Notes under the pieces: model-generated
Seen by the model: the letters and a program-made list of their open reading frames with translations, nothing else
The model's database searches: none
What the model was told of the DNA's origin: nothing
In this document: positions 1-64,000 of the stretch, piece by piece
How positions within the stretch are numbered: the first letter of the stretch is position 1
Layout: every line of letters starts with the position of its first letter
Translations under genes and position numbers: made by a program
Sequence record: NC_104726.1
DNA: 64,000 nucleotides
Reading direction: 5' to 3' (one strand)
Source of the DNA: a phage

Positions 1-29
1 TTGCTACCGGGTTGTTCATTAAGCGCTCC

Positions 30-608
30 TCAGCGTTCATAGTAAATCTTATTTAACATTACCTCATCCTTTGCAGAAAGGATATCAAGATATGCATCAC
101 CAAATCTTCCTGCAACAACCTCTGCATGATACATCACTTCGTTAACATCGTCAAGAGTGATAACCGGATGACCATATCTTTCTGAATATTGTCTCAGGGT
201 GCGATGTAACGAGTCGTCATCATATGCAGACTTTTTAATATCACAAACACGACGAATAGCCTTGATGTCGAAAAAACCTGTGCGATACCACCCAAGAAAA
301 AGGTTTCGTGCAGTGTCAACATCTACATTGATACCATCAAGAACCTTATCTACAAGATAGCTGTCATCCTTTGGACCAGCGTCCTTAGTGCGAATGTAGT
401 TGCCATCTTTTCCAGGCGACATCTCCTTCTCATCCCCAACCTGCATGCCATCATTTGGCGGTGTTAGCCACTTATCCGGATGCTTACGATCACGAGCGTT
501 AGAATGATTACGCTGGAAACCGGGCTTCCACTTGAAAGTTTTCTCCATCTGTTCTTCATTCTGATAACGTTTTGCAATCTTTTCACGGTCATCTTTGCGT
601 GAACCCAT
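30..608 (-). CDS. hypothetical protein (192 aa)
   Basis: Long ORF on minus strand; no recognisable motif. Confidence 0.5.
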   Translation of the reverse strand: MGSRKDDREKIAKRYQNEEQMEKTFKWKPGFQRNHSNARDRKHPDKWLTPPNDGMQVGDEKEMSPGKDGNYIRTKDAGPKDDSYLVDKVLDGINVDVDTARNLFLGWYRTGFFDIKAIRRVCDIKKSAYDDDSLHRTLRQYSERYGHPVITLDDVNEVMYHAEVVAGRFGDAYLDILSAKDEVMLNKIYYER

Positions 609-1111
609 AGCTGCCTCCTCTTCAAGTTATAGAAAAACTCACTGTATCGCTTTGTAACGAGCTTTTCTATCAAACTGGTGCGATTGCATTACCTGGTATA
701 GTTTATATAGTTGTGGAGCGATTTAGGGGCCTTCTTGTCAGTTTCCACACATAAACTTCATCCAAGCTCGCGCGGGAGACTCTCAACCGACTCCTTACGG
801 CGCTGGCAAGCTTTCGTCGGTGGTCCACATCAGTGCTCGGCCTTTGGCCTGCGCTATCGCTTCGCTCCCACACATGTTAACAGACCTGCATGTATGAACT
901 TCTGTTATTGTGTGCACCAAGGAGGCCCGGCATCTCGCCCCTCGTAGGCGAGTGCCAATGAAGGGCCGACACTGCCCATAGTAAGTAATAAATTTAAAAC
1001 ATGGTACTTAGGATCTAGTATATTCTACATAAGTTAAGTATATGTACTTAGTACCATAAGTACTAGATCTTTTATTTTTTATTATTTAGTTATTTTAGTT
1101 ATATTCTTTAT

Positions 1112-1220
1112 GTGTCCGTATCACGGACAGTTAGTGTCCGTATTACGGGCAGATGTGTCCGCGTGACGGACAGTAGTGTCCGTATCACGGACAGTTAATA
1201 GTATCCGTTCCATGGCGAAC
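1112..1220. repeat. tandem array of four to five 22-bp-period palindromic units (GTGTCCGT-N3-ACGGACAG); operator-like
   Basis: Read directly: gtgtccgtatcacggacag repeated at about 1112, 1134, 1156, 1177, with a degenerate copy near 1201; each unit is an inverted repeat. Confidence 0.6.
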
Positions 1221-1268
1221 ATAAAACATACGAATCCTTATAGTACAGATATTTAAGTTTTTACTGGT

Positions 1269-1619
1269 CTAACCAGTTGTTGACATCCGAATAACTTCTT
1301 CTGGTGGCAAAACTTTGGAAAATGTGCATCTTTTACCTCTCCCTTGTGTGGATGTTTCAACCACTCCTGCACATTCTAAAGTTTTAACGCACGCTGCTGC
1401 TTTTGTTTTCTTTATCCCAACATCTGCTGCAATTTTCCTTGTGCTTGGTGTGAAGCGTGAATTTCCTCCAAGCTTATACCAGTTGTGCAGGTAGCAGTAT
1501 ACGATCTTGTCATACAAGTCAAGAACAACAACCTCCCCAGTTGTGTCATTCAAAACTTTTGACATAGATAGTATTTCAAGGGGGACTTTAAGATATAGCA
1601 GCTTATCCCCATCTTTCAT
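1269..1619 (-). CDS. hypothetical protein (116 aa), possibly DNA-binding
   Basis: ORF adjacent to the palindromic repeat array; basic C-terminus; no firm motif. Confidence 0.45.
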   Translation of the reverse strand: MKDGDKLLYLKVPLEILSMSKVLNDTTGEVVVLDLYDKIVYCYLHNWYKLGGNSRFTPSTRKIAADVGIKKTKAAACVKTLECAGVVETSTQGRGKRCTFSKVLPPEEVIRMSTTG

Positions 1620-1666
1620 ATCTCCTGATTCTCCTTGTGTGGCAATTTTCTTTAAAATAGCAGGGA

Positions 1667-2221
1667 TTACTCCCTGCTGTCAATATCAAAACTCATTGCA
1701 ATACGGTATGCCTCTTCTAATTGTAAGAGTCTCCCCCACACATCCCAACCGACATCAAGCTGCCTGCCAAACAACTGTTGTGTGGTTCCGTGAGCATGAC
1801 CGAACAGTTGGACTGATCCGTGAGGCTTTCTGTTCCACTTTGCAAACTGGTAATGGCTCATACAGATCAAATTCTTGTTGTGGCGAAGCTCGTAATAATC
1901 TACAACCTCATGACCGAACTCTTTCATAATTCTGACAGTCGTCCTTGTGTCATGGTTGCCACGAACAAGAATAATATGTCCGTTCAACATATTTAGAATA
2001 TCTGGAAGTAAGTTGTTGATATTCTTATCATTAGTGCACGCAATATCTCCCAAGTGGAACACAGTGTCTGCAGGTGACACAACAGAGTTCCACTCGGCGA
2101 TGATTCCCGCATTCATACTGTCAAGATTGTGATCATACTGAGATCTGTGTTTTTGACATGAATCAAACTCCATGACCCGCTGGTGGAGAAAGTGTGTGTC
2201 GCTTGTTACAAAGTATTTCAT
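1667..2221 (-). CDS. calcineurin-like metallophosphoesterase (putative RNA 3'-phosphatase / 2',3'-cyclic phosphodiesterase)
   Basis: Motifs D-T-H (SDTHF), GD (HLGDIA), GNHD, GHAHG; start moved to the internal ATG at MKYFVTSDTHF with GAGGA Shine-Dalgarno (SD); 7-nt gap after upstream kinase gene. Confidence 0.75.
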   Translation of the reverse strand: MKYFVTSDTHFLHQRVMEFDSCQKHRSQYDHNLDSMNAGIIAEWNSVVSPADTVFHLGDIACTNDKNINNLLPDILNMLNGHIILVRGNHDTRTTVRIMKEFGHEVVDYYELRHNKNLICMSHYQFAKWNRKPHGSVQLFGHAHGTTQQLFGRQLDVGWDVWGRLLQLEEAYRIAMSFDIDSRE

Positions 2222-2228
2222 ACATTCC

Positions 2229-2639
2229 TCATTTAAGTTTAATGCAGTTTTTAAGCTGGCGTTCCATACGATCCACAACCTTGTCTGGAACATCATGAAT
2301 GCTTTTATTACCGTGGCGGTTTTCAACCACGATCACGGTATAACTATACCCATGAGTGATTGCCATGTCAACATATTCCTGCACATGTTTTTCTTTTGTA
2401 AACGTATTACTTACCACGATACGGTCGTATCCCATACGCATCATATCTTCTACGTTATCTTTGCACCATTTTGCTGCGAGTGTTACTTTACTTGCATCCC
2501 AGTTGTAATTGCCGTCATCGTCATACCAGAACATGTCGTTCTCAAAATGTGGATACAGACCCTCTAAAGATAGCGCATTTGCCAGTGTTGATTTGCCAGA
2601 CCCTGGTAGACCACGCACGATATATAGCATTTTAGACAT
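2229..2639 (-). CDS. P-loop polynucleotide 5'-kinase-like protein (T4 Pnk kinase-domain-like)
   Basis: Walker A GLPGSGKST and VVSNT motif resembling T4 Pnk IGCPGSGKST / IISDTN; start at MSKMLYIV with GGAGG SD. Confidence 0.7.
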   Translation of the reverse strand: MSKMLYIVRGLPGSGKSTLANALSLEGLYPHFENDMFWYDDDGNYNWDASKVTLAAKWCKDNVEDMMRMGYDRIVVSNTFTKEKHVQEYVDMAITHGYSYTVIVVENRHGNKSIHDVPDKVVDRMERQLKNCIKLK

Positions 2640-2739
2640 AGCGACCCTCCGTTTTAATTTCAACGGTAGTATACCTAACTGTTTTGTTAATTTCAAGTGT
2701 TGACACTAAGTTATTTGTGTGGCAGGATAGACTGACAAA

Positions 2740-3675
2740 ATGACAAATGAGGAACATATAATGAAGTATTTTAATGCAGACGACCTAGTTGACAAAGGTC
2801 TTGCAACCAGTAGGTATTACCCAGATCTCGGGTTAAAGATCTATAAATATGCTAGAAAAGTATTTTACAACAATTTATGGCATTTGTCCCCTCGTTTACT
2901 GGAGTGCCGAGGCATTGTTGTAGGTAATGAAGGAAATGTTGTGGCATGGCCCTTCACAAAAGTGTTTAACTTGGGAGAAAACTCCACCAACCTGCCTGAC
3001 AATAAGCTTGTGACTGCGGTAGAGAAAAAGAACGGATTCCTTGGTGTGGTATCATCTCATAAAGGTGACCTATTGTTCTCAACAACCGGGTCTCTTGATT
3101 CTCCATATTGTAACCTTGCAAAGGAAACCATCCAAGAGCAATGTGGTAATTTAGATCTTATCAAGAAGGTTATGGGCAATGAAAACATGACATTCATGTT
3201 TGAAATTTGTCACCCTTCAGATCCGCATATTGTTCAAGAAGACCATGGCGCATATTTGATAGGTTGCAGATATAATGATTCTGGAATAATGCTACCAGAA
3301 GCAGCTTTAGATGGGATTGCCAAATACCTTGGTGCAAAACGTCCTAACACTGTGCGTGAAATTCCGTTCAGCTATGCAAAAGAATTAGCTGCAGAAACAA
3401 GAGGTGAAGGGTATATGATTCGTAAGCCTTACTACCCTTATGATCTGCAGCTGAAGATCAAGTCTCCATACTATCTGGCACGGAAGGCAGTAATGAGGGG
3501 TAAAGCTTGGAAGATTTGGGATGATGATATCTTTAAACGTGTTGACGAAGAGTTTTACGGTATGGTAAAATTTATTCGTAGCAACTATACAGAAGATGTG
3601 TGGAATTGCTTATTAGAGCAGGAGCGTCGTGAGATACTGGACTACTATTTCCACAACGAGGACTATATGCAATGA
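2740..3675 (+). CDS. RNA ligase (covalent nucleotidyltransferase, Rnl/Trl1-like)
   Basis: Motif I K-K-N-G (EKKNGFLG, compare Trl1 KANG), motif III FMFEI, motif IV EGYMIRK, motif V LKIKS; divergent from the kinase-phosphoesterase operon. Confidence 0.7.
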   Translation: MTNEEHIMKYFNADDLVDKGLATSRYYPDLGLKIYKYARKVFYNNLWHLSPRLLECRGIVVGNEGNVVAWPFTKVFNLGENSTNLPDNKLVTAVEKKNGFLGVVSSHKGDLLFSTTGSLDSPYCNLAKETIQEQCGNLDLIKKVMGNENMTFMFEICHPSDPHIVQEDHGAYLIGCRYNDSGIMLPEAALDGIAKYLGAKRPNTVREIPFSYAKELAAETRGEGYMIRKPYYPYDLQLKIKSPYYLARKAVMRGKAWKIWDDDIFKRVDEEFYGMVKFIRSNYTEDVWNCLLEQERREILDYYFHNEDYMQ

Positions 3676-4022
3676 AGAAGTGGATTGTGTGGCTTGATGA
3701 TTTTAGAGATCCGTCAGATTATGGACTCCCAGACGCTCTGTGGCTAAAGAATTCTTCTGAGTTTATGGATTTTCTTAATGATAAGAGAAAGCTCTACAGA
3801 CGCGTATCTGAGTGGTATTTTGACAATGATCTAGGTGAAGTGCTTGAAGGGTACGACTGCTTCTCTGCGCTAGAGGAGAAACTTGTATTCGGAAAGCCAC
3901 CACTTATTGACAACGTGATTATTTTCGTGCATACTTCTAATCCATCGGCAGCTCGTAAATTTATGCTTGCTGCTGACTCATTCAAGAAGTTTGGAATAGA
4001 GATTAAACAAAACATCTACTGA
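3672..4022 (+). CDS. hypothetical protein (116 aa)
   Basis: ORF overlapping upstream stop (ATGA); between RNA ligase and Sir2 genes. Confidence 0.5.
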   Translation: MKKWIVWLDDFRDPSDYGLPDALWLKNSSEFMDFLNDKRKLYRRVSEWYFDNDLGEVLEGYDCFSALEEKLVFGKPPLIDNVIIFVHTSNPSAARKFMLAADSFKKFGIEIKQNIY

Positions 4023-4030
4023 GGACACTT

Positions 4031-4792
4031 ATGCGACGACTGATTATTATCTCCGGTGCTGGTTTGAGCGCTGAATCTGGTATTCCCACTTTCCGATCTG
4101 GTAGCACTGCAATGTGGGAGAATTTCAGCATCGATGAGGTGTGCAACATCCACACCTTTGCCAAGAATTACTATAAGGTGCATGACTTTTACAATGCACG
4201 TCGTGTAGCTCTGGGCAGTGTTGATCCTAACCTTGCACATCTTCGGATCGCTGAGTGGTATTCCCGCTGGTCTGGTCGTGTGATCAACCTTACCACCAAT
4301 GTAGATGATTTGCTGGAGCGTGCTGGTGTAAAACATGAAGATATTTTACATGTCCACGGGTATTTGCCTGAAATCACCTACGAAGATGCTGAAGGTAATG
4401 ATGTAATTAAAAATATCGGATACACGGAGGTAGATACAGGCAAGTATACCTGGGTTAAGCCCAATGTAGTGTTATTCGGTGAGGTTGCTCCTAAGTATAC
4501 AGACATGTATGACCTGTTGACATCTCTCACAAGCAATGATATGGTGATCCTAGTAGGTTGTTCTAACACAGTTATTAATTTTAACTGGGAATTGTTTCCT
4601 GCTACTTGTAAAGGCACAAAACTGCTGATTGTAAACAAGTATGACTCGCAGAGTGCAGATGGAAGTGGCATTTCACGTAGCGACCTTTATCAATATGAGG
4701 ATCGCGGGATCCCTGTATGGTTTAACGGTGCTGTTGACGCTTTCTCTGATAAAGCATTTATTGAAACTGTAGAAAACTTTATGGAACTTTAA
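4031..4792 (+). CDS. Sir2 (sirtuin) family NAD-dependent protein
   Basis: Canonical sirtuin signature GAGLSAESGIPTFR, TTNVDDL (QNID-like), catalytic HG in LHVHGYL. Confidence 0.8.
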   Translation: MRRLIIISGAGLSAESGIPTFRSGSTAMWENFSIDEVCNIHTFAKNYYKVHDFYNARRVALGSVDPNLAHLRIAEWYSRWSGRVINLTTNVDDLLERAGVKHEDILHVHGYLPEITYEDAEGNDVIKNIGYTEVDTGKYTWVKPNVVLFGEVAPKYTDMYDLLTSLTSNDMVILVGCSNTVINFNWELFPATCKGTKLLIVNKYDSQSADGSGISRSDLYQYEDRGIPVWFNGAVDAFSDKAFIETVENFMEL

Positions 4793-4805
4793 AAGGAGAC
4801 CTTTA

Positions 4806-5519
4806 ATGCTGAATACTAAACTGATCGACAACCTGGAAAAACTGTCTCAGCCTGAAAACTACCTTTGGTCTGCCAACTGGGTGGAAAACTGGAACCGTGT
4901 GGCAGCTAAAGTGAAAAAATCATACACACCATTCGAATTACAGCTTAGCTTCATTGAGGAAGAGTTCAATGAGGTTTTGGAAGAGCTGGAGAAAGGTGAT
5001 GGTGGAGATCACCTGCTAAAAGAGGCCTGCGATCTTCACGTTGTCACAAGTTATGCCGCTTATCTTGTTAATGATAATCACGAAAAGTGGTCAAACCTGT
5101 TTGATAATCCACGAGGTCTTAAGTTCAAGATCGGTGAGTTCTATGATACACTGATCGCTGCGAAAAACACATCCAAGCAAAGAGCGTCAGCTTACCGCTT
5201 AGCGGAGTTGTCAACAGCTTTGCTGTTCCAGCTTCGCGGCGATGTGTGTGGGATGATGCGGAAGGTTCTCAAATCTAATGACAGCAAGTTTGCACGGATC
5301 AACCATCTACGATATTCTCACGGTGCCAGTGCAGATATGTCTACTGAATTGCTCATAGAGTTAGAGATTGAAGATCTTGAGCGTCGTTTTGGTGGTCGCT
5401 ACGAAGGTTTCGTTGCTAAAGAGGAGTTCTACAACGGTAATAAAGTTATTATATTCCTTGACAGTAAAGGTAAGATTATGAAGCCTTCGAGCTTCAAGGA
5501 TGTAACAGAGTATATTTAA
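4806..5519 (+). CDS. hypothetical protein, possible MazG-like all-alpha NTP pyrophosphohydrolase
   Basis: Acidic EEEFNEVLEELEKGD...KEACDL pattern resembling the MazG/HisE E-x-x-E metal motif; weak. Confidence 0.45.
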   Translation: MLNTKLIDNLEKLSQPENYLWSANWVENWNRVAAKVKKSYTPFELQLSFIEEEFNEVLEELEKGDGGDHLLKEACDLHVVTSYAAYLVNDNHEKWSNLFDNPRGLKFKIGEFYDTLIAAKNTSKQRASAYRLAELSTALLFQLRGDVCGMMRKVLKSNDSKFARINHLRYSHGASADMSTELLIELEIEDLERRFGGRYEGFVAKEEFYNGNKVIIFLDSKGKIMKPSSFKDVTEYI

Positions 5520-5525
5520 CAACAT

Positions 5526-5548
5526 AGCCGGGATTACCCGGCTTTACT
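5526..5548 (+). terminator. rho-independent terminator-like hairpin
   Basis: agccggg-atta-cccggct followed by a T-run, just after the stop at 5519. Confidence 0.5.
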
Positions 5549-5581
5549 TATTATGGAAAGTATGCAGTGAGGTAGTTAGTT

Positions 5582-5890
5582 ATGTACAAGCATTCCAGAG
5601 ATCTTGAAAAAGATGCTGTGTTTGGCGACCAGATGAAGGAGCTGATCAAACTTATAGGTAGAATGGAAGATAAGTTTGACACTAAAATCTACATCGATAG
5701 CAAGATCTTCAACCACAAAATATGGACAAATGTGTGTGTTGGGCTACATGGTGATAAAGATATTGTAAATTTGGTTGTAATAAAGTTCATAGTGTGGCAG
5801 AATAGGACTATACGTTATTCCGATCCACACTTACTTGTTTATCCTATAAAAGACCTACTACAGAAGGAGGACTGCAATGCCGTTATTTAA
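5582..5890 (+). CDS. hypothetical protein (102 aa)
   Basis: ORF with upstream SD-like sequence. Confidence 0.45.
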   Translation: MYKHSRDLEKDAVFGDQMKELIKLIGRMEDKFDTKIYIDSKIFNHKIWTNVCVGLHGDKDIVNLVVIKFIVWQNRTIRYSDPHLLVYPIKDLLQKEDCNAVI

Positions 5891-6146
5891 TCTTGCTAAA
5901 CCTGTAGAAGCACACCAGTTTGATGGAAGCTCTTCATCAGTATCTGATCTGCAACGGTGGATTGATACAGGTGTGTTTACATCGTCACCTGTTCGGACCA
6001 GAGATATTCGTCGCATGTGTGAGCTTGTTGAGCCGTTTGGCAACTTGGTTTTGTACCAGGGAGATTGGTTAGTTGACTTTATGGGAGACTGGTTGGTAAT
6101 GAGTAAAGAAGAGATGTTTAAAATTTTTAAGGAAGAGGCCGAGTAA
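5877..6146 (+). CDS. hypothetical protein (89 aa)
   Basis: ORF overlapping neighbours on both sides. Confidence 0.45.
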   Translation: MPLFNLAKPVEAHQFDGSSSSVSDLQRWIDTGVFTSSPVRTRDIRRMCELVEPFGNLVLYQGDWLVDFMGDWLVMSKEEMFKIFKEEAE

Positions 6147-7429
6147 TGCATCAAATCAAAACAACACTGTACGCACTGAACAAAGATGGCAGCTACCAAC
6201 AGTGGAAAGTATTCACTGATGGCGAAAAGGTTATCGTAGAGTTTGGCAAGCTTGACGGTAAATTGCAGTACAAAGAGACGGTATGCACACCTAAAAACGT
6301 AGGTCGTGCCAACGAGACTACAGCTGAGCAACAGGCCGAGCTTGAGGCTATCAGCAAGTGGGAAAAACAAGTCCGTCTGGGGTATGTTGAAAACATGGAA
6401 GATTGCGAGCAGGGTGTTGATCTTTTACCTATGCTGGTGCATGACTACCTGAAGCGTGGCAAGGCACTTAAATTACCTTGCTGGATCTTGCGTAAGTTAG
6501 ATGGCCTTCGTCTGCTTGTTGTTTTCCAAAATGGTGAGCCTAAATTTATTTCCCGTGGTAATAAGTCCTACCCTATTCAAGGAAAGCTTTTAGAGCAACT
6601 TCGTTCTTTCCATTCTACCACTGGGATTAAACAACTTGATGGGGAACTATACATTCATGGTCTTCCTTTGCAGAAAATAGTGTCTCTTGCTAAACGGTGG
6701 CGCACACAGGAAGAGATTCAGGCCGAGATCGATAAAGACTATGAGGCAGATAAAAAACGCCGTCATGCAGCAATTAAGGCAGGCTTATCAACATACAAAA
6801 ACTTCAACAAGGTAGATATTCCTGTCGATGTTGAGCCTGTTCGTGATGATTTGCGTTACGGTGGATACTGTAGCTACGATCTGGAGTATCACATTTTTGA
6901 TATTCCTAGCGACAAGGTGTGGTGGGATCCAGAAACAGAGTCTGGACGCTGCAAGGATCTTATGGATGCAGAGGATACCGTTACCACTCTGATGCTTGAT
7001 CATATCAAGGTTGTTGACGCAGAGCTTGCGTACACAGTTGATCATTGCGAAGAATCTGTTGGTATATTCATGTCCGAAGGATATGAAGGTACTATCATGC
7101 GTAATTTCTGCGGTAAATATGAGTATGGTCAGCGAACATCTGAAGCATTGAAATGGAAAAAGTTCAACGACGCAGAGGTGAAAGTTATTGACGTTGAGAA
7201 AGATAAGAATGATGAAGGTGTTCTTATCTGTGTTGACAAGGAAGGTATTGTTGTTAAAATGAAGATGAAAGGTACGCACGAGGAGCGTAGCTATGACAGA
7301 ATGCAGGAAATGATCGGCAAGTTTGTCACCTTCAAATATCAAGCAAGGACAGAAGACAACAACTACCAATTCCCTGTCGGTATCTGCGTCCGAAATGTTA
7401 ACCCAGATACTTGGGAGGTTCTGGAATGA
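6146..7429 (+). CDS. ATP-dependent DNA ligase
   Basis: Motif I KLDGLR (KxDGxR), motif IV EGTIMR, motif V KWKK; 427 aa. Confidence 0.8.
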   Translation: MHQIKTTLYALNKDGSYQQWKVFTDGEKVIVEFGKLDGKLQYKETVCTPKNVGRANETTAEQQAELEAISKWEKQVRLGYVENMEDCEQGVDLLPMLVHDYLKRGKALKLPCWILRKLDGLRLLVVFQNGEPKFISRGNKSYPIQGKLLEQLRSFHSTTGIKQLDGELYIHGLPLQKIVSLAKRWRTQEEIQAEIDKDYEADKKRRHAAIKAGLSTYKNFNKVDIPVDVEPVRDDLRYGGYCSYDLEYHIFDIPSDKVWWDPETESGRCKDLMDAEDTVTTLMLDHIKVVDAELAYTVDHCEESVGIFMSEGYEGTIMRNFCGKYEYGQRTSEALKWKKFNDAEVKVIDVEKDKNDEGVLICVDKEGIVVKMKMKGTHEERSYDRMQEMIGKFVTFKYQARTEDNNYQFPVGICVRNVNPDTWEVLE

Positions 7430-7554
7430 TGTAGGATGGTTTAGTAGGTAACGGTAGCCAATTGAATGATGGTTTTTCAATTGGCACCTACATAACCACA
7501 CCACACAGTGGTGCTGATCGGGGCTCGTTATGAGTGAACTGGAGAGTATGAAAA

Positions 7555-8052
7555 ATGAAACTTGATAAAAATATTCAACGAAAAGCTTTCTTGGATCTTA
7601 TTGGCTGGGCAGAGGGAACAACAACCCACCCTGCCACCAAATGTGGAGGATACGATGTTGTAGCATACGGGATGGACGGAAAACCTGAAATCTTTACAGA
7701 TTTTTCTACACACCCTTTTGCAAACGGTCGCCCTGGTAAAGTGTTTAACTCAAAAGGGCAAAGAACTACAGCCTGCGGTAAATATCAATTTCTTGTCAAA
7801 TACTGGGAACACTACAAAAAACAGCTTAAGTTGCCGGATTTTGGACCAGATAGCCAGGATAAGTGGGCAATCCAGTTGATCAGGGAACGTAAAGCACTTG
7901 AAGACATAGATAACGGTCATATTAAATCTGCTATACGTAAGACCTCAAATATTTGGGCTTCGTTCCCATACAACCAGTACGACCAAAATCCAAAAACCAT
8001 TGACAAGTTGCTTAAGAAATTTGTAGAGTTTGGAGGTGTTGTTCTGGATTAA
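7555..8052 (+). CDS. endolysin, phage lambda R-type lytic transglycosylase
   Basis: NIQRKAFLDLIGWAEGT...GKYQFL...SNIWAS closely parallels lambda R (NQRKAFLDMLAWSEGT...GRYQLL...SNIWAS). Confidence 0.9.
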   Translation: MKLDKNIQRKAFLDLIGWAEGTTTHPATKCGGYDVVAYGMDGKPEIFTDFSTHPFANGRPGKVFNSKGQRTTACGKYQFLVKYWEHYKKQLKLPDFGPDSQDKWAIQLIRERKALEDIDNGHIKSAIRKTSNIWASFPYNQYDQNPKTIDKLLKKFVEFGGVVLD

Positions 8053-8060
8053 TGATCAAA

Positions 8061-8086
8061 AGGTAGGCCACTCGCCTACCTTTCTA
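8061..8086 (+). terminator. terminator-like hairpin
   Basis: aggtaggc-cactc-gcctacct followed by a short T-run. Confidence 0.4.
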
Positions 8087-8106
8087 CACCAGAGGTGTGT
8101 TGAGAT

Positions 8107-8868
8107 ATGAAGATACATTTCTTTTTTAATGATCATTACCCTTATTGGTACAAGGATGGTGATCTAATCTTTTGGAAACCTGGCTACAGTAGGAATGGAA
8201 ATAGGGCTGGACACTACAACAAAAAGACTGGATATTTCCAAGTGTACAATAAGCTGACAAATGTTAAACGTGGCAGACATAGGGAAATTTTTGACATGTT
8301 TTACGGATGTGTCACAGATACTTGGCATATCGATCATATCGTATCTAAGAAAAATTCTACTAACGGAGTGCCTGTAGACAAGATAGAAAACCTTCAAATG
8401 TTGAAGCCATGGGATAACTACTGTAAGAGAGCCTTGGAAAATGTACAAAGCAATAATACCTCTACAGTGACTGGTGTGGTATGGCTGAAAAGAGAGGGTA
8501 AGTGGAGGGCAAGTAGAAGGATAAATAGGGTAAATGTTAGGTTGGGAGATTTTGACACTTTCGAAGAGGCTAAATCTAGGATTGAATGGTCGATAGCCAA
8601 CCCGGAAGAGGCTTTAAAGATAGTTCCAAACCCGCACAAGAATAATATCCTGCCCGGTATTGATTGGTCTAAGAAAGATACCTGTTGGAGGGCACGAGAT
8701 AACAAAGGAAGAAACTTAAGGTGCTTCAACGACAGGAAGTGGCTAAATCCGTGGTGGGAGGCAGTTTGTGCAAGAAAGTCTTGGGAAGTAAACTGTCTCT
8801 ACGGAGAGATGTCACTAACTGAGTGGAAGTTATCCAGAGGCTATCCAAGACCTTGTGTTAAGGATTGA
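8107..8868 (+). CDS. HNH homing endonuclease with AP2-like DNA-binding domain
   Basis: HNH core WHIDHIVSKKNSTNGVPVDKIENLQML; AP2-like GVVWLKREGKWRASRRINRVNVRLGDFDTFEEA. Confidence 0.8.
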   Translation: MKIHFFFNDHYPYWYKDGDLIFWKPGYSRNGNRAGHYNKKTGYFQVYNKLTNVKRGRHREIFDMFYGCVTDTWHIDHIVSKKNSTNGVPVDKIENLQMLKPWDNYCKRALENVQSNNTSTVTGVVWLKREGKWRASRRINRVNVRLGDFDTFEEAKSRIEWSIANPEEALKIVPNPHKNNILPGIDWSKKDTCWRARDNKGRNLRCFNDRKWLNPWWEAVCARKSWEVNCLYGEMSLTEWKLSRGYPRPCVKD

Positions 8869-8931
8869 TCATTGACATAACCACACGGACGTGGTATTGT
8901 TACCTCATAAAATGTTTAGGAGGGTTTAACC

Positions 8932-9138
8932 ATGAAAGATTTTCTGTTGGCAATTTTGTTCATGGCAGCATGTCTGGCCTGTGGTGTCGTGTTTGCAGGT
9001 GAAACAGCGTATCTTGTCGATGTATACCGGGACAATGGTAAACGTATTTGCCTTTATGAGACAAGTCAAGGTGAGCTCTACGAGCTTGTGAAACAAGGCG
9101 AGGCTGGATCTTGTCCTCGCACCCATTTCTTTGAATGA
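8932..9138 (+). CDS. small secreted/membrane protein (68 aa)
   Basis: N-terminal hydrophobic signal-like segment LLAILFMAACLACGVVFA; strong SD AGGAGGG. Confidence 0.5.
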   Translation: MKDFLLAILFMAACLACGVVFAGETAYLVDVYRDNGKRICLYETSQGELYELVKQGEAGSCPRTHFFE

Positions 9139-9147
9139 GGAGAATAC

Positions 9148-9612
9148 GTGGAAGACGGACGTTTAATGAAGTCTGAACGCAGGCTTATTGTGCAACTGAT
9201 CCCAGAAACAGCTTGGTATAATAACCTCCGAAACGCTGTAAAGAAGAGTGAGTGGGATAAGATCCGCAAGAAGTGCTATAGAGAAGCCAACTACACCTGT
9301 GAGGTGTGCGGCGGTAAAGGCAGCAAACACCCAGTGGAGTGTCATGAACTTTACACTTTCGAAGAGGGAGTGATCCGGCTTGTCGGACTGATAGCGTTGT
9401 GCCCAGATTGTCACACATCGGTGCATCCTGGGTTAGCAAATATCCGTGGAAAGTATGCTCAGGCAGTTAATCAGTTGGCTAAGGTGAATAAGATCACCAA
9501 AGGTATGGCAGAGGCGTATTACCGAGACTGCTTTGCAGAGTGGCGTGAGCTTAGTAAAGTTCCAGAATGGAAGACTGACTTTTCGTGGATAGAGGGGTAC
9601 CTTGATGGCTAA
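9148..9612 (+). CDS. hypothetical Cys/His-rich protein (zinc-binding, HNH-like fold possible)
   Basis: CEVCGG...HPVECHE...CPDCH cluster; GTG start with GAGGAG SD. Confidence 0.45.
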   Translation: MEDGRLMKSERRLIVQLIPETAWYNNLRNAVKKSEWDKIRKKCYREANYTCEVCGGKGSKHPVECHELYTFEEGVIRLVGLIALCPDCHTSVHPGLANIRGKYAQAVNQLAKVNKITKGMAEAYYRDCFAEWRELSKVPEWKTDFSWIEGYLDG

Positions 9613-9895
9613 GAGACCTGTAAAAGAGAAATTCGATAAGACAGCTTTTGTATTCGATACACCTCTGGACGATATCATCAGAGGTATGCAAGCCTTGTAT
9701 CGGAAGGCTGAATCTGAGCAGTTGTCTGAATCAGAACTTTACTGGCTTGGTTGGTGGGAGTTAAACCTGCCTAAAGCTGAAAGTTCTTGTCTGAGAACTG
9801 TTAAAACGTGCGCCCAAGAAAACGCTGCACTTGGAATCTACCACAAAAGGAAAAGATCAACAAAAAGCTCTCCAAGAAAGACTAAAAAGTCTTGA
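9602..9895 (+). CDS. hypothetical protein (97 aa), basic C-terminus
   Basis: ORF overlapping upstream stop. Confidence 0.45.
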   Translation: MMAKRPVKEKFDKTAFVFDTPLDDIIRGMQALYRKAESEQLSESELYWLGWWELNLPKAESSCLRTVKTCAQENAALGIYHKRKRSTKSSPRKTKKS

Positions 9896-9921
9896 CAAAA
9901 GTGTTATTAATCTGATATTAT
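9892..9921 (+). promoter_or_regulatory. sigma70-type promoter (TTGACA-18-TATTAT)
   Basis: Read directly: ttgacaaaagtgttattaatctgatattat, upstream of ORF at 9955. Confidence 0.55.
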
Positions 9922-9954
9922 CGGTCAGATATCTATAAACTAGGAGAACCAGAT

Positions 9955-10263
9955 ATGCTTAAAATTTTTATTATTGAAGATAAAGATATTGTCCAGTTGT
10001 ATGCAAACGAGAATCATAAAGGTATGATTCTGAAGAAGGCAAGTAACCTTCATGAAAACACAATTCAACCTGGTGATGTAATTAAGATCTGTGGTTATAT
10101 GATACCAGACTCCTTGATGAAAATAACCCACCACTGGGGGTCTAATCCGTTCCTTTTTGAAAAGTATTGGGATGTTGAGTCACTTATTGCAGAGAGTGAT
10201 GATGCATTCCATTACAGCATCCAACCATCTTGCAGAATAACTAACAGGAGGGTCTTTGAGTAG
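9955..10263 (+). CDS. hypothetical protein (102 aa)
   Basis: ORF with SD, downstream of the promoter. Confidence 0.5.
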   Translation: MLKIFIIEDKDIVQLYANENHKGMILKKASNLHENTIQPGDVIKICGYMIPDSLMKITHHWGSNPFLFEKYWDVESLIAESDDAFHYSIQPSCRITNRRVFE

Positions 10264-11395
10264 AGAATATCCACTTATTGAGTCCATAGATTGTCTGGCT
10301 GATCTTCTTGAACCTGACGCTATAGTTTATTATGACTTCGATCAGGTTGCATATCAAGCTGCAGCAAGTTGTGAAAAAAGGACAATTGAGGTAACACACA
10401 AAGCCTCCGGACGTAAGAAGATGTTTAAAACACGAACAGAGTTCTGGGGGCGGCAGAAGAACACCGTTGGTGGTTGGTTAAAAGCTGAGAATACCAACCG
10501 TGAAGCTGCATGTAAAAAGGCTGGCAAGGAGTTTATTCCGTGGACACGAGAAGATTTCGATGTCTTGGATATCCAAACCCCTGATCCTGTAGAGAATTGC
10601 TTGCACACAATTAAGTGTAAAGCTAATGCAGTCCTTAATTATCTCGGTATTCCGGAAGATCGGTGCGTGGGGGTACTTGGAGGCACAGGTAATTTCAGAC
10701 TAGATCTTCCCATGCCGGAAAGATATAAAGCCAACCGTAACAATACTCTTCGACCACTGCTGCTTGGAGATGCAAGACAGTATCTCCAAAAGCAGTATAA
10801 TGCTCAAGTGATCAACGGTATCGAGGCTGATGACTGGTTAGCTATCCAGCAATTTGAAGGTTGGAACCACTACCAAAAAACAGGTAAGTTCAACAAGTTT
10901 ATTATCTCTATTGATAAGGACCAAAGAACACTACCGGGGCTTGTGTTCGATCCCATGCGAAACGATAAGGGAGATTTTGTAAGGGAAACCCCTATGCTGA
11001 TCGATAACGGTATGGGGAACATCTTCATGAAGCCTAATGGAGAGGTTGGTGGTTACGGAATGCTGTTCTTCGGATACCAAATGCTGTGTGGTGACTCTGC
11101 TGACAACATCAAGCCGTATCAAGGACTTATCGGTAAGGGTAAGTTCGGGGATGCCTCAGCATTCTACCTACTGTCTCAGTGCAGCACTCCAAAGGAGATG
11201 TGGGCGGCTATTATTGATCAGTACAAGAAGTGGTTCCCGAAAGGTGTTGTTAAGTATACTGACTTCAATGGTATTGATCGTAGAATTTCCGTAGGTCAGT
11301 GGATGAGTATAATTTTTGACTGTTTGTATATGAAGCGAACATTCAATGATCGAACAAAACTTGTTAACGTTCTTAGAAATGTTGGAGCAATTTGA
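10256..11395 (+). CDS. 5'-3' exonuclease / RNase H (FEN family, T4 RNase H-like)
   Basis: FEN motifs YKANR, EADD, GDSADNI; TTG start after AGGAGG. Confidence 0.8.
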   Translation: MSREYPLIESIDCLADLLEPDAIVYYDFDQVAYQAAASCEKRTIEVTHKASGRKKMFKTRTEFWGRQKNTVGGWLKAENTNREAACKKAGKEFIPWTREDFDVLDIQTPDPVENCLHTIKCKANAVLNYLGIPEDRCVGVLGGTGNFRLDLPMPERYKANRNNTLRPLLLGDARQYLQKQYNAQVINGIEADDWLAIQQFEGWNHYQKTGKFNKFIISIDKDQRTLPGLVFDPMRNDKGDFVRETPMLIDNGMGNIFMKPNGEVGGYGMLFFGYQMLCGDSADNIKPYQGLIGKGKFGDASAFYLLSQCSTPKEMWAAIIDQYKKWFPKGVVKYTDFNGIDRRISVGQWMSIIFDCLYMKRTFNDRTKLVNVLRNVGAI

Positions 11396-11727
11396 TGACT
11401 AAAAATTCTGTAGATAATGCAATTATGGAAGCTGTTTTTGAGGATGATCATACAACAGGGACCATTAAAACAAAAAATACATTTATTGTTGCCACAGGTA
11501 TGTGGCGGTTGTATGAAGATGACACTATTTCATACATCCTGTACACAGATGATTACGCAGATGACCGTGTATGGTCTGCTGTTTTAAAAGAGGATTGTGA
11601 GTTGATTGAGGGCGAGCGGTTATGCATGTTCACCAGTGTGGAAACAGATGTTAAGCTTTGCTCTCTCGTCCTGTTCAAAGATAAGGCTTATGCTCCTGAT
11701 GAAGGAGAGGAGGATGAGGAAGCATGA
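11392..11727 (+). CDS. hypothetical acidic protein (111 aa)
   Basis: ORF overlapping upstream stop (ATGA); glutamate-rich C-terminus. Confidence 0.5.
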   Translation: MMTKNSVDNAIMEAVFEDDHTTGTIKTKNTFIVATGMWRLYEDDTISYILYTDDYADDRVWSAVLKEDCELIEGERLCMFTSVETDVKLCSLVLFKDKAYAPDEGEEDEEA

Positions 11728-12353
11728 GAGAGCGTCTATTATCCATAGACCAGTCGTTGACACACACAGCTTGCGTTGTATGGGACGATGGAAAGCCTGT
11801 TCATAAGGTTGTGTTACGAACTCAAAGCTCATCTGCAAAAGAGAAGAAACCAGGGACGGTTTCTTTTGCAACAGCTGCTGAGCGTATTGACTGGATCTGC
11901 AAACAGGTCAGATATTATATCCACACGCACGGCGTTGACACCGTGGTTATGGAAGGGCTTTCCTTTGGATCACGCGGGGATGCCACACGTGAACTGGCTG
12001 GGTTGTTTTACGGTCTTGAAGTTATGCTTTGGGATGCTTTGGCTGATTGTGAAAATGACGGCCTGTTTAAGGTCCACACAGTGACACCAACAACTGCCAA
12101 AAAGTTTGCTCGTAGTCATCTTCCTGAGGAACTTGCTTTTGAGGAGAAGAAAAAGCTTGACAAAAAGACAGGTAAAGAGCATACTGTGAAGAAACCTGTT
12201 ACGATGGATAAAAAGTTGATGGTTAAGGCCTGCGAAGTATCTGAACCAGGGTTCCTAGATGGGATCAATTTGGTACAAGGTAAGGCCGATCTCGCAGATG
12301 CTTATTGGATAGGCAGGGCGCATCTGGAGGGATTATCGCAAAGCGTAAAATAA
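11724..12353 (+). CDS. RuvC-like Holliday junction resolvase
   Basis: N-terminal SIDQSLTHTA (RuvC motif-I-like Asp), VVMEGLSFG, C-terminal DAYWIGRAHL. Confidence 0.55.
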   Translation: MRERLLSIDQSLTHTACVVWDDGKPVHKVVLRTQSSSAKEKKPGTVSFATAAERIDWICKQVRYYIHTHGVDTVVMEGLSFGSRGDATRELAGLFYGLEVMLWDALADCENDGLFKVHTVTPTTAKKFARSHLPEELAFEEKKKLDKKTGKEHTVKKPVTMDKKLMVKACEVSEPGFLDGINLVQGKADLADAYWIGRAHLEGLSQSVK

Positions 12354-12910
12354 GAAAGAAAGCTGTCAAAGCCCCAGTTCATAACGGGTGGTTAAAAGAT
12401 TCTAAGGACATAGCCAACTTTCGAAAAGAATTGTCAGAGGAGCAAGATGGTCTTGATCCGATCTTGTGCGAGCCACTTCGTAAGCCTTGTCTAGATCATG
12501 ATCATCTGACTGGTCGTTGCAGGGGTGTTTTGTCTCAGTGCACTAATACCTTTGAGGGGTATGTGCTTAAATACTGGATGAAATACTGTAACGAGTATAC
12601 AGATTGCAGTTTATCAGAGGCGTTGCGCCGGATGGCTGACTATCTGGAGAAAGACTACAGCGACTTCCCGCTCCACAAAAACTACAGAGATGATATGACA
12701 AAGTTCTTGAGGAGATGCTCTAAAGCTACGATCATTGCACGAGCAGAATCAGATCTCAATCTTGTCATTAATCCAGAGTGCACCAAGCATGAGGCTATTG
12801 AGTTCTACATGCAGGAGTTTATAAAGAAAACTGAGGAGAGAGATTTCTATGGGGATGAAAAAGGTATTCAATCCTTGCGATTCAGTTCTGATCAGGATGA
12901 AATACCGTAA
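12305..12910 (+). CDS. endonuclease VII-like recombination endonuclease
   Basis: CLDHDHLTGRCRGVLSQCTN matches the Endo VII zinc/catalytic signature (HxH-TG-RG-LC-xx-CN); start is TTG and uncertain. Confidence 0.7.
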   Translation: MDRQGASGGIIAKRKIRKKAVKAPVHNGWLKDSKDIANFRKELSEEQDGLDPILCEPLRKPCLDHDHLTGRCRGVLSQCTNTFEGYVLKYWMKYCNEYTDCSLSEALRRMADYLEKDYSDFPLHKNYRDDMTKFLRRCSKATIIARAESDLNLVINPECTKHEAIEFYMQEFIKKTEERDFYGDEKGIQSLRFSSDQDEIP

Positions 12911-13070
12911 CTGGAAAGGTGTTGTTGCAGATCGCTGCGTTACTGAGCCTAATTTATGGTTTGGCTCTACAGAATATCATAAAGAAGAGCAGTGGTTGAT
13001 GCATGCCTTCGATGTAGACAAGGGCGAATATCGTGACTTCGCTTTAAAAGACATTCTTCAGTTTTACTAA
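12897..13070 (+). CDS. hypothetical small protein
   Basis: Internal ATG (MKYRNWKG) chosen over the longer track ORF that overlaps Endo VII; weak SD. Confidence 0.35.
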   Translation: MKYRNWKGVVADRCVTEPNLWFGSTEYHKEEQWLMHAFDVDKGEYRDFALKDILQFY

Positions 13071-13076
13071 GGAATC

Positions 13077-14066
13077 TTGACGATGATGACAAAGTTAACT
13101 CTTGAGCAAATTTTAACACTAAAGCAACAGGGATACACTAATAGACAAATTGCTCGTGAATTTTTAGGCCGTGAGTCACGTGAGAGCTGGATCCGACTAC
13201 AGCTTAAACGTGCACAAGAGAATATGTCAGAGATTGTAGGAGAAGCAACGGAGCGCTTCCTTGAAGAGCACAAAGGCGCTAAAGTTTGGGTGTATGATAC
13301 AGAGACATCCCCAACAAACGGCTGGTTCTTTGGGCACTATAAGACCAACATTCAAACCTGTGGTATTGAAGTTATGCCTTATATGCTAACTTTCGCAGGT
13401 AAGTGGTTAGACAGTCCTAGTGTGGTTGACTGCGCTCTTCCCGATTACAAAATGTGGGATGAGGATATTCACAATGACCTCGAATTGATTCAGGACTTGT
13501 GGTATTATCTGGATAAATGTGATGTCGCAGTAGCCCACAATTCAGGTTTTGACTGTGGGTGGGCAAACCAACGATTTGCATTTCACGGGTTGCCTCCAAC
13601 AAGCCCATACAAAGAGGTTGACACCCTTAAAATGATCAAGAAGGCATTCCGTTTGAATGCAAACACTTTGGAGTATGCATGCAAATACTTCCAACTTGCC
13701 AGACAGAAACTGATTGACCACACATTTGAAATGTGGATCAAGTGTGTTCATGGTGATCTTGAGGCGTTTAAACAGATGCGGGAGTACAATGTTGGTGATA
13801 TCCTATCTCTGGAAGGCCTGTATTTGCTGGCACGCCCGTTTGCTAAGCAGCACCCCAACATGTCATTGTACTACCAGGATGAGGAGCCAAAAGTTCGTTG
13901 CCCACGCTGCGGTGGAGAACACCTTCACGAGGAAGAAGCTTTGGCGTATACTCAACTGAGTGCATTTAAAACATATCGCTGCGAAGGTTGTGGATCTGTT
14001 GTTCGTGACCGTAACAACATCCGTACCAGAGAAGAAATGAAAAACACCCTGATTCAGATAATCTAA
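13077..14066 (+). CDS. DnaQ-like (DEDD) 3'-5' exonuclease with C-terminal zinc ribbon
   Basis: Exo I VWVYDTET, Exo II VAHNSGFDCGW, Exo III YNVGD; CPRCGG...CEGCG. Confidence 0.7.
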   Translation: MTMMTKLTLEQILTLKQQGYTNRQIAREFLGRESRESWIRLQLKRAQENMSEIVGEATERFLEEHKGAKVWVYDTETSPTNGWFFGHYKTNIQTCGIEVMPYMLTFAGKWLDSPSVVDCALPDYKMWDEDIHNDLELIQDLWYYLDKCDVAVAHNSGFDCGWANQRFAFHGLPPTSPYKEVDTLKMIKKAFRLNANTLEYACKYFQLARQKLIDHTFEMWIKCVHGDLEAFKQMREYNVGDILSLEGLYLLARPFAKQHPNMSLYYQDEEPKVRCPRCGGEHLHEEEALAYTQLSAFKTYRCEGCGSVVRDRNNIRTREEMKNTLIQII

Positions 14067-14075
14067 TCAAGTATA

Positions 14076-14103
14076 GGGAGGCTTGCGCCTCCCTTTTCCT
14101 TTT
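14076..14103 (+). terminator. rho-independent terminator-like hairpin
   Basis: gggaggc-ttgc-gcctccc followed by ttttcctttt; lies inside the longest-ORF extension of the next gene. Confidence 0.55.
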
Positions 14104-14112
14104 GGAGGCACT

Positions 14113-14931
14113 TTGAGCAAGAAAGAGTCCAACGACAAATATTACACAAACCCTGAGTATGCAGAATATCTTGTTGGTAAAGTAAAAGATAAGTATGGAA
14201 ATTGTGCATACGTTGAGCCTTCTGCTGGAAGGGGTTCTTTTTCAAAACTATTTTCAGAGATACTGTCTTACGATCTAGTACCAGATCCTGAATTTGAAGG
14301 ACCAACACCGTGCATTCAGGCAAACTTCTTGGAGGTGCATCCCAAGGCAGATGTCTTCATAGGTAACCCACCATTTGGCAAGAATTCATCTTTAGCTTGC
14401 AAATTCTTTAACCATTGTGCATCATTGCTAGAGCTTGGAGGGGCTATAGCCTTCATCTTGCCACGGACATTTGAAAAAATATTTTTTGCAAACAAACTGG
14501 ACATGTCGATGCACCTTGTCTACAGTGAAAGGTGCCCTAAGAACTCGTTTCTACTTAATGGCAAACCTTATGACGTGCCGTGTGTTTTCCAAATTTGGGA
14601 GAAAAAGGCGTGCAACAGGGATCCTGTAGAGATTGGGGAGAATAAGTTATTTTCTTTTAGCACTCCAGATGACTACGACTTCTGTGTAAGACGTGTTGGG
14701 TATAATGCTGGAAAAGTATTGGGGGAGGATGACCCAAAATCTGAAGAATCTACATATTTCATAAAATCTTTAGTTGACGGTGTTGACAGAGTGTTTGCTG
14801 AATGCTATTCTTCTTTTCAAGAAGAAGCAGGTAAGACTGCTGGAATGAAGAGTATAGGCAAGAAAGAACTACAATACATTTTGGAGACCCGGTATGATCA
14901 AAAGCATAGACTTGACCAAAGAACTTACTGA
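14113..14931 (+). CDS. DNA N6-adenine methyltransferase (NPPF motif)
   Basis: Catalytic motif IV GNPPFG; start moved to the in-frame TTG after GGAGG and downstream of the hairpin; track ORF begins 14083. Confidence 0.7.
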   Translation: MSKKESNDKYYTNPEYAEYLVGKVKDKYGNCAYVEPSAGRGSFSKLFSEILSYDLVPDPEFEGPTPCIQANFLEVHPKADVFIGNPPFGKNSSLACKFFNHCASLLELGGAIAFILPRTFEKIFFANKLDMSMHLVYSERCPKNSFLLNGKPYDVPCVFQIWEKKACNRDPVEIGENKLFSFSTPDDYDFCVRRVGYNAGKVLGEDDPKSEESTYFIKSLVDGVDRVFAECYSSFQEEAGKTAGMKSIGKKELQYILETRYDQKHRLDQRTY

Positions 14932-15352
14932 TGCAAAAGCTTTTGGTGAGACAGCGGTACAAAGAGGCCAGGCTATGGGACTGGCACTACCTTTCGTCTT
15001 AAAAGAGCACTTTACAGATTTTCAACTTATCAAGGGTGATAAGGGAATTCTTATCCTGGAGCATAAGTTGAGTAAGAAACGCTATAAAGTTGTTTTTAAT
15101 TCTAAAGCTCCAACAAAACTGGGATTCAGAACTTACAATCTTAACCCATCCTACACTAAGGGTGTAGGAAGAGTAGAACAACAGCATTTCAGTGCCAGAG
15201 CTTCTTTAGCCCCTTTGATGCTAAATTTTTCAGGGGTGGCTTTAGGATACCTTGACAAGAAAAGAGTTCTTCATGTCCGTTTCACAGACTTTGTAACGCT
15301 TTTAGCTAACAATGAGGTAGATGAAAAGGGACGTGTAAAAACAAACTTCTAA
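14894..15352 (+). CDS. hypothetical protein (152 aa)
   Basis: ORF overlapping upstream gene end. Confidence 0.5.
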   Translation: MIKSIDLTKELTDAKAFGETAVQRGQAMGLALPFVLKEHFTDFQLIKGDKGILILEHKLSKKRYKVVFNSKAPTKLGFRTYNLNPSYTKGVGRVEQQHFSARASLAPLMLNFSGVALGYLDKKRVLHVRFTDFVTLLANNEVDEKGRVKTNF

Positions 15353-15367
15353 TAACGCATAGTATGA

Positions 15368-15571
15368 TTGGAGACAGCAATGACACTAAAGTTAACAGTT
15401 CCAGACAGCTTTTCAGAAAACTTTATCCCAGAAATGATGGATAAGATGCGATCATTGCTTGATCAGATTGAAGAGGCTGTTTGGGAAGACGATGCTGTAG
15501 TGGCTAACGAGCTGGTAGATAAGTGTAAAAGTATTATTGATGCAGTTGAAGAATACCACGGAGGTTTTTGA
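15368..15571 (+). CDS. hypothetical acidic protein (67 aa)
   Basis: ORF with SD GGAGACAGCA. Confidence 0.45.
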   Translation: METAMTLKLTVPDSFSENFIPEMMDKMRSLLDQIEEAVWEDDAVVANELVDKCKSIIDAVEEYHGGF

Positions 15572-16185
15572 TGGATATTATTGTTCTTAACGCCCCACCT
15601 AGTAGTGGTAAGGATCACATTGCAGATCTCTTGTTGGAAGCTATTCCTAACTCACACCATCATGAGGTTAAGGAGATGCTCTTCAGCGTGGCAATTAAGG
15701 CAGCTGGTGTAACTCCTCAACTCTGGAATGCACTTTATGACCGCCACTACAAAGAAGAGCCTTGCCCTTTCTTAATGATAGACGGTAAGCATGTTTCTCC
15801 GCGAGAGTGGATGATCCATTGTAGTGAAAATCTGATTAAACCTATCTTTGGTGAAGATGCTTTCGGTAAGGCCGCAGTCACATCCTTGAAGAAAGATTTC
15901 CCTAAAGGTAAAGGGGTTGTTGTTTACTCCGATGGTGGATTCAAAGAGGAGCTGGCATGCCTTAGTGAGTACGCATACAGCACAGGTGGAGATCTGTTGT
16001 TGTTCCGTATTCACCGTGTCGGATATGACTGGGGAAATGATTCCAGAACCTATCTAAGTCTGGAAAAGAACGGAATAAAAGGGATTGAGTTCGATGTTGT
16101 AAACCCTGAAGGTGCACCTTGGGAGTGTGCATCGGAGATTGTGTGCAAGTATATTGATGCTAAAGAGGCCCAAGAAGAATGTTAA
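15568..16185 (+). CDS. deoxynucleoside monophosphate kinase-like P-loop kinase
   Basis: N-terminal P-loop-like NAPPSSGKDHIAD resembling T4 gp1 SGVKRSGKDTTAD. Confidence 0.5.
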   Translation: MMDIIVLNAPPSSGKDHIADLLLEAIPNSHHHEVKEMLFSVAIKAAGVTPQLWNALYDRHYKEEPCPFLMIDGKHVSPREWMIHCSENLIKPIFGEDAFGKAAVTSLKKDFPKGKGVVVYSDGGFKEELACLSEYAYSTGGDLLLFRIHRVGYDWGNDSRTYLSLEKNGIKGIEFDVVNPEGAPWECASEIVCKYIDAKEAQEEC

Positions 16186-16772
16186 TCGGAATTGATGTAG
16201 ATTTGACACTGGTAGATTCAGGAACAGCATGGTGGGAGTGGTTGGAGCGTTTGTATGGTCCAGCCAGTAAGACAGTCGCTAAACCTTCTAATGGACTGAT
16301 GTATTACGATCTGTCAAAGTATTGGCCTGATCGCCCCAAAGAAAACATCATAGGGCCTTTTGATTTCTGGAGTGACCCATTCCTCTACGACTTTCTTAAG
16401 CCTGAAGAGGGGGCTATTGAGGTTATGAAAGATTTGGTGGCTCGTGGTCACAAGCTTGCATTTATCTCGGTATGCAAGAAAGGTCACCTTGCATCTAAAT
16501 CAAGGTTCTTAAAGCGTTGGACCAGTGATTTTATGGATCTGGACGATCACACCCAGGGTCACGGCTTCTACGCCACACATTTCAAAGGAAATGTGGCTGT
16601 AGATGTTATAATTGACGACAGGCATGAATACCTCAACCAATTCGCTTCACGACCTGAAGTTATTAAAATCCTAAAAGATACGCCTTATGAGCAATTCGAG
16701 GAGTTAAAGGTCAGTATTGACTATACCGCCAATAGCTGGTATAAAATAGGAAAGTTTTTAGAAGGTATTTGA
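16179..16772 (+). CDS. HAD-superfamily hydrolase (putative nucleotidase)
   Basis: HAD motif I GIDVDLTLVD (DxDxT); downstream DD motif. Confidence 0.55.
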   Translation: MLIGIDVDLTLVDSGTAWWEWLERLYGPASKTVAKPSNGLMYYDLSKYWPDRPKENIIGPFDFWSDPFLYDFLKPEEGAIEVMKDLVARGHKLAFISVCKKGHLASKSRFLKRWTSDFMDLDDHTQGHGFYATHFKGNVAVDVIIDDRHEYLNQFASRPEVIKILKDTPYEQFEELKVSIDYTANSWYKIGKFLEGI

Positions 16773-16773
16773 A

Positions 16774-16974
16774 ATGGGCAGATGTTCTAAAGGTGGCGAT
16801 CCTGTAGTCAGATACGGAGACTGGCTAGAGGTATATAATCTGGAGGGAAAGCTAGTGTATGCTTCCAGGATCACCCAGGATATGTGCTCTGATATGTTTA
16901 ACAGGTACCTTGCATTTAAGGCCAACATAAACCCAGACGAAATTTCCAAAATTAAAACAAGGAGAGCTAAATAA
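16774..16974 (+). CDS. hypothetical protein (66 aa)
   Basis: Short ORF tightly packed between neighbours. Confidence 0.4.
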   Translation: MGRCSKGGDPVVRYGDWLEVYNLEGKLVYASRITQDMCSDMFNRYLAFKANINPDEISKIKTRRAK

Positions 16975-17957
16975 TGCTAAAACTGTGCACTGCAAAGATT
17001 ATTGCTGACAGCATTTCCGAGAAAGGTAAGCGTATAACCACTTTTGAGCTAGAGTATCCTAGAATCATTCACTCTGAACTCATGACACACCGAGTTTTCA
17101 GCAGAAACGCCATGTCCTCTCGTGCAGTACCTGTTAACAAAATGCTGCAGCAGGTTGTGGAAAATCCTGCAATGCCAGTTCGTTTTGGTGTAAACCAGCG
17201 AGGTATGGAGGATGGTGGCGATCACGATCAGAAGATCCGTGTAGAGTATACTGATCTTGAGTTCTCTCCTGAAGAGTTCTGGAAAGAAGCTGCCAAAAAT
17301 GCAGCCTGGCATGCAGAGAAGTTCGCACTTGCTGGTTACCATAAGCAAGTGTGTAACCGCTTAGTGGAGCCTTTTCAACGCATGAAAACAGTTGTAACAA
17401 GCACAGAGTGGAATAATTTTTTCCATCTCCGTTGCTGGCACGATGCGGATCCTACGATTCAGATGTTGGCTAATTGTATGTGGGAAGCTCTTGTGAATAG
17501 CACTCCTGAAATCCTTAAACCAGGGCAATGGCACACTCCATATGTAGAGCACGTTTATTTGGACGGAGAGTTTAACTACGCTGTACTTGACACAGAAGGA
17601 AAGCTCTGCATTCTCGATACTAAAGAAGCTCTGTCTATCAGTGCTAGTTGCTGTGCACAAGTATCTTATCGAAATATTGACAGCACGTTTGAAAAGGCAG
17701 ACAGTGTGGCTAAAAAATTGATTGGTGGGGATCGTATCCATGCAAGCCCTTACGAGCACCAGGCAACACCTATGGATCACGATAACGCAATGGAACGTTT
17801 AAACTACTACCTGTCTTCATGTGAAATCACACAAGACAGCTGTGTTTGGCAGGAAGGTGTAACCCATCAAGACCGTGATGGTAAATTCTGGTCTGCCAAC
17901 TTTTGTGGGTGGGTTCAGCACAGACAACTGCTTAATAACCACTTCGTGAAATGTTAA
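16974..17957 (+). CDS. ThyX-like flavin-dependent thymidylate synthase family protein
   Basis: ThyX-like signature THRVFSRNAMSSR (RHR-X7-S pattern with first R replaced by T); 327 aa is longer than typical ThyX. Confidence 0.5.
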   Translation: MLKLCTAKIIADSISEKGKRITTFELEYPRIIHSELMTHRVFSRNAMSSRAVPVNKMLQQVVENPAMPVRFGVNQRGMEDGGDHDQKIRVEYTDLEFSPEEFWKEAAKNAAWHAEKFALAGYHKQVCNRLVEPFQRMKTVVTSTEWNNFFHLRCWHDADPTIQMLANCMWEALVNSTPEILKPGQWHTPYVEHVYLDGEFNYAVLDTEGKLCILDTKEALSISASCCAQVSYRNIDSTFEKADSVAKKLIGGDRIHASPYEHQATPMDHDNAMERLNYYLSSCEITQDSCVWQEGVTHQDRDGKFWSANFCGWVQHRQLLNNHFVKC

Positions 17958-17986
17958 TCCTATCACAGCGATAGGTAACTTTTGTG

Positions 17987-18015
17987 TTGACTAATAGTAT
18001 CAGATAATCTATAAT
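17987..18015 (+). promoter_or_regulatory. sigma70-type promoter (TTGACT-17-TATAAT)
   Basis: Read directly: ttgactaatagtatcagataatctataat. Confidence 0.6.
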
Positions 18016-18043
18016 AATGGCTCACTTTGTTGGTGAGCCAGAA

Positions 18044-18517
18044 ATGGAGACAGATATGAGTAATGTTATGATTCCTAAAAAGACATTTATTTCAGTTACT
18101 TTAGATTTCCTAGCTACCGTCCCTGGGTTTAACGTTCGCACACGAAACGGTCTCCGAGCTGCACTCTTTGCCGTAGGGTTTGATTTAAAAAGTATTGATG
18201 TTCTTCGTGGAAAAAACGTTCGATGCAAAAATAAGCCAACACATTATCGAAAGGCAGATGTATTTGCTGGTGTTATGCGTGCAGACTTTAGATACCCGCA
18301 AATGTATAACGGTGTAGATATTTTAGATGTGGATAAAGCACCTGGTGAGGCAATGCTTGTTCAAGATCTCCCGTATGATATCCCAGTAGAGGATCGTGTT
18401 AATGTAAGAAAGTATACAAAACAATCTGAAAAGGCTGAAGATATTCATATTGTTGATGAACCTTTCAATTTTGAAGATCTGCATCGCCTGGAAAAATTAT
18501 TCGGTATTGAAAGCTAA
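18044..18517 (+). CDS. hypothetical protein
   Basis: Start moved downstream of the promoter -10 (track start 18017 lies inside the promoter); alternative ATG at 18056. Confidence 0.5.
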   Translation: METDMSNVMIPKKTFISVTLDFLATVPGFNVRTRNGLRAALFAVGFDLKSIDVLRGKNVRCKNKPTHYRKADVFAGVMRADFRYPQMYNGVDILDVDKAPGEAMLVQDLPYDIPVEDRVNVRKYTKQSEKAEDIHIVDEPFNFEDLHRLEKLFGIES

Positions 18518-18527
18518 GGTGGTGAAG

Positions 18528-18758
18528 ATGAGTCATAACTCCAAGTGGAAGGATCTTGGTTTTGCAAGTCGGGCAGAATATGTTGGTTGGCTTTGGTTCA
18601 ACGGCCTGACAAACGATATTAAAATGTATGATGATGTTTATTATGACGAGTATACAGGCAAAATTATAAATATCTCTGTAGAAGAGGATACCTTTATCCA
18701 GCAAGATACTGATACCTGCCTTGATAAATACGTTAATGAAGTGGAGGAAGCAAATTGA
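18528..18758 (+). CDS. hypothetical protein (76 aa)
   Basis: ATG after AAGGTGGTGAAG SD; track ORF extended upstream into previous gene. Confidence 0.45.
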   Translation: MSHNSKWKDLGFASRAEYVGWLWFNGLTNDIKMYDDVYYDEYTGKIINISVEEDTFIQQDTDTCLDKYVNEVEEAN

Positions 18759-21070
18759 TCACCAAGGTAATTAAAAGCAACGGATGTGAAGTGGCATTCG
18801 ATCCAGAACGTTTAAATAAGGCAGCTATTTTCGGTGACGACGGTAACGGCAATTGGTCACATATTGCACTGGATGCATACAAACGACTGTATGATGGATG
18901 CACAACCAAAGAAGTTAACCAAGCTATTATAGACTCCTGTGTTAGCCGTAAAGACGAAGCACATTCCCGTATGGCTGGTCGTGTTCTTATTGGTCAGATT
19001 TATAAAGAGGCTTTTGGAGGGTTTACAAAGATCCCTTCCTTACCATCATTTTACAACGACATGGTTGAGAAAGGGTATTGGGAGGATATGGGTTATAGCT
19101 TTACCGAGTTAAACACTTTAGGCACTGTTATTGATCACAGTAAAGATCTCGGTTATGGCTATGCAGTCCTTAAACAGTTTCGCGACAAATACGGGATCAA
19201 GGATACTCTTAAAGACACCTTGTTTGAATCTCCTCAGATGATGTTTATGGGGATAGCAATGGCTGTCATGAAGAATATGCCGAAAGAACGTCGTATCAAC
19301 GATGTTGTAAAATTATACACTTATCTGTCCGACTTAAAGATCAATGCCCCGACACCGTACTTAAACGGTCTGCGCACAGGTAAGACAGGGTATGCATCTT
19401 GTTGTGTAATAAAAGCTGACGATACAGCAAAATCTATTGGTGTGGCACGTGAAGTTGCGTACACAATGACGGTTAACCAAGCAGGTATCGGCTACTACTT
19501 ATCCTCAAGATCTGCAGGCGATGGTGTTCGTGGTAACACTATTAAACATATGGGTAAGATTCCATATTATCGAGGTATTGATGCTGGGGTTAAGGAGAAC
19601 AGACAACAATCACGTGGTGGTTCTGCAACAGTATCATTCCTTGCACTGGACCCGCAGATTGATGAGCTAATCCGTTTGAGAAACCCTATGACTGTTGCTT
19701 CAAAAAGAATCAACACCATGGACTACTCCATCGGTATTAATAGGTCGTTTATCAACCGTGTGGCTAAGAATTTGGATTGGATGCTTGTTTCTTATAAGCA
19801 CGCGCCTCAACTGCATGAGGGTATCTTCACCATGTCTATGGAGGAGTTTGATGCAGAGGTTGATCGTATCGCTAAAGATGACAGTATTCCTAAAACATGG
19901 ATCCGAGCTAGAGATCTTGCTGTTGAGCTGATCACGCAGCGTACCGAGGTGGGAAGACTGTACGTATACTGGACAGATGAGATGAATAGACATACACCTT
20001 TTAAAGATGTGATCTATTCAAGTAACCTGTGTGCAGAAATAGCTCTCCCGACAAAAGGCTATTCAGATATGCGTAATATCTTCAAGCACGATGTTGATGA
20101 TGGCGAAGTTGCATTGTGCTTCCTGTCATCTCTTGTAGCTGGGAGGGTTACCCCAGAGGAGTATGAGGATGTTGCATACTACACGGTGCTTATGATTGAC
20201 AATGTTATGGAAATCATGACATATCCGTATGAAAATATGGAGAGCACTGTTAAAAAACGCAGATCCATCGGGGTTGGCCTTACCAATGTTGCACATTTTA
20301 TTGCCAGCCACAAGGTTACTTACGGATCTCCTGAAAGTAAACAGCTTGTTCACGATCTTGCAGAACTTCACAGCTACAGCTTGCATAAGGCAAGTTTACG
20401 GTTGGCAAAAGAGCGTGGTGTCTGCGAGTGGATGCATAAGACAAAATATCCAGAAGGTTGGTTACCAATCGACACCTATAACAAAGAGGTCGATAGCGTG
20501 GTGAAAGATCCTTCTCTTAAACAGGATTGGGAAGGGTTACGTAAAGAGATCATTGAAAATGGTGGGCTACGTAATAGCGTTCTTGAAGCATATATGCCTA
20601 ATGAAAGCTCTTCGCTGGCAACAAACACCACTAACGGGGTTTATCCTGTCCGTGAGCACATTATCTTTAAAAAGTCGCCACAAGGGCAGGTGCTGTTTAT
20701 CGTTCCTGACTATGATGAGTTGAAAGAGTATTACACTTCGGCTTGGGATGTTGATACTAACGACATGATCGATATGTATGCTGTGATTCAAAAATTCACA
20801 GGTCAGGCAATCAGCGCGGATTTGTACATAGACTACACCAAGTTGAAAGATGGTAAAATTTCAATGAAGGAGCAGCTAGGGTACCTTATCCGTGCCACTA
20901 AATTCGGAATGAAGACATGGTATTATTTAAACTCTAGGGTTGGTGCTGGCGACTCCTTGGCAGAGGAACTTCATGCCAAGAAACAGGCTGAAGATGAAAC
21001 CAGAAAGAACTATCCTTTGAATGCAGATAGTTCAGTTGAAGATCAGTATTGCGAAAGTTGTGCACTATAA
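18755..21070 (+). CDS. nrdA: ribonucleoside-diphosphate reductase large subunit
   Basis: N-terminal ATP-cone (VIKSNGCEVAFDPERL), class I active-site NLCAEIALPT; 771 aa. Confidence 0.9.
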   Translation: MITKVIKSNGCEVAFDPERLNKAAIFGDDGNGNWSHIALDAYKRLYDGCTTKEVNQAIIDSCVSRKDEAHSRMAGRVLIGQIYKEAFGGFTKIPSLPSFYNDMVEKGYWEDMGYSFTELNTLGTVIDHSKDLGYGYAVLKQFRDKYGIKDTLKDTLFESPQMMFMGIAMAVMKNMPKERRINDVVKLYTYLSDLKINAPTPYLNGLRTGKTGYASCCVIKADDTAKSIGVAREVAYTMTVNQAGIGYYLSSRSAGDGVRGNTIKHMGKIPYYRGIDAGVKENRQQSRGGSATVSFLALDPQIDELIRLRNPMTVASKRINTMDYSIGINRSFINRVAKNLDWMLVSYKHAPQLHEGIFTMSMEEFDAEVDRIAKDDSIPKTWIRARDLAVELITQRTEVGRLYVYWTDEMNRHTPFKDVIYSSNLCAEIALPTKGYSDMRNIFKHDVDDGEVALCFLSSLVAGRVTPEEYEDVAYYTVLMIDNVMEIMTYPYENMESTVKKRRSIGVGLTNVAHFIASHKVTYGSPESKQLVHDLAELHSYSLHKASLRLAKERGVCEWMHKTKYPEGWLPIDTYNKEVDSVVKDPSLKQDWEGLRKEIIENGGLRNSVLEAYMPNESSSLATNTTNGVYPVREHIIFKKSPQGQVLFIVPDYDELKEYYTSAWDVDTNDMIDMYAVIQKFTGQAISADLYIDYTKLKDGKISMKEQLGYLIRATKFGMKTWYYLNSRVGAGDSLAEELHAKKQAEDETRKNYPLNADSSVEDQYCESCAL

Positions 21071-21077
21071 TTTTAAA

Positions 21078-21097
21078 GGGGCTTCGGCCCCATTTTA
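21078..21097 (+). terminator. hairpin (attenuator/terminator-like) between nrdA and nrdB
   Basis: ggggc-ttcg-gcccc followed by attttag. Confidence 0.4.
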
Positions 21098-21109
21098 GAG
21101 GTTAGAATA

Positions 21110-22198
21110 ATGGCTGTATTTAATGCTGAGAACACCGCTCATAAAACTGGTGACTATCCGCTGTTTCTAGGACAGCAAATGGGTATGTACGACTCTATCA
21201 ACAAAAAATATCCACAACTGTTTGAACTATACAAAAAACAAAAAGAGCAAGATTGGGCAGAGGATGAAGTGGATTTGTCGCAATCTATTTCAGATTTTGT
21301 AACATGCTCAAAGTCAACTTATGACGTGATGGTGCAGACCTTGATGTGGCAATGGGAGGCTGATAGCGTTGCGGCAAGATCGATCATCTGCCTCTTTTCA
21401 CCATTCATCACTAATAGTGAGCTTTTCACTCTATTGATGAAACAGTCAGAGATTGAAGTTCTTCACGCACTAACTTACTCAGAGATTGTTAGACAATGCC
21501 TCCCCAATGCCCGTGAGATTATAGAAGAGATTCAGGAAAACCAAAACGTTCTGAGCAGATCCGGCGTTATTGTCAAATACATGCAAGAGCTTGAGGTTAT
21601 TGGTGCAAAATACCGCCTGGATCCTTCTAGTGTTGAAGAAGATATTGTGCGGAAATGCATTCTTAGAGCGCTTTTTGCACTTTTAGCCCTGGAAAGTATT
21701 GAGTTTATTGCAAGTTTTGCATGCACTTTCGCAGTAGCTGAACAGGGTATTTTTGTTCAGGTGGCGCAGCTTGTTCAAAAAATCATGCTTGACGAAATGC
21801 TACATTCGAAAGGTGATTTTGCCATCATTGATATCTTGCTTAACGATCCCGCATGGGAGAAAAGCTTCCTGGAGATAAAAGGGGAGTTAAAAGAGATTCT
21901 TGATGAAGTACGAACCAAAGAGTACGGTTGGAGTGACTATATTTTCAGCGAAGGAAGAGCGATTATAGGTCTTAACTCACCGTTGCTTAAAGAATGGGTT
22001 GACTATAACTGCTCACCGATTTATGATTACTACGACATCGACAAAGACTTTGTGCCGCCAACAAAGGACCCGCTACCGTTTATGCAGGTGTGGATGAAAC
22101 CTTCATTGCAACAGACGGCGAACCAAGAAATGTCGAACACTGACTACCGCGTCAACACAACTGTTAACGACGCTGAAGAAGAAATTTGGGAGTTTTAA
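21110..22198 (+). CDS. nrdB: ribonucleoside-diphosphate reductase small subunit
   Basis: Position directly after nrdA, 362 aa, ferritin-like helical composition with E/H-rich segments. Confidence 0.8.
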   Translation: MAVFNAENTAHKTGDYPLFLGQQMGMYDSINKKYPQLFELYKKQKEQDWAEDEVDLSQSISDFVTCSKSTYDVMVQTLMWQWEADSVAARSIICLFSPFITNSELFTLLMKQSEIEVLHALTYSEIVRQCLPNAREIIEEIQENQNVLSRSGVIVKYMQELEVIGAKYRLDPSSVEEDIVRKCILRALFALLALESIEFIASFACTFAVAEQGIFVQVAQLVQKIMLDEMLHSKGDFAIIDILLNDPAWEKSFLEIKGELKEILDEVRTKEYGWSDYIFSEGRAIIGLNSPLLKEWVDYNCSPIYDYYDIDKDFVPPTKDPLPFMQVWMKPSLQQTANQEMSNTDYRVNTTVNDAEEEIWEF

Positions 22199-22201
22199 TA
22201 T

Positions 22202-22480
22202 ATGAGCTGCGAAAAATCTTTTTTCATCATCATTTACGGTAAGGATAACTGCCCACATTGTGTCAGAGCAAAAGAATTTGCAATCAGCAAAGGTCTGCCT
22301 TTTGTATATAAGACACTTGGCGAGGGCTACACAAAAGAAGAGCTTATTGAGAAGTGTAGTCCAATCGTCCCCCGAACGTTGCCGCAGATCTTCTTAGAAA
22401 GCGATCTTGACAGTATCCATATAGGCGGTGCCGACGATTTCATCTCTTTTGTTAAGAATGGTTTTGGAGAGAAAAAGTGA
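22202..22480 (+). CDS. glutaredoxin/thioredoxin-like redoxin
   Basis: CPHC active-site motif near N-terminus, 92 aa, between nrdB and nrdD. Confidence 0.7.
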   Translation: MSCEKSFFIIIYGKDNCPHCVRAKEFAISKGLPFVYKTLGEGYTKEELIEKCSPIVPRTLPQIFLESDLDSIHIGGADDFISFVKNGFGEKK

Positions 22481-23337
22481 AAGTTGTAAAACGGGACGGT
22501 AGAGAAGAGTTCTATAACGGAATTAAGGTGATCAAGGCGGCAGAGTCCGCCTTACTTGAGTCTGGACATACTGAAGAAGAAGCTTACCGGATCGCTTGTG
22601 CGGTTAATGAAGTTGTTGCTAACAATCTGCCAACCGACCAGTGCACGATCTCTGTAAAAAATATCCATATCCTTGTTGAAGATGCTCTTATGGATATGGG
22701 TTTAAAATGTGCAGCCAGAGAATACATCCAGTATAGACAGACAAGAGATAATAACAGAGAGGCAGGTGGAAAACTGCTTGCAGATATTAGTGGCTTCTTG
22801 GATCGAACTTGTGATGAATTTACAAAAGAAAACGCAAATAAGCCTACTAATCATGTACACACTCATCGCGACCTGCTTGCAGGTATTCTTAGCAAACACC
22901 TTGCATCAACACAGATCCTGCCAGACCGTGTCTCCGAAGAGCACAATAAAGGCTTCATCCATGTGCATGATCTTGACTACTTGATCAGTCCGTTAACAAA
23001 CTGTTGCTTGGTAAATTATCCAGATATGTTGGAAAACGGATTCAACATTGGTAACGCCCATGTCAGTAAGCCGAAGTCAATAGGGGTTGCAACAACAATC
23101 CTTAGCCAAATCTCTAGTGCGGTAGCTAGTGCTCAATATGGTGGTCAGACTATGAGCCATATTGATCATTATCTGGCACAGTATGCTGAAGCGACCTATG
23201 AGAAGAACCTTAAATTTTGCCAGGAACATTGGTTGCCAGATGCTGAAACTGTTGCAATGCAAATGACAGATAAAGACGTGTTTGACAGCATGCAGACGTT
23301 GCTTTATCAGATCAACACACTAACCTCGGTAAACGGT
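22477..23337 (+). CDS. nrdD: anaerobic ribonucleoside-triphosphate reductase, exon 1
   Basis: ATP-cone N-terminus; ORF ends in stop TAA at the first three intron bases; T4 NrdD-like sequence continues in exon 2. Confidence 0.85.
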
Positions 23338-23594
23338 TAACAAACTGGCCGTTTTAAAACTCTGCTAACCTTAGTATGAGGGGTCAGCTGATCGCTGGCT
23401 AACGGGGAACGCTAAGGCGAAAGCTATGCCAATCCCGTGACTAGCTTCACAAGGAGTGAGGCGGTTGTAACGACTAACCTTTTGGTGTAGGGATTATGGA
23501 AGATTCCGAAACGCAGGGGTCTGATTAAGAATCACACGGTGTGATTTCAGGCAAGAGATAGTCTGGCCTTGTGGAAACATAAGGGTGGGGACCG
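23338..23594 (+). other. group I self-splicing intron (no internal ORF) in nrdD
   Basis: Exon 1 ends in U; internal guide gccguu pairs with exon end aacggu (U-G at splice site); intron ends in G; P/Q/S-like core elements; splicing restores ...SVNG|QTPF... in frame. Confidence 0.8.
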
Positions 23595-24857
23595 CAAACC
23601 CCTTTTATCACATTAAGTTTAGGACTGGATACCTCGGTCTTTGGTAGAATGATTACCAAAAATTACTTGAAAGTCCACAAAATGGGTCTTGGTGAAGAAC
23701 GGATCACACCTGTGTTCCCTAAAGTGCTGTTCTTCCTAGAAGAGGGTGTCAACATGAACCCTGAGGATCCTAACTATGATTTGAAACGATTAGCTCTGGA
23801 ATGCTGTGCAGAACGTATCTACCCTGACTTCGTATCTGTACCACTAAATAGAAAAGTGACAGGCTCGACAGATGGCAAAGTAACGAGCATGGGTTGCCGG
23901 AGTTTTCTTAGCAAATACAGTGACTTGGAAACAGGCGAGGAGAAATATCTTGGCAGATTTAACTTAGGCGTTGTTAGCCTTAACCTACCAATGATTGCGG
24001 CAAAAGCTAAGACGGAAGGTGTTGATTTCTTTGCAGTTCTTGACGAATACTTGGATCTTGCATACGAGGCTCACCTTGTAAGGGTTAACCGTCTAAAAGG
24101 AACAAAGGCAGGGCAGAACCCCATCATGTGGTGTGAAGGAGCTCTTGCTCGCCTGGATCCTGAAGAGAGTATTGATAAACTCTTCTATGACGGGTACGCT
24201 TCCATCAGCATTGGGTATATTGGTGTGTATGAAACCTGTCAGATTTTGGGTAGAGAGGGTGACAAGGCTTTAGCTCTTGGAATCCTTCAGCACATGAGAG
24301 ATGCTTGTGAGCGATACAAGAAGGAAAGTAGACTAGCGTTTAGCTTGTACGGCACTCCTTCTGAGAGTCTATGCTATAAAGCTGCAACCTGTCTGGATCG
24401 TGAATATCCGGAAGTGTTGAAGCACGAGCATGAATATCTCACCAACAGTTTCCATCAGCCAGTATGGATCAATAGCTCTCCTTTTGATAAGTGGGAGTAT
24501 GAGGAAGGTTTTGCTATGATCTCCTCCGGTGGCAACATCGGATACGTAGAGACACCTAACCTGAAAAACAACCTTGATGCTTTAGAGGCTCTTGTTGACT
24601 TCGGGTATAAACACATTATGTATTTTGGTATTAACCAACCTGTGGATAAATGTCTCAAGTGTGGTTTCTCTGGTGAGTTCAGTGCAACAGCTAAAGGGTT
24701 CTGCTGCCCTGCGTGCGGATGCCACGATGAACAATATATCTCAGTGATCCGAAGAGTGTCTGGATACCTTTCCAGTCCTAACTCCCGTCCTTACAATAAA
24801 GGTAAGCAAGCGGAAGTTATCGAGCGAGTTAAGCACTACGGAAGTTGTGGTTGCTGA
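23595..24857 (+). CDS. nrdD: anaerobic ribonucleoside-triphosphate reductase, exon 2
   Basis: Glycyl-radical motif RRVSGYL near C-terminus; zinc site CLKCGF...CPACGC; frame continuous with exon 1 after intron removal. Confidence 0.85.
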   Translation, partial: QTPFITLSLGLDTSVFGRMITKNYLKVHKMGLGEERITPVFPKVLFFLEEGVNMNPEDPNYDLKRLALECCAERIYPDFVSVPLNRKVTGSTDGKVTSMGCRSFLSKYSDLETGEEKYLGRFNLGVVSLNLPMIAAKAKTEGVDFFAVLDEYLDLAYEAHLVRVNRLKGTKAGQNPIMWCEGALARLDPEESIDKLFYDGYASISIGYIGVYETCQILGREGDKALALGILQHMRDACERYKKESRLAFSLYGTPSESLCYKAATCLDREYPEVLKHEHEYLTNSFHQPVWINSSPFDKWEYEEGFAMISSGGNIGYVETPNLKNNLDALEALVDFGYKHIMYFGINQPVDKCLKCGFSGEFSATAKGFCCPACGCHDEQYISVIRRVSGYLSSPNSRPYNKGKQAEVIERVKHYGSCGC

Positions 24858-24923
24858 TACTTGACAAAAGCCACAAGGATGTGGCACCCTTAGTTCAAAG
24901 ACGAGAACTAAGAGGATTCAGCA

Positions 24924-26084
24924 GTGAGAAAACTTACAACCGAAGATTTTATAGAGGGGGCGAAAGCAGTTCATGGTGATAAATATGATTATTCCAAAGT
25001 CAAATATGTGGGTGCACACACCAAGGTTGTAATTATATGCCCTGAGCATGGAGAATTTAAGAAAACTCTTGGAGATCACCTCCGTAAAAAACAGGGTTGC
25101 CCAAAATGTCAGATTGAAGCAGAAAGAGCGGCTTCTGCTGAAAAATTTAAAGCGGAGGCCGAGGCTAAGTATAATTATAAATATGATTACTCTAAGGTAG
25201 AGTATGTAAATGCTAAAACTAAAGTTGTGATTGTTTGTCCTGTTCACGGCGAGTTTGAGCAAAAGCCTGATAACCATCTCCGCGAGGGGGGTTGCCGTAA
25301 GTGTGGAGGAACTGAGAGAAAGACTACTGAAGAGTGGATCGCTGAGGCAAAAGCGCTTCATGGCGATAAGTATGATTACTCTCTTGTAAATTATAAAACC
25401 GGTAATGATAAAGTGGAGATAATCTGTAATACATGTGGTGCTCACTTCCCACAAAGACCTCATGACCATGCACCAAGTGGAAAAGGTTGCCCCGAGTGCG
25501 GGAAGAAGAAGGTGGCCGAGGTTAGTAGGAAGACGCAGAGAAAGAAAGCATCTGAGGTAGCTAAAAGGTTTGAGGCAAGAGCCAGAGCTATCCATAAAGA
25601 TAAATACGATTATTCCGGGGTGGAATATGTTAATAGGGAGACAGAGGTCACTATCATCTGTCCGATTCACGGGGAGTTCACACAAAAACCGTTTGTCCAC
25701 ATCAACCAAAAAGCTGGCTGTCAAAAATGTGCTAAAGTCGGCTTCTTATCTCATGAACATGGTAGCCTTTATATCATGGTTGACGATCTGGAAGTACCAA
25801 CTATGATGAAAATTGGTGTGAGTGTCCGGGTAGATGAACGAAGAAAAGATGTGTTAAAAAGAGCTAAAAAAGCTGGTGCTAGATTCTCTGATCTACATGT
25901 TATAAAAACTTGGGAAGGAACAACAGACGACATGCAAACTTTAGAAAAAGCTATGCACCAAGCCTTGAGCCAATACAAAATCAACTTCACAGAGAAGTTT
26001 GATGGCTGTCGAGAGTTCTTCTACTACAGACCGGAGGTATTCGAGCTAGTAGAAGAACATTTGAAGAAATTTGCTAATAAATAA
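24924..26084 (+). CDS. zinc-ribbon-repeat protein with C-terminal T5orf172/GIY-YIG-like domain (putative free-standing homing endonuclease)
   Basis: Four about 60-aa repeats of HGDKYDYSxVxY...KVxIICPxHGEF...GCPxC; C-terminal KIGVS...REFFYY; GTG start. Confidence 0.6.
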   Translation: MRKLTTEDFIEGAKAVHGDKYDYSKVKYVGAHTKVVIICPEHGEFKKTLGDHLRKKQGCPKCQIEAERAASAEKFKAEAEAKYNYKYDYSKVEYVNAKTKVVIVCPVHGEFEQKPDNHLREGGCRKCGGTERKTTEEWIAEAKALHGDKYDYSLVNYKTGNDKVEIICNTCGAHFPQRPHDHAPSGKGCPECGKKKVAEVSRKTQRKKASEVAKRFEARARAIHKDKYDYSGVEYVNRETEVTIICPIHGEFTQKPFVHINQKAGCQKCAKVGFLSHEHGSLYIMVDDLEVPTMMKIGVSVRVDERRKDVLKRAKKAGARFSDLHVIKTWEGTTDDMQTLEKAMHQALSQYKINFTEKFDGCREFFYYRPEVFELVEEHLKKFANK

Positions 26085-26145
26085 TAACACACAAAGGGCC
26101 AGCTTTATTCTAGCCCTTCAGTCCGTTGTAAATTAAGGAGTTGTT

Positions 26146-26271
26146 ATGTCATCTGGTGGCTTTAAAGTAAAAATTTGTAAACACTGCGGTTGTAAGTGCA
26201 ATCTTCGTTGGTGCAAGGCACTGGACGATTTTATTTGGCATTGCCCTAAATGTGATGCGGAGTATCTATGA
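26146..26271 (+). CDS. small zinc-ribbon protein (41 aa)
   Basis: CKHCGCKC...CPKCD; AAGGAG SD; stop overlaps nrdG start. Confidence 0.4.
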   Translation: MSSGGFKVKICKHCGCKCNLRWCKALDDFIWHCPKCDAEYL

Positions 26272-26741
26272 ATATTGCCGGATACACAGAAATATCTTAC
26301 ACCGAAGGGCCAGGTATTAGAACTGCCTTATGGGTATCTGGGTGCCCACACGCTTGCCCTGGTTGCTTTAATCAGGCATTTTGGTCAAAAGATAAGGGGA
26401 GAGAGTTTACTGAAGAAGACTTGCAAAAAATCTTGTCAGATTTAGATAACCCGTCTGTGTGCGGTATCTCTCTGCTGGGTGGAGAACCCTTAGCATACTA
26501 TAATGAGCCAGATATTATTAGCCTGATGGAGAAAATTAAGGAAAAATTTGGTGACAAGAAAACTATTCTTGTATATACTGGGTTCACATTTGACCATATC
26601 TCTAGTAATGTTCTTAAACTGGCTGATATCATCATTGACGGTAAGTATGTAAAAGATTTACCAACCAAGAAACCGTTCCGAGGTAGCGATAACCAAAGAA
26701 TGTTTAAAAAAGTAGCAGGCGGTTGGGTCCAGGTAGACTAG
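26268..26741 (+). CDS. nrdG: anaerobic ribonucleotide reductase activating protein (radical SAM)
   Basis: GCPHACPGC cysteine cluster near N-terminus; immediately follows nrdD region. Confidence 0.85.
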   Translation: MNIAGYTEISYTEGPGIRTALWVSGCPHACPGCFNQAFWSKDKGREFTEEDLQKILSDLDNPSVCGISLLGGEPLAYYNEPDIISLMEKIKEKFGDKKTILVYTGFTFDHISSNVLKLADIIIDGKYVKDLPTKKPFRGSDNQRMFKKVAGGWVQVD

Positions 26742-26744
26742 TTG

Positions 26745-26774
26745 TTGACAAAGCTTTGTTTAGATAGGTATAAT
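26745..26774 (+). promoter_or_regulatory. sigma70-type promoter (TTGACA-18-TATAAT)
   Basis: Read directly: ttgacaaagctttgtttagataggtataat. Confidence 0.55.
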
Positions 26775-26805
26775 TATCGTAAAATGAAAGCAGAGGAGGT
26801 GCCAA

Positions 26806-26919
26806 ATGGCTAAAAAAGCCTTGAAGAAGGCGTACAAGAAAGAGATTGCGCTTGAGCTTAAGAAAAAACACAAGCGTGAAAAGAAACATCATGAAGATGA
26901 AGAGGGGGTGCAACAGTGA
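26806..26919 (+). CDS. small lysine-rich protein (37 aa)
   Basis: GAGGAGG SD 6 nt upstream of ATG; stop overlaps next start. Confidence 0.4.
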   Translation: MAKKALKKAYKKEIALELKKKHKREKKHHEDEEGVQQ

Positions 26920-27266
26920 CACAAGAACGTATCGATTTGGCTAATAAGTTTGTAGATCTCATTTTGCCACGGTTAGTTACTCAACATGCAGATGCTATTT
27001 CTACTAATCTTGATGGCTTACGTCTAATGCTGAATCGCACAGATGACCCTCGTATTCGGGCTGATTTAGAAGCCTCTGCCAACAAACTGGAAAAGTTCTT
27101 GCAAGTAGGTACGCAAGAAGCCTTACACAAGATTATGGTGGAAGGTTTCTCTAAAGAATTTACCATTAAAGAGCTTAAGGAGCTGATCCACCAAGAAGAG
27201 ATGAATATCCGAGTTCAGGCTGTTGCAAGCAGCATGGAAGCGGCTATTGAAAAACTGTTGCAGTAA
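26916..27266 (+). CDS. hypothetical protein (116 aa)
   Basis: GTG start overlapping upstream stop. Confidence 0.45.
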   Translation: MTQERIDLANKFVDLILPRLVTQHADAISTNLDGLRLMLNRTDDPRIRADLEASANKLEKFLQVGTQEALHKIMVEGFSKEFTIKELKELIHQEEMNIRVQAVASSMEAAIEKLLQ

Positions 27267-27304
27267 AAGTTCCAGACACATCTCAATCTGAAAGGAGTCC
27301 CAAC

Positions 27305-28099
27305 ATGGGTCGAGCTAAAGAAACAAAACGCATGCGTGATGAAGCTAAAGAGGCTCGCAAATCTGATCGCCTGCGTAAAGCTGCTGAGAAATTTGCTGAA
27401 GAACGAGAGCACACAGCTCCAGCTCTCCGACCGATGAATAAAAAACAAGAGTATTATCTCCACCTTCTTAAAACTAAACAGTTAGTGATCGCAACAGGGC
27501 TGTTTGGCACAGGCAAGTCGTTTATGGCTGCAGCTTATGCTGCAGACCTGCTTCGTAAGAACGAGATTGATAGAATTATTGTTTGCCGCCCAAATGTTGA
27601 ATGTGGAAGCCATGGCACGGGGTTCAAACCTGGAGGTGTATTACAGAAAAACGAACCTTTCTTAAAATCAATTTTAGAAACTCTCAAAAAACGACTCGGA
27701 CCTGGTGCTTATAGTACGTTATTGGGAGACGGTCAGACTGGGCGCATCGAGGTGCAAGAGGTTGCAACAATCCGAGGTCGAGATTTCTCTGATCGTTGCA
27801 TCATCCTAGTTGATGAGTTTCAGTTGACAACCTGTGCAGAGGCTTTGGCAATTGCCACACGGCTTGGTGAGCATGCACAAATGATTTGCATGGGAGACTT
27901 ACGACAGAACGATCTCAAAGGCACCTCAGGACTTCAGTGGCTGATCGACTTTGTAACGAGGCACGAAATCAACGGTGTTGGTATCGTAGATTTTGACGAG
28001 CCAGAAGATGTGGTTCGCTCAGGTATTGGTAGACTGTTTGCACTAGGCCTTATGACTGACCGTAATAAAGGTGTGTGGACCCCTGAGGCAGGTTTATAA
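27305..28099 (+). CDS. phoH: PhoH-like ATPase
   Basis: Walker A GLFGTGKSF, Walker B ILVDEFQ, PhoH-like length and layout. Confidence 0.85.
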   Translation: MGRAKETKRMRDEAKEARKSDRLRKAAEKFAEEREHTAPALRPMNKKQEYYLHLLKTKQLVIATGLFGTGKSFMAAAYAADLLRKNEIDRIIVCRPNVECGSHGTGFKPGGVLQKNEPFLKSILETLKKRLGPGAYSTLLGDGQTGRIEVQEVATIRGRDFSDRCIILVDEFQLTTCAEALAIATRLGEHAQMICMGDLRQNDLKGTSGLQWLIDFVTRHEINGVGIVDFDEPEDVVRSGIGRLFALGLMTDRNKGVWTPEAGL

Positions 28100-28111
28100 T
28101 ATATATAGGAG

Positions 28112-28135
28112 AGAGGGTGATATTATTCACCCTCT
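28112..28135 (+). terminator. terminator-like hairpin
   Basis: agagggtga-loop-tcaccctct immediately after phoH stop. Confidence 0.4.
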
Positions 28136-28142
28136 ATTTAAG

Positions 28143-29072
28143 ATGCGTTTAGGAGAACAGTTATCACGAGAAGAAGTGTTTATCAAGAAAGCTACTGATA
28201 AGCATGGTGACAAGTATGATTACTCCAAAGTTGTATACAAAAACAACACAACACCTGTGAATATAGTGTGCAACAAGTGTGGTACAGTTTTTAGTAAAAC
28301 TCCTAAGTCTCACCTTATAGGCGCAGGATGCCCAGATTGTAAGAACAGGGAGTTAAGTGAGAGATTCCGAATGTCTAAGGAGGAGTTTGTAAAAAGGGCA
28401 ACAGAACTGCACAAGGGGAAGTATGACTACTCTCTTGTAAAAAGTTTTTCTAACAGGAACGACACTGTTACTATTATTTGCCCCATCCACGGAGAGTTCA
28501 AGCAGACAGTTGCAAATCATTTAGCTGGTGGGTGCTACAAGTGTGGAAAAAGAGCGACAGCTAAAAAGATGAGGAAGTCTAAAGATAGATTCATAGAGGA
28601 TGCTACTCAACTACACGGAGACATATATGACTATTCAGAAGTGAAGTATGTGAATACCCACACTCCTGTAACCATTATCTGCAAGTCTTGCGGGTGTAAG
28701 TTTCTTCAACAGCCTGCAAACCACCTGTGCGGTAACGGTTGCCCAGAATGCTCTACTTCAGGATTCAGGCAGAGTACTAAAGAGAGCTGTCTGTACCTTC
28801 TTGTTGATGATCTTACCATTCCCACGGTTATAAAAGTTGGGGTGACTATCAATCTACAGAGCAGACTATACAACATAAGAAGGAACACAAATTTTCCTGT
28901 TCACGTGCTTAAAGTATTTACTTTCGAGCAGGGGTGTGCTACCATGCAGATTGAAAAATTGGTGCATAAAGTCTTTGCAGATCGCAACTGCCACTTCGAA
29001 GGTTTCGACGGGGCAACGGAGTGGTTCTGGTACTCTCATGATATTGTAGAGTTTCTAGAAGACAATTGTTGA
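28143..29072 (+). CDS. zinc-ribbon-repeat protein with T5orf172/GIY-YIG-like domain (paralogue of 24924-26084)
   Basis: Three HGDKYDYS...CPxHGEF...GCPxC repeats plus C-terminal KVGVT...TEWFWY; start at internal ATG after the hairpin. Confidence 0.6.
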   Translation: MRLGEQLSREEVFIKKATDKHGDKYDYSKVVYKNNTTPVNIVCNKCGTVFSKTPKSHLIGAGCPDCKNRELSERFRMSKEEFVKRATELHKGKYDYSLVKSFSNRNDTVTIICPIHGEFKQTVANHLAGGCYKCGKRATAKKMRKSKDRFIEDATQLHGDIYDYSEVKYVNTHTPVTIICKSCGCKFLQQPANHLCGNGCPECSTSGFRQSTKESCLYLLVDDLTIPTVIKVGVTINLQSRLYNIRRNTNFPVHVLKVFTFEQGCATMQIEKLVHKVFADRNCHFEGFDGATEWFWYSHDIVEFLEDNC

Positions 29073-29097
29073 CAAACAGATAAGCTTTAGGTATTAT
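29069..29097 (+). promoter_or_regulatory. sigma70-type promoter (TTGACA-17-TATTAT)
   Basis: Read directly: ttgacaaacagataagctttaggtattat. Confidence 0.6.
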
Positions 29098-29127
29098 TAT
29101 CGGACAAAACAAGGAGAAGGAGATAGT

Positions 29128-29439
29128 ATGGCTACAATACAAGAGAGACTGAATAAAATATACTGCCTGTTTGTCTATAACGGCGAGACAATTTTGGCAA
29201 ATAAAGGATCCAAGAATGTGTGGATCAAGGACAGTGGTGGTAATATAATCAACTTAGCGTTGCTACGTGAGCGCCGACACAGATTCTTTATCGAGTCTCG
29301 GATTATTGAAAGCAGCACCTGCTACAGAACAGGCGATAAAGTAATTGTTGACAATGATACGTGGTATGTGGTAGACTGGCAATCATTGAGCTGTGATGCT
29401 TCTGACAATCGTAAGTATTCCCTAGTGATTGCTAAATAA
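29128..29439 (+). CDS. hypothetical protein (103 aa)
   Basis: GGAGAAGGAG SD upstream of ATG. Confidence 0.5.
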   Translation: MATIQERLNKIYCLFVYNGETILANKGSKNVWIKDSGGNIINLALLRERRHRFFIESRIIESSTCYRTGDKVIVDNDTWYVVDWQSLSCDASDNRKYSLVIAK

Positions 29440-29499
29440 AGGTAAATGTGAATCAGTTTTAAATAAATAGCTTTCAACTTCCAATATTAAGGATTTCTC

Positions 29500-30549
29500 A
29501 TGAATTTAACACCTCGCAGCACCATGGTACACGGCATGAAAGAAAAACAGAACGGTTTCGAACCTATGAGTAATAAAATGTTTGGTATGCCGGGTGGTAT
29601 TATGGAAACATACAGCTACCCAACACCTGTTGTTGACCACGTTCTTTATATCGACGATTTGGAAGACTTACAAGATCATATGTCTCGTCTGCAGACGATC
29701 CGTATGGCTCAGCCAGAAGAAAGTATCCGTGTAATCATTAACAGTCCTGGTGGTTGCGTTCACATTGCTATGGCGTATTTGCAGGCATTCCGCGAGTCTC
29801 AGGCAAGCGTTGTTGCACATGCTGAAGGGATGTGCTGCTCTGCTGGAACAATCTTATGGCTTGGTTGTAAAGAACGTACTGTGGCTCCGGACACAGAGTT
29901 TATGTTCCACTACTATCAAGGTGGCACTTATGGTAACGGTGTGAACATGAATACTCAGGTCAGCTACTGGAAAAAACGTTTTGAACGCCTGATCGAAAAA
30001 TACTACGGTGGGGTGCTGACAGAAGATGAGATCGCATCCATCACAGCTGGTGGCGAAGTGTGGTTGGACGGAGAAGAGCTGGCAGCACGCACTGGAGCTA
30101 TTATTCTGGATGAAGGCAACATACAACGCATCCAGAACGGACAAAAACCGAAAAAGCTTCTGGCAAAAGGTGATGAAGAAGGCGTGTTAGGTGAAGCAGG
30201 TCTTCCGGAGATTCACCAGTGCACATCTTTAGATGAGTTAGTTCATGCTGTTGAATCTGCAAAAGCGGGTGGTTCGAAAGGTGATGTTCACACTGTGTTC
30301 CTGAATCTGCAGATGGAGAGTGGCGAGACCGTCAGAATTGCCCTGGGTGAGATTACTTCAGAAGATCTGCAGAGATTCTCTGTCGTTGAACTTCAGGATA
30401 TTCTGTCTCAATTGAAGACTACTCTGAACGGCGGTGAAGAGGTTAAGGTGAAAGATAAGACTCGCAAGCGTCTGGTGGACAATATTATTAAAACAGCAAA
30501 AGAGCTCAATGAAAAAATCCTGGGTGCAGGAATTGTCGAAGAAGCTTAA
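29500..30549 (+). CDS. ClpP-like serine peptidase with C-terminal extension
   Basis: ClpP signature INSPGG, catalytic Ser context MCCSAGT, His in FMFH; 349 aa with acidic C-terminal half. Confidence 0.7.
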   Translation: MNLTPRSTMVHGMKEKQNGFEPMSNKMFGMPGGIMETYSYPTPVVDHVLYIDDLEDLQDHMSRLQTIRMAQPEESIRVIINSPGGCVHIAMAYLQAFRESQASVVAHAEGMCCSAGTILWLGCKERTVAPDTEFMFHYYQGGTYGNGVNMNTQVSYWKKRFERLIEKYYGGVLTEDEIASITAGGEVWLDGEELAARTGAIILDEGNIQRIQNGQKPKKLLAKGDEEGVLGEAGLPEIHQCTSLDELVHAVESAKAGGSKGDVHTVFLNLQMESGETVRIALGEITSEDLQRFSVVELQDILSQLKTTLNGGEEVKVKDKTRKRLVDNIIKTAKELNEKILGAGIVEEA

Positions 30550-30561
30550 ACATTAATTCTA

Positions 30562-30585
30562 AAGCCCTCTTCGGAGGGCTTTTAT
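30562..30585 (+). terminator. rho-independent terminator
   Basis: aagccctc-ttcg-gagggctt followed by tttat. Confidence 0.6.
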
Positions 30586-30600
30586 GATCTGGAGATTTGC

Positions 30601-31134
30601 ATGACTTGTGCTAGAAAACCTGATGAACAACGTAACGCCTACGATGAGTATGTGACACCGGAGTGGTGTGCAGAAGGGCTGTATGACCTTATTCCGTTCC
30701 CAGAAGACTGGACCTACTTAGAGCCTTGCAGGAATAGTGCCTCAGGTGTGTTCTACTCCCGTATGCCGTTAGGATCTGCATGGGGAGAAATACAAGAAGG
30801 TGTTGACTATCTGAATACAGAATACAACCATGTTGACTGTATTATCACCAACCCACCATACAGCCTGGCTCGTGAGTTTGTAGACAAGGCGTTGAAAGAT
30901 GCTGACGTAGTTATTATGCTTTTGCGTCTTAATTTTCTGGAAAGCAAAGCCAGATTTGAATGGTGGCTTGATAATGCACCTACTACTGTGATCACAATAT
31001 CTAAGCGTCCATCATTTCAATCAAACGGCAGAACTGACGGGCAAGCATATGCATATTTTGTGTGGGATAAGAAAAACCGTTTAGACTTGCCGCCGTTTAT
31101 GTGGTTGGCACCCCCAGAGGTAGACCTGAAATGA
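30601..31134 (+). CDS. DNA methyltransferase (NPPY motif; N6-adenine or N4-cytosine)
   Basis: Motif IV IITNPPYS; small 177-aa MTase. Confidence 0.65.
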   Translation: MTCARKPDEQRNAYDEYVTPEWCAEGLYDLIPFPEDWTYLEPCRNSASGVFYSRMPLGSAWGEIQEGVDYLNTEYNHVDCIITNPPYSLAREFVDKALKDADVVIMLLRLNFLESKARFEWWLDNAPTTVITISKRPSFQSNGRTDGQAYAYFVWDKKNRLDLPPFMWLAPPEVDLK

Positions 31135-31415
31135 AAATGAGTGCTAAGGACAAATTACACCATCTAGCGCTAAAACGCCCTGTAACGCTCCCTGACGAGC
31201 TTAACTCCATTTATGATGCGATTGTAGGGGAGATACAAAATAAAGCGTTAGCAGGCTTTCTGGGGTGCGGATTTTCGATAAATCTACCCTCGCATCTCTC
31301 AGATTACTTCCCGCACATTGTTGGAGATTTAAGGGCAGGAGGTCTGCAGGTAGATGTTGTTGGGATCTCCCCAGAGAAAAATAATACGGTTGCCTACTTG
31401 ACAGTAACCTGGTAG
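31131..31415 (+). CDS. hypothetical protein
   Basis: ATG overlapping upstream stop (ATGA); track ORF extends upstream into MTase. Confidence 0.45.
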   Translation: MKMSAKDKLHHLALKRPVTLPDELNSIYDAIVGEIQNKALAGFLGCGFSINLPSHLSDYFPHIVGDLRAGGLQVDVVGISPEKNNTVAYLTVTW

Positions 31416-31451
31416 TTGTGTATTGTTGTTTTCAACAAGAGGGGGTCATTT

Positions 31452-31691
31452 ATGTACAAGTCATTTTCAATCTACTCAAGACAGGCGAAACACTACACAG
31501 AGATCCTGATCACTCAGAAAAAATCTGTGGAAGGTGAGTGGGAATATCACCATAAAATGTTGCGTCCAGACTGGGTTTTTGATAGACTTATTGCTATGAT
31601 CCCTCTCGGAGAAGTATACCCTCTGACAGCCCATCGCGATGCTTGGGATTTAATTGATTACATAGATTCATTTAAGGAGCCTAGATTATGA
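31452..31691 (+). CDS. hypothetical protein
   Basis: Internal ATG with AGGGGG SD. Confidence 0.45.
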   Translation: MYKSFSIYSRQAKHYTEILITQKKSVEGEWEYHHKMLRPDWVFDRLIAMIPLGEVYPLTAHRDAWDLIDYIDSFKEPRL

Positions 31692-32086
31692 AGATTGAGA
31701 TTACTAAAGAAGGTAAGAAAGTGTCCGGCAACTATGCAACAGTAATTCGGGATTTAATGTTTGAAGCCACCAAGATCGGTACATCTAAAGTTGGTCAAAC
31801 TGTTAGTGTGAAAAGTAATATCTCCACAGGAGAGAAGGTATTCATTGTGGTCAAAGGGCAGGATCCCGTGGAAGGAACAGTGGGCCGAGGTGGCTACCTG
31901 TGCATTTCTGAAGAGCCGCGTATGTTAGTGGCTGACGCTACTATGGGTGGGAAACGTGTGTGCGAGGCGGATGAGGTAATGATTATCCAACCTGTTGATC
32001 CAGATGACCCAGCAACTTGGGTGGTAGGAAATGAAATCTTCTCTTTAGAAGAGTTATCCTTCCCAGCACCGCGCTCTGTTCAGTAA
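31688..32086 (+). CDS. hypothetical protein, possible distant member of small-protein family A
   Basis: MKIEIT N-terminus and VFIVVKG core similar to family A members. Confidence 0.5.
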   Translation: MKIEITKEGKKVSGNYATVIRDLMFEATKIGTSKVGQTVSVKSNISTGEKVFIVVKGQDPVEGTVGRGGYLCISEEPRMLVADATMGGKRVCEADEVMIIQPVDPDDPATWVVGNEIFSLEELSFPAPRSVQ

Positions 32087-32123
32087 TAATTTATCTTACC
32101 AGGGACGGTAGGTAGGAGGTAGC

Positions 32124-32357
32124 ATGAAAGTTAAATTTCTTACAGATTTAGGGTACCCTTCCTTGGTTGACTGTGTCGGTAAAATTGTGGAAGCAAAACG
32201 GCTATCTGCAAACGAGAATGTTGTCCTGGTTAAAGGGAAGGATTTACTAGCTGCAGGTGCAGAGTCTGGCAGGATCTCTCCTGATTATATGTATTACCTA
32301 TCTTTAAGTAATCTGCCAGAGCGAGGCGGTAAAGGCCTTGAAGTTGTGGAGGAGTGA
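32124..32357 (+). CDS. small acidic protein, paralogue family A
   Basis: MKVKFL...LVKGKDLLAAGA...EVVEE pattern shared with ORFs at 35686, 35900, 37416-40076. Confidence 0.55.
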   Translation: MKVKFLTDLGYPSLVDCVGKIVEAKRLSANENVVLVKGKDLLAAGAESGRISPDYMYYLSLSNLPERGGKGLEVVEE

Positions 32358-32887
32358 CAGGTATGCTTCTGATTAACTGGGAAGACCTCTATGGGGACAA
32401 AGACCCTGTTGCGTTTGTTGATCGTAGGTGGAGATACACTGAAGAACAACTGGCGGCAAAAAATTTAACTGCAAAACGCAGAAAGATCATCCAGTGCAAG
32501 TACAAATACGCACAGTTTGCTGCAAAAGTGTCTCCACAAATCGAGAGCTTTGTGCTTAAATTGTATGACGAGTACCTCAAATTCAAATTGGATTTTGTGC
32601 AGGTGTACCGTGCACAGGTACGACCAGATACCAACATATGTAGATGGAAGGTTGTTTGTGAAGGTAAAGATTTGCCGCTCAGCTTGACAATTGAGTGGCG
32701 TTATGGGTATCATGAGTGTGGTCTGTATGATATTTGGGATGTCATTGTAGATCCTGCTAAGCATCTGAACACAGAGGAGCTGGAATATATCAATAAGGTT
32801 ATTCTCGATATGTTTTTCAGCTACACACATGAAAACTCTGAGAAAGAACGGGATAATTTTCTTGACACCCTCAGCGACCATTTGTAG
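32354..32887 (+). CDS. hypothetical protein (177 aa)
   Basis: ORF overlapping upstream stop. Confidence 0.5.
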   Translation: MTGMLLINWEDLYGDKDPVAFVDRRWRYTEEQLAAKNLTAKRRKIIQCKYKYAQFAAKVSPQIESFVLKLYDEYLKFKLDFVQVYRAQVRPDTNICRWKVVCEGKDLPLSLTIEWRYGYHECGLYDIWDVIVDPAKHLNTEELEYINKVILDMFFSYTHENSEKERDNFLDTLSDHL

Positions 32888-32917
32888 TATACAATTTAAC
32901 CTACAAAGGGAGGACCA

Positions 32918-33145
32918 ATGAGTATAAATGTTGTGCTAATAGGTTACCTGGTAATGTCCGTTATAACAGCGGTATTCTTGACAGGTGTATGCATCGTGTC
33001 CAGACGAAGGGTGAAGTTTGATGATTTTATCACCATCATCACTGCTGCACCTTTTTGGCCTGTTGTTATCTTCATCGTAATAATGTGCCTAGTTGATTAC
33101 TACAAGAATATCAGGAAGGAGAGTAGGGATGGAGACCGCACCTAA
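32918..33145 (+). CDS. small membrane protein (two hydrophobic segments)
   Basis: Hydrophobic stretches VVLIGYLVMSVITAVFLTGV and FWPVVIFIVIMCLV. Confidence 0.45.
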   Translation: MSINVVLIGYLVMSVITAVFLTGVCIVSRRRVKFDDFITIITAAPFWPVVIFIVIMCLVDYYKNIRKESRDGDRT

Positions 33146-33281
33146 AACTATCTATACTGTTCTTAAAGAGATTGCGTTCTACGCAGATCTTAGCCAGGCA
33201 CCTTTATGGGAAAAGAGCATGTATTTAAAATGGTGCGTTAATTTAGGGAGACCTTCCAGTGTTTCAAGCCATGTTTATTGA
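33129..33281 (+). CDS. hypothetical small protein
   Basis: ATG after AAGGAGAG SD; overlaps neighbours. Confidence 0.35.
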   Translation: METAPKTIYTVLKEIAFYADLSQAPLWEKSMYLKWCVNLGRPSSVSSHVY

Positions 33282-33364
33282 GATGCTATCTGGGATATTG
33301 TTACTAGTAGCCATCTTAGGTGGTGCAGTTCTGATGTATAACTATCTTGAAAAAGGAGACAGCA

Positions 33365-33550
33365 ATGGTAAAAAATAAATCTTTAGAGCAGGCTGAAAAC
33401 CTTCTCCACGAGCTGGTAAAGGAGTGGAAAGTTGAATACTCAGATTTTAATGCACGAGAGGGTGAAGATTATTGGCCTACGGAGCGCTCAGAGGGCGAAT
33501 GGTATCAAGATTTTATAGAGTGGTTATATCAGACGTGCGATGAGGGGTGA
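33365..33550 (+). CDS. hypothetical small acidic protein
   Basis: ATG after AAAGGAGACAGCA SD. Confidence 0.45.
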   Translation: MVKNKSLEQAENLLHELVKEWKVEYSDFNAREGEDYWPTERSEGEWYQDFIEWLYQTCDEG

Positions 33551-34017
33551 CGATGTTTGTTAAATATGTAAAAACGTGCCTCAACAGTCTTGGCAGAGAG
33601 CATTGGTACACCTTGCTTGAAAAAGGGGAAATTTTAACAAAATCTGGAAAGATAACTTTGATACCTCTTGATAGTAAAGGTAAAGACCCGTCACGACTTG
33701 TTATAGATGATTACGTTACAGGTGTGACGTTCGAGGTCTCTGTGGAGAGGTTAATACGCAGAGCTGGCGGCCCTTATGACCGAAGAGAGTATGTTTTCGA
33801 TTCCGTTACAGAGATGGGGGAGCATCCGTCTTTAATGTTCAGGATGGTAATCAGAGATATGAGGTCATCTATAGATAGGATCGTAAAGGACATTAAGGAA
33901 CCTTTTAGAGTAAAAGTTAAGAAGTTTTTCGATTCTAAGATTAACATACTCGCCGTTGCACTAGGTGTAGTTCAACTTCTGTTAATTTTGCACTATTTTG
34001 AACTACTATTTAAGTAG
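33547..34017 (+). CDS. hypothetical protein with C-terminal transmembrane segment
   Basis: C-terminal ILAVALGVVQLLLILHYF hydrophobic helix. Confidence 0.5.
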   Translation: MTMFVKYVKTCLNSLGREHWYTLLEKGEILTKSGKITLIPLDSKGKDPSRLVIDDYVTGVTFEVSVERLIRRAGGPYDRREYVFDSVTEMGEHPSLMFRMVIRDMRSSIDRIVKDIKEPFRVKVKKFFDSKINILAVALGVVQLLLILHYFELLFK

Positions 34018-34079
34018 TAGTTGAGATATGGCACAAAGGATGTGCCATAGTGAAATAAACTAAGAAAGAGGTAGAGAGA

Positions 34080-34427
34080 ATGCCAAAGATTAAAACGTTA
34101 TTACTGTGGGTAGCTGTTTTAGCTTTTATAGGGTACTGGACTTGGGAAACTGAATTAAAAGATATCGGATATACCAGTCTTGAGAGCAAGGCGTGCATTG
34201 GCATAACCGATGCGTTCAGGCAAAATGCTATGGATCACGAATGTGTTGATGCAGATATAGATGAGAAACTGTCTAAGGACAAAGATTTTTACCATGGGCA
34301 TGCTTTACTTGATAGTGGTGACACTGTAGAGTTCTGGTCGTGGTTTCGTGAAGATGGAACAATAAAAACAGCAGTAAAGATCTCTAACAAAGAGTTAATG
34401 CTGTTGCAGCAAAAGGAGGCTCAATGA
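34080..34427 (+). CDS. hypothetical protein with N-terminal transmembrane/signal segment
   Basis: TLLLWVAVLAFIGYW N-terminal hydrophobic segment. Confidence 0.5.
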   Translation: MPKIKTLLLWVAVLAFIGYWTWETELKDIGYTSLESKACIGITDAFRQNAMDHECVDADIDEKLSKDKDFYHGHALLDSGDTVEFWSWFREDGTIKTAVKISNKELMLLQQKEAQ

Positions 34428-34711
34428 TCTGGATATCCTATGCTGATGGCACCATGCTGTATACTGCAGGTACTAGGTATGAAGTTCAGGAGGACGATAA
34501 AAAATTTATCGTAAAAACATTTGACAAGGACGACAACCTTTTGTTAGAATTGACTTACAAGGTTGGGGAGGTATCTAGCATCCAGTTGGATTGTGGTCAT
34601 AAAGATAATCCACTCAAAAAACCTGGAGTAGGTAAGGCTTCAGAAGAACGTCTGTCTCGTATTGCAGAAAGCGTTTCTCCCCAAAAATCTAAGAAGAGGA
34701 CTAGAAAATGA
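34424..34711 (+). CDS. hypothetical protein (95 aa)
   Basis: ORF, ATGA overlap with neighbours. Confidence 0.45.
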   Translation: MIWISYADGTMLYTAGTRYEVQEDDKKFIVKTFDKDDNLLLELTYKVGEVSSIQLDCGHKDNPLKKPGVGKASEERLSRIAESVSPQKSKKRTRK

Positions 34712-34902
34712 AAAACTTACGTTTTAACACTTATTACTACAACACATTGAATGATTTGTATTATATTGTTCGAAGTAAAAGTCCTGAAACAGTCCTATTC
34801 TGCCGCGAACCTTTCAAAGGGGAGGAAGTAGAGTCTGAGATGAATGTTAGCCAGATCACCTCTTTGTTGCTCTCAGGCGCAATGGAAGAAGCAATATTCT
34901 AA
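34708..34902 (+). CDS. hypothetical protein (64 aa)
   Basis: ORF, ATGA overlap. Confidence 0.4.
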   Translation: MKNLRFNTYYYNTLNDLYYIVRSKSPETVLFCREPFKGEEVESEMNVSQITSLLLSGAMEEAIF

Positions 34903-34920
34903 ACCAGGCAGGAGGGTTTT

Positions 34921-35109
34921 ATGAAGCACTATTGCCTGTCTGGTAGAATGGGTGCAGATTGTGATTGGGTTTTCTTAAAACTTGTCAGCATTCGAGAGTT
35001 CATCCCAGAGGAAGAGCAAGAAAGCGAGCTGATGTCATGGATCAACCATTACGGTAACACTTTTCGGCATGTTAAGGTAGAAGAGTTGCCAAGCGAGGCT
35101 GAATTATGA
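34921..35109 (+). CDS. hypothetical protein (62 aa)
   Basis: ORF with SD GGAGGG. Confidence 0.4.
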   Translation: MKHYCLSGRMGADCDWVFLKLVSIREFIPEEEQESELMSWINHYGNTFRHVKVEELPSEAEL

Positions 35110-35402
35110 AACTTTTTGAGTGGTTTAAAAAGTTTAAATATAAAGCTGTAGCCATCGTGCCGTGGTCCATTCAGTGGGTTGATGAAGGTGGTCTACCGAT
35201 ACCTGGTGACAAAGATACTGGGTACTGGATTATGATGGAGAACGGGTTTGGAAAGCGAAAGTATACGTGCACAAACTCTACTCGATCTGCACTTAATAGA
35301 GTGCCCGGTTACAAACTTATGGTTGTGTGGAAAATGTCAGGCGTGCCTCCAGCCAATGCTCAATTTCTTACTGACAATCCGACCACGGTAGAGGGAGATT
35401 GA
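35106..35402 (+). CDS. hypothetical protein (98 aa)
   Basis: ORF, ATGA overlap. Confidence 0.45.
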   Translation: MKLFEWFKKFKYKAVAIVPWSIQWVDEGGLPIPGDKDTGYWIMMENGFGKRKYTCTNSTRSALNRVPGYKLMVVWKMSGVPPANAQFLTDNPTTVEGD

Positions 35403-35686
35403 TAATGAAAAAGATTAACAGTAGTGAAGTAGAGTTTAAACTTGTCGGAAAAGGCACTTACTGGGAAGTTCGTCAAAAGGTATATTTGTTCGGTCTTATT
35501 CCCTACTGGTCTAAATTCTACTGGGGAGCTAACGAGTTGGGAAGATATGCCACCAAATCAATGGCACTTATTGGTATAGCAGAGTACATTGCAGCCCGAG
35601 ACAGGGTTGGAACCACTTATTACTACACTGCTGACGATATTCGTAACAGTGTTTACGTCCCACAACCACCTGATGGAGACCGTTGA
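35399..35686 (+). CDS. hypothetical protein (95 aa)
   Basis: ORF, overlap with neighbours. Confidence 0.45.
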   Translation: MIMKKINSSEVEFKLVGKGTYWEVRQKVYLFGLIPYWSKFYWGANELGRYATKSMALIGIAEYIAARDRVGTTYYYTADDIRNSVYVPQPPDGDR

Positions 35687-35910
35687 TGAAAGTTAAAGTT
35701 TTAGATTCAAGCTTCTATATTGGTCAGGAGCCTTTAGTAGGAAAAGTGTTTACTGCTGTCCCTAACGAAGATTACCCTGACCTTTTAAAAATAAAAGGAG
35801 CAGATCTTATTGCCGCTGGTGCATCTCAGGAATGCTTTGACAGTCAGTGGACCTATAACTTTGCCCTAGGTGAGGATGTAGAGGTAGTGGAGGACGATCA
35901 TGAAGGTTAA
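35686..35910 (+). CDS. small acidic protein, paralogue family A
   Basis: MKVKVLDSSFYIGQ...KGADLIAAGA...VEVVED. Confidence 0.55.
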   Translation: MKVKVLDSSFYIGQEPLVGKVFTAVPNEDYPDLLKIKGADLIAAGASQECFDSQWTYNFALGEDVEVVEDDHEG

Positions 35911-36154
35911 AATTCTTGATTCTAACGTCTACTTGGGACAATCCTTCCTGAATGGAAAGGTCGTTCCTGCGGTATACTTTGAAGGGTTGCCGTGGGATGA
36001 TCCTGTGCGGCAACATCACAGTTATGTAGGCCACAACGTGGTGTTTATCTTGGGATCAGACCTGATCACCGCTGGTGCACCTGAATATTATTTCGGGGAA
36101 GAGTCCTACTATGCCTTTGGGGTAGGGTCAGATGCAGATATTGTAGAGCTGTGA
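35900..36154 (+). CDS. small acidic protein, paralogue family A
   Basis: MKVKILDSNVYLGQ...GSDLITAGA...DIVEL. Confidence 0.55.
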   Translation: MKVKILDSNVYLGQSFLNGKVVPAVYFEGLPWDDPVRQHHSYVGHNVVFILGSDLITAGAPEYYFGEESYYAFGVGSDADIVEL

Positions 36155-36166
36155 TGGGTAACCGTT

Positions 36167-36565
36167 GTGAAAAATAAACTGTTTAAAGTTACAATGAAAA
36201 TTCGCGGGGCTTGGAGCGTAAAGCAAGGGCGTATTCCAGAATTTGAGAAAGACTTCTACGTAGTCTCCACCTCGGAGGAGGCTGCATGCTGGCAGGCTGG
36301 CTATGCCTATGCAAGAACCTGGTACGAAGGATACCAGACTGGGGGCTATGACGGAGAAATTATCAGCAAGGGTGTAGAAGAAATTAATGTGTTGACAAGT
36401 GAAAAAGTTTTTGTTATAGTGCATCCAGATTCCAGAGTGAAGCATTACTGGAATGCCAGAACAAAAACTTGGACACCGTTTGCAGATTCTGCTACGCCAC
36501 TTTTAAACCAGAAAGCTCTTGACTCTGCCCCAAGTTATGGGGTTGTTGAAGAAAAGCTAAACTGA
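36167..36565 (+). CDS. hypothetical protein, paralogue family B
   Basis: HPDSRVKHYWNARTKTWTP matches HPHSNIAYYWDVLNNEWTP in the ORF at 38377. Confidence 0.5.
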   Translation: MKNKLFKVTMKIRGAWSVKQGRIPEFEKDFYVVSTSEEAACWQAGYAYARTWYEGYQTGGYDGEIISKGVEEINVLTSEKVFVIVHPDSRVKHYWNARTKTWTPFADSATPLLNQKALDSAPSYGVVEEKLN

Positions 36566-36582
36566 AACAGTGAGGTGTCACC

Positions 36583-36873
36583 ATGATGGATTTAATTCTA
36601 AATATTGATAACGCAGGAGAGTTTAAAGACGATGGTGTAACAAGCATGGACAAACCCTGCTCTGCTAAGGTTGACTCAAAATGGACCTACAAGTTTGACG
36701 GAGAGACCTTCGCAAATGATGAGAAGGTTGTAGATGCTGCAGCCATTTTAAACGCTCTAGGGTACGACCCTGTGAATTCTTTGATCAAGGATCCTGTTGA
36801 GTTTGCAGAGTATGTTCGAAAAATGGCAGATCTTGCTGTGGATATTTTAAAAACTATCGACAACAAGCTGTAA
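36583..36873 (+). CDS. hypothetical protein (96 aa)
   Basis: ORF with SD GAGGTG. Confidence 0.45.
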   Translation: MMDLILNIDNAGEFKDDGVTSMDKPCSAKVDSKWTYKFDGETFANDEKVVDAAAILNALGYDPVNSLIKDPVEFAEYVRKMADLAVDILKTIDNKL

Positions 36874-36879
36874 AAACTG

Positions 36880-36908
36880 TTGACACAACGCTTCAGATTT
36901 AGTATCAT
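36880..36908 (+). promoter_or_regulatory. sigma70-type promoter (TTGACA-17-TATCAT)
   Basis: Read directly: ttgacacaacgcttcagatttagtatcat, upstream of the hpf-like gene. Confidence 0.5.
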
Positions 36909-36957
36909 TGTTTTCAAAGAGAGATAGTTATTCCCTCTTCCTTAAAAGGAACACGTT

Positions 36958-37278
36958 ATGCAAATTGAAATCACTGGCAACAATGTAGAAATCACAGAAG
37001 GTATGGTATCTTTTATTTCCCGCAAAATGTCCAAGCTGGAGCGTTTACATCCCTCTGTTAACTATGCACGTGTGAGTGTAAAAGTTGAAAATGATCACCA
37101 GGAAGTTATGGCGTTCATTTTTGACAATTCTGGAAAAGAAGTTATTGCCAAGGCTAAAGGCAGTGATGCTTACGAGGCAACTGACCGTATGGTAGATGTT
37201 GCAGCACGTCAGCTGGCTAAATGCGGTGGAAAGAAAGGTAAGGGGAAAGGCAAAGTAAAGATTGACTTTGGAGAATGA
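36958..37278 (+). CDS. hpf: ribosome hibernation promoting factor / ribosome-associated inhibitor (HPF/YfiA family)
   Basis: MQIEITGNNVEITEG...KAKGSDAYEATDRMVDVAARQLAK closely parallels E. coli HPF MQLNITGNNVEITEA...AEGQDMYAAIDGLIDKLARQLTK. Confidence 0.85.
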   Translation: MQIEITGNNVEITEGMVSFISRKMSKLERLHPSVNYARVSVKVENDHQEVMAFIFDNSGKEVIAKAKGSDAYEATDRMVDVAARQLAKCGGKKGKGKGKVKIDFGE

Positions 37279-37415
37279 GGTGCTACAATGGGTGTGATTA
37301 AGAAATTAGTCCCAAATGTAGAGATTGCATGCTTTGAAATTATGTTTGCAATCGCAGTTGTAGTTAATGTGTTAGGTTACGGCTATTAATATCAAATAAT
37401 TGAGGAGACCTCTAA

Positions 37416-37685
37416 ATGAAAATTAAATTATTCCAAACTGAGCTGGCAGACAAAAATTGTGGACTGGTTGAAGGCATGATTGTTGAAGCACAACCAGTGG
37501 ACTATATGAAGGTGGTTCGTGATGCCCTAGGTGAAGGTTTTGATCTGATGGAGCCAGCTCTGCGAGAAGATGTTATCGAGATGGCTAAAAAGCACACACC
37601 TGAAGGTTTGGTGGTGTTTGTTGCACCGGGTAACGGAGAAGAGTTGATTGTAACTCCTGATGTGTATGAGATTGTAGAGGAATAA
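37416..37685 (+). CDS. small acidic protein, paralogue family A
   Basis: MKIKLFQ...VVFVAPGNGEELIVTPDVYEIVEE. Confidence 0.5.
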   Translation: MKIKLFQTELADKNCGLVEGMIVEAQPVDYMKVVRDALGEGFDLMEPALREDVIEMAKKHTPEGLVVFVAPGNGEELIVTPDVYEIVEE

Positions 37686-37776
37686 TCCTGCTTGGATTAG
37701 CATACTTCCTCGCTAAGGAAGATTTGTAATTATTTGTGGGAAAGGAGTCCCAATCTCTTACCAGAGGTGATACTAT

Positions 37777-38040
37777 ATGATTGTTTATTTTAAAACTTCA
37801 GGTGGATACCCTGATTCTCAAAGCTTGATCGGAAAAACGTGCACAGCATACTCACCTCTTGATGAGGAGGTAAGCGATATTTTACGAAATATGTATCGGA
37901 TTGACCCCCAAGAAGCCTTTGATCAAAACCTTGTATTTGTCAAGGGCTCAGATATGAAGTCTTTGGGAGCATTCCCTGAAGCAGATGATGATGCCGTTTA
38001 TTCGTTCATGACTCCTTTTGAAGCTATGGTTGTTGGGTGA
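37777..38040 (+). CDS. small acidic protein, paralogue family A
   Basis: LVFVKGSDMKSLGA...EAMVVG. Confidence 0.5.
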   Translation: MIVYFKTSGGYPDSQSLIGKTCTAYSPLDEEVSDILRNMYRIDPQEAFDQNLVFVKGSDMKSLGAFPEADDDAVYSFMTPFEAMVVG

Positions 38041-38044
38041 TAAT

Positions 38045-38377
38045 ATGAAAGTACGCTTTATTGGTGAAACAATTCCTGTGCATCTCCGGTCGCCTGAGGA
38101 TTCTGCAGATCTTGCATCTCAAAAGGCGAGAGGTTATGATAAGAAAGTAACCTCAACCGATGTAGTGCTTGAGGCTACTAGTCTACCTGACCCTGCTGCA
38201 TTCTTTAATCATTATGGGTACTATTTCAGCAATCTGATGAATATCGGTGAGCTTGTGTTTATTAGTGGTGGAGAAATTGTTAGCAAGCTTGGCGGCGATC
38301 CGGATATCTTTCATGAAACCTGTCCTTTTGCATTTGTGGTAGGTTCAGATGTGGAAGTTATTGAGGAGGTGCGGTAA
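38045..38377 (+). CDS. small acidic protein, paralogue family A
   Basis: MKVRFIG...LVFISGGEIVSKLGG...DVEVIEEV; start at internal ATG. Confidence 0.5.
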   Translation: MKVRFIGETIPVHLRSPEDSADLASQKARGYDKKVTSTDVVLEATSLPDPAAFFNHYGYYFSNLMNIGELVFISGGEIVSKLGGDPDIFHETCPFAFVVGSDVEVIEEVR

Positions 38378-38772
38378 TGGTAAGCCTATACCGTGTTGAG
38401 TATAGCTCAGATACTGTATACAACGTAAGAAGCAAAGATCGCAGCGACAGAGTGCAAGAAATGTATGTTCTTGCCGACAGTCCGTTATCTGCAGCGTTCA
38501 AGGCAGGGGCTCTTGCATCTCGTTGGAAATTTGAAGGTGGATCTTTCTATGAAGAAACCCTTGAAGATTCTGTTGTTATTTCTTCTGTAGAGGTTTCAGA
38601 TGACTACGAAGGGAAAAAGTTCGTAATGCGGCACCCACACAGCAACATTGCGTACTACTGGGATGTTCTGAACAACGAGTGGACCCCAGATCTTCAGAAG
38701 GCTACTGTGCTAACACCGTTTTTGGCAGATAAGTTCCCACCAGAAGGTAATTTATCCGCACTGTTTCAGTAA
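38377..38772 (+). CDS. hypothetical protein, paralogue family B
   Basis: Shares the HP-x-S...YW...W-TP block with the ORF at 36167. Confidence 0.5.
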   Translation: MVSLYRVEYSSDTVYNVRSKDRSDRVQEMYVLADSPLSAAFKAGALASRWKFEGGSFYEETLEDSVVISSVEVSDDYEGKKFVMRHPHSNIAYYWDVLNNEWTPDLQKATVLTPFLADKFPPEGNLSALFQ

Positions 38773-38790
38773 TTTTCTTGCACACAGGTG

Positions 38791-38819
38791 TTGACAACGC
38801 CAACCCTGTGTGAAATAAT
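38791..38819 (+). promoter_or_regulatory. sigma70-type promoter (TTGACA-17-AATAAT)
   Basis: Read directly: ttgacaacgccaaccctgtgtgaaataat. Confidence 0.45.
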
Positions 38820-38851
38820 ACCTTCATCTTAACAAGACAGGGGACCGATTG

Positions 38852-39109
38852 ATGAAGATTAAATTGAAAAACCTTGAAACGGCAGAGATTCAGGACGGTG
38901 TTGATTTCCGTTCTAAAGATGGTGACATCTTAGAGGTAAATATTCCAACCTACGAGCTGATTAAAGGTTTTGGCAACGTTCCGGAAGAGGATATTACAGA
39001 AATTCTTATGATGTTGATTCTTGACGGAACTGTGTTTGTAGGTGAAGGTGAGAACGCTATTGCAATCCCAGGCCATTTTTATGAAGTAGTTGACGAAGAG
39101 GTGCTGTAA
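38852..39109 (+). CDS. small acidic protein, paralogue family A
   Basis: MKIKLKNL...TVFVGEGENAIAIPGHFYEVVDEEV. Confidence 0.5.
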   Translation: MKIKLKNLETAEIQDGVDFRSKDGDILEVNIPTYELIKGFGNVPEEDITEILMMLILDGTVFVGEGENAIAIPGHFYEVVDEEVL

Positions 39110-39460
39110 ATGAAAGTAGAAATTACCGGTTTTGATGTGAATGTGGTTCCGGAAGATATTTTAGCTAAACTTCCAGAAGGTTTTGGTAACGGCGTTGTGG
39201 TGGATGCTGTTCCTCCTACCAAAGACATTCTGCTGCAGTATGGTGTAGCAGAGGAAGATGTCGATAAAGTTCTTACAATGATGGCAATCGATCGTGTTGT
39301 CGTTGTTAAAGGTCTCGATAATTTTGAGAGTGATCCCCTGATTATTCGTGGAGATGACTACAAAATCATCGATAATGAAGGCCAAGAGTTCTATGAACCT
39401 TGTGCAGAAGATATTCTTAACTTATTACTGGAAGCAGGTACCGAAGAGGAGGACGAATAA
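39110..39460 (+). CDS. small acidic protein, paralogue family A
   Basis: MKVEITGFD...VVVVKGLD...; highly acidic C-terminus. Confidence 0.5.
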   Translation: MKVEITGFDVNVVPEDILAKLPEGFGNGVVVDAVPPTKDILLQYGVAEEDVDKVLTMMAIDRVVVVKGLDNFESDPLIIRGDDYKIIDNEGQEFYEPCAEDILNLLLEAGTEEEDE

Positions 39461-39789
39461 TGAAGATTGACCCGTTACTGAAGGCTCGTGCAGAAAAAGC
39501 GTACACCATTAAGCTGACCAACCTGGTTCCTACTTGTCATCCAGATGTAGGTTGGCCTGAAGGTCTGGTAGAGGGGACTGTAACAGCTGCATACCTCCCT
39601 AACATCAAATACCTTATGGAAATCTTGGAGCTGGATGAGGAAACGGCAGAAGAGTTACAGTTGGACATGAAACAAAGTGGGACTCTGGTTATTCACGGGT
39701 GGTATAATACTAAAGACGCAGAAGACCCTCTTGTAACTTCTAATCTGGCATATGAAATCTTAGGACCTTTGAACCTGGGGGAAGACTAA
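39460..39789 (+). CDS. small acidic protein, paralogue family A
   Basis: MKIDPLL...LVIHG...YEILGPL; ATGA overlap. Confidence 0.5.
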   Translation: MKIDPLLKARAEKAYTIKLTNLVPTCHPDVGWPEGLVEGTVTAAYLPNIKYLMEILELDEETAEELQLDMKQSGTLVIHGWYNTKDAEDPLVTSNLAYEILGPLNLGED

Positions 39790-40076
39790 TGAAAGATCTG
39801 GTTAAGATTAAGATTAAAGATACCAACGGCGAACTCAGCCATTTTGGAATTAATGATGGTGACGAGCTGATCGCACACCTGCCTACCAAGGAAGTTGTAA
39901 GCAAAGCAGTTGCCGGAGAAGAAGATGCAATGCAGGCTGCAGGTGTGGATGAAAACTATGTAGCCATGTGCATGTGCCGAGACCAGGTTGTTCTGTATAA
40001 AGCGTATCGACCAAACGGAGCCACGGAGTGGCTTGTATTCCGACCCGAAGGATATGAAATCTTAGAGGCACTATGA
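39789..40076 (+). CDS. small acidic protein, paralogue family A
   Basis: MKDLVKIKIKD...PEGYEILEAL; ATGA overlap. Confidence 0.5.
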   Translation: MKDLVKIKIKDTNGELSHFGINDGDELIAHLPTKEVVSKAVAGEEDAMQAAGVDENYVAMCMCRDQVVLYKAYRPNGATEWLVFRPEGYEILEAL

Positions 40077-40165
40077 TAAATCTTGCCAAGGTTGCAACGG
40101 CACTGTTAATTATTTGCTGGTCAGTAACCTTAACACTGTGTCTTGTATTTCGGTAAGGTGCTTAT

Positions 40166-40429
40166 ATGAACATCCTGATGTGGGTTGTAGCAGTGGCGTT
40201 TGTTGCATGTTTTTGCTGCTGGGTTGCGGTGAGGATTTCTGTAGCTACCCTTCGGAAGTTGGGGTTCTCAGAGTGGGATATTAATATCCTTTCTTTTCGC
40301 AATGAAACAATCTCAGCCGCCCTGCTCTGTAAGAAATTCAAGTGGGAACCTTGCGAGGTCATGAACTATCTAAGAACGGGAGATATCCCTGAAAGATTTA
40401 AAAAAGTTCTTGACGACAAGGATAAATGA
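40166..40429 (+). CDS. hypothetical membrane-anchored protein (87 aa)
   Basis: N-terminal hydrophobic segment ILMWVVAVAFVACFCCWVAV. Confidence 0.45.
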   Translation: MNILMWVVAVAFVACFCCWVAVRISVATLRKLGFSEWDINILSFRNETISAALLCKKFKWEPCEVMNYLRTGDIPERFKKVLDDKDK

Positions 40430-40457
40430 TAGTATAGTGACTAACAAGAGGTGAGGA

Positions 40458-40598
40458 ATGACTGATTTTACTGAAGCTTTAATGATGGCCTTGTCTGTTT
40501 TAGCGCTATCGGTGTGTTTTGGGGCGTTATTCACATCTCTGGTTAAAGTTTTACATACAGTATTATTACCCAAGGAGCGCAGTAATGACGAAGATTGA
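40458..40598 (+). CDS. small membrane peptide (46 aa)
   Basis: AAGAGGTGAGGA SD 3 nt upstream of ATG; hydrophobic core; not in ORF track (under 60 aa). Confidence 0.4.
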   Translation: MTDFTEALMMALSVLALSVCFGALFTSLVKVLHTVLLPKERSNDED

Positions 40599-40836
40599 CT
40601 TAAATGCTGGAGACCATGTTGTTGTCAAATGCATCGGAGATTATCTTGGATTCACAATCGGCAATACTTACGAGGCGGTAGTGGCGAAGGTTTACCATGA
40701 TAAAGTCCTCAGTCTTGTATTTGACTGCGATGATGATGGGGATGACCGATACGTCTGTGAGGTGCTGGCACGAGACGATAGTGAAGACCAGAAATTCCTG
40801 GTTATTGAACTGAACGGTATTTTTGTAGAACGTTAA
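40585..40836 (+). CDS. hypothetical acidic protein
   Basis: ATG after AAGGAGCGCAGTA; overlaps upstream peptide gene. Confidence 0.45.
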   Translation: MTKIDLNAGDHVVVKCIGDYLGFTIGNTYEAVVAKVYHDKVLSLVFDCDDDGDDRYVCEVLARDDSEDQKFLVIELNGIFVER

Positions 40837-40864
40837 TTTAAAACAACATAAGGAGACTCTCACT

Positions 40865-41170
40865 ATGGCTAAATCTAAAGTTGAACTGTTCACCTCTCTT
40901 CCTTCTGACACTGCAGAGCGTGATCGCCTTCGCAAAACAATCGAAGAACTGGTAGAACTCCAACTTCAGATTAAAGATCTGAAAGATGCCATTAAGGATA
41001 TCATTCTCGTTGAGAAGCAGGATCACCTGTATTCTCCTAAATTCATCAAATCTCTGGTGGCTACCGAGTTCGATATTCGCTATGAGGCTGAAAAACGTCG
41101 CGCTAAAATCGAAGAAGAGGTTGAGCACATGTCTGAGGCAGACATTCTGTTCAAACGCTCTGTAGAATAA
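40865..41170 (+). CDS. hypothetical coiled-coil protein (101 aa)
   Basis: AAGGAGACTCTCACT SD; heptad-like charged sequence. Confidence 0.5.
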   Translation: MAKSKVELFTSLPSDTAERDRLRKTIEELVELQLQIKDLKDAIKDIILVEKQDHLYSPKFIKSLVATEFDIRYEAEKRRAKIEEEVEHMSEADILFKRSVE

Positions 41171-41176
41171 TGACAA

Positions 41177-41203
41177 AGAGGGGGGCTTGGGCCCCTCTTT
41201 TTA
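41177..41203 (+). terminator. rho-independent terminator
   Basis: agaggggggcttgggcccctct followed by ttttt. Confidence 0.6.
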
Positions 41204-41225
41204 CTATCTATGAAGGAGATTTGAG

Positions 41226-41552
41226 ATGGGTATACCGATTACTGTAAAAGAGCTAAATGAACGTGATGCAGGTGGTCTATGGCCTGCACGAAAAATCCGC
41301 TGCGTCTATATGAAAGAGAATCTTGAACATCTTGATCAACAGATAAAGGTCGGCGATATTTTCGAGGTCTTCTATTCCAATCGGCGCAACTGGGAAACCA
41401 TTCAGCCTTCTGGTTTTGTTCTTGCCAAACTTGACACTGGAGAAGTGATTATCCCTGGGTTGGATATTGTCTTCGAAATTATCCAAGAGTGGGATCCGGA
41501 TAAGATTAGATACGAAGAATTATTCGGTAAAGGTATTATCAAACCTGTGTGA
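41226..41552 (+). CDS. hypothetical protein (108 aa)
   Basis: ORF with GAAGGAGA SD. Confidence 0.5.
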   Translation: MGIPITVKELNERDAGGLWPARKIRCVYMKENLEHLDQQIKVGDIFEVFYSNRRNWETIQPSGFVLAKLDTGEVIIPGLDIVFEIIQEWDPDKIRYEELFGKGIIKPV

Positions 41553-41863
41553 GGTGGATTATGTCTACAAAGGCGGCTAAATACTCCTATATGCCATCAA
41601 CCTCTGCAGAGGTAGACTTTAGTTTCGATGTGTTTCCACTGTTTGAGGTGATTCTGGCATACCCAACAATACTATCTACTCCTGAATCACTTGTACCTGT
41701 TAAGTTGCAGAACGCTATGCATTCTATGCACTACAACAATAATAAATGTAGGCACAGATGGTGTCAGGACGAGGAAAAAGATTTGGATAGTTTGAGGGAT
41801 TTTGACAGTCACCTTTTGACACCTTTCAGCTACTCCAACCTTGATAAGCCCTCATGGGTATAG
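41549..41863 (+). CDS. hypothetical protein (104 aa)
   Basis: ORF, ATGA-type overlap. Confidence 0.45.
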   Translation: MRWIMSTKAAKYSYMPSTSAEVDFSFDVFPLFEVILAYPTILSTPESLVPVKLQNAMHSMHYNNNKCRHRWCQDEEKDLDSLRDFDSHLLTPFSYSNLDKPSWV

Positions 41864-41887
41864 CAAAATATCAAATTTAAGACACCT

Positions 41888-41914
41888 AGGACGCTCTGTG
41901 GCGTCCTTTTCTTT
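41888..41914 (+). terminator. rho-independent terminator
   Basis: aggacgc-tctgtg-gcgtcct followed by tttcttt. Confidence 0.55.
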
Positions 41915-42076
41915 ATCTGGTGCACGATTGCATACCTTGGACAGATAATCTCGTTACAGAGCGTTTAAGAGCTTTCTACAAACAAGTCTCTCTTTCGAGC
42001 GTAGCGAGAACGCACGTCCGTTTTGACCAAAATCACCATACGCTCGGATTTTAACCAAACCCTCGCGGCGTTTCTG

Positions 42077-42105
42077 TTGACACATTGCCGCTCCAGTGAT
42101 AGTAT
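42077..42105 (+). promoter_or_regulatory. sigma70-type promoter (TTGACA-17-TAGTAT)
   Basis: Read directly: ttgacacattgccgctccagtgatagtat. Confidence 0.55.
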
Positions 42106-42223
42106 CCACACATCGTTTGGAGAATATGGGATACACAATGAAAACATTGTCAGAGGTTTTGGTGGTGATCCTGATGATCATTACGTCCATAGTGGCTGTT
42201 GCCGGAATACTCACGGGTGGAAC

Positions 42224-42436
42224 ATGATCAACACACATGCATCTGAAGAGACATCCGAAGGAGTGACCATATGTCCCTTGGATGAGCCAGTTAAAGAGGA
42301 AAACTTAGATTCTGAGGACTATTCATCTTCGTCCCAGACAGATCCTGAGGCTGATGACCTAACGTGGGAAGACATCGTAGACATCTGGTTCTCCATTATG
42401 CCTGAGCACGAAGAGTTCAGAGGTGGTAGACTATGA
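42224..42436 (+). CDS. hypothetical acidic protein
   Basis: Internal ATG of track ORF 42023-42436, downstream of the promoter; preceded by a 33-aa hydrophobic peptide ORF (about 42126-42227) overlapping by ATGA. Confidence 0.35.
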   Translation: MINTHASEETSEGVTICPLDEPVKEENLDSEDYSSSSQTDPEADDLTWEDIVDIWFSIMPEHEEFRGGRL

Positions 42437-42556
42437 AGCACCGAGCCCACACAGGTTCCTCATGCTAAAGCATGGCCTGAAGAGGCAAACGTGCATAATT
42501 CCTGTGCATTGTGACGTATAAAACCCGTTCACACTCTCATTTCCAGAGGAGATTTC

Positions 42557-42772
42557 ATGAAGATAGAAATATTTGGTGGAGCTGACAACACTCGTGGCCT
42601 GATTTACCTTGAATTCGATGAATCATACCTGCCAGAGGTGTTAAATATAGGCTCTGTTGCTGAGGCTTTGGGAGTAAACCCTAAAGAACTCCACTCTTGT
42701 GCTGAGATCGATGGTTGGGAAGAGACCATGAACATTGATTTCAGTGAAGTAGAGGATGAACCGCTTGACTGA
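42557..42772 (+). CDS. hypothetical acidic protein (71 aa)
   Basis: AGAGGAG SD; last plus-strand gene before the non-coding region. Confidence 0.5.
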   Translation: MKIEIFGGADNTRGLIYLEFDESYLPEVLNIGSVAEALGVNPKELHSCAEIDGWEETMNIDFSEVEDEPLD

Positions 42773-44235
42773 CACACAATTAGCTGCCCGGCTAAAGTGC
42801 TGGAAGCACCTATAACACATCTTTCAACTAAATTTCCTACCACCACAATCACTTACCTCCCACACATGACTGTTTGCTTGTTTAGTGAGCAGTCATGCCT
42901 TGACATTCTTGCCTATCCTGATAAAATTAAGTTCTTCTCTTTTCTTTTACCGAGTAATTCGGGTTTTCTGTTCTCTTCGGTTTGAAGGGGTATGGAGATA
43001 CACCTGAGTGAACAGGGTGAACAACCGAACATTTGGCTATGGCATTAGCATGGCGAAGCGGACGGGTGACGAAAGAGGGGCCGGAGGACACCAGTCACTG
43101 CCATATGATATATGGGTGATAACCTGAAGAGTCTGAATAAGTGTTTAAGTACCAGTCAGAGGAAAAGGTGAATGGTAGCCGAAGGGGGAGGGGGGTTTCT
43201 TGTATCTTTAATTTGTATATTATGTATACACTCGTAAACCAATCTCATCTGAATCTGTTTACCACACAAAGTAGATAGGGACAAATATCACCTATTAAAC
43301 TTGAATTATTTATAGAAAATACCACAACACCACTTAAGTCTTTGATTTTACACACAAATCCTACAGATATTCAACCTCTATATTTAACATATTCATAACA
43401 TATTCCATACTCTACCTGTCTGATCAATTTACCCAACCACATCCTCCATATTTTCCCTGTCTGTACTACCCCTGCCCCGCCGGGAGTCCCGTCATATCTG
43501 GCTTTCCAGCAAATATCACACCCACAAATATCATTACCTGAAGAGGGTTTCATCCCATAATACCTGCCTTACCTGAAGAGCGCTTCATATACCCCGTAAA
43601 TTTTTTAATTGACCCCCTCCCCGCCGCCGGAGGGGTCGGCTTTTCCCACACAGGCCTGAAGAGTCAGCCAGAAATATCTGAACAGGTCCAGTTATACCAC
43701 GATTTTGACCTGACCGACAGGAGTGCTGCCAGGCGGACGAAATGGGAATCATTCTCATTCTTATAACAATTCTCAAATATCGAGGCAGTGAGGCAAATTA
43801 ATAGGTGAGGCCGTTCACACAATGGCACAACATTTGCAACCTATCTTGTGGGAGTGAATGAGAATACCTATCATTGTGAGAATAGTTATCATTACGGGCA
43901 ATTTAACATAATACCCATTATGCGCACCACTGGCGATCCATACAGGGATTGATAACATGAGTTACCGTTTACGCACATAACAATTATATTTCTTACTATT
44001 TGTGTGGGATATAGTTAGCAGCCAATAGATTAGATATTAACCTGCGGACTTCTGACCGTCCAGACGTCTAAACGCCCACACAACAAGGGTTATACATACA
44101 CAACTGAATGTAAACAGGGCCGCAAAAATGCTACCATACCAGTTTGTAAATTTTCATGCAGCACTTGACAAAGAGGAGAAAAACTTGTCTGACACCTTAT
44201 ACACTTTCGACACAATAACGACTGTTATTATTTCA

Positions 44236-44315
44236 TGTTTCACTGTTCACGTATAGATTGTTCCCGCATAGACTGTTTACGCCTGGATAGTTTACACCTT
44301 AACTGTTTACACAGA
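44236..44315. repeat. iteron-like direct repeats of (C)TGTTTAC-type motif
   Basis: ctgttcac, ttgttccc, ctgtttac, tagtttac, ctgtttac spaced about 11-14 bp apart. Confidence 0.45.
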
Positions 44316-44384
44316 TAGGATAAGCCATGACATTCGTTTGCATGAAAACAATTAGCAAGTTAACAATTAACAAGTTAATAATAT

Positions 44385-44580
44385 ATGACATAATATAAAA
44401 GCAGGGCAACTATTAGCAGATCTATAGTTGCCTTGCTTGTTATGTCATGATTAACTGAATACAAGGCAACTATGATCTGATTAATAGATTGCAGACAAAC
44501 TATCACGGGGGTGATGGTTACTGCTTTTATATTATGTCGCGACTCCGTCGCGCCATGCCATTCGTTTGCATAGTTGCCTT
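44385..44580. repeat. nested inverted/direct repeat structure (18-bp perfect inverted repeat flanking GGCAACTAT repeats)
   Basis: gacataatataaaagcag at about 44387 and its reverse complement at about 44521; ggcaactat four times in both orientations; ccattcgtttgcat direct repeat. Confidence 0.55.
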
Positions 44581-45185
44581 ATTGTTACGAATAAAACAAT
44601 TGCATTGTTAATGATTTCTTATCTTTCTCTTAGTCATCTAATGATTACAGTCAGTATAGTTATGTACAGTAAACATTAGACGACTAAAGATTTCTCTGTT
44701 TATTATAACTTACCATTACAATTTCGGACTGTTTACCAAGAATGTTGACACATAAGCTGATTTATGTTATGCAGTTTACACGAATAATTATTTTATGCAG
44801 GTATTGACTATTCCGTTATTCTATGGTTGGAATAAATACTTAGCAGACTATAGAATGGTGAGCGTACGTAAATTCTGAGATCTGGCGGCTATAGTTATAC
44901 TCGATTTTTCACGTAGAACACGCTTTTGTGGTTGTGTAAGTGTATGACTTATAAAGATTTTTAGTTGTTGACAAGACACTGAAGATATGCATCAGGTTAA
45001 ATTTTGTGCAATAGCTGCATTACGTGCACTTTTGGGAGAGAAAACGGGTAAAAATGGGCCTGCTACCACACAATGAAAGATTATGCAATAGTTATTTTCC
45101 ATGTATATTTGTACAGTATGTGGAATTGATGGCTAGTCAATTATTCCACTTGCCAGGTAGGGCCGTTTATGGTAGGAGAAGAGCA

Positions 45186-45215
45186 GACAAAAAGAAAGGG
45201 GCCTTTAAGCCCCTT
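45186..45215 (-). terminator. rho-independent terminator (minus strand)
   Basis: aaggggc-cttta-gcccctt hairpin; on minus strand followed by tctttttgtc; just downstream of the stop at 45234. Confidence 0.6.
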
Positions 45216-45233
45216 GATAATTCAGTTAAGAAA

Positions 45234-45653
45234 TTATAATGATTCGTATATTTCAAAAATCCGATTTGCCAGGTCGTTACGGTAGCGGAATTTTTCCTCA
45301 CGTTTGATCATCAGATCTTTAAAGCCATATTCTTTAAGCACTTCATTAACTTTATGGCGGCATACCTTCATATTATCTTGAGCGTCACCAATAAACTTGT
45401 TGCTGTGGTGCATTGCTTTAATTTCTTCTTCCAGGACCAGGGCAACCACCCGGACCGGATCAAGCTGGTAGGCGGTAACATCGATGCGGCATTGTAGACG
45501 GCTTTTAACGTCTGCCACCGGATATACTGCAACCTCTTCCCCGTCAACATTGACAATAACTAGTTTACCATCGATTTCGAATCCTTTCGCCGCCGGACCG
45601 TGACAAAAAGCGTTATCAAAGCTATATGCCGGATTATTAGATTTAATGTTCAT
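45234..45653 (-). CDS. hypothetical protein (139 aa)
   Basis: ORF with SD on minus strand. Confidence 0.5.
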   Translation of the reverse strand: MNIKSNNPAYSFDNAFCHGPAAKGFEIDGKLVIVNVDGEEVAVYPVADVKSRLQCRIDVTAYQLDPVRVVALVLEEEIKAMHHSNKFIGDAQDNMKVCRHKVNEVLKEYGFKDLMIKREEKFRYRNDLANRIFEIYESL

Positions 45654-45797
45654 GGTGTTTTTACCTCTTAGTTAATTTTCTTACAACTTCCCTTCAAAAA
45701 GAATATAGCAAAACTGCCGATCCTTGTCAACCAAGGATAGCATAATTTTTATGTGATCAAGGGGCTTTATTGCCCCCTGATCGTGCAACTTGTTGTA

Positions 45798-46061
45798 TTA
45801 TTTGTTGCTCATCCAGTTTTCCCAGGCTGCCTGATAATCTGCCTCACTGCGGCGGATCTCTTCTTGCTCTTCAAGTCGGATCTCTTCTTCCAGGTACCCC
45901 AGTATATCGGCTTTTTTGGTCTGGCGTAACATCCAATCATCTTTTTTACGGGTAAAGATCTTATATGCTTTCTCGCAAACCTCTTTTTTGCTACCTTTTT
46001 GGACTTCAAGAACTTTGTAGGCCATGTACTGAACTAGTTTGAGCTGATCAAGACGTTTCAT
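45798..46061 (-). CDS. hypothetical protein (87 aa)
   Basis: AGAGG SD upstream of ATG at 46061. Confidence 0.5.
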   Translation of the reverse strand: MKRLDQLKLVQYMAYKVLEVQKGSKKEVCEKAYKIFTRKKDDWMLRQTKKADILGYLEEEIRLEEQEEIRRSEADYQAAWENWMSNK

Positions 46062-46121
46062 GATGTTTACCTCTTTATGCGGTTCTGATTAGTGGGCCTT
46101 TTGGCCCGTGTCATTATCTTA

Positions 46122-46394
46122 TTACTTATGGCGGCAGAATTCAAGCGTTTTTAATTGATAATCTTCCTCAGCCTGGAGTACGACCGCCTCGATCATTTCG
46201 TTGGCATTGTTAAAGCCATAACCTTTAGCGAAATCATCCGCGCCACCTTCGTGATCATGTTCTGCGTTCATCGCTTCCACAAAATGGAATTCAAGATTAT
46301 TGAGGTAAGGGCTTGATGTTCCGTCCTCTTTTTCGATGAGATCCCAAATAGCATTAAAACGTGATTCGACTTCTTGATTAATCCAGCTTGACAT
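46122..46394 (-). CDS. hypothetical acidic protein (90 aa)
   Basis: GGGAGGAAAA SD; leader hairpin upstream. Confidence 0.5.
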   Translation of the reverse strand: MSSWINQEVESRFNAIWDLIEKEDGTSSPYLNNLEFHFVEAMNAEHDHEGGADDFAKGYGFNNANEMIEAVVLQAEEDYQLKTLEFCRHK

Positions 46395-46604
46395 AATGTT
46401 TTCCTCCCTTCTGGTTGTTGTGTGGGCACTTTTGCCCCTTCAAGATAATGTTACCCCACCCCCTGGCAGATGTCAACGGTTTTTATAGTTCTTATATGAT
46501 AGGCAGGCCCGGTGATTGTCTCCCCCCGTCGCCAGGTGCCTGCCGTGTAATAAGTATAACAAAAAACAGGACCATTGCAAGCCCTGTTTTGTAGTTTATA
46601 AATA

Positions 46605-46796
46605 TTATATTTTTTCGCCTATGTAGTCCGGTCGGTTTTTCTCTGTCATGCGCTTAAGCAATTCTTGCATGTTGCTTATGGCTTGTAGTGTATCCTCTTC
46701 AAGGGATGAATCAAGATAATCAGGATCATTCTTCACCTTGCAATGATTATGATAACGCAGTACCGCCAGTACTTTTTTAACTTCTTCCGCTGTCAT
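46605..46796 (-). CDS. hypothetical protein (63 aa)
   Basis: ORF immediately downstream of small membrane peptide gene. Confidence 0.4.
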   Translation of the reverse strand: MTAEEVKKVLAVLRYHNHCKVKNDPDYLDSSLEEDTLQAISNMQELLKRMTEKNRPDYIGEKI

Positions 46797-46804
46797 TATC
46801 GCGC

Positions 46805-46939
46805 CTAAAACAATGAGTTAATATATAACACCAGATCGCTGACTACCAGGACAACATTAATCAGCACATACCTAACCATAAAGGGAAAGATCGCCAACAT
46901 TGCCGCCACGATCCCCATGGTAATAATTATCTTTCTCAT
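46805..46939 (-). CDS. small membrane peptide (about 44 aa)
   Basis: Read directly: ATG two bases after upstream stop; hydrophobic; not in track (under 60 aa). Confidence 0.35.
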   Translation of the reverse strand: MRKIIITMGIVAAMLAIFPFMVRYVLINVVLVVSDLVLYINSLF

Positions 46940-46941
46940 GG

Positions 46942-47226
46942 TTAACGGTTCACGTAAGTTTTCCCGTTCACGGTTATGGGCAGATCCTCCAGGTCTGGAT
47001 CTTCCTTAAGGTCGCGAGCAAGCTCACCGCACCGGATACCCTCGAATCCGTAGTACTCTGTTGTGCCGTCCTTAAAAGTTTTAGCGGCAAGGCATAAGCG
47101 ATAAGTAACCCCGATTTGATTGACGGCATGAATATCCGTTAGATTAACCTCTTTTGCCAGCTCTTTAGCCATTACAGGCGCATTAAGTCCAACAACCAGG
47201 GTAACCACTGCGATCATCTTTTTCAT
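46942..47226 (-). CDS. secreted/periplasmic protein with signal peptide (94 aa)
   Basis: N-terminal MKKMIAVVTLVVGLNAPVMA signal-like sequence; AGAGGATAGACA SD. Confidence 0.5.
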   Translation of the reverse strand: MKKMIAVVTLVVGLNAPVMAKELAKEVNLTDIHAVNQIGVTYRLCLAAKTFKDGTTEYYGFEGIRCGELARDLKEDPDLEDLPITVNGKTYVNR

Positions 47227-47317
47227 TGTGTCTATCCTCTTTCTGCTACGTTTAAGGCGGCGGTAACCGCCTGTTTATGCTTTGTTGGTTAATTTTCAGG
47301 TATCTGTGTAAATTAAA

Positions 47318-47533
47318 CTATGCTGTACGCTCAACTATAACAACGGTTTGGGGGATCTCCCCTTCCACCACTAGTAAGGCCTTTTTCTGCGTGATAGATA
47401 TCTTTACCCGTTGCAGCGTGGCGGTGAAGTCTTTCATTTCGTCACGCGGTGTTTTAGTGCAGTACCAGATCTCAGGCTTGCCGATCTGTAAGTTGCGTAA
47501 AAATTCCGTTTTGCCTGTTTTGTTAGTGATCAT
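47318..47533 (-). CDS. hypothetical protein (71 aa)
   Basis: ORF with SD GAGGTTGG. Confidence 0.45.
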   Translation of the reverse strand: MITNKTGKTEFLRNLQIGKPEIWYCTKTPRDEMKDFTATLQRVKISITQKKALLVVEGEIPQTVVIVERTA

Positions 47534-47542
47534 TTGCCAACC

Positions 47543-47647
47543 TCACCCGATACCGTTGGAAGACAAGATCATATTAGACATGGTTGCAATCAGGCCAATA
47601 CCCAGGGCAATAACCAAGATCACTGCATCGATTAATTTCTGTTTCAT
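47543..47647 (-). CDS. small membrane peptide (about 34 aa)
   Basis: Read directly: MKQKLIDAVILVIALGIGLIA...; AGAGAATAAACACC upstream; not in track. Confidence 0.3.
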   Translation of the reverse strand: MKQKLIDAVILVIALGIGLIATMSNMILSSNGIG

Positions 47648-47724
47648 GGTGTTTATTCTCTTCTGTTAGTAACCTTATTCATGGGGCCGCTACCACAGCC
47701 CCAGGGTAAGGCAGCTATGTGCTT

Positions 47725-48051
47725 TTAGTGTTTCATTCCAACCATCGCGGCACGGATCGCCGTAGTGCTGTACTTGAAGCCGTCCGGGGTCTTATCTTGT
47801 CCGGTTAGCTCCAGAAAAAGCATCATATCCCGCGCCGCATCATTACGATTAGCATTGGCGTTAATAAAGCCTTGGGCCAACCGGTACAATGACTCATCGT
47901 TATTAATCCAAAGGCTTACATTCCAATGAGTTTTGTTTTTGTAACCGTTATAACCTTTATTGCTTTTCATGATGTTTACCTCTTCTTTGTTCCAGGTGGC
48001 GGACCATTCCACCGCCTTATGTATTATGCTTTGTAAGATGGCTGTTGTCAA
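47725..48051 (-). CDS. hypothetical protein (108 aa)
   Basis: ORF with AGAGGTAAACATC SD. Confidence 0.5.
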   Translation of the reverse strand: MTTAILQSIIHKAVEWSATWNKEEVNIMKSNKGYNGYKNKTHWNVSLWINNDESLYRLAQGFINANANRNDAARDMMLFLELTGQDKTPDGFKYSTTAIRAAMVGMKH

Positions 48052-48057
48052 ACTATT

Positions 48058-48237
48058 TTAACGATAATCATCGTACGCTTTATTAACCTGGCGGATATAA
48101 CATTCAAAAGCCAGATCAATAGATTTATATTCACGGATATACTCACCATAGGAAACCACATACATTTCTATAGCTTCCTCATATGCGAGGAGAATAGAAT
48201 CTAAGCCTACGATCTCAGTCTTTGCAATAATAGCCAT
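48058..48237 (-). CDS. hypothetical small protein (about 59 aa)
   Basis: Read directly: MAIIAKTEIVGLD..., N-terminus similar to ORF at 48602-48886; AGAGGATAAAA SD; not in track. Confidence 0.35.
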   Translation of the reverse strand: MAIIAKTEIVGLDSILLAYEEAIEMYVVSYGEYIREYKSIDLAFECYIRQVNKAYDDYR

Positions 48238-48312
48238 GATTTTTATCCTCTTTGTAGTTGGTGGGGTTCGTTGCCCCCTCTGATTTATATATTACAGTCT
48301 TATATGGTCATG

Positions 48313-48546
48313 TCAACTATTTTCAAAAAATTTTTCTGCTGTGATATTCTTCCCGGTAGGGTTCGCTACTTTCAAAATTTTATCATGCACTGGACGCCCA
48401 AAAGAATAAGCGCCGTACACAGTAAACCAATAATCGCCGTCAGGTTGTACTATTACTGCCGCATATGGTACGCCTTTTTCGTTTTTGCTGACAAAATAGA
48501 TCACGTTGCCATTAATAGCCTCGGCGCGTTTAATTTGTTCCATCAT
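48313..48546 (-). CDS. hypothetical protein (77 aa)
   Basis: ORF with AGAGAGGCAAATC SD. Confidence 0.45.
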   Translation of the reverse strand: MMEQIKRAEAINGNVIYFVSKNEKGVPYAAVIVQPDGDYWFTVYGAYSFGRPVHDKILKVANPTGKNITAEKFFENS

Positions 48547-48601
48547 GATGATTTGCCTCTCTTTATTTTCATAATTGGGGGCCTTTTCGGCCCCGCCAGG
48601 T

Positions 48602-48886
48602 TTATTTATTGATAGCGTGCAGCGGGAAAGCTACGCCAGGTTGATAAATAACCTTTACAACCTCATCAGGACAAAAGAAGTTGCAGAACTCACCGCAATA
48701 GGCCTCATCCTCTTTCAACTCTTCATCAACATACTCAAAAAAGTAGTCGATGCTTGGATAATCCTGGCCGTGATTATAGTCAACCATCGTTAATAATAAC
48801 TCTTGATCATTCCGTAGGATGTGCATACCCGCTTTTAAGTATTTTGCTTCCATTTCTACTACATCGCCAGCGGTAATAATAGCCAT
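48602..48886 (-). CDS. hypothetical acidic protein (94 aa)
   Basis: ORF with AGGAGTTAAAATC SD. Confidence 0.5.
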   Translation of the reverse strand: MAIITAGDVVEMEAKYLKAGMHILRNDQELLLTMVDYNHGQDYPSIDYFFEYVDEELKEDEAYCGEFCNFFCPDEVVKVIYQPGVAFPLHAINK

Positions 48887-49088
48887 GATTTTAACTCCTA
48901 TCTATCTGGTCAACGATTGGGGGCCTCCCCCTCGACAACTCTTATTATCCATATTGTCGGGAATGATGCAAGTACTTCTTTAAAAATTTTTTAAGCGCCC
49001 CGTATGCCGTTGTAACGCCAAAATAATAAAGGCCATGCAACCGCATGGCCTTTATGTGATTATATTGCTGCAGGCCCTGCTAGGGGCC

Positions 49089-49439
49089 TTATTTTGCATT
49101 CTTGCCTGTATTGCCGCCACGGTACCAGCGTTTGCGGTGAAAATGGTAATAATCACCCTCGGCATTAAACATCAGATGATTTTCAATAACCAGCTTACGA
49201 AGGTGGGCCGGATCTTGTTCCATTCTTGCCAGATTCCGGCGGCTGTTACGTAAGCGTATAAATTCCATATTCAGGCCGTTGATTGCAGCATGGATGTCAA
49301 AGTAACCGCCTTTGAGACGTTCACGCATGGCGTTAAGCTCAACACAATATACAGATTTCTCACAAATCAAGGCATTAGCTAGGGCGCGGACCTGGGCAAG
49401 GGGGTTAAGCTCATTAAGGTAATATAGTTTGACTTTCAT
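49089..49439 (-). CDS. hypothetical protein (116 aa)
   Basis: ORF, basic C-terminus. Confidence 0.5.
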   Translation of the reverse strand: MKVKLYYLNELNPLAQVRALANALICEKSVYCVELNAMRERLKGGYFDIHAAINGLNMEFIRLRNSRRNLARMEQDPAHLRKLVIENHLMFNAEGDYYHFHRKRWYRGGNTGKNAK

Positions 49440-49456
49440 AAAATCGCCTGCTGAAA

Positions 49457-49756
49457 TTAGTTTGAGAAAACATCGTTCACAATAGCGATCACAATGCCGC
49501 CCACCTTGTCACGGTCAACAATGCACAAATCACCATGGATCATGCGGTAGTCTGGATGATCTTTCACAGAATAGTCAATAAGTGTTTTCTTGTCGTCCAG
49601 CTTCGTAACTTCCATTCTCATAACGATATGAGAATCATCAAAGGCATTATTCCGAAAAGTCATAGCCTGACCGCCAGGGCACCCGGTGATCTCCACTTCC
49701 ACACCATCTACGATCTGACCATCAAAGAAATAAAGATTATTAGCCTGGATAAACAT
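49457..49756 (-). CDS. hypothetical protein
   Basis: Start set to ATG (MFIQANN) 6 nt after AAGGAGTG SD. Confidence 0.5.
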   Translation of the reverse strand: MFIQANNLYFFDGQIVDGVEVEITGCPGGQAMTFRNNAFDDSHIVMRMEVTKLDDKKTLIDYSVKDHPDYRMIHGDLCIVDRDKVGGIVIAIVNDVFSN

Positions 49757-49802
49757 GTCTATCACTCCTTGTTAACTGCGTAGTATTTTAACAGGGTTTA
49801 AA

Positions 49803-49846
49803 TTTACTTTATTGATGGCCCTGGAGTCAAGGCCATCTAAAAATAA
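49803..49846. repeat. 44-bp repeated intergenic element, copy 1 (palindrome GATGGCC-N10-GGCCATC with embedded TTGACT on minus strand)
   Basis: tttactttattgatggccctggagtcaaggccatctaaaaataaa; near-identical copies at about 53544 and 54163. Confidence 0.7.
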
Positions 49847-49849
49847 ATT

Positions 49850-50050
49850 TTACAGGCCTACAATCTCTTTGATTCGTTTTACTGCTGCCTCAGCGCCTTG
49901 GGGGTAGAAATTATGGTAACCGATCACGCGAGTGATACTAATCGCAGTTTGATGATCTTCATAATAGCCCTTGAAGATTTCTTGACCGTCAATCAGCACG
50001 GCAATTTTTTCTTCTTTTTTGAAGTTAATAACGCGGATATTGTTGCTCAT
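49850..50050 (-). CDS. hypothetical protein (66 aa)
   Basis: AAAGGAGAAACAAA SD. Confidence 0.5.
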   Translation of the reverse strand: MSNNIRVINFKKEEKIAVLIDGQEIFKGYYEDHQTAISITRVIGYHNFYPQGAEAAVKRIKEIVGL

Positions 50051-50191
50051 TTTGTTTCTCCTTTCTGGTTTTTGTGTTGGTGGGGATTAGCTCCCCGTTG
50101 ATTATTATTATCCATATTTCGGACCGGATTGCAACACCCCGGAAGAAAAATTTTTTGAAAAAGTTAGGCCCCCAGGGATCGGGGGCCGTTA

Positions 50192-50311
50192 TCAGTTACT
50201 TACAGCGATAAAATACATCCCTACGCCTAACAATATTTCAAGGGCGATGATCTCAAGCCATACCATAACCCGGCGCACCTTATCGGTGCGGGGCTTATCC
50301 TTGGTTGTCAT
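50192..50311 (-). CDS. small membrane peptide (about 39 aa)
   Basis: Read directly: MTTKDKPRTDKVRRVMVWLEIIALEILLGVGMYFIAV; AGGGGGAG SD; start overlaps upstream stop (ATGA); not in track. Confidence 0.35.
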   Translation of the reverse strand: MTTKDKPRTDKVRRVMVWLEIIALEILLGVGMYFIAVSN

Positions 50312-50553
50312 CGTCTCCCCCTTTCATCCTGGTAGTAGTGACGTGGTTTACAATGGCCCCCAGGAGTACCATCACCACGCACATCACAAGAAAAATTATC
50401 TCTGTCGTTGTTCGATCCATTGTTATAAAATTCCTTAAGATCAGGCCTGAAAATAAAGCGTTCGTTATTGAATCCATCACGCCAGGCGGCTGGCTTCAAA
50501 TCTTCATCAAAGGGATTAATTAACGTGGTATTATTTAAACGGCTGGCCCACAT
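50308..50553 (-). CDS. hypothetical protein (start uncertain)
   Basis: ATG after GAGGAA SD; an alternative overlapping frame (50295-50420) encodes a hydrophobic 41-aa peptide with its own SD. Confidence 0.35.
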   Translation of the reverse strand: MWASRLNNTTLINPFDEDLKPAAWRDGFNNERFIFRPDLKEFYNNGSNNDRDNFSCDVRGDGTPGGHCKPRHYYQDERGRR

Positions 50554-50902
50554 ATTTTCTATTCCTCTCAAATAGGCGATCCGCCTCAGTTAAACAAATC
50601 TCATGGGCGTGATCTCTGGTTTTAGCTTCATCGAAAACCTGTTGTGCAAGGCTGCAGCGTAGGGAGACTGGAAGATCACTATAATAGGCGTTGACAAATG
50701 TTTGCGCGTCATACAGGTCGGAAAATACTTTACCCTTTCTATTATCGCCTTTGTCAACAATTGCAAGGATAACAAGTACAATAGTTGCAACCACCCCCAG
50801 GAAAATAGATATAATAAACCATAAAAAGGCGGATCTACCCATCTTGCCAGCGATCCAGGCGTTAAACAAGGCAACTAATACGGCCAAAATAATAAATTCC
50901 AT
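50531..50902 (-). CDS. membrane protein with two N-terminal transmembrane helices
   Basis: Start at ATG (MEFIILAVLVALF) after AAGAGG SD; second helix FLWFIISIFLGVVATIVLVILAIV. Confidence 0.5.
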   Translation of the reverse strand: MEFIILAVLVALFNAWIAGKMGRSAFLWFIISIFLGVVATIVLVILAIVDKGDNRKGKVFSDLYDAQTFVNAYYSDLPVSLRCSLAQQVFDEAKTRDHAHEICLTEADRLFERNRKYVGQPFK

Positions 50903-50966
50903 TCTATGTACCTCTTTTGCAGTTCTGTTTAACAATAAGGCGGCAAATATGCCGCCTGTTACCTGA

Positions 50967-51347
50967 TTAAAAATTATCGCCGTAAATCTTTCCGCTTTCT
51001 GCCCACACCACCACGCGGGGCATACTATCCCACACGTCTTGTTTTAGATTGAGCGCGTGCAATTCTTCAGTGGTGCCCATACCAGGCACGGGCTGATTGT
51101 ATACTGCAAAACGACCACCTGCATAATCATAGGCCAGGGTTAAATCACACTGAATCATCTTTTTGATCATGGCGTTGAGCATAGCGTTAGCCGCATACTG
51201 GTCACGTTTTAAAGGCAACTCTTTGATTAGTTTGCGATAGTTTTCAATGTGATCGCACACTGTTTCACGTGGAAGATCTTTCATATCCTCGCGAAAGGTA
51301 ACCAGGTTAAACATAACGGTGTCAATAGCTTTAGTAGTGTTTTTCAT
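50967..51347 (-). CDS. hypothetical protein (126 aa)
   Basis: AGAGGAAAACATT SD; leader hairpin. Confidence 0.5.
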   Translation of the reverse strand: MKNTTKAIDTVMFNLVTFREDMKDLPRETVCDHIENYRKLIKELPLKRDQYAANAMLNAMIKKMIQCDLTLAYDYAGGRFAVYNQPVPGMGTTEELHALNLKQDVWDSMPRVVVWAESGKIYGDNF

Positions 51348-51437
51348 AATGTTTTCCTCTTTGTTTTGTGTGGGGCAAACGTCTTGCCCCCCTTGAGTTT
51401 TAATATAGCAGGTTTTTAGATTATTGCAACACTTTAT

Positions 51438-52061
51438 TTATGAAAAACTCATCTCTCCATATTCATCCACATCAAACCGCCAATCATTGGCCTCAATAAG
51501 GCCGATCAGGTTTTCGGTAGTGAACTGTTCTAGATAGGCCTCCTCCAGGTCTACGTAAACCTTGCGGGATAGCTCCCGTACCGTCTCGGTGATCAGCTCT
51601 TCCAGGTCTTCCACTTTGTTTTCTTGTTTGGCGGTCAGATCTAGCCAGGTGGTATCAATGTATCCGCTTACAGTGTTTTCATGGCTGTAATGGCTGTACT
51701 TGTCGCGTTCAACACTGGCTGATAACTCGCCATCGTGCATTGTGCCGAACAAGTGACGAATTGATCGGAACTTGGTCAGGGCCTTTACTTTACGCAAAAA
51801 TTTTTCTAAATCCACGTTTTCAGCACTGATTGACGCGCCGTCACCCTGGCACCAAAAGCCGGACCAATGTACTTTGGTATCTTCAAGGCCGTACTCTGGA
51901 AAGATATATTCTTTGTAGTGTTCAATTACACTTTCTGCAAAAAAGTCATCCCCGCTGTGTTCTTCTCTTTCGCGTACCATTTCAATGGCTTTTTCTTTTT
52001 GTTCGTCGGTCAGCACGTCGAAAGATAAATTGTAACCTGTGGTAATGTTAACGGTGGTCAT
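51438..52061 (-). CDS. hypothetical acidic protein (207 aa)
   Basis: AGGAGAAAATATC SD; promoter and leader hairpin upstream; HWSGFWCQGDGA segment. Confidence 0.55.
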   Translation of the reverse strand: MTTVNITTGYNLSFDVLTDEQKEKAIEMVREREEHSGDDFFAESVIEHYKEYIFPEYGLEDTKVHWSGFWCQGDGASISAENVDLEKFLRKVKALTKFRSIRHLFGTMHDGELSASVERDKYSHYSHENTVSGYIDTTWLDLTAKQENKVEDLEELITETVRELSRKVYVDLEEAYLEQFTTENLIGLIEANDWRFDVDEYGEMSFS

Positions 52062-52118
52062 GATATTTTCTCCTGTTTTCTTTGTTAGTGGCGGTAAGTT
52101 TTCCCGCCTGTGTGTTTA

Positions 52119-52146
52119 ATTATACTTATTGAGATTTACTTGTCAA
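52119..52146 (-). promoter_or_regulatory. sigma70-type promoter on minus strand (TTGACA-16-TATAAT)
   Basis: Reverse complement reads ttgacaagtaaatctcaataagtataat; drives gene 51438-52061. Confidence 0.6.
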
Positions 52147-52396
52147 CACTATTTTTTAAATTATTGTGGCGCAAAATGTTTAAAATCTCCTCAACGTCAT
52201 CAACACGGCGGCAATTTTTAAACGCTACCAATTGCCCCATGATTTTAATCACTGGGCGGCCTTGCCAGTGCCCCTGGAGAAAGCGCGCCTTGACTTTATC
52301 GGTGGAACTATCACGCCACCAAATGGCCTTGTTGTTGCAGTAGTAAAAATTATTCAGGACAACATCAACTTTATCAAAATTTTTTAATTTACGCAT
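52136..52396 (-). CDS. hypothetical protein (86 aa)
   Basis: ORF downstream of the minus-strand promoter at about 52429-52456. Confidence 0.45.
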   Translation of the reverse strand: MRKLKNFDKVDVVLNNFYYCNNKAIWWRDSSTDKVKARFLQGHWQGRPVIKIMGQLVAFKNCRRVDDVEEILNILRHNNLKNSVDK

Positions 52397-52428
52397 GGCG
52401 TTTACGCCTTTCTCTCTTTGATGTGGTT

Positions 52429-52456
52429 AGTATAGCTAACCTGTTTAAGATGTCAA
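52429..52456 (-). promoter_or_regulatory. sigma70-type promoter on minus strand (TTGACA-16-TATACT)
   Basis: Reverse complement reads ttgacatcttaaacaggttagctatact. Confidence 0.55.
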
Positions 52457-52600
52457 GCTTTAAATAAAATCACTGTCAATGATATTTTTAACGCCATAAA
52501 ACGGCCCTAAGCGATGTTTTCAGGTTAAAGGGGGGCGATTGCATAGGTGGGGCCTTTTTGGCGCTTACAGGGCCAACCAGGGGCGCTATTCGTAGGATAG

Positions 52601-52629
52601 AAATAAAAAGCCCCGCACAATGGCGGGGC
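52601..52629 (-). terminator. rho-independent terminator (minus strand)
   Basis: gccccgc-acaatg-gcggggc hairpin followed on minus strand by tttttattt; just after the stop at 52638. Confidence 0.6.
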
Positions 52630-52637
52630 GTTGGTTG

Positions 52638-52859
52638 TTATTTGTCTTTATGGCGGTATCGTTCTGCCTGTCGTTCACGTTCCAAAAGTAGGCCAGGCAA
52701 TTTACGATCATAATGATTTCGCCAGATCTTTCCAAATCTTTTTGGCTTATTCAGTTTATTGTTACGCTGGCGTCGTTCCGGCAGCTCTTCGGAATCATGA
52801 GATCGCTTTACAATCTTCTCAAAATTAATCTTCATATATTCCCCCCTTGCTAACTTCAA
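52638..52859 (-). CDS. hypothetical basic protein (73 aa)
   Basis: ORF; Arg/Lys-rich. Confidence 0.45.
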   Translation of the reverse strand: MKLARGEYMKINFEKIVKRSHDSEELPERRQRNNKLNKPKRFGKIWRNHYDRKLPGLLLERERQAERYRHKDK

Positions 52860-53178
52860 TATTGGCCTGAATCGCCCGGATACGCCGTTTTATAACCTCC
52901 TGATCCTTGCAATCATATCCCCAAAAGTCTACGATTTTTGCGCCTCCAGCCTTTAGGCGGTATAGTGTTTCTTGCATCTTGTAAGCCGGGATCGGTCGCG
53001 GTGTTACCTGGTCTCCTTTCTCATCCTTGTACTTGATAATATAGTCTTCATTGTCGTTGAATACCCAAAATGGGTATTCTGTGAGCGCGTTGCTCTCTTT
53101 CTCGTTTTTAGATTGGATCTTGTTTACAATTAAAGCCGTAGCAATAGCGCCAATAATAAAACTAGCCCCGCTGATCAT
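52825..53178 (-). CDS. membrane-anchored protein (N-terminal TM)
   Basis: Start at ATG (MISGASFIIGAIATALIV) after AAGGAG SD. Confidence 0.5.
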   Translation of the reverse strand: MISGASFIIGAIATALIVNKIQSKNEKESNALTEYPFWVFNDNEDYIIKYKDEKGDQVTPRPIPAYKMQETLYRLKAGGAKIVDFWGYDCKDQEVIKRRIRAIQANIEVSKGGIYED

Positions 53179-53254
53179 GTTACTTTCTCCTTTCATGGTG
53201 TTAATAAACTATCTTTATAGATGGCCCTGCCACCAGGGCCACCGAAAAAACAGC

Positions 53255-53500
53255 TTATTTGACAATACCGACAAAACAGATCCCACCTTCCCCAACATAG
53301 GCGATGTCGGTAACCTTATAATTGGTTAAGATCTGCTTATTTAGTTCATTAATAAAATCGGTCATCGCGTTGGTGTAGTTGTCTTCCATGTCTAGGGAAT
53401 AATCCCAGGTGTAAACCTTTTTACGTCCGAAGCCTTTTACCATGATACGGGCGCTTTTGGTGTTGGTAGGGGCGTAATATTTGGTAATTAGTGCGGCCAT
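53255..53500 (-). CDS. hypothetical protein (81 aa)
   Basis: AGGAGTTAAAACC SD. Confidence 0.5.
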   Translation of the reverse strand: MAALITKYYAPTNTKSARIMVKGFGRKKVYTWDYSLDMEDNYTNAMTDFINELNKQILTNYKVTDIAYVGEGGICFVGIVK

Positions 53501-53543
53501 GGTTTTAACTCCTATGCATTAGTTCAGTGTTAACAGTATAAAG

Positions 53544-53587
53544 TTTACTTTATTGATGGCCCTGGTGTCAAGGCCATCTAAAAATAA
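53544..53587. repeat. 44-bp repeated intergenic element, copy 2
   Basis: tttactttattgatggccctggtgtcaaggccatctaaaaataa. Confidence 0.7.
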
Positions 53588-53589
53588 TC

Positions 53590-53931
53590 TTACTCGTTTT
53601 CTTCCAGCTCCGCAAGCTCTTCTTTTGCTTCTTCCAACTCTGTCTGTAATTCCTGGTATTCTTCATCGTCCTCAATATCCAGGCTGTCGATGTAGTCGCT
53701 AAATCCGCAGCGGTAAGCGATAGGATCTAGCTCCTTGAGGATACGCGACGGAAGAAAAGAAATGTTTCCGATCATAATTTCGCCGTAGATCTCGTCTAAC
53801 CATTCATCATAGTTTTCGTCGTACTTGTCCTCGTCGATTTCAAAGTTATCGATCTTGTTCTCAAGGTCTGCGATCTGTTTTTTCAGCGCGGCGATCTGCA
53901 TAGCTTTATCTGCGGCGGTCATAGTAGTCAT
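53590..53931 (-). CDS. hypothetical acidic coiled-coil protein (113 aa)
   Basis: AAGGAGAAAACACC SD; D/E-rich. Confidence 0.5.
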   Translation of the reverse strand: MTTMTAADKAMQIAALKKQIADLENKIDNFEIDEDKYDENYDEWLDEIYGEIMIGNISFLPSRILKELDPIAYRCGFSDYIDSLDIEDDEEYQELQTELEEAKEELAELEENE

Positions 53932-53981
53932 GGTGTTTTCTCCTTTTGTGTGTTCTGGGAAGTTTTCCCGTTTATGTGGTT

Positions 53982-54009
53982 AGTATACTGATCTAAGTTA
54001 GCTTGTCAA
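53982..54009 (-). promoter_or_regulatory. sigma70-type promoter on minus strand (TTGACA-16-TATACT)
   Basis: Reverse complement reads ttgacaagctaacttagatcagtatact. Confidence 0.55.
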
Positions 54010-54129
54010 TTAAAAGTTTAAGAAAAATTTTGCGATACCGTTGGCGCTACCCATCAACATTTGCGCCAGGATGTAACCAATGATGCAAACGATAATAGTT
54101 ACCTTTGTGTGCTGGCGTGTAGTACTCAT
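54010..54129 (-). CDS. small membrane peptide (about 39 aa)
   Basis: Read directly: MSTTRQHTKVTIIVCIIGYILAQMLMG...; AAGGGGG SD; not in track. Confidence 0.35.
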   Translation of the reverse strand: MSTTRQHTKVTIIVCIIGYILAQMLMGSANGIAKFFLNF

Positions 54130-54162
54130 CTTTAAGCCCCCTTTCCGCTCAACTGTGGTTAG

Positions 54163-54207
54163 TTTACTTTATTGATGGCCCTGGAGTCAAGGCCATCTAA
54201 AAATAAA
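54163..54207. repeat. 44-bp repeated intergenic element, copy 3
   Basis: tttactttattgatggccctggagtcaaggccatctaaaaataaa. Confidence 0.7.
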
Positions 54208-54208
54208 C

Positions 54209-54604
54209 TCAGTAAGTTTTCAGTACTTTCCCGTCCAATCTGTCAAGCTGGATCTCGATAGCTGCAGAAAACCTATTATAAACCACATCGCCCATGGAGT
54301 CCAGCCAATCTATGACGTTATACACCTGCTCTTTATTCTTGCAAGTCCGGATCCGTTTCATTACGTAAGACGGATCAATATTAGTGCTCTCGTTGTTGTG
54401 GTCATGCGCCTGGCCTGCTGCATTAGCTATAGATTTTACAACCACCTGAAAGGGCTTTAAGGTGCCTTTTGCGTTCATCTCACGCGCTTTTGCGGCGCGG
54501 TTGTTATATGTTACACAACGGCGGCAAATGTTGACCAAATGCATATCAATAATTTTTTCATCGTTTGCCAGTTCGTTCATGATGCGGCGTACGTTCTTAT
54601 TCAT
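54209..54604 (-). CDS. hypothetical protein (131 aa)
   Basis: AAGGAAAAAGATC SD; leader hairpin ggcgggaa...ttcccgcc upstream. Confidence 0.5.
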   Translation of the reverse strand: MNKNVRRIMNELANDEKIIDMHLVNICRRCVTYNNRAAKAREMNAKGTLKPFQVVVKSIANAAGQAHDHNNESTNIDPSYVMKRIRTCKNKEQVYNVIDWLDSMGDVVYNRFSAAIEIQLDRLDGKVLKTY

Positions 54605-54688
54605 GATCTTTTTCCTTTGTGTTGGCGGGAAACATTCCCGCCTTTTGTGTCTAGTTTACTTTAATTTTGCAGCGTGTCAATAATTTTT

Positions 54689-55087
54689 TTATTCGTGGGC
54701 ACATGTTACAATGTGCTTTTTATAGCCTAGGTGGTTAGCAAGTGCCGACAAAAACTCTTCTTCATAGATCCAGCCGTTGGCAGTGATCCCCATAGCATTT
54801 AATGCGCTCTCAAGTGCTGCGTTAGCTTTATCATAACCGTGACCGCTCGCCTTGCCGCCAGTATAACCGTACTTATTGTTCTTGTTGTCGTGCATCCAAA
54901 AAACGCAGTAGTTAGTGTTACCGCTGGCGGCGGCATAGTACCGGATCTCCGCTACTTCGTGCAAATTATTATCATCGTCCAGGCCAACCAGATTATAAGC
55001 CTTGTAAAATCCACGATCACGGCGGCAGTTCTTGACATCAGAAAAAGAGAAGTCGGCATTATCAAAATTAAAGGTAGTGGTTTTCAT
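54689..55087 (-). CDS. hypothetical protein (132 aa)
   Basis: AAGAGGATAAAATC SD; promoter upstream. Confidence 0.5.
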   Translation of the reverse strand: MKTTTFNFDNADFSFSDVKNCRRDRGFYKAYNLVGLDDDNNLHEVAEIRYYAAASGNTNYCVFWMHDNKNNKYGYTGGKASGHGYDKANAALESALNAMGITANGWIYEEEFLSALANHLGYKKHIVTCAHE

Positions 55088-55119
55088 GATTTTATCCTCT
55101 TAGTGTCTTTTGCGATTTC

Positions 55120-55148
55120 AGTATATTTTGTGTCAGACCATATGTCAA
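55120..55148 (-). promoter_or_regulatory. sigma70-type promoter on minus strand (TTGACA-17-TATACT)
   Basis: Reverse complement reads ttgacatatggtctgacacaaaatatact. Confidence 0.6.
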
Positions 55149-55150
55149 CA

Positions 55151-55348
55151 TTATTTTTTATTAAACCAGTGGTTGATCTGACCTTTTGTCAGGGCGCAAC
55201 GGTTAAGCTGTTGCAGGGTATAGCTATGACCGCGACGAAATTTATAAAGGCCTTGCCCGTTGTTGATGGTTACATCCACCCGGCAAATCACTTGATTGGT
55301 GACCACCTGGCGAGTGTTGCGACGTACTTTAATTCCGTAGGCGTTCAT
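55151..55348 (-). CDS. hypothetical protein (65 aa)
   Basis: GAGAGGATAAAAAATC SD. Confidence 0.45.
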   Translation of the reverse strand: MNAYGIKVRRNTRQVVTNQVICRVDVTINNGQGLYKFRRGHSYTLQQLNRCALTKGQINHWFNKK

Positions 55349-55426
55349 GATTTTTTATCCTCTCTGTTAATTGGTGTGGTGTTGTTCACCTTGCGAGGAT
55401 AAGAATAACAAGAACTGTCCGAGCTG

Positions 55427-55609
55427 TCAACCATTAGTTAAAATTATTTTTGGGTAGAATTCTCCAGCCGCCGCCCCTGCCAGGTTAACCATCATTTTTT
55501 CGTACTCTTCTTTATGTTCCAACGCTCCCGCCATAGCCTTTTCAACCAGGGCGATAGCCTCAGCGTCATTAATAGCTACATTTTCCAGGGGGATCATATT
55601 ACCTTCCAT
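55427..55609 (-). CDS. hypothetical protein (60 aa)
   Basis: GAGGAGGTACAAAA SD. Confidence 0.45.
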   Translation of the reverse strand: MEGNMIPLENVAINDAEAIALVEKAMAGALEHKEEYEKMMVNLAGAAAGEFYPKIILTNG

Positions 55610-55869
55610 TTTTGTACCTCCTCTTCAATTGTTACCTATCCTATAGCATAGGCCCACCAGGTTTGCAAGCCTTCATTATCTCCTACCTGGTCAGTTAGGC
55701 CCTGCCAGGCTGGCCCCGCCAGGTTGCAGCGGTCAGCGCATCAGGTTAGAATTTTTTTTTTGAAAAGTGTTGACAGCGGCCCCGCCAGGTGGCAAAATAT
55801 ACCTATCGAAAGGACGGCAGGCACCGGTGACGGGGGAGACAACCACCGGGGATGGGCGCTGCATGAAAT

Positions 55870-55889
55870 GAGAACGATTATCATTATCG
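55870..55889. promoter_or_regulatory. Fur-box-like palindrome (GAGAACGATTATCATTATCG)
   Basis: Hexamer-repeat structure close to the GATAATGATAATCATTATC iron-box consensus, downstream of a GC-rich hairpin. Confidence 0.4.
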
Positions 55890-56005
55890 TCTAAAAATTT
55901 ATGCAAAAACTTCTTGCTTTCTTTGTCCTGTGTGTTACTATAATAACAAGCCGGGGCAGTAGGGGCCGGGAGACAATCACCGGGCCTGCCCGTTATTCTG
56001 CAAAC

Positions 56006-56022
56006 GAGAATGATTATCATTC
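56006..56022. promoter_or_regulatory. Fur-box-like palindrome (GAGAATGATTATCATTC)
   Basis: Second copy in an imperfect about 90-bp direct repeat of the preceding element. Confidence 0.4.
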
Positions 56023-56135
56023 AAAATTCTAAATGAGAACTCCTCGCATTTAATAAATTTAATTAGCACGCTAATTACCCTCCGTAACAATTTCCTATAA
56101 AATAGTATCCACTAAAATATTCCCATATAGAAATT

Positions 56136-56320
56136 TTAAAAATCCATTTCTGAAAACGAAAAATCGATTTCGTCCCCAAAAATTTCAGGCCAAGAGCCGG
56201 AGCGATTTCCAGAAAATCCGATTCAGAAAACGAAAAACAGATCAAGTACTGAGAAATTTATCGAGAAAAATTTTCAGAAAATCCAAGCCCTGAAATGAAA
56301 AGTAGATCGAGTACCTGGAA
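56136..56320. repeat. three imperfect about 40-bp A-rich direct repeats (AGAAAATCC...TGAAAACGAAAAA...GAT...)
   Basis: Units starting near 56139, 56212 and 56277 with 65-73 bp periodicity. Confidence 0.55.
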
Positions 56321-56626
56321 AGCTGCACCGCAACTTCAAGATAGTGGTTAGATTGTTACCATAGAAGGTCAAGGGTAAGTGGAGGAAGTTCTAGTAGAGG
56401 GAGGTTAGCATGTGTGGGAAATCTATAATGGTGGCCTGGAATATGGTGCAAACGATAGGATGAGTTATTCAGCTTGTCGCGCCTACTCTGAAAAATCCAT
56501 TTTAGTTTTCGATCCATTTTCTGATTTTCTAAGAATTTTAAAATATCTGGCCCGGTGAAATATCAAAAGGAGGAAATCCATTTTAGAAATCCCCCTTATA
56601 CTTGATATGCCAGGAATTTTCAAGTA

Positions 56627-56956
56627 TCAGCTGTCTTTGTTTTTAGGTTTGTACATGCGCAGAGGTATGGTCTTTGTAACATTCCATTTCCTCAACCCTT
56701 CCCAGCTCCAGTTGTGGGCGTGATACCCGGTTATGCATGCACTGCTGGCGTGATCATAAGCATAAGAGAACGCTATGTGCACCAGGTGGGGCCAGTCCTT
56801 CCACGGCTGTGGACCGTAAGCCTTTCTCCAACACCGACACAAACTAATTGTCTCAAGAATAGGGAGAATAACAATTCCATATACCACCACCAGAATGGTC
56901 AGTGCAATGATTGTCAGGAACACATACCCTGCAGTTGAAATGATGATCTCTGTCAT
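56627..56956 (-). CDS. membrane protein (109 aa)
   Basis: Two N-terminal hydrophobic helices; AAAGGGGA SD. Confidence 0.5.
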   Translation of the reverse strand: MTEIIISTAGYVFLTIIALTILVVVYGIVILPILETISLCRCWRKAYGPQPWKDWPHLVHIAFSYAYDHASSACITGYHAHNWSWEGLRKWNVTKTIPLRMYKPKNKDS

Positions 56957-57156
56957 TTGTCGTCCCCTTTCTTACGAATATAGATGTGAGAGCCTGCCTG
57001 TATATAAATTTCTCGACCATCCTCTGCAAAGATATGAAATACACGATCACCTTCGTACTCGATACGAGATATCTTCATAATGGTCTTTCCACCTGGGATA
57101 CGGATCTCGTCCCCCACAGCGATGTTCCATGCAGATTTAAGCTTAAACATCTGCAC
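56953..57156 (-). CDS. hypothetical protein (67 aa)
   Basis: AAGGAGGGTGCAG SD; ATGA overlap with downstream gene. Confidence 0.5.
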   Translation of the reverse strand: MQMFKLKSAWNIAVGDEIRIPGGKTIMKISRIEYEGDRVFHIFAEDGREIYIQAGSHIYIRKKGDDK

Positions 57157-57388
57157 CCTCCTTTGGGAACTTGAACTCTGGCATAGCCATATACGCTACA
57201 ACAGGGTTGTGATCAAAGTAGAACTGACCGTTAATTATCCCGGTTTTGTCCACATAGTTACCAGATCCTGCAAGAACAACCTCGCAAGCTCCGAAATCCA
57301 CATTGCCATCCTCATCAGCCATGGCTACGATATACTTTCCAAGAGGCATGTTTTTAACGCCGTCTACAAATGTCCACTCTGTGTTCAT
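57143..57388 (-). CDS. hypothetical protein (81 aa)
   Basis: ORF in tightly packed operon. Confidence 0.45.
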   Translation of the reverse strand: MNTEWTFVDGVKNMPLGKYIVAMADEDGNVDFGACEVVLAGSGNYVDKTGIINGQFYFDHNPVVAYMAMPEFKFPKEGADV

Positions 57389-57397
57389 ACTTTACCC

Positions 57398-57730
57398 TTA
57401 AGGTAGCCAGTAAACAATCTCGCCTTTCAGCTTCATATCGTTTCCAACATAAATTTCCCAGCCATCCATCTTAGCAACTGTAGGCCCAAAGTCATCCGCA
57501 CCCCTTACCTCTTTCCAGGCTCCGTAGTCAGGTTGCCAGATATAGAATCCACCTTCTTTGTCCCATGCTCCGTACACTACGTTTAACAGGTTTCCCATTG
57601 CAACAATGGTGGGCCGTGGGAATAATACATCTACAGATGCGCCACAATTTCGGGTATCTTTTAAGTTGCAATCCCAAAAGATGTCTGCCAGTGTGGCGGC
57701 GATAGCTTTACGTCTTTCCAAAGTTACCAT
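57398..57730 (-). CDS. hypothetical protein (110 aa)
   Basis: ORF in tightly packed operon. Confidence 0.5.
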   Translation of the reverse strand: MVTLERRKAIAATLADIFWDCNLKDTRNCGASVDVLFPRPTIVAMGNLLNVVYGAWDKEGGFYIWQPDYGAWKEVRGADDFGPTVAKMDGWEIYVGNDMKLKGEIVYWLP

Positions 57731-57740
57731 GGCACGATAC

Positions 57741-57932
57741 TCACTTGTTGTTAAGAAGTTCTAAAACTTTCTGTTTTACTTTATCAAGATCTGTTGATTC
57801 AAAAACTGTGCGATATCCCCAACTTTGCCCGTAGGAGTGACTGCAATCCCCGTAGCACCATTGCTCAATTTGATAGTATTCAAGGAAGGGGTGCTGTCTA
57901 ACTATGATACCATCCCGGTTAAAAATTACCAT
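57741..57932 (-). CDS. hypothetical protein (63 aa)
   Basis: ORF in tightly packed operon. Confidence 0.4.
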   Translation of the reverse strand: MVIFNRDGIIVRQHPFLEYYQIEQWCYGDCSHSYGQSWGYRTVFESTDLDKVKQKVLELLNNK

Positions 57933-57995
57933 AATACATCACTCTCTGTTAGTTTATGCATATATTATACACTGCAGTTTTCAGATGTCAATCTT

Positions 57996-58247
57996 TTACA
58001 GGTTACTCCAGTATAATCGGCATTTACATTTTGGGCAATGAGGTTCTTTTATGTAATAACCATCAGTCTTTGGAACACTTTTTGGTGCAGTTTTAAGATT
58101 GTACCGAGTAAAACACCGGAAGCAGGTTACCTCTCCAACCTGTTGATCGTTTATCCACTCGCCAGAGTAAAGCTCTCTCTTGTTTCTCATAATTCTCTCC
58201 CAAATCCTCTGCAATCTTATACCAAAATCTCCAGCCAGAAAGCACAC
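57996..58247 (-). CDS. small zinc-ribbon protein
   Basis: CFRC...CPKCKC cysteine pairs. Confidence 0.45.
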   Translation of the reverse strand: MCFLAGDFGIRLQRIWERIMRNKRELYSGEWINDQQVGEVTCFRCFTRYNLKTAPKSVPKTDGYYIKEPHCPKCKCRLYWSNL

Positions 58248-58441
58248 GGGAACATTTTGATGATTGAATCTTTACCTGGTTCAGTAGTTCTTTTTCCGTA
58301 TGGTAGGTAGAAATACACTCCTGCAGATTCGAACACAGCCCCTTCGGTCGTATCTATCACAGCCAGAATTAAGATTTTAGTCTCCACAGCGCTCTCCTCT
58401 CTTAGTCGTTGTGGAAACTATATCACCTCAGAAGATGGTCG

Positions 58442-58900
58442 TCAACACTTTTTATACTCTACTACAACCACATCAATATCTGCAGTTGCAAGATTAATTA
58501 CATCTTCTACGTGTTCCCACTTTAGACCGCCAATACCGCATCCGATTTTAGGAATGTAGAACGGCAATGACACACCTTTGAATACCTCGTTGACTCGCTC
58601 AAAACCTTTCATTATTGAGAAGTATTCAGCATTGGGCCCTGGGTAGAACTGGGTATACAGGTTGATTCCATATACGACCCTGTTCTTGGCAAAATGCTCC
58701 CAACAAGAAAACATACCCAGCTTGTCCAGATTACCATAGGCAGTCTCTTTGTCGGCTGCCAGTGCTTGAGGGAACTCACGGGCAATATCTTTCGCTATGC
58801 CTGCACCCATTGTATGAAAGCAGTTACAACCGTGGATCAGGTGACCAGCACCGCTCTTAAAAAGGGAGATTAAATCTCCACCTACAGTATCAATAATCAC
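58442..58900 (-). CDS. Macro-domain protein (ADP-ribose binding/processing)
   Basis: Macro signatures HGCNCFHTMGAGIAKDI and IPKIGCGIGGL (compare N-x-x-G-G-G-V and G-x-G-x-x-G blocks). Confidence 0.7.
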   Translation of the reverse strand: MIIDTVGGDLISLFKSGAGHLIHGCNCFHTMGAGIAKDIAREFPQALAADKETAYGNLDKLGMFSCWEHFAKNRVVYGINLYTQFYPGPNAEYFSIMKGFERVNEVFKGVSLPFYIPKIGCGIGGLKWEHVEDVINLATADIDVVVVEYKKC

Positions 58901-59315
58901 GGTATGTCAGCTCCTCTTCCGCAATTTCAAAAAACTCATCCCAACCTTGTGGCATATTTGAGTTGCCGAAGTGGCTTTCATAGTAAAGGTTCTCACCACT
59001 TGGGAGATAGAAATCTGTTACCTCGTAGAATCCACAATCGTCGCACTCGCCTTCTTCAAACTTGGCCTCAACCTTAATACCTAGGAAGGTGAAAAGTTTA
59101 TGGATATCTTCAGTTTCGAACTCCCAGCAGATATTGTTTTCCGCATCGGTGTAGAACTGGATCAGCAGACCATTATCCAGTTTACCAAAATATTCTGTGA
59201 AGTAACTACCTTCCCAGAAATCTTTATGACAAATAATATCCATGCGCTTGCCCATGATAAAGGTGTGGGCGTTTTGGGCATCGTCACGAATCAGTTTTGG
59301 CATTTCATAGATCAT
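58890..59315 (-). CDS. hypothetical protein (141 aa)
   Basis: ORF overlapping downstream gene start. Confidence 0.5.
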   Translation of the reverse strand: MIYEMPKLIRDDAQNAHTFIMGKRMDIICHKDFWEGSYFTEYFGKLDNGLLIQFYTDAENNICWEFETEDIHKLFTFLGIKVEAKFEEGECDDCGFYEVTDFYLPSGENLYYESHFGNSNMPQGWDEFFEIAEEELTYRDY

Positions 59316-59383
59316 CTTAGTTCTCCGGGTTCAACAGGTGGTGGTGCTACAGGAAGATCATAAAACATGGCTATCACAGTCTC

Positions 59384-59581
59384 TTACACAGGAATTGCTT
59401 CAAATAGACCGTTATCTATACCGTCCTTCAGATAGAGATTATATTCTATGTCGGTATCTGTATAAAGGGCAGCATCCAGCATTCTATCTGTGAGTCCATC
59501 CATTGGGTGGAGAAACCACCACCCACGCCAGTCAAAGTAACAGCCTGGTGCATCTTCTCTTACACGGATTCGATAAATCAT
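59384..59581 (-). CDS. hypothetical protein (65 aa)
   Basis: ORF. Confidence 0.4.
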   Translation of the reverse strand: MIYRIRVREDAPGCYFDWRGWWFLHPMDGLTDRMLDAALYTDTDIEYNLYLKDGIDNGLFEAIPV

Positions 59582-59677
59582 GGGCAGTGGTCTCCTGTTA
59601 GTTATACATCCCAGTTTTCTTCGTTCATCGCGTCCTCCCGTTTTATGAAGTTATAATTGCACACCTTTCAACCTGTG

Positions 59678-60094
59678 TCAACAGAAAACTTCAACAAATT
59701 CTTCCACAGTTTTAATGTCATGGGAAAAAGGTTTACGGCTATAACGGGCAATAGCACTATCAACCACCGCCCGATACTCAAGATCTTCAGAATATTTCAT
59801 GAAGCATTGCAGCGTCTCTGGGCAGATAGCTAAATAGCTCCACCACCCTTCTTCAGATTGGTAGTCGAATCCCATACTTTCCAACCATGAAGCATATACT
59901 CCTGCACCCTCAAGCCAGTGAGTATTTTCATCCAGAAACTTGTTAATAGACATGTGAGCTTCTAAGCATTTATCCAGCTCTTTTCCGTTAACCAGCCACG
60001 CACTGACCGTGGCGCATCCAAGGTCTACAGATTGAGTTGACAGGTTGTATTGGTCATAGTTCTCAGGTTTAACAATGATATCTTCTAATGTCAT
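59678..60094 (-). CDS. hypothetical protein (138 aa)
   Basis: AAGGAGATCTGAAAA SD. Confidence 0.5.
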   Translation of the reverse strand: MTLEDIIVKPENYDQYNLSTQSVDLGCATVSAWLVNGKELDKCLEAHMSINKFLDENTHWLEGAGVYASWLESMGFDYQSEEGWWSYLAICPETLQCFMKYSEDLEYRAVVDSAIARYSRKPFSHDIKTVEEFVEVFC

Positions 60095-60156
60095 TTTTCA
60101 GATCTCCTTATACAAAAATGCCCCACCCTTTCGGGCAGGGCTATGTTAACTAGGTG

Positions 60157-60780
60157 CTAAAAGTATTCGTAGAGGTATCCATCGGGGGCTGGAATTTTTT
60201 CATGAATGTAGTAATCAACACATATTCCGGTTTCTCTTCTACAAGAATTGTGGGATACCCATTCTTTAAGAACGTTTCCATTCATGTCCAGCCTCCTTAC
60301 ATTTTTACACCGTCTACCGCTGGTGCTTCTATGCAATAGAATATCCTCCGTCTGCTTGTCTTTATTTTCTCCCCAGGTCGTTAAACGGATATTATCAAAA
60401 GAGTACCCTTTGAAATCATCTATCCTGTCACAAGAAGGCTTTTTCCTTTTGTCGTATCCGCTGGCTACCCACTGATCATACAACTCTTTGTAACCGTTCA
60501 GGTATAGCCACTCCTTAAACTCTTTTTTGGTGTAAGTCGGAGGCGGGTGACCTCTTTGCTTGCTGTTGCACTTTTGAGCCTTGTACAGCACGCGTATTAC
60601 ACCTTTTTCTGAAGAGTCGTGGGAAAATTGGTCAGCCTCCCTGCTGGCCTTCTTGCAACACTCTTTGCACTTATTAAGATGACCGTCAGACATCTTTGGG
60701 TGTTTGTAGAACTCGGAGAGGTTTTTCACCTCTCCGCACTTGATGCACCTCTTACAATGCGTGGATTCTACTTTTGCCAT
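60157..60780 (-). CDS. putative homing endonuclease-like protein (zinc finger plus degenerate HNH-like block)
   Basis: N-terminal CKRCIKCG...C-x-x-C zinc finger; [23 protein letters not shown] resembles an HNH_3-type core with substitutions; start at internal ATG (MAKVESTHC). Confidence 0.45.
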
Positions 60781-62023
60781 ATTGCAAACCCACCGGAGCG
60801 AAAGGTATGTCATCACAGAACTCATACTGTGCTGGATTCTGATCCATTGGGTCATCTTCCTCATCATTTACAGGAGGAGCGTCTACAGTGTTTTGCTGTG
60901 GAGCTGCTTCCTGTTTGGCAGCCTGAGGTTCTTGATGGTCAGTGGACTCAGCACCGTTCTTGATCCAATCGTACAACGGCTCAGCCAGATTAGTCAAGAC
61001 ATCTTTTGCTTCTGCAGTAATTGCCGCTGCAAAATCATCAACTTTCGTTTTCTTGTCAATACGGCGACAAGCGTTCAACACCGCATTACCGACACTGGCA
61101 CCTACTTCATCTTCAGTTCGGTTGGTGGCTTGAGCATACTCTTTCTTAAGCTCAATAGTGACTACGTGTAGTGTTTTAGCCACTCCTAGTGGGTCGTCTA
61201 CCTTAAACCCGCGATCCAGGATGATTTGCAACGCATTGATGCTATGCCCCGTTTCCACACCGATAGGGTCGTAAGAGGATTTACGCTTGCCACCAGAGCC
61301 TTGAGTACCGTTCTCTGCCTTAGGAGGATAGGCTTTGAAACCACTGATAATGTTTCCGGTGTCTTTGTCAACAATGGCTGCAACACGACCACCTACCACC
61401 AGGTCTTTAAGCTGCTCATCAGTTACAACCATAGCACCTTCGCCAATCTTGTGGTCATTAACAGTAACCACGTTGCCAACAATCTGAGTCACATCACCAT
61501 AGATGCGTAAAACGTCCTGATTGGCATTCTGCTGAGGTTTCTGCTTCTGGCCTTGTGATTGTGCACCTTGTTGCTGTTTTTGCTGCTGAGTCGCTGCTGG
61601 AGCCTCTCCTGCACCCAGCTTAACCATCTTAGCCAGTGAGCCTTTGTAGTAGGTCTTACCGTTATGCTCGTTTGCCTTCAAAGGGATATTTACGATCCAT
61701 CCTGGCGTTACGGTTTCCCACTTGTCATCAATTTTAACAGAGACAGAGTCTTGATGACCCGGTTTAAGCAGCTTATCGCCCATACTGATCCAAACTTCTT
61801 CACCACCTTGAAGTAGGTTATCAGAGGAATCCAGTTCAGAAATCAGTAAAGAGATGGTGTGGCTGGACTCAATTTTCTTACCTTGCCACACAGTGGTTTT
61901 AATACCTGTTGTAGGATCAGCACCTTTGATAGGCTTGATGCTGACGCGTTTAATCATGCCGTGAGCCAGTAAAACAGTTTCACGCGGATTCATCGGGTTA
62001 GCGAATTGTTGAATAACGCTCAT
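60752..62023 (-). CDS. putative single-stranded DNA-binding protein (OB-fold N-domain, Gln-rich linker, acidic tail with DDIPF)
   Basis: Acidic C-terminal region [21 protein letters not shown] resembling the SSB tip motif DDDIPF, followed by 16 extra residues that overlap the next gene. Confidence 0.45.
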
Positions 62024-62388
62024 TCTTTGTCTCCTTGTTCTTCGTTAGTGTTTGCCGTGTGTGCAAACCCTGCTTGAATTAATTTGTCCTGAACTTGAGC
62101 CAACAGGCCCATTGCAAAACTTGTGGTCCCAGAGAGGGCCATCAACATATCTCGTTGTTGAGCTACCCAACCTAAGGCATAGTCCAAACGACGATATTTT
62201 TCTTCTTCACGCAGAGCCTGAAATAATTGTTCAGCCTCCGGTTGTTGTGTGAGCTCCTGAAGTCTTCCCATGAAAGAAGAAAGCACTAGCAAAAGAGACA
62301 CTTGATCTTTACTTAACCCTAAGAAAAATTCTTGAGGTTGTTCTTGCTCGTTCATCGCAACCGACTCTTGATCGTTCATTTGTTCCAT
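62020..62388 (-). CDS. hypothetical acidic protein (122 aa)
   Basis: ORF, ATGA overlap. Confidence 0.5.
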   Translation of the reverse strand: MEQMNDQESVAMNEQEQPQEFFLGLSKDQVSLLLVLSSFMGRLQELTQQPEAEQLFQALREEEKYRRLDYALGWVAQQRDMLMALSGTTSFAMGLLAQVQDKLIQAGFAHTANTNEEQGDKE

Positions 62389-62471
62389 TATGGAATCTCC
62401 GATTTTATTTGAACAACATAGAAGGAGACACTATTTTAGCATCCCCTTCTGTAAATTACAATAGGTATTTG

Positions 62472-62717
62472 TTAGCCAATCACTTCGAAAGTTCCCCAAT
62501 TCCCGTCCAGCAGGCAGGTGATCGGATCCCCATCGTCGTCAAAGATTTCAAAGTTTTCAGCATCCAGGATGTGGCCCTCGAACACAATACTTTCGTCGCC
62601 ACCGCCAGAGATAACAGCATATTCCTTGCCTTGAGTCAAGTTTTGACACCCTTTGCCACCAAAACCTACTTCAACACAACGTACTTTCTGTCCTGCGCGA
62701 GCAACTGCTTCAGTCAT
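62472..62717 (-). CDS. hypothetical protein (81 aa)
   Basis: AGGAGACC SD. Confidence 0.5.
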   Translation of the reverse strand: MTEAVARAGQKVRCVEVGFGGKGCQNLTQGKEYAVISGGGDESIVFEGHILDAENFEIFDDDGDPITCLLDGNWGTFEVIG

Positions 62718-62734
62718 CTTAAGGTCTCCTGATA

Positions 62735-63055
62735 TTAATCGTCAAGTTCAAAATAGATTTTAACAGCTTCATCAAAGATTGGAATCCCGATGTTGTTGAT
62801 AAGCTGCCAAACTACCATATCTTTACCTGGGTCTGGGAGAATGTCAACCTTTCTCCATGCGCTGTATATCCAGTTTGGACCACCTTCTGCACTAACTGGC
62901 AGATTTTCACCAGCCTCCTGCAGATACTTATACAGCAAAAGATATTCTGGATACTCTAGAACACTGTCCTCTGTAGTATATAGCAGTTCACGGTATACTT
63001 TTAAGAACCCTGCTGGGGTGATGTTTTCAGTCTTCATTTGCTGCTTCTCCTGCAT
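62735..63055 (-). CDS. hypothetical protein (106 aa)
   Basis: ORF. Confidence 0.5.
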   Translation of the reverse strand: MQEKQQMKTENITPAGFLKVYRELLYTTEDSVLEYPEYLLLYKYLQEAGENLPVSAEGGPNWIYSAWRKVDILPDPGKDMVVWQLINNIGIPIFDEAVKIYFELDD

Positions 63056-63419
63056 TCATCAGATCTGCCATAGCGTCACCCACGAAGAGAACAACCACAT
63101 CGTTGACCGCGTCAGCATCATCTTTGTTGACGTTGCTGAATTTAGGACACACAGCAATAATCATATAGACACCGTTACCAACCTGAACTGTCCGTGTGGT
63201 GCACATCATGGCTGTATTTGTACCTTCTTTGAAAGCGAATCCTTGAAGACGCTCCTCCAAAGTGTTACCGGTAGATTTCAGAAGCGCCAGCTCGTCCAAG
63301 GCATAGATGATATCTCCGGAAGTTAGTGTTGCCTTGCCATCAGACACCATAATCACTCCATCAGCACCGTCAAGCTTAGAGGCTTCAAAGATATCGATAT
63401 CCCAAATATTTTTCATCAC
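63027..63419 (-). CDS. hypothetical protein (130 aa)
   Basis: ORF overlapping neighbours. Confidence 0.5.
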   Translation of the reverse strand: MMKNIWDIDIFEASKLDGADGVIMVSDGKATLTSGDIIYALDELALLKSTGNTLEERLQGFAFKEGTNTAMMCTTRTVQVGNGVYMIIAVCPKFSNVNKDDADAVNDVVVLFVGDAMADLMNAGEAANED

Positions 63420-63736
63420 GCTTCCTCGTCGTCTAAGGAGTTGAAGATTTCACCGAAATATTCTAAGACTTCTAGCTCTCGTGTGGTGCAGAAAACACAG
63501 TCACCGTTGTCATCCTCGATAACGGCCTCTTTACCCAGCACATCTACTTCAAGTTTATCGTTCAACAGGACGGCCCCTGTGTAAACTTTGTCAGCTGTGC
63601 AGTCCCGAAAAGCAGAGTCCTTCTCTAGATAGTCTGGCTTAACCTTGGCTTTAATTCGTTGATATTGTTTGGTCATTGCTGTGGTCCCCTTTCGTTTTGA
63701 TAGGACCATTGTATTAGGTCCTATCGCTGTTGTCAA
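63416..63736 (-). CDS. hypothetical protein, paralogue of 63740-63994
   Basis: Shared DSAFRDCT / DRAFKDCT block and Cys spacing. Confidence 0.5.
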   Translation of the reverse strand: MTTAIGPNTMVLSKRKGTTAMTKQYQRIKAKVKPDYLEKDSAFRDCTADKVYTGAVLLNDKLEVDVLGKEAVIEDDNGDCVFCTTRELEVLEYFGEIFNSLDDEEA

Positions 63737-63739
63737 GTA

Positions 63740-63994
63740 TTAATGTTCAGTTTTTACAAAAACTACTTCGTTAACAGTGCACCAGACAGAGTCTCCTTCA
63801 TCATCTTTAAAGGTAAGGCACTGTGCTGAGTTTTCCAGCTCATCAAGCTCTTCTTGTGATAGAGGGGCCCCTTCTTCCAAAAGGGCTTTTACCAAAGGGT
63901 TCTCACAAAACTCTGCTTCATAAGTAGCGCCAAGTGTGCAATCTTTAAAAGCTCGGTCGTTTGCAACGCATTCTGGTTTCAACATGATTTTCAT
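63740..63994 (-). CDS. hypothetical protein, paralogue of 63416-63736
   Basis: Shared D-x-AF-x-DCT block; acidic. Confidence 0.5.
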   Translation of the reverse strand: MKIMLKPECVANDRAFKDCTLGATYEAEFCENPLVKALLEEGAPLSQEELDELENSAQCLTFKDDEGDSVWCTVNEVVFVKTEH

Positions 63995-64000
63995 CTTAGA

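Follow-up and report, generated by a model that had tools for sequence, protein, structure and literature searches.

A conserved non-coding region of rV5-like phages with host-type promoters, leader hairpins, iterons and putative Fur operators

What is the role of about 1 kb of gene-free DNA in the early region of a strictly lytic phage? The stretch analysed here (64,000 nucleotides of sequence record NC_104726.1, referred to as the window) is from a Vequintavirus, an rV5-like E. coli phage with 99.4% identity to phage PDX, and its positions 55610-56626 are non-coding and separate two minus-strand gene blocks. An earlier note on this DNA had proposed Fur control, titration of a regulator, an origin with iterons or a small RNA locus; all features that it listed were recovered, at its coordinates or no more than a few bases away. 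A literature search found no account of this locus, no experiment or transcriptome covering it, and no report of a Fur box in a lytic phage. We know of no description of the early regulation or the replication origin of rV5-, PVP-SE1- and phAPEC8-like phages.

Comparison of 11 Vequintavirus genomes revealed that the region is a strongly conserved control region. The core (55705-56055) has 92-97% identity, versus 84-85% in the flanking genes, and lies beside a variable spacer (56322-56485) with 69% pairwise identity. The plus-strand anatomy is antisense to both gene blocks, and its parts, together with related features elsewhere in the window, are as follows (strand given where assigned).

55640-55668, minus strand: promoter of the downstream 60-aa gene (ATG at 55609), predicted from sequence
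55698-55709 and 55712-55723: two adjacent GC-rich repeats GGCCCYGCCAGG, from the repeat search
55744-55798, plus strand: predicted sigma-70 promoter P1, start at about 55805, from the promoter scan
55816-55862, plus strand: predicted leader hairpin 1 (GGCAGGC...GCGCTGC), loop GAGACAACCACCG at 55836-55848, from RNA folding
55867-55891: putative Fur-type operator 1, AATGAGAACGATTATCATT at 55867-55885 with a second register at 55873-55891, by consensus match
55914-55941, plus strand: predicted sigma-70 promoter P2, start at about 55948, read from the sequence
55950-55992, plus strand: predicted leader hairpin 2, loop GAGACAATCACCG at 55970-55982, from RNA folding
56003-56021: putative Fur-type operator 2, AACGAGAATGATTATCATT, by consensus match
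56032-56050: degenerate third box, AATGAGAACTCCTCGCATT, with 6 mismatches to the Fur 19-mer
56060-56077: perfect 8-2-8 palindrome TAATTAGCACGCTAATTA, read from the sequence
56129-56173, 56203-56249 and 56268-56314, plus strand: three A-rich iterons, from the repeat search
56322-56485: variable spacer with indels of 1-2 nt, from the alignment
56486-56600: conserved T-rich block, 90% identity, with inverted repeats I1, I4 and I16
56598-56627: 8-bp hairpin ATACTTGA...TCAAGTAT (inverted repeat I18), abutting the stop codon of the 109-aa gene
43741: box of the Fur family, AATGGGAATCATTCTCATT, 3 mismatches to the Fur 19-mer
43857: box of the Fur family, AATGAGAATACCTATCATT, 3 mismatches to the Fur 19-mer
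43875: box of the Fur family, TGTGAGAATAGTTATCATT, 4 mismatches to the Fur 19-mer
46490-46590, minus (gene) strand: third promoter-plus-hairpin module, from sequence and fold (z = -2.71)

The order of parts (promoter, hairpin, one to five boxes, promoter, three iterons) is identical in all genera compared, namely Seuna-, Mydo-, Certre- and Phapecoctavirus besides Vequintavirus. The layout is conserved across the rV5-like phages (Vequintavirinae) and Phapecoctavirus, and is kept across two phage subfamilies. By blastn, the hairpin-plus-box core was the sole part of the region recovered outside Vequintavirus, at 77-88% identity, with matches in the same four genera and in phages of Erwinia, Pectobacterium, Klebsiella and Proteus; this DNA is unannotated in most of the records listed and assigned to a hypothetical-protein or other ORF in a few. 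A metagenome scan returned mostly chance matches, along with seven true relatives, and added no new architecture.

The claim that the region lacks a credible ORF held up, as stops or frameshifts interrupt every candidate but one in a subset of the 11 related genomes. The exception, a 43-codon plus-strand ORF (55901-56032), is intact in the 11 genomes; nearly every substitution in it is a radical amino-acid change (V->D, C->R, I->N, P->G), and one divergent relative has lost it. Protein-coding genes were rejected because the candidate ORFs are interrupted or show the substitution pattern of non-coding DNA; GenBank annotators disagree on ORFs here and many call none. Plus-strand ORFs downstream of the region had no Pfam match, and the one at 57080 was rejected as a DUF7170 homologue of the small plus-strand gene that other genera have at this locus. 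The neighbouring proteins belong to PHROG families without known function and have no Pfam domain.

P1 and P2 are predicted to be two strong host-type promoters, both oriented against the flanking blocks of early genes. P1 consists of a UP-like T-run, a -35 TTGACA (55770-55775), a 17-nt spacer and TGg followed by CAAAAT (55793-55798), with 10 of 12 matches plus the TG extension in the promoter scan; across the 11 genomes its -35 is invariant and its -10 reads CAAAAT, CACAAT or CATAAT. P2 (TTGCTT at 55914-55919, a 16-nt spacer and the extended -10 TGtTACTAT at 55933-55941) is 96% identical across Vequintavirus genomes. A simple promoter scan did not call P2 in this window; it did call the equivalents in PVP-SE1 and KpS11, at equal distance from the hairpin. 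Plus-strand promoters were called at equivalent sites of PVP-SE1 (2286, 2446 and 2572) and KpS11 (1277, 1438 and 1595), which differ in sequence, and in five genera predicted sigma-70 promoters on this strand stand at a fixed distance upstream of the conserved hairpin. No plus-strand gene was found downstream of P1 or P2.

Copies of the GC-rich repeats also lie in promoter spacers. Two copies of GGCCCCGCCAGGT, as reported earlier, were located at 55712-55724 and at 55778-55790, the latter inside the P1 spacer, and three looser copies at 55473, 55651 and 55698; GGCCCNNCCAGG has nine matches in the window with at most one mismatch, versus 1.5 expected. Both copies of GGCCCYGCCAGG include a CCWGG site, and 55705-55724 is invariant in 11 of 11 Vequintavirus genomes. 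The predicted minus-strand promoter (TTGCAA at 55668-55663, a 17-nt spacer, TATAGG at 55645-55640) contains a copy of the GGCCCACCAGG repeat in its spacer.

Each plus-strand promoter is directly followed by a GC-rich hairpin of about 45 nt with the loop GAGACAAyCACCG, and GGGAGACAAYCACCGGG is found at 55834 and 55968. The two modules (55806-55895 and 55942-56031) had been described as an imperfect direct repeat of about 90 bp, which is accurate since they align at 61 of 98 columns. Hairpin 1 has a predicted folding energy of -20.1 kcal/mol (z = -1.95) and 97% pairwise identity between genomes. Hairpin 2, with outer stem GGGCAG...CTGCCC and inner stem CCGG/CCGG, has -21.6 kcal/mol (z = -1.28) and is the core retained at 77-88% DNA identity in other genera. 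Vequintavirus genomes carry two to four copies, and z-scores across copies range from +0.6 to -3.7. A common topology is predicted in all of about 36 variants from rV5-like and Phapecoctavirus genomes; in 14 variants the outer helix is 95% paired, versus 20-56% with the partner slid, and its exchanges (one A-U<->G-C, several G-C<->G.U) fit the plus strand only. The covariation was not significant in a shuffle control (83/500). RNAalifold, run on 25 hairpin variants aligned plainly with MAFFT, gave no consensus because the 5′ arms shift in register from genus to genus, and the outer helix is not obviously kept in the metagenomic variant L128.

The hairpin core GAGACAANCACCG has three matches in the window versus 0.15 expected, and the third (46510-46522, minus strand) belongs to the module at 46.5 kb. 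There, TTGCAA-17-TATACT overlaps a terminator and is followed by the hairpin GGCAGGC...GCCTGCC with loop GAGACAATCACCG at 46522-46510, and then by a second promoter and a gene starting at 46394; the module has no Fur box. The hairpin may be a generic leader, since this third copy heads an ordinary mRNA. As judged from sequence, the leader hairpin extends to unrelated phages: on one such contig, of 93.7 kb, a promoter, this hairpin core and A-rich direct repeats are found together, without boxes. A scan of bacteria for the core plus CTGCC gave 43 matches in unrelated GC-rich taxa, where by our estimate about 17 are expected before GC bias, and none in Enterobacterales; these matches were taken as chance.

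Rfam covariance models gave no match at the gathering threshold in the 64-kb window and chance-level matches only at E up to 10 for the region and PVP-SE1, and a tRNA/tmRNA search found none. The GAGACAA-loop hairpin is a candidate new phage RNA motif, previously undescribed and absent from Rfam. The suggestion of a small RNA locus stands as far as dedicated promoters conserved in position are concerned, but covariation is weak and no terminator defines a discrete RNA: no plus-strand intrinsic terminator was called in 55000-57200, nor downstream of the hairpin in the PVP-SE1 and KpS11 loci.

Fur-type palindromes lie 33-35 nt beyond each hairpin loop. Their likeness to Fur sites was scored as mismatch counts against known E. 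coli operators, in place of a true position weight matrix. The boxes at 55867 and 56003 each differ from the Fur 7-1-7 19-mer AATGATAATnATTATCATT at two positions, and on the same measure the fepA-fes, fepD-entS, fepB-entC and iucA sites of E. coli, which we take to be footprinted Fur operators, differ at three to five. These two palindromes are, in silico, closer to the Fur consensus than the E. coli operators, which strongly supports the Fur-box likeness pointed out in the earlier note. With up to three mismatches the 19-mer has five matches in the window versus 0.05 expected, and the classical 19-mer GATAATGATAATCATTATC matches 55870-55888 at 17 of 19 positions (0.03 expected per window). 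Operator 1 has an overlapping second register 6 bp off (55867 and 55873), and overlap at a 6-bp offset is a feature of authentic Fur clusters (Chen et al. 2007, PMC2189734). Operator 2 has no 6-bp partner; it begins 35 nt past the hairpin core, a distance that is the same in all genera. The third box follows box 2 by 29 bp, the pitch of the box arrays in other genera, and is probably weak or non-functional for Fur because it has six mismatches to the 19-mer. From the end of the last box to the next plus-strand -35 downstream of it there are 17-18 bp in other genera. Comparison with the similar motifs noted before at 43856-43895 identified three boxes of the same family within 43741-43893, in a 2-kb convergent non-coding region, of which those at 43857 and 43875 are offset by 18 bp.

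The box consensus is AATGA[G/T]AAT-n-ATT[C/A]TCATT, which by sequence is the host Fur recognition sequence save that one position in each half-site is G or T. Across 58 distinct phage sites, variation in one half-site is independent of that in the other, as expected of a protein dyad and not of an RNA hairpin; a palindrome acting as RNA or cruciform hairpin was rejected on this ground. TGAGAAT and TGATAAT half-sites occur at about 2:1 in these sites, a ratio partly biased by the search pattern. No Fur homologue is encoded by these phages, and a blastn search of E. coli genomes with the box region gave no useful match. The region as a whole suggests that a strictly lytic phage may read the iron status of its host.

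Beyond the boxes, the palindrome TAATTAGCACGCTAATTA is kept in 11 of 11 Vequintavirus genomes and in L050, and overlaps the -35 region of a weak candidate plus-strand promoter (TATAAA at 56096-56101). The three A-rich repeats reported earlier are real (starts 56131, 56205 and 56270; spacing 74 and 65 bp; 65-73% identity). Each has the form AGAAAATCC ... GAAAAcGAAAA ... GATCGAGTAC, with GATCGAGTAC cores from 56164, 56240 and 56305. The array has 43% A on the plus strand and 92% identity among Vequintavirus genomes, and the tract is 65-69% A+T with strong A/T strand asymmetry. Seuna- and Mydovirus likewise have three units with the GATCGAGwAC core, spaced by 67 and 75 bp, and the three-unit array with this core was found in four genera; in Seunavirus units the A-tracts are about 22 bp apart. 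At 65-76 bp the units are far longer than classical iterons of 17-22 bp. The T-rich block contains direct and inverted partial iteron sub-motifs (AAAAATCCATTTT, GATTTTCTAAGAATTTT) and AAATATC repeats; its equivalent place in other genera holds AAATATCA and TTTGAGATA repeats. The hairpin at 56598-56627 is not a canonical terminator because it has no adjacent T-run on either strand.

How might these parts work together? The reading that we prefer, tentatively, is a non-coding transcription hub in which host Fe-Fur would gate plus-strand transcription into the iteron array. P1 and P2 would yield non-coding plus-strand RNAs with the hairpins as their 5′ ends. In iron-replete cells, Fe2+-Fur dimers would sit on the boxes, at about +57 to +105 relative to the transcript starts, and limit transcription into the iterons, either as a roadblock or by occluding the next plus-strand promoter; iron limitation would lift the block. 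Transcription would then proceed past the TAATTAGCACGCTAATTA palindrome and into the three phased A-tract iterons with their invariant GATCGAGTAC core, an array that may serve as a platform for a putative phage DNA-binding protein. The output of the switch could be the start of replication, interference (antisense or convergent) with the early genes upstream, or another process. A plausible logic for iron sensing comes from the ribonucleotide reductases that the phage carries (NrdA, NrdB and NrdD), which depend on iron.

Several observations count against the hub. A Fur operator usually covers part of the -35/-10 of its target promoter, whereas here the boxes are found past the predicted P1 and P2 starts, by about 57-105 nt, and not over the -35/-10 elements, a position unusual for Fur. 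The preference for TGAGAAT half-sites could mark another protein, and the 29-bp array pitch is unlike the 6-bp pitch typical of Fur. The RNA structure evidence is modest, and neither a terminator nor a gene was found downstream on the plus strand.

Replication offers another role for the same parts. At T4 oriF/oriG and the T7 primary origin, transcription activates or primes initiation, and here a phage initiator could bind the iterons and their inverted partial copies, with the A/T-rich tract unwinding, P1/P2 transcription activating or priming, and Fur as an accessory or gating factor. We consider such an origin unlikely, although the array is real, has an invariant core and is conserved across genera; the promoters point into it; base composition, strand asymmetry and the A-tract phasing of Seunavirus units are suitable; and many distinct motifs resembling protein sites are packed into 1 kb of gene-free DNA. 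The rV5 authors were also unable to locate an origin (PMC3606486). However, there is no GC or AT skew inflection: GC skew keeps its sign, going from about -0.06 to about -0.14 and drifting beyond 57 kb, with minus-strand genes on both flanks. The region has no conserved DnaA box (at most one mismatch), no IHF consensus and no adjacent initiator gene among its neighbours, and the hairpin module at 46.5 kb lacks iterons. Similarity to plasmid replicons is absent; the sole match in the plasmid search, CP057073.1 of 137.5 kb, is a match to this phage locus, at 92%. An AT-rich tract with four 21-bp palindromic repeats at 1066-1195 is a more canonical candidate. A likeness of the iterons to the oriC 13-mer (GATCTnTTnTTTT) was rejected, as 60 equally good matches occur in the window. 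The palindromes could instead be operators of a dimeric repressor encoded by the phage, their Fur likeness being convergence or mimicry, which we regard as distinctly unlikely. At position ±4, about two thirds of the 58 sites favour G where the Fur consensus has T, which would fit, as would the further palindromes and the dedicated look of boxes spaced at a constant 29 bp and set at a constant 35 nt from the hairpin core. But all other positions follow the Fur 7-1-7 consensus, G/T varies freely between half-sites and phages (phage 4MG has a perfect TGATAATgATTATCA), the genuine Fur operators iucA and fepB have GAGAA half-sites too, and the locus has no linked gene that could be a candidate for the repressor.

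Three further readings are less probable still. The region might insulate early operons, the hairpins stopping minus-strand read-through and the opposing promoters adding collision; its place between two minus-strand blocks, the new minus-strand promoter just downstream (55668-55640), hairpin 2 followed on the minus strand by TTGTTATTAT, and a terminator-like minus-strand hairpin in the same island of other genera are in keeping with this. We hold it quite improbable, since the T-rich run begins 4 nt past the stem and the scan makes no terminator call, the G.U pairs of the outer helix become A.C mismatches on the minus strand, the third hairpin copy is sense to its promoter, and a simple terminator leaves the invariant loop, boxes and iterons unexplained. 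That the boxes are decoys, titrating host Fur from replicating phage DNA and de-repressing host iron-uptake genes, is very improbable: although about six boxes in 64 kb would be multiplied by genome copy number, they are few and variable in number between genera (one to five), their fixed placement relative to promoters and hairpins would be needless, no benefit is evident, and nothing was found in favour of regulator titration, one of the candidates in the earlier note. A pac packaging site, with repeated small-terminase sites and bent DNA, is hardly credible. Phased A-tracts and repeated GATC-core motifs do recall the pac sites of P1 and SPP1, and some public assemblies break within the locus; yet it lies in the early region distant from any terminase gene, the breaks are equally explained by duplicated hairpin modules, and record start points are inconsistent across genomes.

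Comparison with known systems found partial likenesses to the proposed hub. As in E. coli Fur operators, the phage boxes have a 19-bp dyad, a 7-1-7 core TGAkAATnATTmTCA, AA/TT flanks and a second register 6 bp off; AATGAGAATCATTAT is identical in iucA and the phage box consensus, and TTCTCATT is present in fepB as in the phage boxes. Unlike those operators, they are at +57 to +105, in arrays of 29-bp pitch and with G preferred at ±4, and are carried by a strictly lytic phage with no iron-related gene downstream. T4 oriF/oriG consist of a promoter and a downstream unwinding element, and the T7 primary origin of promoters 1.1A/1.1B and an AT-rich tract. Here too promoters point into an A/T-rich, strand-asymmetric, non-coding early tract and the predicted transcript is purine-rich, but with complex iterons of 65-76 bp, a conserved leader hairpin, boxes for a host factor and no skew signal. 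The hairpins resemble the leader RNA elements of lambdoid phages (lambda nut boxB hairpins and HK022 put) in being short stem-loops with a conserved loop, just past early promoters, multicopy and sense to the promoter; they differ in that their sequence is unlike boxA/boxB and put and has no match in Rfam, and we know of no N-like gene in these phages. Cyanophages carry PhoB boxes upstream of pstS and NtcA sites in promoters, likewise consensus-grade sites in virulent phages for a nutrient regulator that the phage does not encode; those are in promoters of identifiable metabolic genes, whereas here they are in a non-coding hub and the nutrient would be iron. Host Fur boxes on phage DNA are also found on temperate phages, at the stx1 promoter and upstream of sitABCD in lambdoid coliphages (the latter in PMC6969025). 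These control prophage cargo genes, in contrast to a conserved core element of a virulent phage.

That host Fur is a checkpoint of virulent rV5-like and phAPEC8-like phages, with the boxes behind the leader RNA deciding antisense non-coding transcription into the iterons, is possible but doubtful. If true, a core step, either replication start or an early-gene switch, would be tied to the iron supply for ribonucleotide reductases, and the locus would clearly exemplify how a lytic phage of enterobacteria builds a global regulator of its host into its own central programme. It offers experimental handles in two promoters, defined boxes and defined iterons. The rV5-, PVP-SE1- and phAPEC8-like phages have a broad host range and are used in biocontrol and therapy, and iron is scarce in infected tissue and serum. 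If host Fur gates the hub, phage yield would depend on iron availability.

The window is DNA of a Vequintavirus, an rV5-like myovirus, and its interval 55400-56800 is 99.4% identical to Escherichia phage PDX; 108 phage records span at least 80% of this interval. The locus at 55610-56626 is set within a long run of small early genes on the minus strand, between genes of 60 aa (55427-55609) and 109 aa (56627-56956), and the nucleotide-metabolism genes, including NrdA, NrdB and NrdD, are found in a plus-strand block at 2.7-43 kb. The locus is non-coding. The earlier note had described about 1 kb without a credible ORF, and alignment of 11 Vequintavirus genomes bore this out: each candidate ORF is broken in some genome, except a 43-codon plus-strand ORF (55901-56032), the sole one intact throughout, whose substitutions are almost all radical amino-acid replacements and which is absent from a divergent relative (L050). 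Small ORF calls at the locus differ among GenBank annotators, some of whom call none. The 16-17 records named 'Campylobacter phage' (MG0656xx, host C. jejuni), 96-99% identical to the locus, and CP057073.1, a 137.5-kb E. coli 'plasmid' record with a 92% match, are probably Vequintavirus genomes under a wrong label or present as contaminants.

Every repeat listed in the earlier note was found in the sequence. The features are given below in plus-strand order, which is antisense to the surrounding genes; P1 and P2 are predicted sigma-70 promoters, the hairpins are putative GC-rich leader stem-loops, the boxes are palindromes that resemble sites of the host iron sensor Fur, and the iterons are A-rich direct repeats.

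Features of the locus
55668-55640, minus: promoter of the downstream gene, with a further GC-rich repeat copy in its spacer
55770, plus: P1, TTGACA, with UP-like T-run, 17-nt spacer containing GGCCCCGCCAGGT, and TGgCAAAAT
55816-55862, plus: hairpin 1, loop GAGACAACCACCG
55867-55885: box 1, second register at 55873
55914, plus: P2, TTGCTT, 16-nt spacer, TGtTACTAT
55950-55992, plus: hairpin 2, loop GAGACAATCACCG
56003-56021: box 2
56032: box 3, degenerate, 29 bp beyond box 2
56060-56077: separate perfect palindrome TAATTAGCACGCTAATTA, kept in all Vequintavirus genomes examined and missed in the earlier note
56129-56314: three iterons
56322-56485: variable spacer
56486-56600: T-rich block with inverted partial copies of iteron sub-motifs

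The locus is under strong constraint without coding. Mean pairwise identity is 92-97% across the promoters, hairpins and boxes (55705-56055), 92% across the A-rich repeats (56129-56321) and 90% in the T-rich block; it is 84-85% in the two flanking genes and 69%, with 1-2 nt indels, in the spacer. In other genera sensitive blastn matched nothing but the core made up of hairpin 2 and the boxes (55966-56057, about 90 nt), at 77-88% identity, in Seunavirus (PVP-SE1, GAP31, 4MG), Mydovirus, Certrevirus, Erwinia phage Hena1 and Phapecoctavirus; in most of the listed records it falls in unannotated DNA. The same plan, a plus-strand island amid minus-strand genes, was found in PVP-SE1, GAP31, 4MG, KpS11, Mydo, PBES02, CB7 and anhysbys.

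Parts of the island in other genera, in order
Promoter and small DUF7170 ORF (Pfam, PVP-SE1 copy), annotated in most but not all records
Promoter and GC-rich segment of about 100 nt
Two TGTAAAGA repeats
P2 equivalent and hairpin
One to five boxes, the first exactly 35 nt past the hairpin core, at a pitch of exactly 29 bp
Another plus-strand promoter, 17-18 bp past the last box
Iteron array of three units (67 and 75 bp), each with GATCGAGwAC as its last part
TTTGAGATA and AAATATCA repeats

A promoter scan of PVP-SE1 and KpS11 predicted plus-strand promoters where they were expected, despite sequences unlike those of the window. Vequintavirus is without the DUF7170 ORF and the GC-rich segment and has a second promoter-hairpin-box module (P1) instead. 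The segment (AGAAGAGGAAACGCCACCCCACGGCGAAAAGGCGGGGCTAAC...GGTGGATCGCCGGTAG; L004 2300-2420, L061 1300-1410, L003 2375-2470), highly conserved after a promoter in Seuna-, Mydo- and Phapecoctavirus, matched no Rfam family and is not present in the window; it could be a structured RNA with pseudoknot-like CGCC/GGCG and CCCC/GGGG pairing, or a minus-strand terminator.

The hairpin recurs as a leader module, with two to four copies per Vequintavirus genome. The third copy in the window lies on the minus strand (46590-46490), in the sense orientation relative to its own promoter; that promoter overlaps a terminator, and downstream of the copy come a second promoter and then a gene. The GC-rich CCAGG motif recurs in the spacer of that second promoter, and a Fur-like site, CATGGTAATAATTATCTTT, is found at 46916. 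About 36 variants were compared among rV5-like and Phapecoctavirus genomes, and all share one predicted fold, with an outer stem, an inner CGG/CCG stem to which the conserved core contributes its 3′ end, and GAGACAAnCA in the loop. The thermodynamic signal is modest (z-scores +0.6 to -3.7), and RNAalifold gave no consensus on a plain alignment, since the 5′ arms shift position from genus to genus. Across 14 aligned sequences pairing in the outer helix reaches 95%, versus 20-56% with the partner slid, with one A-U to G-C exchange and several between G-C and G.U (shuffle control not significant), and its G.U pairs are compatible with the plus strand only. On this balance, formation of the hairpin as RNA is likely but unproven. 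It matched no Rfam family, and a search of bacterial genomes, one per species, and of plasmids gave no copy. An apparently unrelated 93.7-kb phage contig (L048, IMG/VR UViG_3300024307_000003) has at 520-790, a convergent gene junction, a promoter whose spacer contains a hairpin, then the GAGACAATCACCG hairpin and two A-rich direct repeats of about 62 bp, and no Fur-like boxes; here the hairpin goes with the repeats independently of the boxes. Possible further core copies were seen in 47-88 kb contigs (L008/L011, L014, L020, L038).

The consensus of 58 distinct phage box sites, AATGA[G/T]AAT[S]ATT[C/A]TCATT, is the Fur 7-1-7 motif with AA/TT flanks, save for G/T at ±4. The half-sites vary independently of each other, which favours binding by a dimeric protein over formation of a hairpin in RNA or of a cruciform. 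The likeness to the Fur consensus claimed earlier holds: boxes 1 and 2 have two mismatches to AATGATAATnATTATCATT, compared with three to five, on the same measure, for Fur-box sites in the ent-fep cluster of E. coli K-12 and in a ColV-type iucA promoter, and the window has five matches at three or fewer mismatches versus 0.05 expected. The string AATGAGAATCATTAT is common to iucA and the phage consensus, and the second register of box 1 is 6 bp away, an offset also reported in genuine clusters of Fur sites (PMC2189734). The motifs at 43856-43895, singled out earlier for comparison, are boxes of the same Fur-like family (43857, 43875). Together with a third at 43741 they lie in a 2-kb convergent non-coding region (43000-45200) with about five copies of 15-bp ACTGTTyACRC and about 2.4 of AACAATTAACAAGTT; likewise, a Phapecoctavirus contig (L052) has six clustered Fur-like boxes about 1.8 kb from the hairpin module. 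A tblastn search with E. coli Fur as query, covering 50,697 phage records, found no Fur homologue in these phage groups, so any Fur-family binder would be the host's. Against Fur stand the position of the boxes downstream of predicted start sites rather than over the promoter, the preference for G at ±4 and the 29-bp pitch of the arrays. Judged from sequence, the boxes would probably bind Fur in vitro; physiological control by Fur is less probable than such binding.

The locus is best described structurally, as a conserved non-coding hub. Promoters for host RNA polymerase, opposed to the early genes, would launch transcripts with structured leaders, which would cross the Fur-type sites and then enter an array of putative sites for a phage protein. 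Gating of this transcription by Fur is the most likely mechanism, which we put forward tentatively. An origin of replication would also fit the iterons, the asymmetric A/T-rich tract and the promoters that read into it, but is unlikely: the locus has no skew inflection, neither DnaA nor IHF box and no initiator gene beside it, the hairpin module is also found at a place that has no iterons, and 1066-1195 is a more classical candidate. That the sites serve as operators of a phage-encoded repressor is rather more doubtful, a terminator or insulator function is improbable, a decoy for Fur is highly improbable, and a pac site is the least probable. That candidate is part of another non-coding region rich in repeats, at a strand switch (1000-1200). 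Its large palindrome contains GATCTAGTAT / GTACTAGATC, which differs from the iteron core GATCGAGTAC by a single mismatch. It also has an AT-rich tract (1066-1105), in which GATCTTTTATTTT occurs in perfect form, and at 1110-1195 the 21-bp palindromic repeat GTGTCCGTATCACGGACAGTA four times in tandem; in looks it comes nearer than 55610-56626 to an origin or operator array of the classical kind.

Each ingredient of the locus is of a known kind; Fur boxes are known in temperate phages, for example upstream of sitABCD (PMC6969025). The rV5 genome paper reported a non-coding box, did not find an origin and did not describe these elements (PMC3606486), and the literature searched contained nothing relevant on Fur boxes in lytic phages or on the present locus. 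As far as searched, no description exists of the way these ingredients are combined and placed, or of the conservation of this combination in two subfamilies. Among the phage genes, at 18755-24857, are those for ribonucleotide reductases of class Ia (NrdA, NrdB) and of the anaerobic class (NrdD), and the iron requirement of these enzymes may provide a rationale for iron sensing by the phage.

Follow-up and report, generated by a model that had tools for sequence, protein, structure and literature searches.

The closest described relative of the gene analysed here is tk.4 of phage T4. When a T4 transposon library was challenged with DarTG2, tk.4 emerged as the single significant conditionally essential gene, and a clean tk.4 knockout makes T4 DarTG2-sensitive, for which the gene was renamed adfM, anti-DarT factor Macrodomain (bioRxiv 10.1101/2025.11.20.689424, a November 2025 preprint). 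The support is genetic, and enzymatic removal of ADP-ribose from DNA by T4 AdfM is a proposal of that preprint. T4 without adfA and adfN is still DarTG2-resistant (PMC11825919), and a further anti-DarT factor was therefore expected. Phage T5 is strongly restricted by DarTG2 and serves as the DarTG2-sensitive control phage (bioRxiv 10.1101/2025.11.20.689424; PMC11825919). Another stand-alone phage macrodomain that counters DarTG2, PhiKZ gp104, was independently named AdfM (Cell Rep 2026, PMC13309987); it removes DarT2 ADP-ribose from ssDNA biochemically and is imported into the phage nucleus (PMC13309987).

Robust thymidine-ADP-ribose hydrolysis has so far been described only in the macrodomain class of DarG, TARG1 with its fly paralogues, and SCO6735 (PMC12879935). 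SCO6735 of Streptomyces coelicolor is a stand-alone protein of the ALC1-like class that cleaves dT-ADP-ribose on DNA and rescues DarT toxicity; the Q85A substitution inactivates the enzyme, and a water-activated mechanism involving Val25 and Gln85 was proposed (PMC9411070). The known substrates of yeast Poa1p are small molecules, ADP-ribose-1''-phosphate and O-acetyl-ADP-ribose, and PMC12846349, citing Chiu et al. 2021, gives His23, Asn26, Ser30 and Gly33 as its key residues. Macrodomains are carried by 41% of myoviruses (Iyer et al., PMC9503650).

The gene lies in a 64,000-nt stretch of phage DNA (the window, by which we mean the whole stretch analysed) and is a routine, previously annotated accessory gene, already known as the Vequintavirus counterpart of T4 Tk.4/AdfM. 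Over the surrounding 3.5 kb, identity is 98% with Escherichia phage MiataMamis and 95% with rV5, and 121 Vequintavirus-like records match; the window is thus DNA of a Vequintavirus, an rV5-like phage of E. coli. The rV5 orthologue, gp204, is annotated as 'tk.4', similar to RB49 Tk.4; other Vequintavirus-like records label the orthologue 'macro domain protein', 'phosphatase' or 'Poa1p-like family protein'. Arms-race-like accelerated divergence was not seen within Vequintavirus, as the amino acid identity to rV5 gp204 (96.7%) is similar to that of neighbouring genes. Like T4 tk.4, this is a non-structural gene within a run of small genes; the two differ in phage group (Vequintavirus vs Tequatrovirus) and in their neighbours, T4 tk.4 being located between vs and tk.3. 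The macrodomain gene sits ~6 kb downstream of the DNA polymerase gene, in the same orientation, within a long series of small genes without an assigned function. Its immediate surroundings, from upstream to downstream, are as follows.

60120..60141, minus strand: strong terminator-like hairpin (9 bp, 7 GC, T-run), the probable upstream boundary of the transcription unit
59653-59681, minus strand: second candidate sigma-70-type promoter, a consensus match only
59438..59466, minus strand: candidate sigma-70-type promoter TTTATA-17-TATAAT upstream of the unit, a consensus match only
58890..59315, minus strand: 141-aa ORF upstream of the macrodomain gene (PHROG_8157, function unknown; counterpart of rV5 gp205)
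58911..58916, minus strand: Shine-Dalgarno-like GAGGAG, 10 nt 5' of the macrodomain GTG, read from the sequence
58442..58900, minus strand: macrodomain CDS, 152 aa, GTG start, TGA stop within the coordinates
58417..58445, minus strand: promoter-like site, TTGACG-17-TATAGT extended by a TG, which overlaps the stop codon of the macrodomain gene

The stop of the 141-aa ORF and the start of the macrodomain ORF overlap by 11 nt, an arrangement that makes it probable that the two are co-transcribed and translationally coupled. A single probable unit would run in order through ORF65, ORF141 and the macrodomain gene, bounded by the promoter-like sites and the terminator-like hairpin, and this predicted layout is compatible with early or middle expression. 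The small gene that follows (58217-58387) may be driven by the promoter-like site over the stop codon. Residues 1-30 of the 152-aa protein align to the N-terminus of T4 Tk.4, in support of the full-length GTG start. Apart from one phage zinc-binding domain, the neighbouring ORFs gave no Pfam match, and they fall in PHROGs of unknown function; in the same Pfam and PHROG annotation of flanking ORFs, neither a darT gene nor an ADP-ribosyltransferase gene was identified beside the macrodomain gene. Across the 64,000 nt the family HMM returns this ORF alone (207 bits; next best E 2.3), and thus no second macrodomain.

That the ORF at 58442-58900 encodes a macro-domain protein, as a first-pass annotation made from the letters alone had proposed, is confirmed far beyond chance. 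The Macro HMM search suggested there gave 25.9 bits for Pfam PF01661, above the gathering cut-off of 22 (E 1e-5). The protein also matches PHROG_335 ('phosphatase'; E 1.2e-59) and, over the macro portion, the PADLOC DarG model (E 1.5e-13), and a sequence search of the PDB matched M. tuberculosis DarG, yeast Poa1p, SCO6735, BT1257 and TARG1. The AlphaFold2 model (mean pLDDT 95.4, pTM 0.90; input alignment n=50 sequences) adopts a three-layer alpha/beta/alpha macro fold. This is supported by Foldseek, for which the best solved structures were TARG1, DarG (T. aquaticus and M. tuberculosis), Poa1p, BT1257 and SCO6735, at a probability of 1.00 and TM 0.72-0.76. Membership in DarG itself is ruled out: the NCBIfam DarG model (NF048014; E 1.8e-12) scored 47.2 bits vs a cut-off of 250, with profile positions 8-144 of 338 matched, and the protein is a 152-aa single domain with no darT neighbour and no Lys80.

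Residue conservation was counted over 258 diverse family representatives, from clusters <50% identical to one another. Both of the glycine-rich ADP-ribose-binding loops noticed in the first-pass annotation are intact and near-invariant in this set. Together with two further motifs, they are encoded at the following positions.

58820..58834, minus strand: clade signature H23-G24-C25-N26-C27 (H in 97%, G in 99%, C25 in 88%, N in 257/258 and C27 in 100% of representatives)
58793..58810, minus strand: glycine-rich loop 1, M31-G32-A33-G34-I35-A36, the predicted phosphate/ADP-ribose-binding loop, near-invariant in the family
58649..58663, minus strand: N80-L81-Y82-T83-Q84, with Q84 at the column of DarG K80, TARG1 K84, PhiKZ AdfM K78 and SCO6735 Gln85
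58526..58552, minus strand: glycine-rich loop 2, P117-K-I-G120-C-G122-I-G124-G125, with P, G120, G122 and G125 each conserved in 96% or more of the representatives

Loop 1 (MGAGIA) aligns with MGKGIA of DarG and MGAGIA of TARG1, and loop 2 (PKIGCGIGG) with PPLGVGNGG of DarG and PRIGCGLDR of TARG1. By alignment N26 is the counterpart of DarG N22, H23-G24 of SCO6735 H24-V25, and H23 of Poa1p H23. Conservation is at least 97% for each of H23, N26, C27, D50, N80 and Y82. The extended clade signature (H23-G-C-N26-C27, D50, K60, N80-x-Y82-T-Q84) is complete in both the window protein and T4 Tk.4, and its residues each occur in at least 93% of the 258 representatives, with the exception of C25 at 88%.

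The identity of residue 84 bears directly on the predicted chemistry. Both MAFFT and HMM alignments place N80-L-Y-T-Q84 opposite N-F-P-T-K80 of DarG, I-T-K84 of TARG1 (the sequence used being identical to PDB 2LGR) and P-T-K78 of PhiKZ gp104; this column holds Gln in 254/258 family representatives and Lys in 0/258. A missing catalytic lysine might be taken as the mark of an inactive reader domain. This explanation was ruled out, and Gln84 is not regarded as a defect, because SCO6735, which cleaves thymidine-ADP-ribose, carries Gln85 at this column and is no longer active once that residue is mutated. The chemistry of the window protein is, by analogy, probably SCO6735-type rather than of the lysine-dependent DarG/TARG1 type.

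The window protein and T4 Tk.4 are 39% identical over 150 aa, end to end (E 2e-43). Both are single-domain members of the same clade (152 vs 155 aa) and have in common the signature HGCNC...D...NLYTQ...P-x-IG-x-G-x-G. In hhalign comparisons the family profile matches T4 Tk.4 at E 1e-49 vs E 1e-13 to 3e-15 for SCO6735, BT1257, DarG and TARG1, from which it is about equidistant; these near-equal distances mark the Tk.4 family, on profile evidence, as its own clade within the ALC1-like/DarG/TARG1/SCO6735 class. The alignment to SCO6735 (probability 98.3%, E 1e-14) pairs Q84 with Q85 and H23-G24-C25-N26 with H24-V25-C26-N27, and it recovers the published five-residue-longer mobile loop of SCO6735. 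Both proteins are stand-alone ALC1-like macrodomains (SCO6735, PDB 5E3B) with a Gln at the K80/K84 column and an H-x-C-N motif. Unlike the window protein, to which it is ~27% identical, SCO6735 is the product of a DNA-damage-inducible cellular gene. Its DNA-contacting K34 and K89 are without counterparts in the window protein, which has A33 and a mobile loop five residues shorter. SCO6735 in turn lacks the Asp50 and Lys60 that are invariant throughout the Tk.4 clade.

The DarG macrodomain (T. aquaticus, M. tuberculosis; PDB 5M31, 5M3E, 5M3I) resembles the window protein at a TM of about 0.75, with Asn22 corresponding to Asn26, the same glycine loops and the same presumed substrate, DarT2-made thymidine-ADP-ribose. 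Unlike DarG, the window protein has no C-terminal DarT-binding domain and no adjoining darT, and Lys80 is replaced by Gln84. Human TARG1/OARD1 (PDB 4J5R), which also cleaves thymidine-ADP-ribose, is among the best sequence and fold matches, but its Lys84/Asp125 catalytic dyad is Gln84/Gly124 here. The likeness to Poa1p (PDB 6LFQ-6LFU) is seen in IHGCNC vs IHSCNC of Poa1p, with His23 and Asn26; the key Poa1p positions are occupied by His23, Asn26, Thr30 and Ala33, and the sequence alignment is limited to 40 residues at the N-terminus and 32 at the C-terminus. In fold, binding loops, clade and active-site residue identity, the protein is a stand-alone, single-domain macrodomain of the T4 Tk.4/AdfM clade, and it would be expected to bind ADP-ribose and to act as a hydrolase.

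The macrodomain family is very common among phages. By tblastn, relatives were found in 2,836/50,697 phage records, including RB49, whose Tk.4 is the closest match outside the gene's own genus (69% identity), T4-like phages (about 40-46%), and FelixO1-like, Pakpunavirus, Acinetobacter, Aeromonas and Vibrio phages. Among 1.84 billion cluster representatives, a profile search gave 1,232 family members at E <= 1e-30 and 8,562 at E <= 1e-10. The whole genome of T5 (121,750 bp) holds neither a Tk.4-type nor a PhiKZ-type macrodomain by hmmsearch --max (best E 0.016) or tblastn (none at E <= 1). The match at E 0.016 falls where annotated genes run on the other strand. A DarTG2-restricted phage lacking a homologue agrees with an anti-DarT2 reading of the family, as one data point.

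Bacterial members were collected from GTDB species genomes as 76 loci, mostly Rhodobacteraceae. A DarT2 homologue within 4 kb was found in 0/76, the query being one P. aeruginosa DarT2 sequence of limited sensitivity. The Ruegeria homologue directly follows rpoC and precedes rpsL-rpsG-fusA, and in a second conserved context the homologue is flanked by genes for a PLP enzyme and an EEP-family protein. On the 0/76 count, from this single query, and with housekeeping genes as the conserved neighbours, we rejected the idea that the bacterial clade members are antitoxins beside DarT. An origin of the clade in DarTG operons is therefore not obvious, and the cellular members may serve a more general ADP-ribose removal, which keeps alive the small-molecule and protein-substrate readings considered below.

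The reading we lean towards, and hold to be somewhat probable, is that the gene protects phage DNA from DarT2-type thymidine ADP-ribosylation by SCO6735-like, Gln-dependent hydrolysis. It would thus act like an orphan antitoxin, a view taken because the protein is homologous to T4 Tk.4/AdfM, whose knockout sensitises T4 to DarTG2. The best fold matches belong to the thymidine-ADP-ribose-hydrolase class, which we counted in favour of a DarT2-type substrate. An earlier suggestion that the gene counters host ADP-ribosylating defences, with DarT named, is in line with the DarTG2 phenotype of its T4 homologue at 39% identity and is, for this phage, an extrapolation. We likewise infer ADP-ribose binding, a thymidine-ADP-ribose substrate, a Gln-type mechanism and an anti-DarTG2 role from these relationships; a literature search found no published DarTG2 results for Vequintavirinae or Bas54.

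In the proposed mechanism, the macrodomain gene would probably be expressed from host-type promoters, along with the other small non-structural genes of the leftward block that lies downstream of the DNA polymerase. Upon triggering of a host DarTG2-type system, DarT2 would put ADP-ribose on N3 of thymidine in single-stranded phage DNA. The macrodomain enzyme would grip the ADP-ribose via its two glycine-rich loops, with Gln84 and the backbone of the residue after His23 (Gly24) positioning the distal ribose and an activated water, as proposed for SCO6735. Hydrolysis of the ribose-thymine bond would then restore replicable DNA. If so, one more phage family is likely armed against DarTG2, and the prediction follows that rV5-like phages, which are therapy candidates, resist DarTG2. 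Several observations count against this reading. An identity of 39% to T4 Tk.4 leaves room for a different substrate specificity, and the DNA-contacting lysines of SCO6735 (K34, K89) are without equivalents. The bacterial members in housekeeping contexts, with 0/76 near a DarT2 by one query, suggest a more general ancestral substrate. Finally, His23/Asn26/Thr30 is also the Poa1p set, which serves small-molecule ADP-ribose derivatives (PMC12846349).

This last point leads to the alternative that survives best, although we consider it unlikely: a Poa1p-type small-molecule hydrolase, acting as an ADP-ribose-1''-phosphate phosphatase or an O-acetyl-ADP-ribose deacetylase. Of the Poa1p residues, His23 and Asn26 are kept and Ser30 is replaced by Thr. 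Iyer et al. (PMC9503650) argued that most phage macrodomains target low-molecular-weight ADP-ribose derivatives. A Pakpunavirus homologue lies beside NAD+-reconstitution genes (PMC12846349), a Vibrio phage Thalassa homologue lies beside a ribose-phosphate pyrophosphokinase-like gene, and the bacterial members look like housekeeping genes and show no link to DarT by the single DarT2 query. The window itself contains an overlapping operon that belongs to a predicted RNA-repair system (PMC9503650).

2740-3675: Rnl1-type RNA ligase, in an overlapping operon with the cREC and Sir2 genes
3672-4022: cREC domain protein, directly before the Sir2 gene
4031-4792, on the opposite strand to the macrodomain gene: SIR2-family protein (Pfam E 2.4e-27)

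The rV5-type ligase-cREC-Sir2 neighbourhood was predicted to form an NAD+-dependent RNA-repair system, with a KptA-like sirtuin that yields ADPr>P (Iyer et al., PMC9503650). In one version of the small-molecule reading, the Sir2 protein, acting in the manner of KptA/Tpt1, would produce ADP-ribose cyclic phosphate, cREC would open it and the macrodomain would remove the remaining phosphate; for a module with such a product, a Poa1p-like macrodomain is a logical last step. Processing of Sir2 products by the macrodomain had also been put forward in the first-pass annotation, and of this suggestion the Sir2 gene at 4031-4792 is real (E 2.4e-27), but the link is weak. The Sir2 gene lies 54 kb from the macrodomain gene and on the other strand, and no macrodomain gene adjoins the rV5-type RNA-repair neighbourhood as described by Iyer et al. 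(PMC9503650). The Sir2 RNA-repair pathway is itself a prediction. T4 tk.4 has a demonstrated DarTG2 phenotype (bioRxiv 10.1101/2025.11.20.689424).

The phyletic record also separates the two genes. Sir2-clade members were counted in 1,013 phage records, of which many are T5-like, and the macrodomain in 2,836, so that at least 1,823 macrodomain-positive phage records (at least 64%) are without Sir2. In a spread sample of 60 macrodomain-positive records none was T5-like, and T5 has Sir2 (T5.102) but, in the whole-genome search, no macrodomain. The two distributions are independent. Obligate coupling of the macrodomain to Sir2 is ruled out by these record counts and by the T5 search. No sirtuin is known in T4.

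A combined proposal is more speculative, and we hold it with low confidence. Here the Tk.4 clade would be a distinct lysine-free anti-DarT2 enzyme (using Gln84, possibly with Asp50/Lys60) that does double duty on ADP-ribose-phosphate by-products of RNA repair in Vequintaviruses, and that was recruited from an unrecognised cellular ADP-ribose-removal function. Were such a cellular recruitment true, it is to this function that the bacterial members (Ruegeria, rpoC/rpsL) would point.

It is improbable that the enzyme reverses ADP-ribosylation of protein or RNA rather than DNA, acting on marks left by other host defence ADP-ribosyltransferases or by such enzymes from the phage itself or from competing phages. 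Two of the nearest structures, TARG1 and SCO6735, do also act on protein (PMC9411070), macrodomains are versatile (PMC9503650), and the position of the Ruegeria homologue directly after rpoC is compatible with a link to transcription or translation. However, T-even phages carry tk.4 and are nevertheless robustly restricted by CmdTAC, an mRNA ADP-ribosyltransferase system, as reported in PMC11618068; the clade therefore evidently does not neutralise the CmdTAC RNA modification. The flanking ORFs of the macrodomain gene include no identified ADP-ribosyltransferase gene, and the sole known phenotype of the clade is DarTG2-specific.

Least probable is a non-catalytic protein that blocks DarT2 by direct interaction or shields ADP-ribosylated sites: catalytically dead SCO6735, DarG and TARG1 still inhibit DarT in vitro through interaction (PMC9411070), AdfA and AdfB are direct DarT inhibitors (PMC13309987) and the DarG/TARG1 catalytic lysine is missing in the clade, but the polar pocket residues H23, N26, C27, D50, N80, Y82 and Q84 are near-invariant over clusters <50% identical, which is the pattern of an enzyme rather than that of a fast-evolving inhibitor surface. 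SCO6735 also depends on the Gln for catalysis (PMC9411070), and phages of many host genera carry members of the clade, as do, by one DarT2 query, bacteria without a DarT neighbour.

The two phage proteins called AdfM were also compared. PhiKZ gp104, translated from the sequence given in the paper, is 22% identical to the window protein (E 7e-5). It is DarG-type, matching M. tuberculosis DarG at E 9e-25 and carrying an FPTK motif with Lys78, and it thus represents a separate, lysine-bearing lineage. By these comparisons the name AdfM covers two unrelated lineages, and it is the T4 Tk.4 lineage that includes the window protein. Since the T4-type lineage has genetic support alone, the biochemistry of gp104, the sole biochemically tested phage 'AdfM', is not transferable to it without a test. 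A modest new point is one of nomenclature, as AdfM spans the lysine-type, DarG-like PhiKZ gp104 as well as the glutamine-type T4 Tk.4 and the window protein.

Two residues of the macrodomain protein (window 58442-58900, minus strand) set the Tk.4 clade, the macrodomain proteins related to T4 Tk.4, apart from DarG, SCO6735, BT1257 and TARG1, all of which lack them. Conservation was estimated from 258 family representatives.

58751-58753, Asp50 codon; Asp in 99% of the Tk.4 clade
58721-58723, Lys60 codon; Lys in 93% of the clade, Arg in the remainder

Asp50 and Lys60 could form a relocated acid/base pair or else could contact DNA.

The start of the macrodomain gene is annotated differently from record to record. 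In MiataMamis (PP925834, 7443-7811) the CDS begins at the internal Met31 (369 nt), which removes strand 1 and the HGCNC signature motif from the protein, while in PMBT16 (PP554575, 44992-45489) it is longer, at 498 nt. Homology to T4 Tk.4 supports the 459-nt reading from a GTG start. Additionally, 16 GenBank records within MG065646-MG065677, unannotated and titled "Campylobacter phage" with C. jejuni as the stated host, are 94-96% identical to the E. coli Vequintavirus region around this gene; these are probably mislabelled or contaminant assemblies.

Bacterial Tk.4-clade genes (76 loci) are found mainly in Rhodobacteraceae. At the Ruegeria atlantica locus (4001-4444) and 11 similar loci, the gene lies in a core housekeeping region, with rpoC on one side and rpsL-rpsG-fusA on the other; at Shimia-type loci it is flanked by genes for a PLP-dependent enzyme and an endonuclease/exonuclease/phosphatase-family protein. 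A search with a single P. aeruginosa DarT2 query placed a homologue within 4 kb of the clade gene at none of the 76 loci.

Elsewhere in the window, an Rnl1-type RNA ligase, a cREC protein and a SIR2-family protein are encoded in one operon (2740-4792, plus strand), the starts and stops of its genes overlapping or abutting.

2740-3675, plus strand, Rnl1-type RNA ligase, first gene
3672-4022, plus strand, cREC (cyclic-phosphate-processing receiver) domain protein, second gene
4031-4792, plus strand, SIR2-family protein, third gene
6146-7429, ATP-dependent DNA ligase, downstream of the operon

This arrangement is the sirtuin "RNA repair" neighbourhood of rV5 type that Iyer et al. 2022 (PMC9503650) predicted.

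The surroundings of the macrodomain gene were also compared with those in rV5.

57964-57991, minus strand, sigma-70 promoter with a perfect consensus match (TTGACA-16-TATAAT), ~450 nt downstream of the macrodomain gene
60157-60867, minus strand, endonuclease VII/HNH-like ORF (PHROG_1035, E 2e-41)
60752-62023, minus strand, 423-aa gene preceding that ORF

The promoter has its positional counterpart in the annotated P205 of rV5. Just downstream of the macrodomain region, rV5 carries an extra small gene absent from the window, gp202 (213 nt; 5198-5410 in the rV5 locus), and the alignment is interrupted at this junction (58192-58219). If the endonuclease VII/HNH-like ORF is taken from its first ATG, it shares 116 nt with the 3' end of the 423-aa gene. 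Because the rV5 version is annotated as shorter (624 nt), the true start is probably an internal one.

What the first reader, a model, noticed from the sequence alone, without database searches (positions are those of the whole stretch)
60157..62023. SSB-like gene whose acidic DDIPF tail is followed by 16 extra codons overlapping an HNH-like endonuclease gene
ORF 60752-62023 ends ...[41 protein letters not shown] is the canonical SSB C-terminal tip, normally the last residues, yet here translation continues 16 codons into the start of the downstream zinc-finger/HNH-like gene (start about 60780). This looks like a homing-endonuclease gene inserted at the 3' end of an SSB gene, displacing the ancestral stop, which would alter or mask the SSB interaction tail.
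Basis: inference. Interest (0 to 1): 0.5.

Follow-up and report, generated by a model that had tools for sequence, protein, structure and literature searches.

The report
SSB-like tail cap plus homing endonuclease
In this rV5-like coliphage, a movable nuclease gene sits right after a DNA-binding protein gene, and with it comes a conserved 15-residue "cap" that buries the protein's normally terminal docking motif; the same cap occurs on about 200 other phage replication proteins and I found no description of it.

Summary
ORF 60752-62023 (-) encodes 423 aa ending ...EFCDDIPF+[15 protein letters not shown], and the next gene's ATG (60780) lies inside that extension.

The window is an rV5-like Vequintavirus. 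The protein is the orthologue of Bas52_0087, an OB-fold SSB-like protein reported to trigger DRT10. The downstream gene is a PacI/I-HmuI-like zinc-binding HNH nuclease.

The nuclease behaves like a free-standing homing endonuclease gene (HEG):
- It is absent from about half of the close relatives, whose protein stops right after FDDDIPF.
- Decayed and deleted copies exist.
- Sequence differences pile up at the junction.

The extension is not accidental read-through:
- The same peptide, AP[IV]GLQY[GA]xxx[IL][HY]x[LI], follows DDIPF in about 200 phage genomes, on canonical SSBs, SSB-like proteins and primase-helicases.
- Most of these have no nuclease gene nearby.
- Its codons vary mainly at third positions, which indicates purifying selection.

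In the opposite direction, relatives of the nuclease, found using nuclease peptides only, almost always lie directly after genes ending in an acidic ...PF tip (59 of 61 loci).

Best reading: the HEG cassette carried the cap with it. The cap codons supply its ribosome-binding site and ATG. What the cap does is inferred only; it removes the free Phe carboxylate that host SSB partners bind.

The parts
60752..62023 (-). SSB-like gene (423 aa incl. cap; rV5 gp209 / Bas52_0087 orthologue, phrog_4477)
   Evidence: (phrog_4477 E 1.3e-173; the profile ends at aa 408)
61601..62023 (-). N-terminal OB-fold-like beta domain (aa 1-141)
61316..61516 (-). Second small beta-barrel domain (aa 170-236), flanked by Q-rich disordered linkers
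   Evidence: the preprint describes two OB folds in the orthologue
60950..61276 (-). Four-helix domain (aa 250-358) holding D252 and Y351, the DRT10-escape positions reported for the orthologue
60800..60820 (-). SSB-Ct-like tip FCDDIPF (aa 402-408); relatives without the nuclease gene have FDDDIPF followed by a stop
60755..60799 (-). 15-codon cap [15 protein letters not shown]. It also contains the nuclease gene's ATG (60780-60778) and a GGTGGG Shine-Dalgarno-like stretch
60157..60780 (-). Free-standing homing-endonuclease-like gene (207 aa; rV5 gp208; phrog_1035 'endonuclease VII')
60658..60756 (-). N-terminal Cys4 zinc-binding module (invariant C12, C15, C38, C41), the part shared with all relatives parked behind SSB tips
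   Evidence: aligns with PacI residues 1-41
60361..60438 (-). PacI-like beta-beta-alpha-metal motif [25 protein letters not shown] (invariant P115, S116, R119, Y126, N139). Arg stands where I-HmuI has the His of its DH dipeptide
60160..60309 (-). C-terminal region that aligns with the C-terminal half of I-HmuI (probable DNA-binding part)
   Evidence: I-HmuI 1u3e residues 74-171, E 0.004; some homologues carry PF22083/PF07453 hits, accessions as listed
60120..60141 (-). Intrinsic terminator. It follows the SSB-like gene directly in relatives without the nuclease gene, and follows the nuclease gene here

Best explanation
The window comes from an rV5-like Vequintavirus.

Gene 60752-62023 encodes an OB-fold SSB-like replication/recombination protein, the orthologue of Bas52_0087. 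Its disordered acidic tail carries the gamma-proteobacterial SSB C-terminal tip (DDIPF).

Directly behind it sits a promoter-less, free-standing homing-endonuclease cassette. It encodes a PacI-like zinc-binding HNH nuclease whose C-terminal half resembles that of I-HmuI. The cassette is inserted between the gene and its terminator, so it would be co-transcribed with the SSB-like gene and its translation coupled to it.

The 15 extra residues are not junk. They are a widespread, selected C-terminal 'cap' module of phage SSBs. In this lineage the cap travels with the endonuclease gene because the cap codons hold that gene's ribosome-binding site and start codon. Gene conversion during homing (inferred) therefore installs tip variant, cap and nuclease together.

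At the protein level the cap turns the tip from a C-terminal into an internal motif. That removes the free Phe alpha-carboxylate that host SSB-interacting proteins use, so it should change which partners the tail recruits (inferred, not shown).

Shown: the anatomy, the polymorphism, the conservation and selection on the cap, and the folds.
Inferred: nuclease activity and homing, the direction of the indel, and the functional effect of the cap.
For: Identity and fold:
- The window is 97-98% identical to rV5-like phages.
- phrog_4477 matches at E 1e-173, and the profile ends at the tip Phe.
- The orthologue Bas52_0087 (phage MZ501102, which lacks the nuclease gene) was reported as SSB-like with FDDDIPF and as a DRT10 trigger. 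D252 and Y351 are present here.

Nuclease-gene polymorphism:
- Junction counts among phage records: 26 capped with nuclease gene, 18 DDSIPF* with nuclease gene, 52 naked without nuclease gene.
- V18 has a nuclease ORF with no start.
- L055 keeps the cap plus 5' and 3' remnants of a deleted nuclease gene.
- Mismatches against Murica are 9 in the first 50 nt left and 4 in the first 50 nt right of the junction, against about 0-1 per 50 nt further out.

Cap as a real module:
- 208 phage records match at least 80% of a 25-aa tip+cap query.
- The cap is present without any nuclease gene in mEp235, g341c, phi92 and Vibrio phages and in 35 of 38 IMG/VR contigs.
- Entropy by codon position in the SSB frame is 0.52/0.50/1.40 for caps overlapped by the nuclease ORF and 0.85/0.68/1.56 for the others.
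- Against a canonical SSB (L036), the window cap differs at 6 synonymous and 1 non-synonymous codons.
- GAP31 against SalP219 differs at 7 synonymous and 1 non-synonymous codons (read).

Nuclease family:
- Profile hits to I-HmuI (E 0.004) and PacI (E 0.008); top Foldseek hit is PacI, probability 0.97.
- Relatives found with nuclease-derived patterns only: 50 of 61 upstream ORFs end in a strict acidic-PF tip and 9 more end in PF.
- These upstream ORFs fall into 22 BLAST clusters, including PF00436 SSB, a weak gp32-like hit, three PHROG SSB families and DnaB-like/primase-helicases.
Against: - No cleavage or homing has been shown for this nuclease. It has Arg where I-HmuI has the His of its DH dipeptide. 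PacI has the same DR, but whether this family is catalytically active is untested.
- The direction of the 640-bp indel cannot be read from the junction. TT(T/C) microhomology at both ends fits either insertion or precise deletion.
- Deeper relatives such as phi92 and Kashira carry a cap without a nuclease gene, so the cap could be ancestral.
- Capped and naked phages are both viable isolates on E. coli K-12, so the cap's effect may be small in this phage.
- AF2 gives no structure for the tail (pLDDT <50 for residues 360-423).
- No partner was identified.
Confidence: 0.7

Rival explanations
1. One reading: the nuclease gene landed on the stop codon, and the 15 residues are meaningless read-through into its 5' end.
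For: Within Vequintavirus, the cap was seen only together with the nuclease gene or with its remnant. The extension overlaps the nuclease ORF's start by 29 nt.
Against: The same peptide is conserved on unrelated proteins in Vibrio, Salmonella, Klebsiella and Escherichia phages, mostly with no nuclease gene. Variation is at third positions of the SSB frame, while the nuclease-frame residues before the first Cys are not conserved ([24 protein letters not shown]). The nom-type allele keeps an ordinary stop.
Confidence: 0.04
2. The cap is ancestral in this SSB-like family. The nuclease gene inserted behind an already capped gene, and the naked alleles without it arose by precise deletion of cap plus nuclease gene through TTY microhomology.
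For: Many distant family members (26-44% identity) are capped, and phi92 has no nuclease gene next to its capped gene. L055 shows that deletions of the nuclease gene do occur. Removing the 640-nt segment that HEG-less relatives lack (window about 60163-60802, boundaries ambiguous by TTY microhomology) would join CCT to TTT TAG and recreate ...PF* (read).
Against: The one observed deletion left the cap intact. Naked alleles carry their own tip-coding haplotype (GTC TTT GAT GAT GAC ATC CCA TTT against GAG TTC TGT GAT GAC ATA CCT TTC), so they are not recent derivatives of the capped allele. In the sister clade at 64-82% identity, the commonest ending among listed homologues is naked AFDDDIPF*, and one checked contig has no nuclease gene.
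Confidence: 0.18
3. The zinc-binding HNH protein is not selfish. It is a functional partner nuclease of SSB, for example one recruited by or regulating the tip, and is kept next to SSB genes by co-expression.
For: The adjacency holds across 22 BLAST clusters of upstream genes. Start and stop overlap, which implies coupled translation.
Against: The gene is present or absent among >95%-identical viable phages. Start-less, truncated or deleted copies occur (V18, L055, L081, L092, L095, L097). Other HNH families occupy the same helicase/polymerase junction in Ro1 and K54_rec5. The nuclease's C-terminal half resembles that of the homing enzyme I-HmuI.
Confidence: 0.12
4. On cap function: the cap is a C-terminal degradation tag that sets the protein's lifetime, rather than a mask or partner-binding motif. 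From my own memory, it loosely resembles ClpX-type signals: basic residues followed by small-then-aliphatic residues at the C-terminus, as in MuA ...RRKKAI and ssrA ...YALAA.
For: All cap flavours end in a hydrophobic residue, usually after a small one...IHAL...IYAL...IHAI...MHVI...LMCM...LNCM. The cap is portable between unrelated phage proteins, which points to a host-encoded reader.
Against: This is pure motif resemblance with no test here. The invariant AP[IV]GLQY part, and the strict retention of DDDIPF immediately before it, are not explained by a degron.
Confidence: 0.1

Closest known systems
Bas52_0087 of phage RudolfGeigy (bioRxiv 10.64898/2026.04.29.721553)
   Same: Orthologous protein from the same phage group. 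The preprint reports two predicted OB folds, a disordered C-terminus with FDDDIPF, and D252 and Y351; both residues are present here.
   Different: Bas52 has the naked 408-aa allele with no nuclease gene (H76). The window has FCDDIPF plus the 15-aa cap and the nuclease gene. The preprint passages I read do not mention capped alleles.
E. coli SSB C-terminal tip (SSB-Ct, ...MDFDDDIPF)
   Same: Same hexapeptide at the end of a disordered acidic tail behind an OB fold.
   Different: No PF00436 match. Three-domain, 423-aa architecture. Here the tip is internal. From established SSB-Ct structural work (my own knowledge), partners bind the terminal Phe side chain together with its free carboxylate.
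T4 segG next to gene 32 (free-standing GIY-YIG homing endonuclease; review PMC2988022)
   Same: A free-standing, promoter-less homing endonuclease gene beside a phage SSB gene. It cleaves the SSB gene of a phage that lacks it and co-converts flanking markers.
   Different: A different nuclease class (GIY-YIG against PacI-like HNH). Not described there as a family tied to SSB tails, and it adds nothing to the SSB protein.
I-HmuI (PDB 1u3e) and PacI (PDB 3ldy)
   Same: Profile hits at E 0.004 and 0.008. The PacI-like N-terminal Cys4 motif and the VDRxDxxxGYSxxNxRL motif match, and the C-terminal half aligns with I-HmuI.
   Different: Low identity (about 22%). I-HmuI is intron-encoded and has DH where this family has DR. 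PacI is a restriction enzyme with no I-HmuI-like C-terminal half.
T7 gp2.5 and gp4 acidic C-terminal tails
   Same: An SSB and a primase-helicase in one phage group share the same kind of tail. Here, Vequintavirinae SSB-like proteins and Seunavirus primase-helicases share both tip and cap. For T7 gp2.5, the tail and its terminal Phe are described as needed for binding the polymerase.
   Different: In T7 the terminal Phe is the last residue. Here up to 15 residues follow it.

Membership tests
Bacterial-type SSB (PF00436) | Sequence match to the SSB family profile | tested here: not met
   No Pfam hit at E<=1 apart from a chance DCX2 match
Bacterial-type SSB (PF00436) | OB fold of the ssDNA-binding type | tested here: met
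Bacterial-type SSB (PF00436) | Disordered linker ending in an acidic ...DDIPF tip as the very last residues | tested here: not met
   The tip is present (aa 402-408) but 15 residues follow it. Relatives without the nuclease gene do meet this feature
Bacterial-type SSB (PF00436) | ssDNA binding and oligomerisation | not testable with these tools
   Needs EMSA and SEC
phrog_4477 / rV5 gp209 / Bas52_0087 family | Full-length profile match and synteny | tested here: met
   E 1.3e-173 over aa 1-408; same neighbouring genes in rV5, Murica and FV3
Free-standing homing endonuclease gene | Presence/absence at one exact site among otherwise near-identical genomes | tested here: met
   26 + 18 records with it against 52 without; 640-bp indel
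Free-standing homing endonuclease gene | Sequence differences clustered at the insertion or target site (co-conversion or immunity) | tested here: met
   9 and 4 mismatches in the first 50 nt on either side, about 0-1 per 50 nt beyond
Free-standing homing endonuclease gene | Degenerate or deleted copies (gain-decay-loss cycle) | tested here: met
   V18 lacks the start; L055 holds a deletion scar; several truncated copies in IMG/VR
Free-standing homing endonuclease gene | Site-specific cleavage of the allele lacking the gene, and super-Mendelian inheritance | not testable with these tools
   Needs enzyme assays and phage crosses
HNH / beta-beta-alpha-metal nucleases | Catalytic motif and fold | tested here: inconclusive
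   Profile and fold hits to I-HmuI and PacI, but no Pfam HNH hit. Arg stands where I-HmuI has the His of its DH dipeptide, and PacI also has DR
Phage SSB 'cap' module (defined here) | AP[IV]GLQY[GA]xxx[IL][HY]x[LI]-COOH immediately after the ...PF tip | tested here: met
   [15 protein letters not shown]; 14 of 15 residues identical to the cap of a canonical SSB in L036
Phage SSB 'cap' module (defined here) | Purifying selection in the SSB reading frame, and occurrence independent of the nuclease gene | tested here: met
   Third-position entropy is 2-3 times that of positions 1 and 2; 35 of 38 contigs lack the nuclease gene

The most novel reading that the evidence does not exclude
Two linked ideas.

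(1) This PacI-like zinc-binding HNH family uses the DNA that encodes SSB C-terminal tips as its homing or landing site. That is the one short stretch shared by otherwise unrelated SSB and helicase genes, so it would let the element jump between non-homologous replication genes.

(2) The 15-residue cap is a portable switch that converts the universal SSB tip from a C-terminal to an internal motif. This would re-target host-factor recruitment, or change how defence systems that respond to phage SSB-like proteins (such as DRT10) see them.
Probability: 0.3. Interest if true: 0.8.

Novelty: new variant of a known kind. Interest (0 to 1): 0.6.

Why it matters
The SSB C-terminal tip is a central protein-interaction hub of bacterial DNA metabolism, and its terminal Phe is taken to have to be the last residue. 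Hundreds of phage SSBs, SSB-like proteins and primase-helicases carry a selected 15-residue peptide after that Phe, so phages have a second, undescribed state of this hub.

Closely related rV5-like phages in the BASEL collection differ in the cap and the nuclease gene at this locus. EmilHeitz, MaxBurger and DrSchubert are capped; RudolfGeigy/Bas52, CarlMeissner and JeffSchatz are naked. They are ready-made material for testing what the cap does, including for DRT10 sensing of this very protein.

Separately, a homing-endonuclease family that is nearly always parked behind tip-encoding gene ends suggests a way for a selfish element to move between unrelated genes. It may also offer a nuclease with a useful, predictable target.

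Tried and rejected
- Pfam on both proteins gave nothing useful.
- Single-sequence PDB search with the nuclease gave only weak hits; the profile search was needed.
- Literature string searches (DDIPF, IPFAP, GLQY+SSB, homing endonuclease+ssb) found no description of the cap or of the nuclease-SSB association. The library is limited, so this is not proof of novelty.
The exhaustive search with 33 aa returned one hit. Both queries were too short to measure how common the cap is.
- A GC-rich hairpin inside the zinc-module codons looked conserved when sequences were folded singly. RNAalifold found no consensus pairs because the stems are out of register, so it is not claimed.
- The idea that the non-canonical tip haplotype DDSIPF is strictly linked to the nuclease gene was rejected: L134 has DDSIPF* without it.
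- The idea that caps are generally associated with any kind of endonuclease gene was rejected. By eye, the genes downstream of caps that lack the zinc-binding HNH gene look like methyltransferases, RdgC-like proteins, exonucleases or small ORFs (not checked against family profiles).
- No paralogue of the nuclease or of the SSB-like gene occurs elsewhere in the window.
- The DRT10 preprint text gives no per-phage values that would compare capped with naked BASEL phages.
Full report
**1. Observation**

ORF 60752-62023 on the minus strand encodes 423 aa ending ...[26 protein letters not shown].
- The tip FCDDIPF is aa 402-408 (60820-60800).
- Fifteen sense codons and TAA follow it.
- A second ORF in another frame starts at ATG 60780 ([17 protein letters not shown]...) and ends at 60157. 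The overlap is 29 nt.

This is the only such tail in the window.

**2. Where the window comes from**

The region is 97-98% identical to rV5-like coliphages of the genus Vequintavirus. The two genes are rV5 gp209 (hypothetical protein) and gp208 (endonuclease).

**3. The SSB-like protein**

- Pfam finds nothing. PHROG 4477 (unknown function) matches at E 1.3e-173, and the profile ends exactly at residue 408, the tip Phe.
- An AlphaFold2 model built on 45 homologues (mean pLDDT 73.6) shows four parts:
  - a beta domain at residues 1-141;
  - a small beta barrel at 170-236;
  - a four-helix domain at 250-358;
  - a disordered tail at 360-423.
- A 2026 preprint identified the orthologue in phage RudolfGeigy (Bas52_0087, MZ501102) as SSB-like, ending in FDDDIPF, and as the phage factor needed to trigger the DRT10 reverse-transcriptase defence. 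Its escape substitutions, D252V and Y351C, fall on residues that are present here.
- The protein therefore works like an SSB but is not a PF00436 member.

**4. The downstream gene**

- PHROG 1035 ("endonuclease VII") matches at E 4e-41.
- 198 homologues share invariant C12, C15, C38 and C41, and a motif PSxDRxDDxKGYSxDNxRLxTWxEN.
- A profile of the family hits the homing enzyme I-HmuI at E 0.004, covering the HNH motif and the C-terminal half. It hits the restriction enzyme PacI at E 0.008, covering both the N-terminal Cys4 motif and the DR motif.
- The AF2 model (pLDDT 91.7) has PacI as its best Foldseek match, probability 0.97.
- Arg stands where I-HmuI has the His of its DH dipeptide. PacI has the same DR. 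Catalytic competence is plausible but untested.

**5. The nuclease gene as a mobile element**

A 121-nt junction query was matched over at least 80% of its length in the following numbers of phage records:

| Junction type | Records |
|---|---|
| Capped, with nuclease gene (the window's type) | 26 |
| ...EFDDSIPF* followed 8 nt later by a variant nuclease gene ("nom" type) | 18 |
| Naked ...FDDDIPF*, no nuclease gene | 52 |

- The indel is 640 bp.
- In relatives without the nuclease gene, the stop is followed within about 15 nt by the terminator. In the window that terminator sits after the nuclease gene, at 60141-60120. The cassette therefore lies between the gene and its terminator.
- Phage V18 has a nuclease ORF that has lost its start.
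- A relative at 83-84% identity (L055) keeps the cap but has only about 22 bp of the 5' end and about 40 bp of the 3' end of the nuclease gene.
- Mismatches between the window and Murica cluster at the junction: 9 in the first 50 nt on the left and 4 in the first 50 nt on the right, against about 0-1 per 50 nt beyond.
- Alleles with the nuclease gene carry non-canonical tips: FCDDIPF, DDSIPF, DESIPF and EDVPF. The link is not strict, because L134 and L056 have such tips without the gene.
- Together these are the usual signatures of a free-standing homing endonuclease gene, as reviewed for T4, where segG sits beside gene 32 and cleaves it.

**6. The extension is a conserved module**

This changes the interpretation.

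- Weak DNA hits from the junction region led to Seunavirus phages. Their primase-helicase ends ...DFDNDTPFAPIGLQYANHAIYAL*, again overlapped by a related zinc-binding HNH gene.
- A 25-aa tip+cap query finds 232 phage records by tblastn, 208 of them covering at least 80% of the query. Hosts include Escherichia, Vibrio, Klebsiella, Salmonella, Aeromonas and Proteus.
- Capped proteins with no nuclease gene nearby:
  - the canonical SSBs of mEp235 and g341c (...[21 protein letters not shown]; the next gene is an exonuclease);
  - a Vibrio phage SSB (...[15 protein letters not shown]);
  - phi92 gp156, a homologue of the window protein (...APIGLQYGRNFLHCF*; the next gene is a methyltransferase).
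- Capped proteins with an overlapping nuclease gene: the SSBs of ECH1 and morffagbaw.
- A degenerate-DNA scan of IMG/VR for DIPFAP[IV]GLQY gave 38 contigs, and only 3 have this nuclease downstream. Five of the 38 have under 800 nt of downstream sequence. By eye, the other downstream genes look like methyltransferases, RdgC-like proteins or small ORFs (not checked against profiles).
- Within the window protein's own family, about half of the 72 homologues are capped and half are naked, at every level of divergence.
- In 185,579 species-representative bacterial genomes, the pattern occurs only 8 times, in SSB genes on contigs of mostly marine or enteric gamma-proteobacteria. The cap thus appears almost entirely confined to phage sequences.

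**7. Selection on the cap**

| Set of unique cap DNAs | Codon position 1 | Position 2 | Position 3 |
|---|---|---|---|
| 11 caps overlapped by the nuclease ORF | 0.52 | 0.50 | 1.40 |
| 31 caps with no nuclease gene | 0.85 | 0.68 | 1.56 |

Values are mean entropy in bits, by position in the SSB frame.

- The window cap differs from that of a canonical 160-aa SSB (L036) at 6 synonymous and 1 non-synonymous codons, with 37 of 45 nt identical.
- GAP31 against SalP219 differs at 7 synonymous and 1 non-synonymous codons (read).
- In the nuclease frame, the residues before the first Cys are not conserved.
- In L036, the same ATG inside ...LQYG... starts an unrelated 97-aa ORF, MEKAESTHY....
- So the peptide is what is selected, and downstream genes, the nuclease gene included, borrow their start from the cap codons. 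In the window the candidates are GGTGGG 8 nt upstream of the ATG. In L053 they are GGGAGG followed by an ATG in ...TATGCC... (read).
- In every capped locus with the nuclease gene, the SSB stop lies inside the codons for [C/Y]-K (V-K in L049) just before CxKCG.

**8. The converse test**

- Loci were fetched from IMG/VR using peptide patterns from the nuclease only, giving 66 loci.
- 61 of them have an ORF of at least 60 aa ending within 200 nt upstream of the zinc module. Fifty of these end in a strict acidic-PF tip and 9 more end in ...PF.
- Most tips are naked. Nine have one extra residue (PFN or PFK), two have 4-5 extra residues, and two have 15-16.
- The upstream ORFs fall into 22 BLAST clusters. 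Those annotated include PF00436 SSB, a weak gp32-like hit, PHROG SSB families 18154, 44 and 4932, phrog_4477, and DnaB-like or primase-helicases.
- In the window itself, none of 181 ORFs of at least 60 aa ends in a naked tip.
- The nuclease family is therefore tied to the tip-encoding 3' ends of otherwise unrelated genes.
- The primase-helicase shows the same polymorphism:
  - 4MG: naked, no nuclease gene;
  - Ro1: naked, with a different HNH gene;
  - K54_rec5: capped, with another HNH family;
  - GAP31 and SalP219: capped, with the zinc-binding HNH gene.

**9. Mechanism: what is shown and what is inferred**

*Shown:* the anatomy, the polymorphism, the conservation and selection on the cap, the folds, and the association between the nuclease family and tips.

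*Inferred:*
- The nuclease cuts alleles that lack it at or near the tip-stop junction and is copied in by double-strand-break repair. The linked tip haplotype and cap come in with it, because its translation signals lie in the cap codons.
- The cassette is co-transcribed with the SSB-like gene and its translation is coupled to it.
- The cap internalises the tip Phe and so alters docking of host SSB-interacting proteins. Established SSB-Ct structures use the Phe side chain and its free carboxylate (my own knowledge).
- The tip stays strictly DDDIPF in capped proteins, and the cap is portable between unrelated phage proteins. I therefore favour a composite motif read by a host factor, or a regulated mask, over simple inactivation. 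A degron is a lesser alternative.

The direction of the 640-bp indel at the root of Vequintavirus is unresolved, because TTY microhomology fits either insertion or deletion.

**10. Verdict**

The homing-endonuclease indel is an ordinary kind of event. The conserved cap after the SSB tip, and a homing-endonuclease family specialised on tip-encoding gene ends, are not described in the literature I could search. Both can be tested directly with existing BASEL phages.

Noticed in passing
window 60714-60736 (-); same position in L005, L006, L007, L014, L042, L082: A GC-rich hairpin (CGGAGAGGT-GAAAA-ACCTCTCCG) lies inside the zinc-module codons, about 20-40 nt after the SSB stop. In several relatives it is followed by the T-rich EFY/DFY codons, which could act as an embedded attenuator or terminator. 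Different sequences form stems at roughly the same place, but RNAalifold found no consensus pairs because the registers differ.
   Followed up: partly
L123 (Ro1), L125 (K54_rec5), L005/L006 (SalP219, GAP31), L124 (4MG): The junction between primase-helicase and DNA polymerase in Seunavirus and Mydovirus is occupied by three different HNH gene families, or by none. It appears to be a hot spot for endonuclease genes, with the helicase tail either naked (DFDNDTPF*) or capped.
   Followed up: partly
L036 and L040 (IMG/VR contigs): A canonical 160-aa SSB carries the cap [16 protein letters not shown]. An unrelated, conserved 97-aa ORF starts at the same ATG inside ...LQYG... that the window's nuclease gene uses. 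Its first residues (MEKAESTH) mirror the nuclease's MAKVESTH.
   Followed up: partly
L063, L075, L078, L090, L091, L093, L102, L104, L108; L007 (ECOO78): Many SSB genes that sit next to this nuclease family end ...DDIPFN* or ...DDIPFK*, with one residue after the tip Phe. This could be a minimal version of the same junction alteration. Its frequency among SSBs without the nuclease gene was not measured.
   Followed up: no
window 58442-58900 (-): A 152-aa ORF with a Macro domain hit (PF01661, 25.9 bits against a cutoff of 22), about 1.3 kb downstream of the nuclease gene in the same gene string. The next-but-two upstream ORF, 62735-63055, is DUF7238.
   Followed up: partly
Phage database records MG0656xx: Sixteen GenBank records named 'Campylobacter phage' (host C. 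jejuni) are 95-98% identical to rV5-like coliphages over this locus. They carry all three junction types. The naming or host assignment looks doubtful.
   Followed up: no
P0005 (395 aa homologue): One homologue ends ...DFCDDIPF with nothing after it. That is the capped allele's tip haplotype without the cap, so it may be a secondary loss of the cap or a truncated gene call.
   Followed up: no
L136 (contig encoding P0034): A third arrangement occurs in a relative at 58% identity. A naked ...WDWDESIPF* tail is followed by a 242-aa member of the same nuclease family with an N-terminal extension; the called gene overlaps the end of the SSB-like gene.
   Followed up: partly
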